In this document: positions 1 to 64,000 of the stretch, piece by piece | Position numbering within the stretch: position 1 is the stretch's first letter | Layout: the number at the start of each line of letters is the position of its first letter | Assembly (NCBI GenBank): GCA_036867785.1 | Contig: CP145424.1 | Location: forward strand, 1-64,000 | Direction: 5' to 3' | DNA length: 64,000 nt | From: Plasmodiophora brassicae | Lineage: Eukaryota | Notes under the pieces: generated by a model | Database searches by the model: none | Told to the model about the DNA's origin: nothing | What the model saw: the letters and a program-made list of their open reading frames with translations, nothing else | Program-made: the position numbers and the translations under genes

Positions 1-12000: not shown

Positions 12001-12350
12001 CAAACGATGACTCGTACCTGTCCTCGAGGTGCAACGGCTTACGGCGCAGACACTGGCAGGGCACGCGGTCGCGACAGGTCGTCGGCGATCGGCGAGGTGC
12101 GATGGTGAACATCGTGGCGTATCGGGAAGCCGTGTACGGCGATGTAGTGGGCGGCGTCGACCACCGGCTTGGTCGTCGGATCGTCGGCGATTGGCAGGGG
12201 ACGTGGGCGATCGGCTGCATCGTCAGCGTCGTCAGTCGCAGCGCAACACGGAGTCGGCGACTGATTCACGCCGACACGGCATCCGTCGGCCGGAGACGCG
12301 ATGTCGTCCACAGGTCCCATACTGCCGCCACCGGCGTGGGCGAAAGCTAA
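6100..12350. repeat. Degenerate subtelomeric tandem or segmental repeat family (~1.4-1.5-kb unit)
   Basis: Ordered shared motifs: TGACGCCAGGA at 6274, 9243 and 10718; CATCACATGTC at 9612, 9881 and 11135; GATGTAGTGG at 10124, 11526 and 12141 (variant at 6974). Confidence 0.75.
8147..9026 (+). pseudogene. Second, diverged USP-like copy with no recognisable Cys-box exon upstream (5'-truncated or inactive)
   Basis: Collinear with copy 1 (VMNPRLD..., HQHDADDF, GHDEGHYISWVKQ, KRVYRLLFYRC). The apparent frameshifts are resolved by GT-AG introns at 8305-8345 and 8698-8765. Confidence 0.65.
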
Positions 12351-12585
12351 AGCGGCAACGTTGCTCGGCAAAGGGGCTTAACGTCCCAAAAAACTGGGTC
12401 CATAAATGCGATTTTTTTGGGCCGATTTCTTCTTGCGTCATGCGTTGTCAGCTGTCAGACGGCCCTACTCATGGTCGCGTCGCACCAAGACGACAACAGG
12501 GCGAACGGCACCAGTCAGGGACGATGATGATGCGACGAGAAGAACGGCAAGAGCCACAACGCCAGCTGCCATTGTTCGTGGCACC

Positions 12586-13238
12586 TATGGAATTGTTGTA
12601 ATGAAGGGGTGTTTTTTACAAGCCTGTTTTTTACGTGTAAAATACACTACCCAGGAACCAACTTTACACTGTAAAATACAGGTAACGTAAGGGTTTCCCG
12701 ATCCGTCCCAGAGCCTTCGTTGCGCGTGCGCGTCGTCGTCGTCGGGGGCGAGCGGAATCACGAGCCCTGCAACCACGTGCACTCCCGGCTACGCGCTCGA
12801 CTATCGGGATGCAACGTCGAACAAGGAACTGGGATCGCATTAAAGTGCCCAGATGACTCGCCGTACAAAGATACGCGAGATGACTCCCTTCACACGTTGA
12901 ACCGGCCGGTCGCTTGCTTCGCCTAAGGCTCTTCGTCAAATTTGACGAAGAGCCAGACGATGATTCCGATGACGAAGACGCAACTCGACTGGAGTTCGCA
13001 GGGTTCGTTGGCATTGCCGAGCCAGGCACACTTCCCGAGGCGATTTCGGACACACACTTGTACCCCGTTGGTGACGAAGAGGTCATCGAATCTGGTCGGG
13101 TTGTCAGGACCGTGACCATGGTATGAAGGCGTACTGCGCGGGGGGCGCAGCCCCCTGCTGTTTTAAACATGTTTTTTACGTGTAAAATACATGTATTTTA
13201 CACTCAACCAGCCATTCTCTGTTTTTAACAATTCCATA
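12586..13238 (+). mobile_element. Non-autonomous hAT-derived DNA transposon (653 bp)
   Basis: 12-bp TIRs TATGGAATTGTT / AACAATTCCATA. Perfect 8-bp TSD GTGGCACC at 12578-12585 and 13239-13246. Subterminal repeat TGTTTTTTACGTGTAAAATAC near both ends. The internal remnant ASSSSG/GERNH..NHVHSRLRARLS resembles the hAT C-terminal dimerisation motif. Confidence 0.88.
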
Positions 13239-13504
13239 GTGGCACCCCGCACGAGACAATTAGCGTTATGACCTGCTGGTGTGCATCGTGGGACGGTCCT
13301 AGCGATGACGGCGGCGGCGGCGGCGACGGGCGCGCTGACCCGCCGTGACAGTGTACCGAGCAGCGATGCCGGGACCCGACGTGAAACATAAACACGTTCG
13401 CGACACTCCAGGACGTAAGCGAGCGCGCCGTCCCCCGCTGCTGCTGCTGCACCTGCTTGCCCTGGTGCGCTCTCCGATATCACCAATGCACACGGCAGGA
13501 CTCG

Positions 13505-14642
13505 TTATTGACGTGTACTCTGTTCCGCTTTGGCACGTTCGAGTTGTTGCAGGAGATCGCTGGATATTTGCAGGAGTTCCTCGTTCTCGCTCGTCTTCCG
13601 CGCCAGGGCGTCACGCAGCGCCCGGACGTCGCTGCCGTCGTCGCGGTCGCAATCGTCTTCCCGTTCGTCGAGCCGCCTTCTCAGGGCCGCCTCCTTCTCC
13701 ATGGCGTCGAAGATGCGCGTCTTGAGCGCGTTGTTCTCGTTGACCAGGTCCTGCAGACGGAGACCCAGGTCGGCGTGCTCCCTGACGACGCCCTCGACCT
13801 GCGCCTTCTCTTCGGCCAGCGCCCGGCACTTCTCCCGGCTCTCGATCAGCGCCGCCTTGAAGTGCTCGTTCCTGTCGAGCGCCTCCTGGTACTTGTGCTT
13901 CGTGGCGTCGATCTCCGCCTGTCACATGGCACGGGCGTCAGGAGCCGGGGCCAACACGCTCGGACGGGCACAGTGCCGCACGTACCTGGGCGGCGTCTGC
14001 GCGCGCCCGGGCGGCATCGAGTTCCGCCTGGAGGTGGTCGCGTTCGCTGGTGCGTTCGTCAATGGTGATCTGCTGCGAGTGGCACTTGGCCTGCGCGCGC
14101 TCCAGCTTGCTCTGCGCCTGCGCCTTCAGCGACTGGTACCGCTCCTGCCACAGGGCGGCATCGGCGCGCACGGCATCCCGCTCGGCAGCGGCGGCGTCGC
14201 GCGCCGTCTTCATCGCGTCGACCTCGTTCTGTGCGGCGTCCAGCATCGCCTGCGCCTGGGCGGCCTTGGCCTCCGCCTCCTTGGCCGAGGCGCGCATTCG
14301 GGCGATCTCGGCCTCGCGCAGCTCGTCCTTGGCACAGTGCTCCGACTTCGCCTGCTTCAGACTGCTCGCCACCAGATCGTACTCCTTCATGAGCTCGTCC
14401 AGCATCGTCTCCATCTGACGGAAATCGCCAGACAGCCGCGCGTTCTTCGCCGTCAGCTCGGCGATCGTCGCGTCGCGCGGATCAACGATCGACGCGCTGG
14501 ACGCTAGGCGATCCGCCAGGGCGCTGACGTCGACGGGGACGACCTCGCCGCACACTGCACACGTCTCGTGGCCGTCATCGTCACGGAAGAACGTCTCGAC
14601 GTTGGAGCACGACGGGCACTCCAGCTGCGCCAGCGACGTCAT
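13505..14642 (-). CDS. Coiled-coil protein with an N-terminal zinc ribbon and a TACC-like C-terminus
   Basis: CPSC...CAVC N-terminus, long heptad-rich region and C-terminal ALARKTSENEELLQISSDLLQQL resembling the end of the TACC domain. At least one intron near 13930-13985. Confidence 0.7.
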
Positions 14643-14909
14643 CGACCTCGATGTCGCATCCAAAAAAAATAACGACTGTACAAAACACACGACGCGACTG
14701 TGAAGCTACACGACGCACCGAGGCCCAGCATGAAGCACAGGAGGCAGTCAGGCACATCCCGCTGCACAAAGACACGCCGGCGCGGACGTTCCCTGCGACG
14801 AACTGCAGAGCGGCAGACTGGGTGGGCAGCGGCGGGGGGCGTGCGCGCGACTGCCCACATATTGTTATGCATAGGGGGAGCGATTATTTTATGGTCGCGA
14901 GGGGGCGCG

Positions 14910-16278
14910 TCAGGACGTTCCCGTGCCGCGCAGCGACGGCGACGGCGTGTCTGCCGCGTCGCTCTCAGAGGCGACCTCGGCCCGGTGCTTCCGCCGCATG
15001 CTGTGCGTACCGTTGCTGGCCGCGTCGACGAGTTTGACGGATTCCATGGGCGACCGGGCCGGGCTGGCATGCCGGTGCGGGGCGCGGCCGCTCATCTCAC
15101 CGTACTTCACGGACGCGTAAACGATCGATCCTGGGCGGGCGGCGTGTCAGCGGGCGCGCACGCTGCTCATAGGGGTGGCCTGCCGTGGTGGCGGAACGTA
15201 CCGATGACCGATAGCGTGACGCCGAACGCGTTCAGGGCGGAGAAGGGCGTGTCACGGAAGATGACGACGCCCAGCAGGAGGACGAGGATGTCCTTGAGCT
15301 GGCCGGTGACGGTCTGGGTCAGCGGGCTGTTGACCGACGTGTTCAGGAACACGGAGTAGTTGATGGCGAAGCCCAGGCTGCAGGACAGGATAAAGACACA
15401 CCTGCATAACGGCCCCGCTGTCATTCGCTCGGCGCCATCCACGATAAGGATCGGATCGAACCAGAAGGCGGCATTGTTGATGTCCTCGAAGTCGGCCATG
15501 TCCGCAAAGTCGTGGTTGAACAGGGAGATGACGACCAGGACCGGGGTGGATAGGATGGCGTTGTAGAACAGCATGCCGAACGCATCCAGGTTCAGCGTCT
15601 CCTTGTAGAACTTGATCAGCACAATGTAGATGGCTGTGGCCAGGCTGTTCGGCGCCGGGGTTTAGCAACAGCAATCGGGGCGATACAGCAACGGAGGCAC
15701 GCTGCCGTACGAACTTCGTAATGAACGCGAACAGGTACCCGACCGGGTCGTACGACAGGTCGGCAGCACCGGCCACGACGACGCCGAGCACCATGACAAC
15801 GGTCGACATGACAACTAGCCGCGTCGGCCGGTTATTCAGCAGGACGTATTCTGGAGAACCATCCATTAGCCATAGCAAACGAGAAAACAACGTCGCATAG
15901 GCCTATCGTACCTAGAACGAGGACGAGGATGATGCCGGTGCGGCGCAAGACGCCGAACATGACGAGGTTCGTGCCGCGCATGGCGGCGAACCCGCAGACG
16001 ACCATGATGAGGTACGATGCCGACAGGGGCCAGATCTGCCCGACGACATCGATCGAGAAGCGCGGCAGCGTCACAAGACCGTACGCGCTGAAGGCCTGCA
16101 GGAACACGATCGCCGAGACGAACTGGCCCAGGCCGAGGATGCGCGTCTGGCTGAACGCGAACGAATAGAACAGGGCCTTGTTCAGCAGCGTCAGCGCAAT
16201 CGAGACGACCGCGTACAGCGACGCCGCCGACACCGACACGATCAGGCGTCGGCGCGTGGCCGGCGACGATGGCAGCAT
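14910..16278 (-). CDS. Nucleotide-sugar transporter (SLC35D/TPT-like family), multi-exon
   Basis: Hydrophobic exons SIALTLLNKAL, GMLFYNAILS, NYSVFLNTSVNSPLTQTVTGQLKD and terminal GSIVYASVKY. Confidence 0.9.
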
Positions 16279-16315
16279 TCGGTCGTCGATTAGCACGCCA
16301 TCGACGCCGTGCGTC

Positions 16316-16340
16316 TGTGTGTGTGTGTGTGTGTGTGTGT
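16316..16340. repeat. (GT)n microsatellite
   Basis: About 12 GT units just upstream of the transporter gene. Confidence 0.9.
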
Positions 16341-16661
16341 ACGAACCGCCGGGCGCTCGCCCGCTGCCGCAACAGACCCAGTCCAGACTGCGAAGGCAGA
16401 CCTGAAAATAGGTAGGCCGACCCACCGCCCGTCACTGGGGGCTACCACCATCAGCGCCCGCGTTGGGCTGTGCCGGCGCAGGGCCACCTACGTACGAACC
16501 CATACGGCGAACGGGACACATTGCCTGCCAGCTCGGCGCCCGCCCGAGCATCGTCCGCAGCCCAGGCGAACGAACGAGAAGAAGGGTGAACAGACGGTGG
16601 CACTGTAGGGATTCGGGGTCTGTATAATGAGGACGCGTACGTGGGGCACGAACGACGGCCT

Positions 16662-18713
16662 CTATGAGGGCGGCGGGGACGACGGTGCATCTACAATGGT
16701 CTGCGTCGGTCGGTCATCCTTCGCGTCGTCCTTCTTTGATCGGGCAACGATGCTCTCGACGGTGGGCACCTTTCTGTCCCATTGTTGCCACTGGAGGAGC
16801 TGGCCCGCCACGTCGACCGTCGCCTTGGGCGTCAGGTTACCCAGGACGGCGGCCCGCATCGAGATGACGAACTTGGCGATCTGCCGTCCGGACGATCCGT
16901 TCAGCAACTCGCTCAGTTCGGCATAGTCGGCGTCGCTGAACGCATGCACCGGCCGACGCTCGGCGCCATGCCACCATCGCCGAATCGGCCCGACGGAACC
17001 ATCCTCCACCATCAGGTATCGGTCGGCGAACAATTTCAGCATGCGCCGTCGCTCCTCGTCGTCCGGCAGGGTGAACTCGACGAACTCGTCGACACGATCT
17101 CGGACGGCCTCATCGAAACTGGGACGGAGGGCGCGTGTCAGGACAACGCCACGACGTCCGAACGAATACAAACGTACCTGCGAACTTCCATGTTGGACGC
17201 CAGGACAATCATGAACTTGTGGGAATCGGAACCGGTACGCTGGAGGAACGCAGACAGGATATGTCGGCCCTGCTCGCTGATGACATTGGCGTTATCGCGA
17301 CCCGCCCGCAGGAACGAGTCGGCCTCGTCGAAGAACAGGACAGCGCCCCGGGGCGACTGTTCGGCCCAGTCGAACAGCGCGTGCAATTCGGTAACGGCCG
17401 CCTGACCCAGCTGCGACAGGTCGCCGCCCGACACGATCGCATAGTCCATGCCGGAATCGGCGGCCAGCGCGCGCGCGAACAACGTCTTCCCCGTTCCTGC
17501 ATGAAAACGCATGGGTCAGCATGGAGCAGCAGTCGGGTGCACCATCAGAAAGCCCACCTGGCGGACCATGCAGAAGCACATGACGATGCGGCGAGTTGTG
17601 CTTGACAGCGGCCGCCGCCGTATCGGCGATCCAGGTCAGTCGCGATCTCAGGGCGGGAGGCAGGACGACCTGGTCGACGGCTTTGCCACCGGGGACGGCG
17701 CTCTGGACAGCGGCCGGCGACGTCGCCGTGCCGGCGAACCAATTTCGCGGCTTCAGCCAGTTCCGTCTGGACGTCTCCCGGACGAGATTCGGTCGGCCCA
17801 GCCGCGCCGACACGTACTTGCCGATGACACCGGTGCCGGCCCTGGCACCGTACACGCCCAGGGCCAGGGCGGTGACGGCAGCAACGCCTTGCGCGCATTT
17901 CACAGGGTCGGACGCGACCTCGTAGATCGACGACCCCATGGATCGGACGTTGCCGTAGTGGGCCGCCAGGACCGCCAGCCGTTCCTGCAACGACGCCTCC
18001 TTTTCCGCATGCAGGCGCCTGGTGGCGACGTCCTCGTTCAGGCGCTCCTGTTTGATGCGCCCGTCGGCCTCGGCCTCGGCGCGGACGCGAGCGGTCTCCT
18101 GGTCGATCTTGGCCTGTTTGGCGTACGCCGCCAGGCGCTGCGCCTCAATCGCGGCCGCGTTCTCCGCTTTGATTCGCTCCTGTTCGAGGAACTCCTCACG
18201 CTGCTTCCGCATCTGCTCCTCGTCGTACGCGCGTCTTTGCTGGAGCTGCTGCTCTTCCAGACGGGACTGCACCTTGGCCTTGTACAGGGCCGTCTGTTTC
18301 TCCTCCTGAAGACGCTCCATCTCGTTCTTCTTCCGCAGCTCATCCAGCTCCATCTGCGCCGACTTGGCATACTCGTTGTTACGGGCACGTGCCGACTCGA
18401 TCGCCGCCTGCGTTTCCAGCTGCTTCGTCATCTCCTGCGCCCGAGCCAGCTCCAGCGCTCGTTCGGCATGCGGTGACGTGTTCAGCTCGCGAATCGCGGC
18501 AACGCCCCGCTCCAGGGCAGTCGGATCGAACGCCTCGAACGAACCTGGGCTCTGCTTTGACTTCTTTGATGACGACGGTGGGGGCACTGGCGCATCGTCG
18601 GATGTCGTCAGCGACAACGGTGGCGGCATCGACGCCGGCACATCTGACGATGACGTCGGGGCGCCCGGGGCACCGCCGCCCAGCGCTTGTCGGATCGACG
18701 ACGTCCAGCCCAT
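16662..18713 (-). CDS. ATAD3: Mitochondrial AAA+ ATPase ATAD3
   Basis: FDPTALERG...ELNTSPHA N-terminal motif, coiled coil, [13 protein letters not shown], Walker A split by an intron ([12 protein letters not shown]) and Walker [11 protein letters not shown]. Confidence 0.93.
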
Positions 18714-19434
18714 GGTGACGACGCGGCGATGTGCAGTGAGCGGCACGGGCAGTGCGAAGGCGGACGCCACGGACTCCGTCACGGGCTCACGGCTCTCGAA
18801 TGGCACATCAGCGACCCCAGTGGCAGTTGCCCGTCACCAGTACGCACTCTTCCACATTGGCAGTAAGCTGTCGTCGACAGCTGGATGCAGCATGTGTCGG
18901 AAATTCGGGCAACGTATCCAATGCTGTCGACTCGAGACGGCTGCGGGTTAGGCTGCCCCAATTTGCTGACATTCTGAGGACTGCGGCCAACAGGGCGCCA
19001 GTCACGATGTTGACGTTAACGGCGAGGTCCCTTGTCACCACAAGGAATGGAAATTTGTCACTGCAGTATGCCAAATGCGTCCAGCTTGCAGCCCCATTTG
19101 TTAGCTAGTGTAGGTAGCAGAGCACGATCATTCGGTTCCGTTCGTGGCCGCGTGTCGTTCCAGCTGGAAAGCTGTTACCCCGCCAAGTCACGGGACAAGT
19201 GTTCGGGTGACCTGCGCCGCATTGTGGCGCGGTTCGTAGCACCGGCTCGCTCGATAGGCGGCAAAATTACGTATCCATGAGTCACGTCTGGCCTCCGAAG
19301 TCGGACGGTCACTGACCCAGCCGCGTCACTGCCGGAACAACGTCGTGACGTCATATCGATCACCGGATCCCTTGCGCGCGCTATTTCATGTGTACTCCAT
19401 TTGGAATCTCGTGTGTCGTGGGCAGACCGGGCTC

Positions 19435-19953
19435 ATGGCGTGCCACTATGGAGGGTATGCTCCCGCCATACCTGTCCCTGTCCGGGTGCCAGTGACGTTT
19501 GCCGCCCTTCAGCAGCGCACGTCATGCCCTTGCCCTTGTCCCTGCCCAGCGTGTCGTTCCAGATCTGGATTCGGCAGCGTTGGCCTGTACCGCTACGTTT
19601 CCGACAACCAAGATCGCCGGCGTCCAAATTTGGGAGACGGACCCACACCGGCCACGTGCATCGTAACCGCCGCAGACGCCAGCGAACAGCAATTAGAACC
19701 ACCGCTGAGGTCGGCGCCGGTGCCGTCTGAGGCGTCCACATCGACGTCCACAGGCAGGAGACAGGGGGACTGCCCGTTCGAGTGCGACATCTGCGGCAGG
19801 ATGTTCTCGCGCAAGTTCAACATGAACAGGCACAGGGCGACCCATGCGAGAGACCAGGGGCGCCATATTACAACGGTCAAGTATACTACAACGACATCAC
19901 TGGCTGGGGCACTGGACCGCGCCGACCGCGAGCCAGCGTCTTATCGTCATTAA
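19435..19953 (+). CDS. Small single C2H2 zinc-finger protein
   Basis: FECDICGRMFSRKFNMNRHRATH; the start and exon structure are uncertain. Confidence 0.75.
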   Translation: MACHYGGYAPAIPVPVRVPVTFAALQQRTSCPCPCPCPACRSRSGFGSVGLYRYVSDNQDRRRPNLGDGPTPATCIVTAADASEQQLEPPLRSAPVPSEASTSTSTGRRQGDCPFECDICGRMFSRKFNMNRHRATHARDQGRHITTVKYTTTTSLAGALDRADREPASYRH

Positions 19954-20413
19954 ACGGGATCGTCTTACCTGCACCCCGTTGCGTTGGGCCAGCTGGCTCA
20001 CTGGTGTCGAAGTATATCCCATTGCACTGGCTGGGGTCGAACTTTATGCAGTTGTCTATTAGGTGGCGCCTGGGCTCATATTTCCCCACGTTCTTGTAAC
20101 GACGTGCCGGACGCAGCTACGTACCGTGCCGACCGGTTCCACGTTGCAGCTCGACTTGGGGTGGGTCACGTGAGCACTGCGCAGAGGGAGGCCCGCCCCG
20201 GGGCGCCGCAAAATGCGGCATTTCACCGTGCGGACGTACTAATTTTTTTGCCGTCGAGTGATGCCGCCGCCGCACCGGTGGCGTTGAAGCATTGGGCAAC
20301 CGTCCGCGTCCGCCCGCCGGGGGGAGTCACGAGCTATTCGCCGCGATCGCGGCTCCCGGGTCGCGCGTCCCGCCCGCCCGCTGTGTTGATCGACGCGACG
20401 CCGTCGGTCGGCC

Positions 20414-22739
20414 ATGTACGACGAGATTGTAGAGATTGCGGAGAACAAGGCGTACCTGAACGCGGTTCGCAATGAGACGTATGGGCCCAACCTGGATCTG
20501 CTGCGGCGCTTCCCGGCCTATTCGTCGTTGGCCGATTACGAGAACGAGCTGCGTCAGCAGGACAAGCTCACGTTCTCGCAGATCTTCCATGAACCGATCG
20601 GATACTACCTGCTGAAGTGCTTCCTCATCGCCGACTATTCCGTCGACAAGGCCGTCTTCATCTCCGACTGCGAGCTCTTCAAGAAGATGAGGTACTGATT
20701 GGCCCCGTCATTTTATGCAACACCGCTCGCGTACACATACGAATTACGCGTCCGCTCGCAGGGATCCGTCCGCACGATTGAAGCTGGCGAAGCTGATCTT
20801 TGAACGATTCGTTGCGGATGACGGCGCAAAGTACCCCATGGGCGAATCCGTGTTTGAGCGCAGACGCAAACGCAGGGCATTGGGGCAGAGGAACACACTT
20901 ACCGATGGTACGACAATGTGTCACGTTCGTTGCCGATGGTTCTGTTTCCTTGTCATTATTCGCTTGGCTGCTGTTGGTTCGTCGATCCCCTCTCTTGTTC
21001 AAGTGCTAATTACGCTTTACTGTTACCTTTTGTGGCCAGGGCGTGAAGTAAACGCTGTCTGCTGTACTGCAGGTTTGTCGGACCCGGATGAAGGTTCTCT
21101 GAATAAGCTGTCGCTGCAAATCGGGAAGACGAATGCGATCGGTGTCTATGGGAAGGCCGTGAACGATGCGCGCGAGCGGCTGGCGAAGGGTGACGCCCCC
21201 AAGACGCTGTTCGACGAGATTGCACAGGAGGTGCTGAACGACCTACGGCTGGACGTGTTCCCAAGGTTCTCGAACAGCGAATTCTTTGAGAAGTACATCA
21301 GGGCAAAGAGCCTGGAGCGGATCGAGGTCACCCATAAGGATTTCACCATGCTTCGCGTCCTTGGCCGAGGTGTGTCGTTCGTTGCCGCCCCGCCCGACTG
21401 CATTGCTGATCTGAGATTGCCTATGCATAGGGGCATTTGGGGCGGTTACCGCGTGCGTTAAGAACGATACTGGGAAGTTGTATGCCGCGAAGTGCATCGA
21501 CAAGAGGCGCGTCATGGCGACCGATGCGGTCGACAGCATCATGTCCGAGCGCAACCTGCTCGCCATGATGGACAGCAACTTTGTCTGTTGCCTGAAGTAC
21601 GCCGTTCAGGATAACGATACGTTGTATCTCATGTACGTGTGTTTGCTGGTCGGCGCCTCTGGTGCCTGCATTGTTCATCGCTCATCCGTGTAACGGCTAG
21701 GTTGGATCTTATGATGGGCGGCGATCTGAAATACCATCTGAACAAGGAGGTCGTCTTCTCCGAGACGCGGTCCCGATTCCACGCGGCCGAGATCCTGCTC
21801 GGCCTGGAACATTTGCATTCGAAGTCGATCATCTACAGGCCCGTCATTCCCCGAATGGGATTCGCCCACACGTATTGATTGACCGTTCTCCGATGCAGGG
21901 ACGTGAAGCTGGAGAACGTGCTGCTGGACGAGAAGGGCCACTGCCGTATATCGGACCTTGGCCTCGCTGTGCTGACGAAGGGGCGCGTGAAAGGTTACGC
22001 TGGCACGCCTGGTTATACAGCACCCGAAGTCATCGTGATGCAGCCGTACGACAAGGCGTGTGACTTTTTCAGCTATGGCGTCATGGTCTATCGGTTCCTG
22101 TCTGGGAAGGTAGCGTCGGCCCTGCCCATTCGCCTGCAACGGGTGCCCAGCTGAACAAATTGTCTGATCAGAAACCGTTCGGCCCGCATACGGGTTCGAC
22201 CGACCTGGACAAGAACGTTCTCAATGCGGAAGTGGAGTACAGCGACGAGTACTTTTCATCGACGGCCAAGTCGCTGCTGCAGGGGCTCCTACAGAAGGAC
22301 CCGACGCAGCGTTTGGGCGTCCGCGGCATCGACGAGATCAAGCAGCACCCGTGGTTCGACTCGGTCGACTGGGGCTTGCTTGAAGCCGGCTATCTATCGC
22401 CGCCGTTCGTCCCCAAGGTAACGTCCCGCTGGGATCGTTGCCCGCCCGTACTGATGGTGCACGATGATATGTCAGCTGGATGAGGTGAACGCGGAATCGA
22501 TGCGGCACATGGGGCGATCGACGAACGACGAGAAGTATAGGAAGGTTCGGCTGACGGACGAGTTCCAGAAATCGCTGAGCAACTTCCCGTTCAAGTCGTA
22601 CCACGCCCTGCAGCGCGAGATCGTCGAGGTCCTCGAGCGGGCCGACGAGGGCGTCAACTTTGAGAAATTCGCGCCCAAGCCGCCCGCCCCGGAACCCGAC
22701 GTGAAACCGCGCTCGACCGGCTGCTGCTCTCTACAATAA
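20414..22739 (+). CDS. GRK: G-protein-coupled receptor kinase-like protein (RGS-homology domain + AGC kinase + CaaX)
   Basis: N-terminal [11 protein letters not shown]-like [14 protein letters not shown]...[12 protein letters not shown], kinase motifs [35 protein letters not shown] and [11 protein letters not shown]; ends CCSLQ. Multi-exon. Confidence 0.9.
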
Positions 22740-23174
22740 TATCCGTATGTCACTGTTCATAAAGACCTATCCAGTGCAACGATCGCCGGTCCTTGACGCA
22801 ATGCGGTTGTCGCCCAACAGACTGCCTTCCTGGTTGGTAGTAACCTGTTGTTGTTGCCAGCCTCGTTTCAGCGTGTTTGGCGCGCGGGATTTTCGTGCCC
22901 GCCGTTGTTTTTTGGCGGGGAATTGACGGCCCCAGGCGACGCGCTCGACGTGGTGCGACGGAGTGGTTGCCGCTGGTCGAGACCGACCCTGGTTGCACCG
23001 CACTCAGTCCCGCTGCCGGCGTCTGGGACGGACGACACGGGGAGCAAGATAGGCAGAGCGCGCGCGCGACTTTCCCGCGTGAACGCAACCCACCGTGTTG
23101 CGGTTGCCCACTTGGGGAACCCCGTCGTGCTCGACCTGCGCGAACGCCGTCGTCCGCCGTACGACACACACATC

Positions 23175-24416
23175 ATGACGGCCGTGGACGACTACGAACA
23201 GATGGGTGTCGTCGGTGAGGGCGCGTTCGGGCGCGTCACCAAGGTGCGCCGCGTGTCCGACGGACAGGTAGGCGGCGCGATTCGCCAAACAAAGGACGGC
23301 GTTCCTGACGCGCGCAGGTCCTGGTCTGGAAGGAGATCCACTTCGGGACCATGTCCGACAAGGAGAAGGCCATGCTGGTCGACGAGGTCAACTTCATGCG
23401 TCAGCTGGCGTCGCACCCGCACGTCGTCCGGTACCACGACCGCGTGATCGACCGGCGGCGCAGGACCATCTTCATCGTCATGGAGTACTGCGCCGGCGGC
23501 GACCTGGCCGCCGTCATCCGCCTGCATCGCCTGCAGCGCACGTTCTTCGACGAACCCTTCATCTGGAGCATCGTCGGCCAGGTCGGCGGCGCCCTGCAGG
23601 CCTGCCACCGGGCCGGCATCCTGCACCGCGACCTGAAACCGTCCAACATCCTCCTGGGTACGTCACACGCGTGCGCGCGCCTGCGTCCCTGTCCCCCTCC
23701 TGCTGACGACGATCGGTTGCAGATGCGGACCACCGGTGCGCCAAGCTCGGCGACTTCGGCCTGGCGCGCGTCCTGGCCGACTCCCAGCAATGCGCCCGGT
23801 CGCACGTCGGCACGCCGTCGTACATGTCGCCGGAACAGGTTGGCCTGTGTTCGCCTCGCCCTGGGCGGCGCCGTCTAACGGACCGCGTCTGCCCGTTCAG
23901 GTTCGCGAAGGGTCGTACGACGCCAAGTGCGACATCTGGTCGTTCGGGTGCCTGCTGTACGAGATGGCGTGCCTGGAGGCGCCGTTCCGCGCGTCGAACC
24001 AGCTGGCGCTGGCGGCGAAGATCGCAGCGGGTCGGCACGCGCCGCTGCCGACCCGGTACAGCGCCCGGCTGCGTCGCCTGGTCGAGTCGATGCTCGATGT
24101 CGTGCCGCACAGGCGCCCGTCGATTGATCAGGTGCTGGCCGCCGCCTGCCCCGGCGCGGACGATGCGACCGCCGTCCTGGAAGAGCGCCTGCGCGAACGC
24201 GAACGCATGCTCGATGAGCGCGAGGCCGGCCTGGACCGTCGCGAGCGGGACCTGGACCGACGGGAACGCGCCCTGCTGCTGATGGATCCGTCCATGTACG
24301 ACGACGAGTTCCGCACGCCGAAGCAGGAGAAGCGGGCGGTGCCGCGCGTCGGCGGCGTTCGCCACGACCTGCTGGCGCAGCTCAACCGGCGCCTCACCAT
24401 ATCGCCCATCAAATGA
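23175..24416 (+). CDS. NEK: NIMA-related kinase (Nek2-like)
   Basis: GEGAFG, LVWKEI, EKAMLVDEVN, HRDLKPSN, LGDFGLAR, VGTPSYMSPEQ and YDAKCDIWSFGC, followed by a coiled-coil tail; three introns. Confidence 0.92.
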
Positions 24417-24541
24417 CAACTGAACGTTTGCCTAATTATAAACATGTTCACACCGCGTTGCGACGCCACGTCTGCTGCGACCGTACGTGCATGGCTGTAT
24501 ACGAGAGACGCGGTGCAACGGCGGCAGCTAGGGGAACGGGT

Positions 24542-25496
24542 TTAGATCCAGGATTGGCGCAGGTGGCGCTGCTCGTCGAGGTTCAGCTGCCGTCTGGCGG
24601 CGGCCCGGCGCAGGTTCGCGGTCCTGGCCAGCGGGTCGCGCCCGACCACGAAGCGCATGAAATCGCGCAGGACGATCTTGCCGTTGCCGTCCTGGTACCG
24701 GAAGAAGAGTCGCTGGACGTCGTGTGCGTCGAGCTGCATGCCCAGCTCGCCCAGCGCCGTGTCGAACTGGTCGTACACGATGTGGCCCGCGTTCGCCTTG
24801 TCGAAGAAGGCCCACAGGACCATGTCGTCGTTGAACTCGCCAAACTCGTCCATCAGGCGCCGGCGCAGCTCCGCCTCGACCGCGGCCATGTCGGCACGGT
24901 CCTGTGTCACCGCCTCGAACTGTCGCGCCAGGTGCCGGTGCAGCATGGTGCCCAGCACGCGGCACACGGGCCGCCGACGCAGCGGGGCCACCACGATCTT
25001 CGTCGTCGTCGTCGTCGTCAGCGGCGCCGGCAGGGCATTGCCGCGCTTCGGCTCGCCTTCTCGCCGCGCCGCGAACGCCATCGTCGTGGTGCTCGGGCTG
25101 CGGACTGGAATGCGTCAGTGGCCGTCTGCGCGCAGTGGCGTGCTGCGCGCACTTACGCAGAAGCTTCGCCCGCAGGTTGCCGACCGACTGCTGCACGGCC
25201 GGGTGCCGCACGTGGAGCAACGCCGACACCGACGCAGCGGAGCGCAGCTGTCGGCCCAGGTCGGGCCAGGACGCATCGGAACGCGCATGGTCGACGACCG
25301 ACCGTGATTCGTGGCGGACGGCGCGGGCCACCGACCGGTCGCGCGCCAACGTGCGCGACGGCGCCCGCACCTGCGCCTGCACCTGGTACAGCAGGGCGTC
25401 GCGCAGCTGGTAGCGCAGCAGGAGGCCGTCGAGCGCCTCCGCAGACGGCGGCGACGATGCCGACAGGTGCGTTGCGCTGCGACTGCGACGCATCAT
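24542..25496 (-). CDS. EF-hand-containing hypothetical protein
   Basis: C-terminal EF-hand pair FFDKANAGHIVYDQF...YQDGNGKIVLRDFMRF; the 5' exons are tentative. Confidence 0.65.
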
Positions 25497-25688
25497 CGTG
25501 CCAGGCGATACACCCGACGAGCACACGCGTGCGATGCGTTGTCGGCACGCGCGCGCTCCCCCACCTGAAACGTATCGGAATATCTGCCCCGGTCGCATCA
25601 TCCAAGCGCGCCGCGCGATCGATCGGTTTCGATATCTGTATCCCGCCGGGTCGTGCACCTTCCCGATGGCGGCACACTGGGTGTGCTG

Positions 25689-26429
25689 TTAGGTATGGAC
25701 GTGTGTCGGCCGGTCTGGAAGGGCGGTCGACCCGGCCGCGTGGTCGACCCAGGCGCGCAGGTCGTCCGATGGGGCCCGGGTCATGCCGCAGACGTACTCG
25801 ACGGGGACGCCCTGGTACCGGCGCGGGAGTTCCTCGCCGTCCGTCGTCGCCCACGACCTGTCCAGGTCGGTCAGGCCGACGACGATGGCGTCGACGGCGG
25901 CGACCGGGACGGTCACCCGCATGGTCTGCAGGCGCCCGCCGGCGATGAACGACAGCGTCCTGATCCGGCCGGCGTACGCTCGGCCGAACGACGCCCGGGC
26001 GGATTCGACAAGGTCGGATCGCGCGGCATCGTCGATCGGTGCGATACGCAGCCAGGTCTCGCCGGCCTCGGCGCTGGCGCCCGCTACTCCTTCATCATCA
26101 TCATCATCGCCGCCTCCACCACCACCACCATTGTCCAACTCGGGCTCCCGGCGGCCGACGGCGCCGCCCATGACCCGACCTTCAATACGACCACGCGCGG
26201 CGGCTCGGCCGGTCACGATGAATATGGGCAGGGGCCGAGGCCCTCGAGGTGCGCCCGGATCGCAGGGCGACGTGGCTCGGGTGACGACGGCCACCTGCTG
26301 GACGAGCGCTGCCAAGGCCCACGAATCCACCCCTCTCCTCCAACCGCACAACATCGCCATCAACGCGGGCAGCCAACCGACGGGCGACGACGAAACGGAC
26401 GACGCGGGCGTGGCCTGAACGACCCCCAT
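25689..26429 (-). CDS. Hypothetical protein (246 aa)
   Basis: ATG-initiated ORF between DDX6 and the EF-hand gene, with GC3-rich codon usage like its neighbours; no recognised motif. Confidence 0.45.
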   Translation of the reverse strand: MGVVQATPASSVSSSPVGWLPALMAMLCGWRRGVDSWALAALVQQVAVVTRATSPCDPGAPRGPRPLPIFIVTGRAAARGRIEGRVMGGAVGRREPELDNGGGGGGGDDDDDEGVAGASAEAGETWLRIAPIDDAARSDLVESARASFGRAYAGRIRTLSFIAGGRLQTMRVTVPVAAVDAIVVGLTDLDRSWATTDGEELPRRYQGVPVEYVCGMTRAPSDDLRAWVDHAAGSTALPDRPTHVHT

Positions 26430-26486
26430 GTGTGTGTGTATACGTGTGGGAAGGGACGATCGAAGGCGCGGCGGGCGGCGCGCTCG

Positions 26487-28684
26487 TCAGATGACGTACA
26501 GCGACTTGTCGATGACGGGCGGGATGGGTTTGACCTCGGTGCCCAGCTCCTGCTCGATCCTGTACAGCGTCGCCCTGTCCTGGTCGCTGATGAAGTTGAT
26601 CGCCAGGCCGAGGTGGCCGAACCGGCCGGCGCGCCCGATCCGATGCAGGTAGGTCTCGCTGGACTTCGGGAAGTCAAAGTTGATGACGACGTTGACGGAC
26701 TGGATGTCGATGCCCCTGGTGAACAGGTCGGTGCAGACCAGGTTCCGGCACGCGCCGTTGCGAAAGTCGTGAAACACGCGGTTGCGATGGTCCTGGTGCA
26801 TGCGCGCGTGAATGTAGAAACAGGAGGAGCCCATCTCGGTGATCTTCTTGGCGAGCAGCTCGACGCGCGCCACCGAATTGCAGAAGATGATCGCCTGGTT
26901 GATCTCCAGCTTCCGGAACAGGGTCGACAGGCAGTGCACCTTCTGCCGTTCGTCGACGAACGCATAGTACTGCGTGACGCCCCTCAGCGTCAGCTCGTCC
27001 ATCAGGTTGATCTCGTACGCCTTGGGCATCCAGTCATCTGCGCACGCAGCACACACACGTCAGCGGGCGCCCAGCAGCAGCATGTACGCCCCGGGCGCAC
27101 AGAGCGGCACCTTTGAACTGCTTGACGCTCCTGGGGAACGTCGCCGAGAAGAGCAGCAGCTGGCGGTCCTTGGGCGTGAACCCGAGGATCGACTCGATGA
27201 CGGGGACGAACTCGGGCGACAGCAACTTGTCGGCCTCGTCCATGACGACCGACCGGGTCTTGGACAGGTTGGCGACGCCCTTGCGGGCCAGGTCCAGGAC
27301 GCGGCCGGGCGTGGCGACAATGACGTGCACGGGTTTCATCAGCCGGATGATGTCGTCCTTCAGGTTCGTGCCGCCGAACGACACCATGACGTTGATGTTC
27401 AGGTGGCGCGCCAGCTGCTTGATGACCGCGCTCGTCTGCAGCGCCAGCTCGCGGGTCGGGACGAGGACCAGCGCCTGCGTGTGGTCCTTGGCGCTGTCGC
27501 AGTTCTCCAGCAGCGGGATCACGAACGACGCCGTCTTGCCCGTGCCGTTCTTCGCGCGGGCAAGCACGTCGTACCCGAGGAGGATCAGCGGGATGCTCTC
27601 CTCCTGGATCGGCGACGGCTTCTCGAACCCCATCTCGAAGATGCCCATCAGCAGTTCCCGCTTCAAGTGGAAATCCTCGAACTCGTTGCCGCGCGTCGCG
27701 CTGACGTCCGCCGTGACGATACGCCCGTCCTTCGGCGGCAGGCTGAGCGACGCCTTCCAGTCCGCTCCGTTGAGAGTCGGGGCCGGTGCCCGCGTTCCGG
27801 CGGGCGATGCGCTCCTCGCCGCCCCGGTCGGCTGGTTCGCGTCCGGCGCCGCGTTCGTGGTCGTCTGCATCGCAATCTTTGCTAGCAGGATCAGACGACC
27901 CGCGGTACGAGGGCGGTGAACGGACGCGCGCCGACCTGTGCGTGCGACATTGTGGGTGCAGGTGCAGGCGGCGCGGGCCCGCGTTCATCATTCGGTGGCC
28001 TCGCGGGCGGCTTGTAATACATCGGCGGTTGCGATGGTTGGTGGGGCGGCCCCGGAAACGACGGCTGCTGTCGCTGCGGTGCCTGCTGATGCTGCTGCTG
28101 CTGCTGCTGATACGGGACATAATACGGCGACGGAGCCTATGCATACACAGGGTGGAATTAGCCGGCCTCGTGAACGCACCCCGTCCATCGCATTCGGAAA
28201 GGTCGAAACGACGACAACGACCAAGCCACGTGCGACGGCGGTCGAATATCAATGTGCAGCAACCGAAGGCGAGGAACAGCACCCGAACGAATAACGACGT
28301 ACATATTGTTGGTAGCCGGCCGGCGTGTAGTATTGTGCAGTGGGCGGGCCGGCGTACGCGCCCGGGTAGACGCCTGCTGGCGGCGGGAACTGCGCCGCCG
28401 GATTGTACGGTGGCGCCTGGTGACCGTACACGACGTAGGGGTCTATATATCAGCCACGACAACGTCAGAGACGCGGTGCGTGTGTGTGCGTCGGAGGTCG
28501 AGCGACGCGGCGACCGACCTGCGCCGGCAGCGGGCGCCTGCGCCGGATAGTAGTACGGCGGGTGGGGCATGGGCGCGCCGGCGGCGGACGGTTGCTGAGC
28601 GGGACGCGGCGCCGGCCCTGGACCGGGCCCCGGGGCGACCCTGGACGCGGACGTCGTCGTCGTCGTCGATCGCGGATCTGCCAT
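26487..28684 (-). CDS. DDX6: DEAD-box RNA helicase DDX6/Dhh1 with a Pro/Gln-rich N-terminus
   Basis: [52 protein letters not shown] and [13 protein letters not shown]. Confidence 0.96.
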
Positions 28685-29149
28685 CCGTGACGCGATGGTC
28701 GGGGGCCGCAACGATGGCCGTCCGTCCGTTCGCCCGGCTTGCCACGGATTTTGAACTGCAACAAAGTGCGCTCCACCACCACCACCGCTACCGCCAGTGA
28801 CCATCCAACAGGGCGCACCGCCCGGATGATGGCTCCAAGTCGCGACCAGCTGCTACACGCGGGGAGCGTTCGCGGGTTCCAGGAGGAGGGCCGGCTGCGT
28901 TTACGTAGTCGTAGGGGTCTCCCCCGCGCGCCCGAAGTAACTACCTACCATCCTATCCAACGCCCGCGGACCATACCAGGCTGATCATCTGGATGCGTTT
29001 TATTCAAATCGTTATCCATCTGCGACACGCAGCAAAGGCGACAGTCAGATTCGGACACACACACAGAGAGAGTTAGAAACGCAGGCATGGCGTGCCGCAC
29101 TCACGGGTTCCGGTGTGGGAGGAGTCGCAGGGTCGTCGTGCGCGGGCGA

Positions 29150-30127
29150 TTACTCACCGCCAGCGGCACCTTCGATGCCGAGCCAGGCCTGCAGCTCGCC
29201 GTAGATGACGAGGACCAGGGCGGCGCCGGTGCCACGCAGGATGTTGGCGCCGGCGCCCTTGAACAGCGCCTTGGAGCCCTCGTCCTTGAGGATGCGGTTG
29301 AAACAGTGCATCGGGCCCGTGTACAGGCGTTCGGCAATGGGCTTCTCCGCCTCCATCTGCAGGCGACGCCGGACCGTGTCGAACGGGTACGTCACGTACC
29401 CGGACATGATGACGGAGACCTGCGCGCCGACCCACTTCGAGACGATGCCGACCACGGTCGTGTCCTTGTCCCACGGGTTGACGCCCTTGATCGTGTCGTT
29501 CAGGCCGAACTGAACGCCCCGGTACGGGATGATGCCGGCGACGGAGACGCCGAACCCCTGGTACAGGCCGAAGAACCCCTTCGGCCCCTTGCTGCTCTTC
29601 ACCAGGCAGTCCAGCAGACCGTTGAACTGCTTCTTGCCGGTGCCGACGTCGGACGCCAGGCGCGTACGCGCGTAGTCGAGCGGGTAGACGAACATGAGCG
29701 AGAAGGCGCCGGCGGCGCCGCCCGACGCCATGTTGACGCCAAAGAACGGCCAGAAGTGCGTCTTCGGGTCGTACTTCGGGAACATGCCCTTGATGGTGTC
29801 CTTGGACGCCAGGTTGATGGCCTGCGTCGGGAAATACCGGACGCAGTTGGTGAAGTTGCCTCGCCAGAACGCGGCGAAGCCCTGCTCGGCGCGCACCCGC
29901 CGGAAGCAGTCGACGATGCCGGTGTAGCGCGGCACCTCGCCGGACCGGATCCTCGGGTTCGCATCCTGCGTCTGGATGATCAGCTTGACACGCTCGATCG
30001 GCGCCGTCAGCGTCTTGGCGACGGTGCCGGACACGCCGCCCAGGGCGAAATCGGTGGCGAACTTCGAGTACGACACGCCGGCGGCCGCATCCACCCCGCT
30101 TGACTTCTTGCTGTCCCCGCCTGCCAT
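29150..30127 (-). CDS. AAC: Mitochondrial ADP/ATP carrier
   Basis: APIERVKL, RYFPTQA, YPLDYARTRL and YPFDTVRRRLQM signature; intronless. Confidence 0.97.
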   Translation of the reverse strand: MAGGDSKKSSGVDAAAGVSYSKFATDFALGGVSGTVAKTLTAPIERVKLIIQTQDANPRIRSGEVPRYTGIVDCFRRVRAEQGFAAFWRGNFTNCVRYFPTQAINLASKDTIKGMFPKYDPKTHFWPFFGVNMASGGAAGAFSLMFVYPLDYARTRLASDVGTGKKQFNGLLDCLVKSSKGPKGFFGLYQGFGVSVAGIIPYRGVQFGLNDTIKGVNPWDKDTTVVGIVSKWVGAQVSVIMSGYVTYPFDTVRRRLQMEAEKPIAERLYTGPMHCFNRILKDEGSKALFKGAGANILRGTGAALVLVIYGELQAWLGIEGAAGGE

Positions 30128-30719
30128 GACGCTGGTCGACCCCGCTACCCCACGACGACCGGCGACCGGATCACGCGCCAACAACCCACCAGAAACCAAA
30201 AATGAGCGACGCGAGATTTTGCCCTCTCGCCGCCCGCCCGCCCGCCCCTGGATCGCGAGCGAGACCGGACGGAAAATCCGCCCCCCGAGCCCCCGCGCCG
30301 CTGCCGCCCCCCCCACCCACCCACGCGGATATTTTATTCTTGTGCGACGTACACACATCGACACGTGACGCGCGCGCCCACGCCGCCACGCGGCGCAGCA
30401 CGAAAATCTGACCCGTCGCCTGGTTTTGCGGCCCTCGTTTTTGCGGGCCCTGCCGCGACGCTGCGCCTGGAGGATGGGGCTGTTCTGCTCCCGAGTGGCG
30501 AGTGCGTTCGAAGGTAGGCAAATAGTACAACCGGAGGACGGCCGTGGCACGCCCGGGACCTGTCCGTACGCCGTGGCTTGTTCTGGACAATACTGCGTGT
30601 GTGCGTGTTTGTAACCGTTCCAAGTTATTCCTACACCACGCGTATCGATCCGAGCTGATTAGGGTCGGGGTTCGACGGGGTACGCCCCTGGCGCCAGTGG
30701 TGGTTAGTGCGGGCCACGA

Positions 30720-32922
30720 ATGGAGAAGCTGGACAAGCTGATCGGCGACGTGTTCCCGGCCATCTGCAGGGACAACGATGAGCGCCCGTCCGGCAAGGCG
30801 CTCGATCTGCTGCGTGCGCGCGCACAGGCGGACGCCATGCAATACAGTACGGCGGGCGCTGCTGGGTATCCGTTCCTACGTCACTGGATAAACGCCGGCT
30901 TCGCCGCGCAGGTGATGACGGCGTTCTCGTCCTGCGACACTTCCGGGTCGGCCTGCACGCGTGCGCTGCGCTGTCGAAATGCATTCCGTCAGGGCAGCTG
31001 AAGGTCCTCGACCTGTCCGACAATGGTAGGGGTTCGCGACCGCCTGCCAAAGGATGCGCTTGTAATCTGGCCATACGACAGCGTTGGACGACTACGCCAT
31101 GGCGGCGCTCCAGCCGCTTCTGGACGGCAGCCCCGCCCTGAACGAACTTCGCCTGGCAGGGAACCGCATCGGATTCGATGGGGGCACGGTGATAGCGGGC
31201 GCGCTCCCCGGTCTACGCCAGCTCCACCTGCTGGACCTGTCCGGCCAGCGCCCTGCAGTCGGCTCGTCGGTGGCGGCATCGTCGCCGGTTCGACCCGTCT
31301 GCGAAGCCCTGGCCCGACACTTTGCTGTCGCACAGCTGATTCTGTCCGGCAACGGCATCACCGATGCGGACGCGAGCGCCGTCGGGCAGATGCTGCGCCT
31401 GAACCGGTCGATCACGTCGCTGAACCTGGCCAGGAACCGGGTTGGCGCGCGAGGATGCGCCCTGCTCTGCGACGCCCTGCAACGCAACCGCGACCTGCGA
31501 CACGTCGACCTGTCGGCGAACGGCATCGGCGCTGACGCAGCGCGATCCCTGGCCGCCCTGTTCCAGGCCAATGCGACGCTGGTGACGGTCAACCTCGGGG
31601 ACAACGCGCTGGACGCGGGCGTCCCTGATATGACGGACGCCCTTATCTCGAATCGGACCCTGGTCGTCCTCGACGTGCACGCGAACAGCATGGGCGATCC
31701 AGGCGCGATCGCCATTGCCCATGCGTTAGCGGCGTCGTCGACGATCACGAGCGTGAACCTGTCGCGGAACGGGATCGGGGAGTCGGGCGGCGTGGCCATC
31801 GCGCGCGCCCTGACCCGCAACCGCGTCCTGACCGCGTTGGACCTGTCGTCGAACGATGTTCGCGACCCGACGGCCATTGCCCTCGCCGAGGCCATCGTCG
31901 GCAACCTGTCGCTCGTGCACCTCGACCTGTCGTCGTGCAAGGTCGCCGACGACGGCGCCGTCGCCCTGGCGACTGCTATAGGGGCCAACGCCGACTGCGC
32001 CCTGCGCGTCCTGCGCCTGCGCGACAACTACATATCGTCGTCGGCGGGCCAGATCGTCCTCGATGAACTGCAGGGCAATACGACCATCACGACCGCCGAG
32101 CTGCGAGGCAACCGCATGGACCATTCGAAGCTGGCCAAGATCCGGTCGTTCTGCCGACGGAACCTGGCACAGATCCGCAACCAGGTCGACCACGCCGACA
32201 CGCCCGTCTGTGCGCTTAGCGCCAACCTGTTGCTGATGGCGTTTCCGTAGGTCCCGAAACGGCTCCGGGAGGACATCGCCGAGCTGGAGAACGTGCTGGC
32301 GAGCCTGGGCGACCTGCAGGAGACGCTGCTGGCGGAGAAGCAGGAGGTGGAGAAGGCGCTGGCGGACCTGCAGGTGATCAACGACGAGAAGATGCATTTC
32401 CGGCTGGGGCAGCAGGCGAAGCGCGACGAGGCGGAGAAGCAGCTGGCCGGCGAGGAGGCCAAGCTCGCCGACCTCCAGGCGAAGATGGCGGCCAAGTCGA
32501 AGGAGTTCGGCGCGAATCGGGCCGCGTTCGCGAAGCAGATCGCCACGAAGGAGGCGCAGCTGGATCAAGAGCGGACGCAGCGCACGGCCATGGAGGAGCA
32601 AGTCGCCGGCGAGCAGGAGCGGTTAAACGCGCTCAGCGACGTCACGTTCGAGACAACGCCCGAGCAACTCAAGGCGGCGATCGAACAGCAGCGACGGGAG
32701 AAGCTCAAGTTCCAGGCGACGATGACGGCGGTGCGCGCCAAATGCCACGCCATCCAGCAGAGGCACAGCAGCGGCCAGGGCATCCCCGAGTTCCTGGAAC
32801 GCGCCCGGTACGCACTTCTCCACCCCGACGCCGCTACCGACGGAGAAGGCGACGGGGCAGCTGCAGCGCACGGCGAACCCGCCGACCCGTCCGCCGAGCC
32901 GATCGCCGTGTCTCCGCAATAA
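30720..32922 (+). CDS. RI-like leucine-rich repeat protein with a C-terminal coiled coil
   Basis: 28-residue LxxLxLxxNxIG repeats at 31084-32180, then a coiled-coil exon; short introns. Confidence 0.85.
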
Positions 32923-32989
32923 TAATGACGACTGCGCGTGCGCGCCACCTCATAGACATCATCACATGGCCATGTTAGCGCACGCGTGT

Positions 32990-34715
32990 TCATTTATTGT
33001 CGCGTCGAGGAGCGTGCGGCGCAGCGGCACCTTCGTGGGCGGCGCCGGAGGCATCGTCGTCGAGGTCGTCTTCCTCAACGGTCGGCGGTACGATCGCCAC
33101 GTCCTGCACCCGGATCTGGCGCATCAGCAGGCGGACGTCGCCGACGCCGTTCTCGCCTTTCTGCGCGACGAACTTGTTCAACAGGTCCACGACGACTTCC
33201 TCGATCGTGGCCAGCTCCTCGGCGACCGTTGTGTCGTTCATCTCGCCGTACGCCGTCGCGGACCGCCTCTCCCCGGTGCCAATCTCGTGGGAGATGTCGG
33301 CGACGTGCCGGCAGATGGACACGAGCGTTGCGGTGGCCTCCTGGGCGTCCTTGCTGGACTCCTCGTACTCCTTGACGATGGCGGCCACCTTCTTCGCCAG
33401 CGAACGCGTCATGCGCTCGGTGTTGGACTCATTGGGGCGCCCAGCCTGCCGGTTGCGGTACTTTTGAAGCTCGGCCTGGGCGGCGACGATCTCGTCGTCG
33501 ACCGTCTCGATGCCTTCCTGCAGGGCGCCGATCTGCTTGTACAGGTGGAAGTTGTCCTCCTCGGCCTTCAGGAACCCGTCCACGAGCGCGTCGATGCTTT
33601 CGATCGAGGTCGCCCGGCGCACGTCCTCGAACTGCCTCTCGGTCTGCTCGATACGCGCCCTGGCCGCCCGGATCGCCTCCCGCTTGTCGGTGATGGCTGC
33701 CTCGGCGGCGCGCAACCTGCCGGCCAGGTCGCGCTCCCGCTCCCCGTGCTTCGCGTGCAATTCCGCCCGCTTCTGCAGGTCGTTCTGGTGCGACTTGTCC
33801 AGCTCATCCATCACCTCCTCCTGGTCCGCCAACGACGCGGCGATCTCGTGCCAGCCGCGTTCCAGGGCCTACCAGCGACGAGTCAGTGCCCGTGCGCCCG
33901 AGCCGAGCCGAACACTGGTGGGCGGGCAGACGTACGCGGAACTCCTGATCGACAGCGTCCTTGATGTGGCGCATCTGCTGCTGGAACCCGTCGGCGTCCT
34001 TGCCGAACGCCTCGCTGCGGACGAGCATGTCGCTGGTGGCGGCGCGCTTGTCGCGGATCTCCCGCAGCATCTTGTCCTGGACGCTGTCGAAGACGAGCCG
34101 TTCGCGGCGCAGGAAATCGATGACGTCCTTCAGCTGCTGGTTGCTGTTCGACGCCTCGTTGAACTTGACGAGCGCCTTGTCGAGCAGGTTCTCGTGGTTC
34201 TTGATCTTGCGCTCCAGCTGATGCGAGCGTTTCAGCTCGCTGCCGACGCCGCCCGTTGACATCTTCAGCGAGACGATGCGCGTCTCGACGTCGCGGATGT
34301 CGCGTTCGATCTGTTCGTTGCGCAGCGTCTCGTTCTTGACCAGGGCGCCGTATCGTTCCGCCTGTTCGTGGAGGGCCTCGATCTGCTCGATCGAGCGCGC
34401 GCCGGTCTTCTTGCGCATGGTCTCCGTCTCCAACGACAGGTCCCATCGTTTCTTCTCGCTGATCGCCGACAGCTTGCTGATCTGCTGCTGGTGCAGGCGC
34501 GGGATCAGGCCTCGTGCCTCCCTGCGCAGGCGGAACGCGTTCTCAAACGCCCGGAATTGTTTCTGGATCTCGTCACGCCCGAGCACATCGGCAGACAGGT
34601 TCGACGGTCCTGAACTGGACGACGGCCCGCTGGTACCTTTCGCATCGCTTGGCGCTTTGTCGCCTAGCACGTCGTCCAGCTTTGCCGGGACTTGGTCGTT
34701 CTCGATTTCCGCCAT
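32990..34715 (-). CDS. Outer dynein arm docking-complex subunit (DC2/CCDC114-CCDC63 family)
   Basis: HENLLDKALVKFNEA...NQQLKDVIDFLRRERLVFD and FLKAEEDNFHLYKQI motifs; coiled coil; one intron. Confidence 0.8.
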
Positions 34716-35042
34716 GGCGCTCCTCGTCGGCGGTCCGTCAAGGCCAGCGAATGTGCTCGTATGGGCCGAGTCGACGATGCAAGATCGCTGCGAGTACACT
34801 CGTGCCGGAGCGACGATATCTTGGTGCCCGCAACGAAAAGATTACACGTGCCCATGGGATCCGCTTGCACATAGTCGTGTAGATAGACGACCGCTGACCA
34901 CATGGCGTCGTCAACGGTCACACCTCATTCACACGCGAAGCACATGGAGCCCAATCGCTAGCTGTGTGACAACGGAGAGGGACTGATATGGCAAAGGCGG
35001 GATTTACACGGAGCGTATTGTATTGTAGTACATAAGATAGTG

Positions 35043-36839
35043 TCATTTGTGGATGTCGGCCGGTACCTCGTCAAGGATGGCCATGAACTTGGCGGGCACC
35101 CAGCCTTTGACCTTCTGCGCGTTCTCAGCCAACCACCACCCGCTGTTCTGTGGCCGTTTCAGGATCACTGTTCACCGTAGTCAGGCGACCCTCCAGCACG
35201 TATCGTCGCGGGTTCCCTATTGCTCACCTAACAGCTCGTCGGCGGCACACGGCAGGCAATTGGGCTTGTCAGTCTTGAAGTCGAACTTGCATCGGCAGTG
35301 AACGACCTGCTCGTGACCGCCCTGCGGTCCATCCTTGCGGTCACTCGGCGACTCCACCTTCGTACTGCTAATGTCCTTGGACAGCGCGGGACCACTGACG
35401 TCCACAGATGGATATCTCCTGGCGTTGCCCGTCGTGCTGCCCGTTCGTGTCGTCGGTGACGTTGCCGCATCCGAAACGTTCGACCTTGTGCCACTGCTAC
35501 AACTCAGGGCCATGTCGCAGAGCAACGCGGGCAGTAACGTACCTTGACGATTGCCTGGTGTGGTCCACGCGTTTGACAACCTCCGACGTCAGCGACGATT
35601 CTCTCTTGACCTTCAAGTCATCCGTTCGTTTCGGACGCGCCCTGAGCGGGGTGTCAGGCGGCACAGCAAGCCATTCTCGTCAAATACCGACGGTTTCGCG
35701 GGCTCGTCCTCATCGGACGCGACCTCTTCCGCATGCGGTCGCTGAACGGGCTTCTGCTGTCGCTGCTGCTGTTGGTGGTGCTGCTGGTGCTGGTGCTGGT
35801 GCTGCTGCTGACGATTTGGGACCGGATCGAGGGCGGCCTTTGCGTCATCGGCCGTGTCAACGACCGGGTCCTCGACGACCTCGAGGGTTCCGGGGCGGAT
35901 GACGATCTCGTTCCGTAGGAACTCGGCGTTGAACACGCTCCAGTGCTCGCGGAAGATGGGCCTTCCCCTGCAGACGTAGGTGAACTCAGCGGAGCGTAAC
36001 GCCGGCACCGTCTTTAACAGGCGAGCGTTTAGCTCGTCCAGCGTTGTTTCCGGGACGACGTTCACTGATGCCAGTGGCACATCGCTGTCCTCCCATCGCA
36101 CCCCGATTACCATCAACGGATCCGCTTGTGCTGACAATGCCGCTCCGGCCGGCTTCGCGCTTGGTGCCGTCAGCAGAGGAGGCGCCGGACCCTCATCTGG
36201 GGAACGACGAGCGAGCGTTAGCGCCAGAACAGACCGCCGGGCGAATCGGTGCCGCCATGATGTCTCACCGAGGATTGCGCCGCCCATGATCTGGTATCGG
36301 CATTCAATGCAGACGCGAGCCGGGCCTTTCTTCATCTTCTTCTTGAACATCGGCGGCACCTCCATCTTGATCGTGCACTCGTTGTCGAACATGTCGCCGC
36401 ACACCCGGCAGTGATGGGTGTTGCCGGAGGTCAGCGCCCCATAGCACAGCTTGCAGTTGGCGTAGGACCCGGCCTTCACCCAGACGGGCGGGTAGATGTG
36501 CATGACGCCCGCCTTGTCCGTGTACGTGACCATCTGCGGGTGCAGCGGCGGTTCGTTCTTGACGAACTTGGCGCGGCGCTCCATGCACTGGTCGCGGCAT
36601 CCGAAACAGACGCGATCGGGGCCCTCCTTGTCCTTGCGTTTGAACTGCGAGTTGACCATGTATTTCGCGGTGCACATGGAGCAGTACATGTGCCCGCACA
36701 GGCGGCAGTGGTGCTGGTGCGAATAGCTGAACTTCACGTTGCAATGGTAGCACGCGTTGTACGCCTTCTTATCGACCCAGACCGGGGCGACCAGGTGCCC
36801 CATCCATCCCAGGATCAGCTTCTGCGGGTGCTCCTGCAT
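35043..36839 (-). CDS. Tandem FYVE-like zinc fingers + ubiquitin-like segment + C-terminal SH3
   Basis: WVD..CYHC..HHCRLCG..CSMC..RVCFGC and a second similar unit. The last exons give CKFDFKTDKPNCLPCAADELL|VILKRPQNSGWWLAE...GWVPAKF (SH3). Confidence 0.82.
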
Positions 36840-37133
36840 CGAGGGCGGCCGCCGACACACCGATGACGATGCGGCTGCAGCGTACCCAGCTCGAAATATC
36901 TTGAGCGTACGTGCACGCTACCCGTCCCCATGTGTATCTCGAACAAGCCCGCGCGCGAGCGGTGTGTGTGTATTATCGATGCACGTGAACACCGTCGCTG
37001 TCAATGTGTTAGACGGACGACAGACGCGCAATCCACTTAACGGAAGGTCGGTGGACGGGCGCCGAGTGCGGTCCGTCGCGGAGTTGCGCCAGTGGCGGCC
37101 GTCGTCGTCGTCGTTGTCGTCGATCGGACGATC

Positions 37134-38095
37134 ATGCTGTCGCAACGCGAGCTGTTGGACCAGCTGATGGGCAAGGACCGCAACCTGGCGGACGAGGACA
37201 AGAAGGCGCCCGACCAGCACTGGTGGGACGACGCCGTCTGCAAGTACTACATCTGCGGGTTCTGCCCGCACGACCTGTTCTACAACACGAAATCGGACCT
37301 GGGCCCGTGCGCGAAACAGCACGACATGGCGTTCCGTCGCGAGTTCGAATGCGAACCTGTATCGCGACGCGCCCCGTACGAGGCCGATTTCCTGCGCCTG
37401 CTGGAATCGCTGACCGAGGAGGTCGACCGGCGCAAGCGCCGCGGGACGGATCGGTTGTCCATGACGATGCAGCCGGACCTGTCCGATCCCGTTGTCGCGC
37501 GATGCAAATCCGACATCGACCAGATCGTGGCCGACATGCGCCCGCTGATCGACCAGATGCAGGCGCTGGCTGAACGCGGCGACGTCGACGACGCCGCCCG
37601 GCTGCTGGTCGCCTTCGAGGAGAAGGCCGTCCGCAAACAGGCGCTCCAGGAGGAGATGGAGGGCGGGACCCGGTTCATCACGCAGCACGAGAAGCAGATG
37701 GGCGTCTGCGACATTTGCGGGGCGTTCCTCGTGCAGAACGAGGCGGAGTCGCGCGTGCAGTCCCACCTGAATGGTACGTGCCCCCTTCGTCACGACAGGG
37801 GCCACGGACTGCGCCGTGGCCCCTGGCACCTGTAGCACTCCACTGACGGGCGGACGCGTGCACAGGGAAGCAGCATGTCGGGTTCGCGTTGATCCGCGAC
37901 AAGATCGTGGAGCTGCGCAGAGCGCTGCCCGACGTGAAGGCGGCGCACCATGAGCCCGCTTCGCGGCGGCGCGGCACGGACCGGGACCGGTCCCGGGATC
38001 GTCGACGGAGCAGTCGCAGTCCTCGGCGGTCCAGCGGCGGCGGCGGCGGCGGCGGCCGCCGTCATGGGTCACCCTCCCGCCGGCATCGATACTAG
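37134..38095 (+). CDS. LUC7: U1 snRNP-associated splicing factor LUC7-like
   Basis: QRELLDQLMG, VCKYYICGFCPHDLFYNTKSDLGPC, VCDICGAFL and an RS-rich tail. Confidence 0.95.
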
Positions 38096-38236
38096 TTCCA
38101 TATCGCCAATATACGACGCTTGATGCAGGTCGCGCGTGACCACCTGCGAAATGAGCGCAACGCGTTGGCGTTTCATTGAACGGACAGTGCTAGGTCGTTG
38201 CGGGCATTGACAATCTGAAGCGAATAATATATGTCG

Positions 38237-39528
38237 TCAGTCGTGCAGCAGGCGCACGAAGCAGAACCGGTATGATCTGGGCGCGTCGCTGGACGACCTG
38301 GTGCTGGCCAGGCATCGGAACGGCTTGCCCGATTTGCCATAGCACGTGACGATGATGTCCGGGCGGGTCGCGTCCGCCGCCGCGTTGCCGCTGCTGAGGA
38401 AGAAGAGCGCGTTGTGCTGGATGACCTTGACCCAATCGCTCTCGCCGATCACCCACGACCAGAACGGCGTGAACGCGTTGCTGGACGGCAACCGGTTGAA
38501 CAGGTCGCACAGGTCCTGCGCGTCGTACCCGAACAGGCGCTGCGCCTCGTCGTTGATGTACAGCCCGCGGCGTGGGCTGACCGGGTCGTTCAGCAGGCTC
38601 GGCAACTGCACCGACTTGATGATGGCGATGTTCAGCTCGGTGGCGAACTCGCGCGTCGATTCGCCCGCCTCGTCGGCCGATATCAACTGTCGGGGCAGGC
38701 GTCAGACGACCCGAGCACAACGCATCGGCGAATGACCCCCCGGGGACGCGCGCACCTGGAACGGTGGCCGGAAGATCGGCGCCGATGGCGTCGACACGTG
38801 TATGCCGAGCACGCGCAGGCGCGTCTTCACGTCGGCGTACATGCGCACGTCGAGCAGGCCGCCCAGCATCGTCTCGGTCACATGCGTTCTGCAAAGGCGG
38901 GGGCGGGCGCACCGAGTCAGCCAACGGCGGGCTGGTACGAAGGCGCCAACGGGACGTACATTCGCCTGCACTCATCGTGGAACTCGGCCTCGGTGAGCGC
39001 GGTGGCCGCCTCCAGCGACGCCTGGCACTGCGCCAGCCACATGTCGGCCAGCGTCTTGGAGAAGCGCTCGGCGAGCAGCTCGACCGAGATGTCGTCGGGT
39101 GCGACCCCGATCCCGTGCAGCAGGCCCTGGTGCCGGGCCGCCTGCGACGACGACGACGTCGACGCCGATGACGACGCCGCCCTGGGCCCATGGTGCACCG
39201 TGCGCTTCTTGTGGACGCGGTCGCGGCACTCCTCCGGGCGCCCGAGGCGAACGCAGCGCCCGCACGGCCGCGCCTGGTCGCAGCACGCCTTCGACAGGTA
39301 GCAGCAGGTGCAGGCGACCTTCGTCCGCGGGTTCGTCGAGTCCCGCGCCCGCTTGCGGGGCGCCTTCGCCGTCACCATCGGCTTGTTGTCGTCGGCGATG
39401 GCGTGCGTCGACGGCATCCACGGCGACGACGGCGTCAGCGACGCCGGCTCGTTGTCGTGCAGGTCGGTGGCCTGCTCGACCAGCTTGTCCAGGTTGCTCA
39501 GGTCGAGGCCCGACAGCAGCGACGACAT
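38237..39528 (-). CDS. Zn(II)2Cys6 transcription factor with a possible PAS-like C-terminal domain
   Basis: ACTCCYLSKACCDQARPCGRCVRLGRPEEC, plus C-terminal YINDEAQRLFGY...CYGKSGKPFRCL. Confidence 0.85.
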
Positions 39529-39612
39529 GGCGATGCGGGGAGAGCGGAGCCGACGACTGCCGGTTCGCGTGCCGGCCTCGGTGACGTCAACGCCCCCCTC
39601 GGGGTCAGATAC

Positions 39613-39768
39613 GTTCCGAACAGATATTCGCAGGATGGGGCAGAATCCGTCGGGCGCCCGTATATGTACACACGGAGACTGCGAAGGACCTCTGGCCGTC
39701 GACGTTGCTGAACTCGACGACTGGGCATGCACGCCAGGTAGGTGACGTCGTGGGCGAAAGAACCCTGC
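39613..39768 (-). repeat. Diverged inverted copy of the POLE2 last exon and 3' flank (partner at 41847-42042)
   Basis: Minus-strand QGSFAHDVTYLACMP versus POLE2 QGSFAHDFSYAAYMP; shared CCTGCGAATATCTGTTCGGAAC and CCAGAGGTCCTTC blocks. Confidence 0.88.
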
Positions 39769-40022
39769 GGCTGCATCGGTTCGATGGGCGGACTGGATGC
39801 GTTGCTTCGACGGTGCTGGCGACGTGATTCGCGCTCGGCGTCTTCTGATTGAAACAGGAGCATGCCCGAATACGCAGTGATTCCAGGACAGGCCATGTGA
39901 CGGAGGAAAGGGCCAATTTTCGCCGTTTTTGTCCGGACGCCGTGGCGGAGTCCGCGGTGCGCTTCGGCGGCGCAGGAGGAGGGTGCCCCCGTCCAGCGAG
40001 CGAGCGGCCCGAATGCGCCATC

Positions 40023-41937
40023 ATGGGTGAACGCGACCGTGCCCGAGCCTACAACCGCGCGTTCCGGCGCGCCCGTCTCTGCCTGCAGAGCGATGCGATC
40101 GCCGCCATGGACGGTACGTCCCGCGCATCACCGGACGCGCCCTGGCGCTGAGCGTCGCCCGCGCTGCATAGAGTTCTTTGTCAAGTACGGCGAGCAGAGC
40201 ATCGACGCGTTCGTCGAGGACATCTTGAACAAGTTCGAGGAGGGCGGGTGCGCCCCGGCCGACAATATCGTGACAGCGGCGACGCTGCGTCCCGTCCTGG
40301 ACATCCTGGCGAAACCGGCCGGCGGCGACCAGGACGACGCGTTCGCCGCGTCGGGCGCGCGAATTCGCGTCCTGTCCGCGATCGAGGCGCCTCGCGTCCA
40401 CTGGGACCACTCCCGTTCCGTCTTCGTCGTTGACCGCTCCCATACGCCGCACTACCACAGCCCGGACCCGAAATCCAAGTGGCAACGACTGGAGTCTCGG
40501 TACCATGTCCTTCGTCAGCGCCTGCTTCGCGACGCGTCGTTTCATCGGGACGCGCTGGCACGTGGGCCGCAGTCGTCGTCCGAGGAGCTCGCCTCGATCG
40601 AAAGCGTCGCCGGCACGTCCGGCACGGTCTCCCTGTTCGGCCTGCTCGCCGAGCTCGAGGAAGGGCGGTTCTACCTGGAGGATCCCGGCGCGTCCATCCA
40701 GCTCGACCTGTCCCGCTGCAAGACCTCCGTCGGCGTCTTCCTCGAACACTGCTTCGTCATCGTGATCGGTAATCGCCCGCTGGCTCCGCGTCACTGTCGA
40801 CATTGTCGTTCACACCCTCCGGGGCGTCTTCAGGCGAGCTCGACAAGGACGACGTGTTCTGTGTGAAGTACATGGGGTTTCCGCCGCCCGAATCACGCGA
40901 TACGACGCTGAGCGCCTTCGACGACCTTCAGTTCGCCGCGCCCGAGGATCGCGTCCGGCTGCGCAAGCTCGAGGAGGCGCACGCCGGTCCCGATTCCGTC
41001 GTCCTGTTCAGCGAGTGCCACCTGGATCGGCCCGATGTCCTCGACCGCATCGACCTGATCCTGTCGCAACGCAGCCCGACGTTCCCGTCCCTGTTCGTCT
41101 TCTGCGGCAACTTCTCGTCGACGCCGATCGGCGACGACTACGGCAGGCAGCGCGCCCTGTTCGACGCGCTGGCCGCCGTCATCGAGCGGCACGACGCGCT
41201 GGCCATGGACAGCCTGTTCGTGTTCGTCCCGGGCCCCGCCGACCTGTCGTACGGCCGATCGTTGCCGCACCCCGGCCTGCCCGCGCTCGTCACCGAGCGC
41301 CTGCGCCAATCCATCAGGAACGTCATGTTCCCGTCGAACCCCTGCCGCATCCAGTATTGCACCCAGGTACGGGCGCGTCGTGCTCGTTCGACAGTGCGCT
41401 GGTTACACATACGTGTGTGTGTGTGTGTGTGTGCTGCAGGAGATTGTCGTGTTCAGGGACGACATCTGCCGCCGGGTACGGTGAGCGATTCCGTCTGCTG
41501 GGTCGACCGTCATGCTAAGCGCCCCTGGGGTGTTCTCGTGCAGCTGAGCGAGACGTGTGCCCTGCCGCCGAACCTGGAGGCGGAGACGTCGCTGCACAGG
41601 CACGTGGTGAAGACTGTGCTGGACCAGGCGCACCTATGCCCCGTGCACCCGACGCGCCAGCCGGTCCACTGGGACCTCGACCATGGCCTGCGCCTGTACC
41701 CAATGCCGACCATGCTGGTCCTGGCCGACGACGCGCCCGCCTACGAGTCCACGTACACGGCATGCTACGTGTTCAACCCGGTCTGCTGGGCGGCGCCCGT
41801 GCATGCGTCCAAATGCATCCCCGCTAATTCCTGACCGACGTTGCCGGCAGGGATCGTTCGCCCACGACTTCAGCTACGCGGCGTACATGCCCGGGCGGCG
41901 CGTCGTCGAGTTCAGCAACGTCGACGACAACGACTGA
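40023..41937 (+). CDS. POLE2: DNA polymerase epsilon subunit B (Dpb2)
   Basis: RYHVLRQRLLR, FYLEDP, MGFPPPESR, FVFCGNFSS, FVFVPGPAD, SNPCRIQYCTQ, LDQAHLCP, LRLYPMP and NPGSF. Confidence 0.95.
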
Positions 41938-42257
41938 TCAGGACGTCGACTGCCAGAGGTCCTTCACAGTCTGTGTCTCAGTGTGTACATAAACGAGCGC
42001 CCGGCGGATATTCTCCTTGTCCTGCGAATATCTGTTCGGAACCTACCGTACATTCCGCGGGCAAATTGCTTCTCGTCCCGCGCGATGTCACCCCGATTGA
42101 TCCCGCGGGGACGAAACATGCCATTCGTCCCCCGCGGGCTTCTGCTGCCCGCATTCGGCCTGCGGGACTGCGGGTGCCCGCGTTCGCTGTCCGTGACCAG
42201 CGCTGCGCATTTCTGCGCTGTGTGTGGGCAGTTGCGATTGATCTGGCTGAGCTCGAG

Positions 42258-43795
42258 ATGGCGAGCATTGACGAGGCCGCCCAAGCGTTTCCGGATCGCC
42301 CGGGGATTGAGGTTGGCGTTGATGACGGCGACACCGGTCAAGATGCTGTCTGTGGCGTCCCTGCTCCGGGGATGGAGTTCGAGACCCAACTCGAACTGAA
42401 GAACTTCATCGAAGGGTTCGCCAAGAGGACTGGGTGCCGTGTAGGTCTATCCAATCGTGAATTCAAGTACACGTATATTGACATTCTCGCACAGATCATC
42501 ATGAAGTTCAAGACGTTCGCCAAGGCATCCCGATCTGTAGAGCTTTTCGGACACGAAGGAGCCTGGGCACGTGGTTGGTTGTTTAGTTCCTTAACTGATT
42601 CGCTGGTTCCTACTCATAACCGTCGTCAGGTGACGGATACTGTAACTTCAAGACAAAGTCGCAAAAGGCGGATCGAACAGTGAAGTCGTCATGTACGTTG
42701 AACATACCGTTCACGTATGATGTTGGACGACGGACATACGCCATCAAGGGGGACAGATTTTGTCTGTTACACAACCACCTTGTGGAGATTCCATCTCCTG
42801 CGGCGACAGCAATAATTGTGAATTACCAACGGGATTTGACGCCCGAACAGTTGTCCTACATAGTGAACCTGGGGAAGGATTCCCTTCCGTTTCCAAAGGT
42901 AAATGGAGATTACGAGTTCCTTCTCGTCTAATACTATGTTACAGGTCACACACATGCTGTCCGACCAATTCCCTGACTGCAGAATTCAGAAGCCGTTACT
43001 GCACCGTCTCCTGCGGAAGGGGAAACTGCTTGCAGGCGTTCAGCCGCGATCGTGATGCCATGAATTCCCTTGTCAAAATGCGGCGAAGCTTGGAAGGACA
43101 CGGGGGTTTCTTCGAAATCGACATCGATGTCGATTAGCGTGCGCTGAAGGGCGTCAGTTCGTGTCTGTGTACAACGACGTTGTATAAAGCGACGGAGGTG
43201 CGAAGATGAACGCGTACGACTTTGTGTTCCTTCCGGTCACCGTTATCGATTGCGTTGGTGCGTTTGTCATGCTGTGATCAGTATCTTTGCGTGGCCGCAA
43301 TGGGTAATAGGCAAGTCGTATGTGGTAGGCGCGATGGCTGTGCCCTCTGCTGAAAACAGAGATGACGTCGTGCAGACGCTGGACTACTTCAGGGTGAGAC
43401 GAAGCGGATCGGTTACGATCGCCGACGATGCTCTAGCATTTTAGGGCAGCTGCCACCGAATGCGATATGGTGTAGGTACCACCAATGCATCAAGCATTAT
43501 CAGGCGAAGATAGCGCACGCGGGTGCTGGTAATTTGCTTCTGCGACCCTCGTACTGCCGCAATCGAATTCTTAGACAGCACCAATACAGGACTTGGCCAC
43601 GATGGGAAGGACTTCAGGCGAACACACTGGTTTATCACATATTTCCGTCCGAAGACGCGTTATATTCTTCGCGAAGGCGACTGAGTATCGCTTCATATCA
43701 TTCTACAGTACGATGGAGCTGTGAAACTGTTCGACGACATTGTTGGCAAGAGACAACAACAGTGTCGTACGTTCACCAGTTTGTTCGCCTTTAAT
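42258..43795 (+). pseudogene. Decayed Mutator-like (MULE/FAR1) transposase
   Basis: PGMEFET...FIEGFAKRTG (FAR1-like), C...LLHNH, DGGAKMNAYDFVFLPVTVID, IADDALAF and CIKH (CxxH), with several stops and frameshifts. Confidence 0.75.
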
Positions 43796-44343
43796 TCACC
43801 ATGAAGTCCTTCCCATCGTGGCCAAGTCCTGTATTGGTGCTGTCTAAGAATTTGATTACGCCAGTTGACTCAACTTGTTCGGTCGTCACACAGTTGTAAG
43901 TTTACCGGATGCAACGCCATCGAAATGAACTCCCTGCTCCATCTGGGTAGACACGGTTCCAGCGCTGTTCCCATAAGAACTGTTAGACCTCACAGTTGCT
44001 GTACACAAGCAAGCCGATGAGATAAAATGGCACCGGTGCGGAAGCGCTTATATAGGAGCTTACCTTCTCGAGCGCGTGACGTCAAATGCAACGCGATGAC
44101 TGCCAGGACGAAGGGGCATATGCGGTGGGCCCGACAATGTCTCCCAAGCTGCTCTCGTCGCCTAGTTGGGCGGTCCGGTCTACAACATGGCGTGGACAAA
44201 CACGATAGTGAGCGCATGGGTACCCTGGGAAGGAGAACATGACACGGTCCCATAAGTCGTATATCGTCGATTGCTGTTGGAAACGCGGTGCTGCTGTGCC
44301 GACCGGGCAGATGATTGGAGGAATGAGTTGCGGCAGCAGTTAG

Positions 44344-45183
44344 TCAATATTTCACTCTTGGCCACTGGCTTTCATGCGACTCGTGAGCGACTGCTTCAGC
44401 AAGAGTCAGCGCAGGAATTGCTTGCAAATTCGTGTGGTCCCACAAATAGGCAGTGCCGATGGAATAGAACTCCTCCGGGCGCGCCAGCATGTCATTCACA
44501 AATCCCTGCGGTACATAATAGCCCTGCCGTCCTCGAGCATCAACCAGCGTGATGCGGTTAATAAAATCAGCGAGGGGCACGAAGAGTTCGTATGTGAAGC
44601 GCATTCCACCGCTCAGCAACTCCTCCAGGTTATTCCCAGCGTCCCCGGTCAACTTCTTCCCTGTTCGCACTGTTCCGACTTTGACGGGCGCATTGTGCTT
44701 AGGGATAGTCCTTCGATTGCCATAGATGGCACGCAGGATCCGGAGGCAGTATGATGTCAAGGCGTGCCCGATTTCGTGTAACCCTTTTAACATCATGAAC
44801 ACGCGTAATGCATCCAGATGTTCGGAAGTGACGCCCACATCGACCTTGGCAGCATCAAGCATATCCGTGATCATCCCCGGGTCGAGCGTGATTTCTCGAC
44901 GGGCAATGTCAAATTTGCCAAACATGCTGTGTCGACGCGCCCAGTTAACGATACCCGGAACGTCTGTTCGCCAGGACTGATCCGCAACGACCGCGGCGTA
45001 GGCTGAACCCGGGTATACCTTGAATCTGAGCGCATGTGCGAACGACTCGACTTGATCTGCCAGAACAGGAACCATTTGGGGCCCATTGACAGCCGTCTCA
45101 ATCAGTCGCACAACTTCAGCTTGGACCTCAGCCACGTCAGCGCGGCTGACAGGGCCGCTCCTCGAGCGAATCGCCACTGCCAT
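44344..45183 (-). CDS. Intronless putative zincin-like (HExxH) protein
   Basis: LHEIGH followed about 45 aa later by GDAGNNLEELLSGG; ~279 aa from the ATG at 45183. Confidence 0.65.
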   Translation of the reverse strand: MAVAIRSRSGPVSRADVAEVQAEVVRLIETAVNGPQMVPVLADQVESFAHALRFKVYPGSAYAAVVADQSWRTDVPGIVNWARRHSMFGKFDIARREITLDPGMITDMLDAAKVDVGVTSEHLDALRVFMMLKGLHEIGHALTSYCLRILRAIYGNRRTIPKHNAPVKVGTVRTGKKLTGDAGNNLEELLSGGMRFTYELFVPLADFINRITLVDARGRQGYYVPQGFVNDMLARPEEFYSIGTAYLWDHTNLQAIPALTLAEAVAHESHESQWPRVKY

Positions 45184-45273
45184 CGATTCAAATCGCTCCG
45201 CCACGGACTGACATCACCATTCACCACCCGCGCGGACTATTACCAATTCTTGAATTTTTATGTAAATGGGTGT

Positions 45274-45346
45274 CCTGCGAGGCTCCTGCGGGGCTCCGGC
45301 GGGGCTTCTGCTTCTGCGGGGCTCCTGCGGGGCCCCTGCGGGGCTC
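45274..45346. repeat. GC-rich minisatellite with an ~11-bp unit (CCTGCGGGGCT)
   Basis: About six imperfect tandem copies. Confidence 0.8.
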
Positions 45347-46226
45347 ACGACACTCAGTTACATCAGTGGTGGAGCAGCCCGAATTTATGAGCCTGCTCGG
45401 GTTGGGCTCACCAACAAACACCTGTGTCAAGTGACGCGACCGCTTCAACTGGGTGTCGCTGTAACCACTGGCGCCACGGCGCGACCGGAGGGTCGCACCA
45501 CACAACGACGTTGGCGCAGTTGCACTTCTGAGCGATCGCGAGCGGGTCGACAGGATGGCGAGCGAGCAGCAACATGGGCCTCTGATCCCCCTGTCCAAGG
45601 ATGAGACCAAGGTCAACGTGGACGCGCAGCTGCCCCCGTCACGTCGCCCGAAGCAGGTGGCCGCGTTCAGGTGTGGACGCGCACACTGCAACACGTTCCT
45701 GAAGAACGAGCGTGCCCAGAATTTAACTGCCAGTGCTGGTTGAACATCGATGCGAACTCATCACATGATTCGCAGGACGACACGATCCGCCTGTCGAGTA
45801 CGATGCGAACAAGTGTCGCGAGATCACGTTCGGTCGAGGGCGAGCGCTCTTCGAGCGCTCCTCCGCGTACTGTGCCGAACGTCAAGTATATGCCCGGGAA
45901 GCCGAAGGACTATATCAGCCAGATCCATGTCGACTTGGCCATGGTGTACCGGACACGGGGCATAGCCCAACTGTGTCCGTGCTTGTACGGCGAGTACTGG
46001 TCGGCAAGGGTCGACGCAGTTGCCAAAGGGATCACAGTCGCCAGGCATCATGTGGGCCTGAGCGTCACGTCGCATGCGGTCGGTTTCAGCGAGGACGACG
46101 GGATCCTCATGTCGACCGCCCTCGCCGACGACAACGCGCCAAGGTCCCAATCATTGCTCTAAGTCTACCTACCTGTCTGCTGCGCTGGATACGTCAAAGA
46201 GATGATCTGATCAATGGGCAGAGCGG

Positions 46227-47009
46227 CATTGAATTTCGCCGTCTTGCTCATGGGAAGAACGTCTGACGTCGGCGGAGCCAAGCAGACAAAGGCGTCGTTG
46301 CGAATGGCCAGGGGTCCCATGCAGTTCGGCTTGATGAGAGAGAAGGGTCACCAAGCCCAGTACATGGGGATCGCCGAGTCCATGCAGGATCCGATACGCG
46401 TGCAGGAACAGCTTTTCGACGCCTAACGACGCCAAAGCACCCACCGTCCGTAGATGATGTGCCCACGCGTTCAGGGCACTGCGCGCGTGTCGGATCCTGC
46501 ATGGACTCGGCGATCCCCATGTATTGTACTGGGGCTTGGCGACCCTTCACTCCCATCAATCCGAACTGCATGGGACGCCTGGCCATTCGCATCGACGCCT
46601 TTGTCGGCTTGACTCCTCCGCCGCCGTCAGGCGTTCTTCCCATGAGCAAGACGGCGAAATTCAATGTTCATCCAGAGTACCAGTACTCAGATGATGCTGC
46701 CCAGATGCTGCTGCCACCCGGTCACATGATCATGACCGTACTCGACCCCGCAGCGGCCCTTGCTGTGACGATCCTGTCCAAATACATCAGTTCGTTATAT
46801 CAGCAGGCGCCGACTCTTGCGACCGACCGCCCCCGTAGTGGGCAGCGGCGGCGTTAGCACACGCCTGGTGATATAACGAATTGATGTATTTGGACAGGAT
46901 CGTCGCAGCAAGGGCCGCTGCGGGGTCGAGTTATACGGTCATGATCATGTGACCGGGTGGCAGCAGCATCTGAGCAGCATCATCTGAGTACTTGTACTCT
47001 GCATGAACA
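46227..47009. repeat. Two abutting long inverted repeats (double hairpin)
   Basis: Arms 46227-46405 / 46479-46666 (73-nt loop) and 46665-46809 / 46862-47009 (52-nt loop). Confidence 0.93.
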
Positions 47010-47658
47010 GCTGTGCTGGATCTTCACGCCTGCGAGTGGTCCTGGACGAATGAGAGAGCTCGCGCGTAGCAACCCTTGCGATTCCGACGGTGCTTGGTCG
47101 AGGACAGGTTGACCGTGCACGATTGACAGTAGGTCGTGGTCCAGCCACCACAGACGACGCACGAACGAGGTCGCCCGCTCCAGGCGGCCACTGCGTCACG
47201 CTGGACACTTGTGCGCTTTTAAGGCATCGCCACCAGGCCAAGACCCGGGGGATGTCCGACGACCTGGCCGGCAAATCCAAAGCCAGGAAAGCGGCGAAAG
47301 CCAGTGCTCGTATAGAGCAGGCCCTGAACCGGAAAATGAAGAGCAACTGGAAACCGGAAGCCCTGCATGCGCGGCTTCTTACACAAATCGGCTACTCCCA
47401 GGAGCACGCAGTCAGGCTGTCCCCGGGACACAGTTGGGATACAAAGGACCTCGCCAAACTTCTGCATCCAAAACGTGGCCGATCTGCTGCCTGTGCCTTC
47501 AGTTCCTCGAACGATGGGCGCTCAGGAAGGTCTCTACCGTATTTTACAAAGAATACGACCCCCCCCTTGAACACGACCCCCCCAGAACATGCGTAATGCG
47601 GATTGGACGCTGCTGTCGCCGTGGACCTACCTACGGCATTTTGCAGGATAGCTGCTCA

Positions 47659-48057
47659 ATGCGTGTTGAGATTGTTGGTCTGAACTACACAGACAGTGGT
47701 CGCTCCTGCGAGCGTCATCCTGATGGATGTGGACATTCTGTGAAAGCGTCCGACGTGCTGCGTCTCGTGCCGGTGCTCCTCCAGCGACACGACCAGGTAA
47801 ATGGCCAGTGGGTCCCTGTATCCCAGGAGCAGGCGGTCGCCGTCCATACAGTCGAAACCCCTTCTTGCAGAGTAGCATTCCTGCCAAAATCAATGTTATG
47901 GCGTCAGGATGAACTTCTGGACAAAATGCTTGTGGTCGAGAGCCTGGGCAAAGATAGCGAGCTTCGTCATACCAGAGCGCGGTCTCAGAGACGTGGAGGG
48001 TCGGCCGTGTGCCTATGCCTCGATGTAATCAAGCAAAACTGCATTCGAACTGAATAA
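47659..48057 (+). CDS. Second ORF inside the pogo element; HIRAN-like with a GRSCxxHxxxC motif (132 aa)
   Basis: MRVEIVGLNY..GRSCERHPDGCG...DVLRLVP...EQAVAVH...CRVAFLPK; AATAAA overlaps the stop. Confidence 0.7.
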   Translation: MRVEIVGLNYTDSGRSCERHPDGCGHSVKASDVLRLVPVLLQRHDQVNGQWVPVSQEQAVAVHTVETPSCRVAFLPKSMLWRQDELLDKMLVVESLGKDSELRHTRARSQRRGGSAVCLCLDVIKQNCIRTE

Positions 48058-48124
48058 AGAACGCGATTTGCTGTTTATAACAACAAAGGATTGGTCTCGT
48101 TTCATCGCACGCTCTGGGATACGC

Positions 48125-49483
48125 TCAGTTGACCCTGAACCCGACCGCGCTCCACGTGTTAGTAATTGATACGGCAGTGACCTCGTTCCACGCCGCAACA
48201 GCCCACTCGCGAACGAGTGGACGCGTGACCTTTGGAACTACGTTCGGGCATCGTTGCATTTCGGAGTGCAACCAGTTTTCCCACAGGCATCGGACGCGAT
48301 CCTTGAAGGGCTTGTTAACACCAACGTCCAGGACTTGAACGCGACCGGTGTAGCGAGGCTCAACAATGTCAACCTCAACGCCGTGTTGGGCCAGAGCGTC
48401 AATTACCGGCGGGCATTTGTGCGCCGACATGTCGTCCAGGAGAAGGAGTGAGGTCATCCGTCTTCCACCCACCCATGGACGGATGATCAGGTCGACGTAA
48501 GCCCTCATGCCTCTTTCATCGTTCCAGTTCTTTTGCTGGACGATACAGCGGTGACCATCACCCTTCTGGGCGTCGAGCAGTCGGAGCTCTTTCTCGATCC
48601 GCCCTCCAGGGACGCCTGCCATCAGAATGAGATCGAAGAAAAACGACGCCAACTCATAGTGCTACCTCTGAAAATGATGAGCATGCCGAGCTTGTCCCCC
48701 TCCATCGACACGGTTAAGCACACAGTTGCACTGCTGCTTGAACCGGTCGTCCTGCATCGAATGGTGCGAGCTCCCCTCAGAGCAAGAGTCGATGACTTCG
48801 GTTGGTCAAACGGTAGGGAGGTCTCGTCCATGTTCAACAGCAGATGCGGATCTATGATTCCAAGATCCCAGACGAAGTTGTTGACCGACGACAGGTAGTC
48901 ACGAACAACGTCCTCGTCGTAGCGAGTATTCTGGGCGACCCGAGTGTACCGTCTCTCGACGAGCTTGGCGTTCCGATGCAGATAACGTCGTATTTTCTGC
49001 TCGGACGCCTGCGCGTTCGTGATGGACGCGGCATACTGAGGACAACGTCTGGGATACACACGAATAAGTAATGTGTAACTGGCCGTAACGGTTAACTTAC
49101 GATGTGACAAACCGGTGAACGGCTTTGACGTTGATGTTGAGGTCAGAACTGCCCAAGTATTTGACATGTTCCTCTATCGTCTCCTTCACGTCTGCCGGTA
49201 GTGTCGACATTCTGCCGTGAGACCGCGTCCTTCGCTTAGACGTTCGCGTGCTGAACGGTTCGAACCGAATGATCCCTTCATCGTCGTTGTTGTCGCTCGA
49301 CGTTTCGTCGGTCGGACCCATTAAGTTTTTTCGCCAGTCACGAATTTGACACGGTTTGATGTCATACTCACGTGCCGTTGCCTTGATGTTGCCACGAGCT
49401 GTGGCGGAACGGACAATGGCCCGCTTCTGTTTGACGGTGTGCAGGCAGCGTCGCCGGGCAACGCCTTCGTTGTCCTTCCCCAT
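48125..49483 (-). CDS. pogo DD35D transposase, apparently intact, with two introns
   Basis: N-terminal HTH (IKATAREYDIKPCQIRDWRK), NMDET, LLLDDMSAH and QVLDVGVNKPFK, with 35 residues between the last two catalytic Asp. Both GT-AG introns restore the frame. Confidence 0.92.
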
Positions 49484-50924
49484 TTAGCTACAATCAAAAA
49501 TGCGCGCCGTCTGCGCGCCGTTCACTTCAACAGCGCTGGGGTAACCCCTCCCTTCCGACTGTCACCCAACGCAGCGTGCCAACGATAAACGCCAAGAACG
49601 AGACAAAGGCAGTTTCGAACTCGTCTCGCCGCAAGGAATCCAACGAACGAAACTCTGACGTACAAAACCTTATATCTGCCAAATATTACATTTAACAAGA
49701 CCCCCACCCCCAAATGACAGCGAGCGGAAAGTCCGCGGAGAACATTAGGGGGGGTCGTATTCTTTGTAAAATACGGTAGTCCGTCAAGGGTTTGTTGCGG
49801 TAGATGCCCGACACCCCTTGAAGCCAGGAACACTGTATCATGGTGGAACGCTCTTCGTGTTGGAGTCGCCGCTCTTCAATCTGGAGCCCCGACGCGCATC
49901 GAGCTCCCGCCGCAGCTATCGCGATCCGCGTAGCGGTTCCAGACCGACACGGCTGTCCCGAGGACGGCAGCGGCGATGACTGCAATGAATACAATGAGAA
50001 CGCTGTCCATCGGCCGGTTCTGCACGGAAAGTGTTTACCCGCGGCAAATGTTATCCATTGGTCGCTTGAAATGACCCAGCACAAAACGTCAACTGCCTCG
50101 TTAGGTGCTTCCTTACATTGACAAATACCGGTACATGAACGACCATGGTATACCGACTCGTTGGAGCTCAGTGGATAATATTTCATACACGGCGCTATTG
50201 GTGTTGCCGGCCTGAAACGATTCATCTGGTGGCCATTGAGAAGCCAAGTGACCATCGGCACCAGGGACCCTTCCTTGAGCACGCTGCCTTGTTTCACGTG
50301 AGGAGGTTCGTGTGTCGCCGAAGCAGACTCCGAGGAATGGCGCTCCGTCCTGCCAGCACGGGCGTCGACAGCGCTTCCGCTTTCAACCCTGCCGACCAGC
50401 GCGTAAAACGCGTACATGATCGGTCTATTGAGCGCCTCATCACGAGATAGCCTTCTCAGTTTAGGGAATGGAGACCATCGTACAAACAAGTAAGCCCTCA
50501 TCGCAGGTATACCATGCCAGAGAAATGGCAGGCGTTAGAATTCGTGTAGAGCAAGCTGCACAGCTCGTATCCGTGTCCCGCCAAACTAACGCCAGTCATT
50601 TCTCTGGCATGGTATACCTGCCAGGAGGGCTTTCGATTTTGTACGATGGTCTCCATTCCCCTAAACTGGGGGTCGCTTGTAGGGCGCGCAACGGGATCGA
50701 CCCGGCCCAGCGCTGATCCCCACCGGCGTGCGAACGATTATTAGTGATGCGTGGCGTGCTCTGCGACAACGACGTCGGCGGACTCCGCCACGGACTCCGT
50801 CGTCATTTGACGGCCGCACCGTTCAGCGACCTGGTCGTCGTCGCCGCCGAAACAGCCACAGGTATGCGCGCTGCGAACGGGAACGCGTCCGCCCCATGCG
50901 CCTGACGGTCGTCTACGTCGCAGG

Positions 50925-51593
50925 ATGTCCGTTCAACCGACGACGAACGCGGCCGGGCAACCGGAGGTGCAGTTCAAGATCATTCTGGTCGGCGACGGTG
51001 GCGTCGGCAAGACGACGTTCGTGAAGCGGCACCTGACGGGTGAATTCGAGCGCCGGTACATCGCGACGATGGGCGTTGAGGTGCACCCGTTGAAGTTCTC
51101 GACCAACTTCGGCACGATCATCTTCAACGTCTGGGATACGGCCGGGCAGGAGAAGTTTGGCGGCCTTCGCGACGGGTACTACATCAACGGCAACGCCGCC
51201 ATCATCATGTTCGACGTGACGTCGCGCGTCACCTACCAGAACGTCCCGCAGTGGCATCGCGACCTGACGCGCGTCTGCGAGAACATCCCGATCGTGCTGT
51301 GCGGCAACAAGGTCGACGTCAAGGACCGGAAGGTGAAGCCGAAGGCGATCATGTTCCATCGCAAGAAGCCGAACATCCAGTACTACGACGTGTCGGCCAA
51401 GTCGAACTACAACTTCGAGAAGCCGTTCCTGTGGATGGCCCGGAAGCTGGTCAACAACCAGAACCTGGTGTTCGTCGAGCAGCCCAGCCTGCAGCCGCCC
51501 GCCGTCCAGGTCGACATGAGCCTCATGCAGGAGTACCAGCAGCAGTTCGAGGCCGCACAAGCCGTCCCGCTGCCCGAGGACGACGACTTCTAG
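50925..51593 (+). CDS. RAN: GTP-binding nuclear protein Ran
   Basis: [53 protein letters not shown] and an acidic tail; probable 5'-UTR intron at 50862-50923. Confidence 0.98.
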
Positions 51594-53021
51594 ACGCACG
51601 CCCCCGCACGCAGCACCACCGTCTATCGTCGACCGAATAAAATACACGCTTCCGCTTTCCAGCCCGCGGCTGCTGCTTCGTGGTCTACCACAGTGAGTAT
51701 ATCTCTGCACGACTACCACTGGACCCGACGTTGACAACGCGTGTCTGATCGGCTCCGCTTCTACATGTCCATCGGTGTTCTCGTGCGCAGCGGGGGTCAT
51801 ATCTCGCGAGGAACGGTTGCTGTGGGACGATCGTCGCCGCCCTGATGACCATGGTCGCGCCCGTCTCGACGTCGGCGGCGACTGCGACGCAGGCGGTTCC
51901 GGTGGCGGCGGGCGGTGTCAACGGCAACGATGACGGGGAAGCCGGCGTCGTCCAGCCCCGTGTCGAACAGCGTCACGCGGCGTCGCTCGGCCATCCCTCC
52001 ACGGGGGGCGCCCTGGGGCACCGCCGACCCGACCGATATCCGAATGGCGCGACGGGGGACGACTGCAGCGAGCAGCAGCAGCACACACTGCGACTGCGGG
52101 TTGGCGTTACCGCCCACAGTGACGGTCGCGATCCGAAAATACGCCAACTGAGGGCGCGCCTGCCAGCTGCCTCGACAGGCCGTGGCCGAGACTGCAGAGC
52201 CACATGGACGGCCAGAACAACGAACGAAGGGCATTCGGAATCAGGACAAGCTGTGTGTTTACCGGTGTGTGGGCTACGTGTGGAGGGACGGGATACGGTT
52301 ATCGTTTCGCGTACCCCTGCATGTCCTTGTGCAGCGGCACGACCTTGCGCTGCGTGATGGATTTGGCCGGTGGCGCCGGCGCCGACGGCGACCGGATACG
52401 GGTCATCGCCAACCGGCTGTTGTCGAACGGGATCCAGTGGCCATCCACCAGGTCGGCGTCGTTCTCGGCGGGCTGGGTGACGGCGCGGACGGCCACGGGG
52501 ACGACGGGCGGGTCGGCCCCCGGGTCAGCGAAAACGGACCCGAGCAGCGGCCACTGCGAGTCGTGCGGCGACGGCGTGTCCAGTGCCGCGGTGCGAAACG
52601 GGTGCATTACGCGGTGGGGCGCCGGTCGCCAATCGCTCCTTGGTCGACAACGGGGTCGGGCGCGCAGCGCAACACTGCAACGGGCAATCGGCGGGACGTT
52701 ACCAATTCGAGGCCTCGGCCGCACCCCATCGGGCGGCAGACAGAGGGCAGCCCTGCTGCTGCTGCCTGGAACCCGAATAAGCGCCCCCGACGCAGGTCAA
52801 GCGCCGCCGATATCAATACCCCACGGAGTCCGTCACGGTGTCCGTGGAGTACGCCCCCGTCCACCCCTTCCGTCCAGGCGAATCACGCCAACGTCCGCCA
52901 GACGCGCGCACGTCCCCACGTGCTGCTGCTGTCTGTGGACCTGCCGACGACGAAACGAGTACAGGTTTCCTCATAAAGCGCGTCTTTATTGCCACGCGAG
53001 CCGTGGAACGTGTGGAGCCCT

Positions 53022-56000
53022 TCAGTCCGGCTGGACGAACAGGGCGACGGGGCGTCGGGCCCACTCGTCGGCGGGCGACGACGACTGCACGGGCAGATCT
53101 GGACAGAGACACGCTGACGGTCAGAACGTGCTGCTGGGCGCGCGCACGAAACGACCGGCCGCACCAATGTATCCTAGGAGCTGGTCCTCGCGCTCGTCCA
53201 CGCCCACGTGCATCCGCGCCGCCGTCCGGAACAGGGGCGTGCTGACGACCGGCGACGACGATGACGCATCGGCAACGACGACCACGAGCCTGTGCCACGC
53301 CGTTTGTGTGTGTGTCAGCGCACGCGCTGCGGGCGGCAACGTCCAGCGACCGGCATTACCGAACGGTCGGCAGGTGGCACACGGCGGCGTCGTCGGTGGC
53401 CGTCAGGCAGGCGGCGGCGGCGTCCCAGGACGCACCGCGCAGGTGCAGGCCGCGCACCAGGACGCCGCCCGCACCCTGCGCCGCCGCCGCCGCCGCACAG
53501 CAGCGAATGGACGCGCCGGCCGGCACCGGCAGCGCCGCCTCGAGCCAGGCGCGCGGGTCGACGAACGCCCCCAGCCAGACAGGGCCGGCGTCGGTGTCGT
53601 CGCCCCTGAAGAACGACGCGCGCTCGGCCAGGTCGGCGAGCCAGGCCGACGCCGTCCGCCCGGGCGACGACGGGAGCGCGCGCGCCCACGCCGCCGGCAC
53701 GCGGTCGTCGCCGGCGATCGCGTCGCGCACGTCGGCGTCGACCGGGCGCGCCGACAGCGACCGCCGGACGGCGTCGACGACCCGGGCGACCCGGTGCGCC
53801 TCGCGCCGCACGACCGTCTCGACCGGGTCGTCGCTGGCGCCGTCGCCGCCCAGCGCCAGCGACGCCGGGCACCGGTCCAGGGCGTCGTCGACGACGCTGC
53901 TGTCGTCGTCGCCCGTCGCCGGGCGATCGGCCGTGGTCGGCGCCCGCAGCGACGACAGGACGCGCAGGAAGACCGCGGCGTCGGCGTCGTCGGGCGGCGC
54001 CGCCGTGTACGCGGGCACGTCGTCGTCGCCCGCTGTGAAGCAGTCGGCGGCGAGCAGGCGCAGGCGGCGGCGGTCGGTGCGCTCGGCGGACGCGCCGCCG
54101 TACACGACGTCGACGATCGTGTCGCGCAGGGCGTCCAGGTCGGCCGGGTCGGCGGCGTTGACGTGCGCGCGGATCGCCCGCTCGCCCAGGCGCCGCTCGG
54201 CGCCGGTTCGCAGCGGCGGCGCGTGCCACGTCGCGGCGCCGACGGCGACGTGGAACGCGTCCAGGCCGGCCAGCAGGCGTCGGGCGGCGGCCGGGCGGCG
54301 GCACCCGTCGAGCGATGCCGCGTGGGCGCCGGGCGACGACGCCTGCCAGGCGACGCGGGCGCAGCGCTGGACCAGGGCGGCGGGCAGGGGGGCGTGCGGC
54401 GCCGCGACCAGCACGAGGCGGAACGTTGCCGCCGCCGTCGCCGCCGTCGCATCGCCGTCCCTGTCGTCGTCGGCGGCGACGACGACCTCGTCGACGATCG
54501 CCCTGGCGAGGAACGCGGCGTCCAGGTGGCCGTTCTGGACGACGAGCCAGGCGCCCGACTGGCGCGCGTCGACGAGCAGCGCCGAGGCGCGTGCGCGCTG
54601 GGCCCGGGCGCCCAGCGCGACATGCAGGACGCGCTGGGCGACGGCGCCCTGGAGCAGGGCGGGCAGCGGGTCGTCGTCGTCGTCGGCGACGAGCAGGACG
54701 ACGGGGACGCGGGGCGACCCGTGCCGGGCGACGCCCGCCGCCAGGTCGTCGCTGCTGGGTGGCGTCGCGGGCGTCGCCGGCAACGCCTCGTCGACGTACT
54801 GGCGGGTGGCGGCCAGCAGGCGGGCGGGGGGGAGCAACACCTTGGCGACGATCAGGCGCTGGAAGGGCGTCAGGCGGTCGCGCAGGGCGACGTCGGGGAT
54901 CGGCGCCATCGTCGTCGTCGCAAAGTACGCCGCCCAGGCGTCCGGGTGCGTGCCGAGCGACTGGCCCAGGCCCTGGAAGGTGGCCAGGGCGGACAGGCCG
55001 ACGACGTCGGTCCAGGCGCGCTGCGTCATCCAGGGGCGGGCGCAGGCGGGGATGCCGGCGGGCAGGTCGGTGCCGGCGGCGGACGGCGGCCCGCCCAGGA
55101 ACAGGTCCCAGTCGGCGTCGGCGAGGCGGTGCGCGCGCCGGTCCCCGTGCACGGCGACCAGGAAGCGGAACAGGTCGGCGTGGGCGGCGAACATGGACGC
55201 GGACGCCGACGCGAGGAACGCCCGGGTCAGGTCGTCCAGCAGGGCCGGCGGCGTCGATCGCCCGGCGCCGTCCAGGCACCGGGCGAACCCGTCCATGAAG
55301 GCGTCCAGCGGGAACTGGTACATGGGGGACACCTGCGCGCGCGCGTGTCAGACACGCTCCCGGACGACGACATTGACGACGTACCGACGACATGTCGCAC
55401 ATGGCAAAGTAGATGGCCGAGGCGCGCTCGGCGACGACGCGGTAGGGCTCGCGCGCCACCTCGATCTGGACGAGCGTGGCCTCGGACTCGGCGACGTCCG
55501 CCTCGAGCGCGCGCGCCATCGTCTCGCTGGTCGACAGCGTCGTCGCCAGGTCGGCGTCGTCGAGGAGGCCGGCGGCGGACGACGCCAGCAGGGACAGGAT
55601 GCGGTCGTCGAGGTCGGCCAGCTGGCGCCGGCCGTCGGCGACCTGGCGCAGCAGGCCGGCGTGGCGCTGGTCGAGGTCGGGGCGCTCGATGCGCGCCGCG
55701 ATCGTCAGCAGGTGCTGGTCGAGGACGTGCGGCACGAGGCGGAAGTCGACGACGGTGACGAGGGCGGAGGCGCGCGCCGACAGGCCCGCGTCCAGCAGCC
55801 GGGTCGTCAGGTACAGGCGGAAGTCGGCGTGGTACGGGATGGCGGCGCCGCCCTCGCCCATCTGCAGGTGCCAGGGGCCGCCGGCGCCCCCCTTCCGGAA
55901 CAGCTGCTTGACGAGGATGGCGTCCAGCAGGCGCCGGTGCCGGTCCAGGTCGCCGGCGCCGACGTCCTCGATCAGGACGGGTTCGCCGGCGCGGATCGCC

Positions 56001-59000
56001 GCCTCGAGCACGGGGGCGCACGACGACGCCGCCGACGTCAGCGTCAGGACGCGGAGGCCCCGGGCCCTGCCCATGCGCTTCACCCAGCGGTTGCCCTGGC
56101 CCTGCGGGTCCAGCAGCAGGGGCCAGCGGCGCGCCCGCTCGACAATGACGCCGTTCTCCACCGAGTGCGCGTCGGGTGGCAGGCCGCTGGCGCACCAGGC
56201 GCGCACGACGACCGGGTCGGCGAACAGCGCCGCCAGGGCGTACGCCTGCGCGTCGACGACGGGCAGGGCGGCGTCGCGCGCGTACCCGACCCAGGCGCGC
56301 AGCAGGTCGCGGCGCGCCCCGTCCGACAGCGCGCCCGCGTACGTGATCTGGCCGGCCGCCAGCAGCGCGTCGCCGGGCAGCGTCCGGGCGGACGCGTCCA
56401 GGGCGTCGAGCGCCGCCTGCCAGCGCGCCTTCTGGCCGGAGAGGCGCGCGACGAGGTCCTCGGCGCGGGCCAGGCGCGCCCCGGTCGTGTCGACCAGGGC
56501 GCGCAGGTTGGCCTGCGCCGTCAGGCTGTCCTGGTAGCGGACGCGCAGGGCGGCCAGGCGCGCCTGCAGGTCGGCGAGCGCGTCCGTCTTGCCGGCCAGG
56601 AGGGCCTGGGCGCGCGCCAGGTCGTCCTGCGCCTGCTGCAGCGCCTTGCGCTTCGGCTCGATCTGGTCGGCGACCAGCGCGTACCGGTAGATGGCGCAGA
56701 CCCAGCTGCAGAGCGAGGTGGCCGCCAGCGACACGTTCCGGCAGTTGTCCGGGTCGAACTCGGCGTTGTCGATGTACACCTGCAGCTTCTTCATGGTGCG
56801 GTTCGAGATGGCGTCCTTGTCGAAGCGGCGCAGCAGGTCCAGGATCTGCATGTCCGACAGGAGGCGCTTGGCGGACGACCAGGTCTGCGGCTCGCCCATC
56901 AGCAGGCAGACGGCGGACATGACCAGCTCGACGAGCTTGGGCGGGTTGGCGAACGACTTCACGACGGCCAGGTCGTCCTTGTTGATCGTGTCGAGCGAGG
57001 CGACGGCGGCGTCCAGCGCCGGCATCGCCGCCGCCAGGTCGCGCTGGCACTCGTCGCGGATCGCCTCGACGCGCTGCGTCACGTCGGCGCAGTCGGCCGT
57101 GTCGCGCGCGCACGCGAACGACTGCTCGCCCACGACCTGCTGGTCGCGCTCCAGCACGGCCAGCAGGGCGGCCGTGTCCGCCGACGCCTGCGCCAGCTCC
57201 GGCTGCAGGCGCACCAGAGCCGCCCGCATCTGGTCGACGGCGGCGCCCGTCTCGCGCAGCTTGCCGAGGCCGCCGGCGTAGCGGTCGGCGCGCGCCCCCT
57301 GCTGCTCGCGCCGCTCCTGCACCAGCAGCAGGTAGATGCGGACGAGCTCCAGGAACGCGGCGGGGCCGGCGCCGCCGACGACCACGGATTCGTGCACGGC
57401 GACGCAGGCGCGCGTCGCGGCCGCCTCGATCGCGGGCGACAGGCCCAGGCGCGCCGCCTGCGCCCGCATGAACTGCTGGGCGATGCAGACGAGGGCGTCG
57501 TGCGACCACGCCTGCAGGCGGTCGACCGTGCACCGGGCCAGCAGCGCCGGGGGCAGCAGGGCGTCCCCGGCGGCGGCGGCGGCGACGACGGCGTGGAGGT
57601 TGGCGCGCAGCGCCCCCAGCAGGTGGTCGACGATCTCGTCCGGCGTCGACAGGCCGGCGTGGCCCAGCGACTCGGCGTTGACCTGGACGCGGCGCAGCAG
57701 GTCGTCGAGGTCGGCGGCGCCCCGCCCGTACATGGCGCAGATGCGCTCGCGGTTGCCGGTGACCAGGGCGACGACGTCGTCCAGCGTGCGCTGGGCGACC
57801 GGGCGCCCGCCGCCGTCGCCGTCGACGGACCCCTCCAGGTTGACGAGCAGGACGACGCGGCGGTGGTCGACGACGGCGACCTCGAGCGCTCGCCGGATCG
57901 ACGCCTGCAGCGGGTCGTTGCCGTCGTCGTCGCCGTCGTCGTCGTACTCGCTGGCCGCGTCCAGGTCGACGGCGACGCATTCGGCGCCGGCAATGTGGGC
58001 CGCCAGGCGCGTCAGGCTGCGACGGCCGCAGCCGGCCGGGCCGACCAGGACCAGGTGGCCGCCGGGGACGCCCAGGACGCGCCCGATGCGCAGCAGGTGG
58101 GCGACGGCCTCGGGGAACATGACCAGGTGCATCGGGCGCGTCGCGTGCGCCTGGTTGTATCGCTCGAGGTGCGCGCCGATCACCGCATCGAGGCTACCGC
58201 CGACGACCTCGCCGTACGTGGCGCGCCCGGCTACGACGTCGCCGAACTGGAGCGCGGCGTCGTCGGCGGACGGGTCGACGGCGCCCGGGAATTTCTTCCC
58301 GAGCTGGTCGTGCAGGGCGGCGCTGAACGCCTGGAACGGGGCCGTGCCCGGCTCGAACCGGTCGCGGAACACGCGTCGCATTTCGTGGGCCCAGGCGCGC
58401 GCCAGCACCGTCGGCGTCAGCGTCGCCGGGGCGATGCGCGCGACGCCCTGGAACACGTCGTGCAGGGCGTGCAGGCCGTGCAGGGGCGCCACCTTGGCCA
58501 GCGCCGCGTACACCGTGCTGGTCATGGTGACGACGACCTCGCTCAGCTTCTCCATGTCCTTCGCCTGGCGCAGGACGCCCGTGACGATGGGGCCGAACAC
58601 GGACGCGAAGCACGCCTCGTTGGGGTCGGCCCACGACACCACGTGGAAGTGCCGAAGCAGGCGCGGGTGCCACGCGAGGTCGTGCGCCGCCGACGTTTGC
58701 AACGCGCCGACGAACACGCAGTCGACGAGGCGTTTGAATTGCAGGCCGCGGTCGTGTTCGTGGTAGCCGCCGCCGCCGCCGACCGCGTTCCGGATCAGTT
58801 CGACGGGGCCGGGGCCCGCCTCGTGCAGGTCGTCGACGAAGACGACCAGTTTCTTGCCGACGGGCGGGCCGACCACGCCGCGACGTTTCGTCTCGAGGCG
58901 CGCCTCCACCTGCGCCTGCACCTGCGTCGACGTGGTCCACGACGCCAGCTGGACGGTGACGCCGACGAGCGCGTCGCGGTTCGCCCCGCCCAGGTACTCA

Positions 59001-62000
59001 TCGACGACCAGCGACGTCTTGCCGACGCCGGACGCCCCGACGAGCAACGAATGCGCGCCGACGGAAACGGCCAGCTCGAGGAGGTACTTGGCGCGCGCCG
59101 TCTCGAGCGTCGCGACGCGCAACGACGAGAAGGGCACGGACGGGTCGTAGGTGAACGGCGCCGACGGCCTCTGCGACCAGTGCTGGTACGAGGCGCGGTC
59201 GGCGCCCCCGACGTAGTAGTCGAACAGCGTGCCCTGCTCGGGAGGGAGCGGGACGCCCGTCGACCGGCCCTTGGCGAACCGCGACCGCAGGTAGGACGAC
59301 AGCGCCAGCTGCGAGCGCGAATCGCAGGTGGCGCCGGCCGACCAGACCAGCGCGAACAGGAAGTACATGGACAGGAGCCGGGCGGTGCTCTCCTGGGTGC
59401 CGGCGGCGGCGCTGCCGTCGGACGCCAGGCCGCCGCCCGCCCGGTCGGGCTGAAGCAGGGCGTCCAGCAGCGACAGGAGCGTCGTCGTGAGCGTCGCCGG
59501 CGACGTCCTCCGGACGCGTTCCACGCAGGACGCCATGACCCAGGCGGCGACGGCGCTGGTGTGGTCGAGCAGCAGCGTGACGAGCGTCTCGTGGACGGGG
59601 TCGGGGAACCGCACGCGATAGTCCACCGCCCAGCGCCGGATCAGGGCCTCCGGGCTGACCAGGTCGGCCTCGAAGTGGATCACGGCGCATCGCACGATGG
59701 CGGCCGGGGCCGCATCGGCCAGGCTGCCCGCCTCGAAGACGATCGACACGGAAGGGGGCGCCAGCAGGCGCTCCCCCGTCGGCAGCGTCAGCAGGCGGTC
59801 GGCGGCCAGGCCGACGATGGGCGTGTCGGGCAGCGGCCCGTCGAACACGATGACGGAGCGGTCGGGCGACCGCACGATCCGGGTGACGATGCCGTCCGTC
59901 CACTTGCGCGTCGCCGGATGGCATTGCCCGACGAGCAGCCGGGGCGGGACGGCGACCGTCGATATGGCGTGGCGGGCGACCGGCGCGCCCGACGCCAGGC
60001 GGGACATCGCGCCGACCGCCAGCGCCGTGCACAGCGACTTGCCCGAGGCGGGCGCGCCGACCAGGATGACGGCCCGGCGATCGCGCAGGGCGCCGTGCAG
60101 GTCGTCGACCTTGCGCAGGAACCGAGCGCCCAGGTCGGCCGACGCCCAGCTCTGCGCCGCCAGCTCGGCGGCAACCGCCGCGCCGACGCCGTCGTCGTCG
60201 CCCTTCGTCACAGCGGCGGCGTCGTCGTCGAGCGCGACGCCAAACAGCTTCCGCGTCATGGCCCGCAGCACGCCATGGTCGGCATCGCTCAGACCGGGTC
60301 CCAGTTCGTGAAGCGCGGCGCGCGCGATCGTCGACGCCGTCGGCGGGCGCGCCGGCGACGACGCGATGATGCGTCGCAGCGACGCCAGGCGGCCGATGGC
60401 AGGCGCCGACGGCAGCAGCCGGAAGGAGGAGAGGAGTCGCGACAGCGAGAACGCCACTGCGCGTGCGTCGTCGTCGTTGACGAGGCCCTGGCGCGCGAGT
60501 AGCGCAGCGGCGACGACGCGCGGGTCCGGCTCCGACATGGTGACGGGGCGGAACGCGGCGCGAAGGTTGTCTGGGAGGACCGGGGGCGACCCGGGTCGGT
60601 CGTACGAGATGGTGGCCAGCAGCCCGGCGGACGCGTTCAGGGCGATCAGGCGGCCCTCGAAGAAGAAGTCGGGGCGCGACGCCAGCAGGGCCTGCTGCAG
60701 CGTGAAGGCGTGCTGGCCGATCAGGGACAGGATGTCCACCGGCGCACGCTGGATGTCGTCGAGGCAGACGAGCGACCCCGACTGGGCGACCCCGGCGAAC
60801 ATCTGCCCGATCGCCGCGCTGTCCTGCAGTGCACTGCCCGCCACGACCAGGCAGTACGCGCCGAGCGCCGCCGACAGCTCCACGATCGTCGCCGTCTTGC
60901 CCGCCCCGATGTGCCCACCGACCAGCGCCCCGTAATGGGCGGCGTACGCCGACGCCACCACCAGGTTGCATCGCGACGCCTCCGGCGTCGGCACCAGGCG
61001 CCGCACCTGGCCGAAGTACTCGTAGCCGTACCTACGCGAACCATCGCCGCGTCAGTGGCGCATTTGACAAACAAAAAACCGCAAACCGAAACAAAAACAC
61101 GCGCGGCAGCACCGTCGCATCACGCGATGCGGCCGCGCGTCAAAAACGAAAAACAATCCGCGACAGGCCCGCACTGCGCCGCAAACATGCGCCAGTCGAA
61201 CGCGACGTTCTCAATCGGGAAACGGCATTTGCGGGAAACCGAGCTGCGCGTACCGGAAGGTGGCATCGCCGATGCGGACGATGCAGTGGGCGTCGGCGCG
61301 GTCCCAGTAGTAGCGCAGGTGGCGGTTCCAGGTCGTGCGCCGGCCGGCGTCGTCGTCCGCGTCGACGAGCGCCGCGAGTAGGTCGCGATCCCGGATCGCC
61401 ACCAGGACGGCGTCGCCGGCATCGGCGTCGTCGACCATCTTGGCGAGGTCGACGCGGTGCTGGTCGGCCAGGGCCTGCAGGGCGGGGCGGCCCTGCGCGA
61501 CCGCACGTTCGATTCGACTGGTCGACGCGATCTCGTCGGCGACGACGATGGCCTGCGACGGCACGAGTGCGGAGCGGCGGTCGTCGGCGGCGGCGGCTCG
61601 GATGTGTTCGCGAAGGCTGCGACGACTGGCGCGATCGATCGCGTGGAGCCAGTCCTCAATGTTCCCAGCGATGTCCGCGCGTTCCTCGAGCTGCATCGCC
61701 TCGCCGTTCGGGCCCAGGACGGCCACGAGCTGGACGATGTCGCCCCCGGCATGCACCAGACGCAAGTCGGTGAGGCCCGCGAAGACCTTCGGCAGGCTGG
61801 GCTGGAGGTCGGCGGGCGCGCGTGTTCGCGACAGCATGTGGAGCATCTCGTCGTCGGACAGGAAGTACAGGCGCGGGAAGCGGATCCGCTTCGTCTCCAG
61901 GTACTGCTGCAGGCTCTTGTGCAGGCTGTCCAGCTCGTTGTTGGCATTGGTCAGCGTGGTCAGGACGCCCGGCGCCGAGCAGGCCTGCAGCACGTTGGGC

Positions 62001-64000
62001 TTCCGGGCGACGCGGCGCATCATGTCCCGCCAGGACCGGTCGGCGTCGGCGAACCGTCGCGCCTCGTTCGGCAGCTGTTTGAGGATGTCGGGCGACGTGA
62101 AGATGGGCTCGAGCTCCGTCCACGTGGTCTGGCACGTCGCCCAGCTGTCCAGGACGTTGCCGACCAGGGTCAGCCGGCGGACCCAGTCGTCGACCTCGTC
62201 CTTGAAGTTCGCCACGAACCGCGACGACTGCATCGTCTGCAACGTCAGCTGGCTGTCCTCGAGGTTGGCGATCAGGCCGTCGAGCTGTACGAGCACGAAC
62301 GCGTCGTTGCTGTCCCGGTAGGGCGCCAGCGACAGGTCCAGGGCCTCCCATGTGGAGCGCGTGCTGGCCAGCGCCGTCGAGATGGCGTGCTCGCCGACGG
62401 CCGTGGCGACCGTGTCGGCGATGAGGTCCTTGTGCCCAAGCAGGTTGATGGCGCGGATCTTGACCAGGTCCAGCGGGTCGCCCTGGACGAACACGTGGCC
62501 GACGTAGGCGAACATGGCCTCCCAGTGCTTGGTGCGCATGGATTTGTTGCCGAGGTCCAGGATCACGGGCATCGTCGCCTTCCATTCGTCGATCTGCGCG
62601 CGCACCAGCGACGTCAGGGGCGACGGGTCCTTCTTGGCGACCCGGGCAATGTCGCGAGCGAATCGGTTGACGCTGTTGTTCATGGCCTCAACGTCGAGCG
62701 TCAGGAACGGCGCCGTTTCCCATTGGGCCACGCTCGCCAGCCAGTCCCGGTACAGGGTCCAGAACTCGCGCCGCGTCTCGAACTTGGCCTTCGCGTCGGC
62801 CAGCGAGGCGAACGGGTACAGGTCGATGTCGAACGTCGCCTGGAACGTGTTTAGCGTCGACGCCTGCTCCGCTAACGCGTTCAGCGCCGTCCCGATACGG
62901 TCGACTTCGACGAGGACGTCGCCGGGGCCGGCCTGCACGTCCGTGAAGATGCCTTGCGACAGGGCGGCATCCACCAGGGTGACCTCGCTGTTCAGCTTCG
63001 AGATGCCCGAGTCGACCTGCTCCCGCATGGCCGGCATCCGCATCGCCGACCTGTCCATCTCGACGATGATGCGCTCGGCGAACGTCTTCTTCGCCGACCG
63101 CAGCTCGTCGAGCAGGACGGCGTCCTGCGACGGCAGCGCCAGCTTGTGCACCGAGTTCGTCAGCAGGTCGTACATCAGCTCGACCTGGTCGTTCAGCTTC
63201 AGCATGTTGGCCATGTCCTGCTTGAACTTCTTCTGGATGGCGATGTGCTCGGCGAACGCCTTCAGCGTCGTCGGCTCGACGCCGAGCGCCGCCGTCCTCG
63301 ACGTGAACAGCCGCAGGACGCTGTCGCACTTGTCGTGGAACGACTCGAGCAGCAGCTCCTCCATCTCCACGATCGCCTTGTCGACGAGCGGCAGCATCTG
63401 GTTCTTCAGCTTGCGCGACTCGATGTGGAAGATGCCGACCGGGTACCCGGGGCGCATGTTCCGGTCGATGTCGGTGTGCCACGCCGTCTGCTTCGACATG
63501 CAGGCCTGGATCTCCTCGACGGACGGCTGCTGCGCCCGGAACCTGGCAATGTCCCAGCGCTCGCCGAAGTCGAACACCTCGCGCCACTGCTCGAACACCT
63601 GCGCGATCTGCGTCGCCGACTCGAAATCGCGACGAACGCGCTGCTCGATCGCCGCGCACGTCTCGCTGAACAGGGCGCTGTCGCGTATCGTCCCGGCGAC
63701 GTTCGGTTCGGCAGCGCCGGCGACCATGCCCTTGAAGGTCGGCATCTGCAGCAGCCGAGGCACGGATTCCACCGTCGATATCGTGCCGTCGATCGTCTTG
63801 CTGACGATCGACACGACGTCGGCGTCGTTGAGGCCGAACGCCAGGGCGCCATCGGATCCGTACGAGACGGTCGTCTGGAACAGGCCGGTTTTGCGCGGCG
63901 CCTGGAGCACCTCCAGGAACTCGCTGTTGGTCGACAGCGTCAGCTGGACGAGGTTCTCGACGGCCATGTAGTCGATCAGGCGCACGAACGTGCCGAGCAT
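53022..64000 (-). CDS. Divergent axonemal-type dynein heavy chain (5' end outside the window)
   Basis: Linker (WTELEPIFTSPDILKQLPNE, YLETKRIRFPRLYFLSDDEML), RYGYEYFG across intron 61032-61253, four P-loops, stalk/MTBD, RWPLLLDPQGQGNRWVK, MYQFPL and terminal EWARRPVALF. Confidence 0.93.

Follow-up and report, generated by a model that had tools for sequence, protein, structure and literature searches.

A chimeric double hairpin carrying a Gypsy LTR in Plasmodiophora brassicae coincides with published small RNAs and is probably a hairpin-RNA locus

Structure of the locus

The window analysed here is the whole stretch of 64,000 nucleotides at positions 1 to 64,000 of contig CP145424.1 of Plasmodiophora brassicae (assembly GCA_036867785.1, forward strand); it begins with TTTTAGGG telomere repeats, and positions given without a contig name refer to it. 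At 46227-47009 lies a 783-bp double hairpin with the layout A-loop-A'-B-loop-B' (Table 1), which arm alignment and folding recover as two abutting hairpins. Arms A (46227-46405) and A' (46479-46666) align with 166 matches, 13 mismatches and 2 indels, and arms B and B' with 139 matches, 6 mismatches and 1 indel. The layout, the arm lengths, the loops of 73 and 52 nt and the TG at 46665-46666 common to both hairpins, all described in the original prediction, hold on alignment.

Table 1. Features of the double hairpin and its immediate flanks
Feature	Position	Strand	Remarks
U, native left flank	45942..46226	+	Continuous with arm A in the paralog C16:445.9-446.4 kb
Arm A	46227..46405	+	Belongs to a low-copy dispersed sequence that has paralogs on C16, C17 and C18
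PHAS21-117, phased 21-nt siRNA locus	~46229..46796		Ctg_14:39858-40425, P 1.7e-4, Table S6 of PMC13547706, placed by offset
Loop 1 (73 nt)	46406..46478	+	Native continuation of A', not of A
Chimeric frame, 132 codons	46459..46857	+	GTG start; accidental, fused from both source sequences
Arm A'	46479..46664	+	Inverted duplicate of A; carries two short duplicative insertions
Complete 197-bp LTR (TG...CA) of a Gypsy element	46665..46861	+	195/197 identical to the family; no TSD
Arm B	46665..46809	+	Inside the 197-bp LTR
Pb-miR186 annotated precursor	46779..46892	+	Ctg_14:40408-40521 plus offset 6371; symmetric hairpin on the B tip, -66.5 kcal/mol
Pb-miR186 (21 nt, 5' C)	46785..46805	+	Sense to the LTR; Table S8 of PMC13547706
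Loop 2 (52 nt)	46810..46861	+	Inside the 197-bp LTR
Arm B'	46862..47009	-	Inverted copy of LTR nt 1-145; ends exactly at the LTR 5' terminus
V	47010..47181	+	Unrelated dispersed repeat, truncated here; copies on C3, C4, C6 and C10 are ~80% identical

The unit has a minimum free energy of -666.8 kcal/mol (shuffle mean -286, n = 20, z -52) and 88% of its bases are paired. Folding it as a circle, a check proposed with the prediction, left the paired fraction unchanged (88%, -662 to -667 kcal/mol) and gave a rod when closed, which is the automatic outcome for two abutting hairpins. The complementarity of the joined ends to the centre, to which the prediction had drawn attention, does exist and is uninformative: the joined ends match the centre because the two hairpins abut, nothing further being implied, and the CA at 46227 is native flank that occurs also in the C16 paralog.

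The arms differ by 4-7% plus indels and their mismatches and indels are uncompensated; they are recent inverted duplicates, not covarying strands. As predicted, there is no G-U bias among the mismatches (6/19 on the + strand, 4/19 on the - strand). The divergences of A/A' (13/179) and B/B' (6/145) are compatible with one age (Fisher p 0.34), and the 3' arms hold 16 of the 22 polarised changes (p 0.052, counted on alignments with one assignment uncertain).

The unit is single copy in the genome searched (25.28 Mb, 20 contigs). The circularly permuted or tandem forms envisaged by the prediction did not appear among the matches scored, nor did either hairpin recur there as a TIR-loop-TIR unit. 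No matching target site duplication (TSD) was found around the unit or around its LTR, and the hammerhead core pattern is absent from the 3.8 kb scanned, in agreement with the earlier reading on both points. Ribozyme models lent no support to a replicon either, an Rfam search up to E 1 returning no ribozyme family in the unit; three matches below the gathering score (MIR8622, an antisense RNA and a snoRNA) were read as generic hairpin matches. The 132-codon frame that the prediction had noted is indeed present, with no Pfam family and no relative among viral contigs, and a search for phage matches returned none.

Origin of the parts

Sequence comparison identifies the unit as a chimera, in which a low-copy local sequence (U, arm A and loop 1) is joined to a full Gypsy LTR, to an inverted copy of part of that LTR and then to the unrelated repeat V. 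In the left hairpin, the local low-copy sequence is duplicated in inverted orientation. Its paralog at C16:445.9-446.4 kb, on the opposite strand, is 90% identical over 45942-46403 and thereby crosses the left boundary of the unit; since identity runs across 46227, the unit's left edge does not mark an insertion, and the CA found there also in the paralog is native to the U-A sequence. The paralog has the order loop 1 - A' - rc(U) and forms no hairpin. Arm A aligns to it with 161 matches and 18 mismatches, and exact 21-mer matches to it number 15/159 for A and 5/166 for A'.

The LTR recurs at 99% identity in at least 40 other places (40 of 72 candidates scored), mostly as direct pairs 5,139 bp apart. 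The corresponding Gypsy element is 5,336 bp long and has one 1,629-codon frame with reverse transcriptase (RT), RNase H, integrase (rve) and chromodomain; among the four full-length copies whose TSDs were checked, three have 5 bp and one has 4 bp. The LTR thus belongs to the Gypsy/Ty3 kind (TG...CA direct repeats, RT and RNase H followed by integrase, short TSD). The family is young and multi-copy, with many identical copies and intact frames, and its 39/39 full-length matches carry one LTR haplotype (some copies counted twice). Because the frame stops 9 bp before the 3' LTR, the LTR forms nearly all of the 3' untranslated region of the Gypsy mRNA. An 8-bp perfect palindrome directly follows the 5' LTR in this family, where the tRNA primer site would be expected. 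Two such elements face each other at C4:1,656.7-1,657.3 kb with their 3' LTRs 191 bp apart, in an inverted repeat of at least 1.8 kb that is another possible source of dsRNA against the family.

The window LTR differs from the family solely at 46701 and 46803, both private bases, and its flanks (TTCAA and CGCCT) do not form the TSD of a canonical solo LTR. B' is 141/145 identical to the family LTR, with four private changes plus a 3-nt insertion, which sets it further from the family (4 changes and an indel over 145 nt) than the LTR (2 changes over 197 nt). A 41-mer with B' variants occurs nowhere else in the genome when up to 1 mismatch is allowed; no other copy has these variants in the tested stretch, so no older subfamily explains them. 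When transcription runs on the + strand, B' is antisense to the Gypsy mRNA, and 100 of its 128 21-mers match the family LTR with at most one mismatch, 48 with none.

Three of the four joints, namely A'|TG, CA|B' and B'|V, coincide exactly with LTR termini. The A|loop 1 joint has a 2-nt AG overlap and the B'|V joint no clear microhomology. Neither the native upstream part of V nor the Gypsy interior has left a remainder in the window or the next 10 kb. The prediction had held that separate occurrence of the two halves elsewhere as fold-back MITEs would speak against a circle: the halves do occur separately, as Gypsy LTR and as non-hairpin sequence and not as MITEs, which comes near to that refuting condition. 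A fold-back MITE was rejected on finding, among the matches scored, no dispersed TIR-loop-TIR copies with TSD, and a C16 paralog that is not a hairpin. A possible degenerate 9-bp TSD (6/9 matches) and a resemblance of the A|loop 1 joint to the B'|V joint (13/15), both seen by eye, were set aside as chance.

Published small RNAs from the locus

Zhang et al. 2026 (PMC13547706, available parts) describe the small RNAs of P. brassicae as 21-nt, 5'-C-biased and phased, and report two Argonautes and a Drosha-like enzyme with no Dicer and no RdRP, the source of the dsRNA being stated there as unknown. Our search with the RdRP profile PF05183 gave no match, the controls being likewise blank, so that the absence of RdRP rests on the report of these authors. 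Their miRNA calls were made with ShortStack and the phasing with sRNAminer; the evidence used here is that of their published tables, which come without read counts and without a strand for the PHAS locus, and the 234 miRNA rows of Table S8 were compared with the window by eye.

Pb-miR186 is identical to 46785-46805 at 21/21, including the private G at 46803, a position that is C in 39/39 full-length family matches (some copies counted twice). The 39 other family copies scored (40/66 candidates) match the surrounding 63-mer at 98%, with one mismatch in the miR186 stretch. The annotated precursors give offsets to Ctg_14, the collinear contig of another isolate's assembly, of 6371 (miR186) and 6367.5 (miR187), and the offset holds to 411 kb. 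Placed in this way, PHAS21-117 starts 2 nt inside the unit and ends at ~46796, leaving out B'. Pb-miR187 matches the next hairpin (50516-50536, minus strand), and the fold-back at 50457-50668 is its precursor, on the minus strand just upstream of a Ran-like GTPase gene (50925-51593).

By sequence and collinear coordinates, Pb-miR186 and PHAS21-117 belong to this same locus. The double hairpin is consequently, in the other isolate's assembly, a documented source of 21-nt small RNAs, one of which is diagnostic for the window copy on the + strand; transcription of B on that strand is implied by miR186. Being sense to the Gypsy element, miR186 cannot slice the Gypsy mRNA, and its sole predicted gene target in the published table is weak. 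The locus is thus already present in published tables. The available main text of PMC13547706 mentions neither miR186 nor "LTR" nor "inverted repeat"; a literature search that covered few subscription papers found no description of the make-up of the locus and no paper on Plasmodiophora fold-backs or LTR hairpins.

Fold-backs as a genome-wide class

In 600 kb sampled at fixed positions (60 stretches of 10 kb) we counted 14 fold-back hits, 13 of them distinct, and none in 300 kb of control (30 simulated sequences). The density of ~22 per Mb, or ~0.6% of the sampled bases, extrapolates to ~550 genome-wide. Other abutting pairs exist at C12:184,252-185,039 (gap 0, where a repeat that is intact at other places has an internal deletion) and at C15:403,667-404,047 (gap 4). 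Stretch L113 has three serial fold-backs at its positions 3017-4047, the last two of which are 4 bp apart and have a 28-bp segment in common.

At offset 6371, fold-backs underlie 5/10 miRNA precursors and 3/14 PHAS loci of Ctg_14, and these five precursors and three PHAS loci are all such loci up to 411 kb on the chromosome. The other 5 precursors and 11 PHAS loci lie beyond 436 kb, where the offset is unanchored and drifts, and have no hairpin at offset 6371: PHAS21-121 has none within 14 kb around its mapped place, itself unanchored, and PHAS21-126 and -127 fit post hoc at an offset of ~2,390. As miRNA precursors are hairpins by definition, the informative result is the overlap with PHAS, which rests on three loci. 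The large fold-backs at C16:370,226-371,629 and C16:163,470-166,050, with arms of ~700 and ~1,100 bp, coincide with PHAS21-119 and PHAS21-118, respectively.

Function of the locus

We propose that the double hairpin is probably a chromosomal hairpin-RNA locus made by DNA rearrangement. A + strand transcript entering from the left would fold into stems of ~180 bp and ~145 bp; a Drosha-like RNase III would cut these stems into 21-nt RNAs for Argonaute, and those derived from B' would be antisense to the LTR portion of the Gypsy mRNA. Among the three readings initially offered, the hairpin-RNA or siRNA source is the one supported, as a published miRNA and a phased locus map here; the integrated circle and the hairpin-capped linear DNA are not supported, given the unrelated chromosomal sources of the parts. 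Like other inverted-repeat small-RNA loci, the unit is a long inverted repeat that can fold within one transcript, and small RNAs of the species' 21-nt class map to the window copy by sequence and offset in the published tables. The locus links an annotated miRNA and a phased-siRNA cluster with one specific fold-back, of which half comes from a young, high-copy retrotransposon.

The closest parallels are Mu killer of maize (PMC3440606) and the Ac/Ds silencers from alternative transposition (10.1101/2020.01.07.897926), for which the available texts describe an inverted transposon duplication giving a hairpin RNA and siRNAs against the active family. The present locus is likewise an inverted transposon duplication that yields small RNAs, but its transposon part is 145 bp of LTR and abuts a second, unrelated hairpin, and silencing in trans would be proposed solely from complementarity. 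On that basis silencing of the Gypsy family by the locus is plausible. A measurable repression by the B' RNAs is a more tentative idea, for which we see a limited chance: miR186 is the sense strand and the PHAS21-117 interval does not include B', both of which speak against strong silencing, and given the many identical Gypsy copies with intact frames any silencing would be incomplete.

The main competing view of function is that the locus is neutral debris, the hairpin being diced as any hairpin is and its small RNAs having no effect, and we put this only slightly below an even chance. It accords with the ~550 fold-backs extrapolated for the genome, the uncompensated mismatches and indels in the arms, a Gypsy family that is still mobile and the few exact paralog 21-mers in A and A'. 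Against it, the contigs listed for sequencing run X3 show 15 differences in the flanks (17 when counted from the piece table; Fisher p 0.005 with 17) and no difference within A, loop 1 and A'. This is a weak hint of constraint, as the boundaries were drawn post hoc and a shared haplotype block would look alike.

More broadly, repair-made fold-backs, of which there are several hundred, might be the main source of dsRNA, some of them capturing cDNA of an active element, and the present locus might restrain its own Gypsy family as an acquired anti-transposon memory; we regard this combination as unlikely. If true, a captured LTR-length cDNA hairpin would be a simple form of such memory for a parasite in which RdRP and Dicer are reportedly absent. 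The private bases allow reads to be assigned to the locus, so that the question of the dsRNA source is testable with existing reads.

Origin of the rearrangement

For the origin of the hairpin-RNA locus, we give about an even chance to a single double-strand-break repair event, in which the left end would have copied itself in inverted form and an LTR-length cDNA would have been captured after turning back at nt 145 and copying to its own 5' end. Such a capture would put three of the four joints on LTR termini without a TSD. At yeast breaks (Yu et al. 2024, PMC11724301, available parts), ends acquire local inverted copies and LTR cDNA is captured; captured two-piece inverted insertions are of ~150 bp with 30-119 bp between junctions, local fold-backs are mostly of 5-34 bp, inversion joints have a median microhomology of 6 bp, and Ty sequences were left out of the inverted-pair count. 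The window unit resembles these insertions in its local inverted copy, in the size of its inverted two-piece part and in its presumed LTR cDNA, but unlike the yeast inversions its loop 2|B' joint has no microhomology. Furthermore, loop 1 runs in the orientation of the inner arm, an arrangement that a simple snap-back would not produce, and B' is further from the family than the LTR, as two insertions of different age predict.

On account of these three points, a stepwise history of the same small-RNA locus is nearly as likely, although taken by itself we would still bet against it. Here an older element would have inserted into V (giving B'), a younger copy would have inserted in the opposite direction into its LTR at or near nt 145, and LTR-LTR recombination with deletion would have left a solo LTR with unmatched flanks, the A hairpin being separate or arising via aberrant integration. 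In its favour, the three joints that fall exactly on LTR ends resemble those made by integrase, the family LTR is matched less closely by B' than by B, and facing Gypsy copies do exist on C4, 191 bp apart. This history nevertheless requires at least three events, has to do without any remainder of the native upstream part of V or of the Gypsy interior (window and next 10 kb) and without another copy carrying the B' variants in the tested stretch, and would have to be read from a small age difference, with 7 changes in all.

Support in sequencing data

An assembly or library fold-back artefact, which the prediction had named as a possible refutation, is very improbable. It could draw on the A'|B and loop 2|B' joints, bridged by no contig listed, and on 46873-46939, which has no depth in four runs. 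Yet the arms are 4-7% diverged and differ by indels as well. The U|A, A|loop 1|A' and B'|V joints are covered by contigs of two DNA runs from different studies, X2 and X3, and the assembly of the other isolate is collinear where these contigs stop, the miR186 precursor spanning loop 2 and the PHAS locus spanning A'|B (published tables, offset mapping). Contigs of runs X15 and X16, guessed to be RNA, lie over A and loop 1 at a depth of 2-5; as DNA carry-over is possible, they were set aside.

Comparison with rod-like replicons

The idea that a rod-like replicon of circular RNA or ssDNA (viroid, obelisk or retrozyme) became integrated here has next to no chance and is largely refuted: the geometry alone (an 88% paired rod when closed) speaks for it, whereas both halves trace to unrelated chromosomal sequences with arm A continuing into the flank in the paralog, the unit is single copy without a permuted or tandem form among the matches, no Rfam ribozyme family was found to E 1, and the arms are recent inverted duplicates without covariation. 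None of the contigs listed joins 47009 to 46227, an outcome that in itself says nothing against a closed form. Obelisks have a rod-like fold when closed, which the unit shares without a replicon-type ORF or known motif. DIRS-type retroelements have an internal region complementary to their joined ends; the centre of the unit is likewise complementary to its joined ends, but its LTR derives from a Gypsy element that has direct repeats, an rve integrase and short TSDs, and the unit is single copy. Viroids, as described in the available text of PMC11722881, have the rod-like fold in common with the unit, which has no hammerhead, multimers or replicon-type ORF. Retrozymes, in the same source, share the rod-like fold if closed and the link to a Gypsy LTR, but consist of two direct LTRs with hammerheads, PBS, PPT and TSD, whereas the LTR copies in the window are inverted, with no hammerhead and no TSD.

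Neighbouring features

Upstream of the unit, a 163-codon frame has no Pfam match, no usable Atlas match and six other genome matches, five of them weak. A 286-codon frame at 44344-45204 (minus strand), likewise without Pfam match, lies within a repeat that is also present on C2, C10 and C16 (76-89%). At 39610-42045 a diverged inverted repeat (~70% over 210 bp) surrounds frames that include a match to DNA polymerase alpha/epsilon subunit B. The segment 42059-43865 is a decayed multi-copy element without family match that looks FAR1/MULE-like and ends in an 84-bp fold-back; its copies on C8, C12 and C17 likewise have fold-backs. A 39-bp motif at 44147-44185 occurs in dozens of places, often as inverted pairs, and by eye resembles Pb-miR074 and Pb-miR203. 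Finally, a pogo/Tc1-like DNA transposon occupies 47534-49779; its inverted ends are perfect over 32 bp and its DDE_1 frame is broken. A contig of run X3 joins across this interval, so that the isolate concerned appears to have the empty site.
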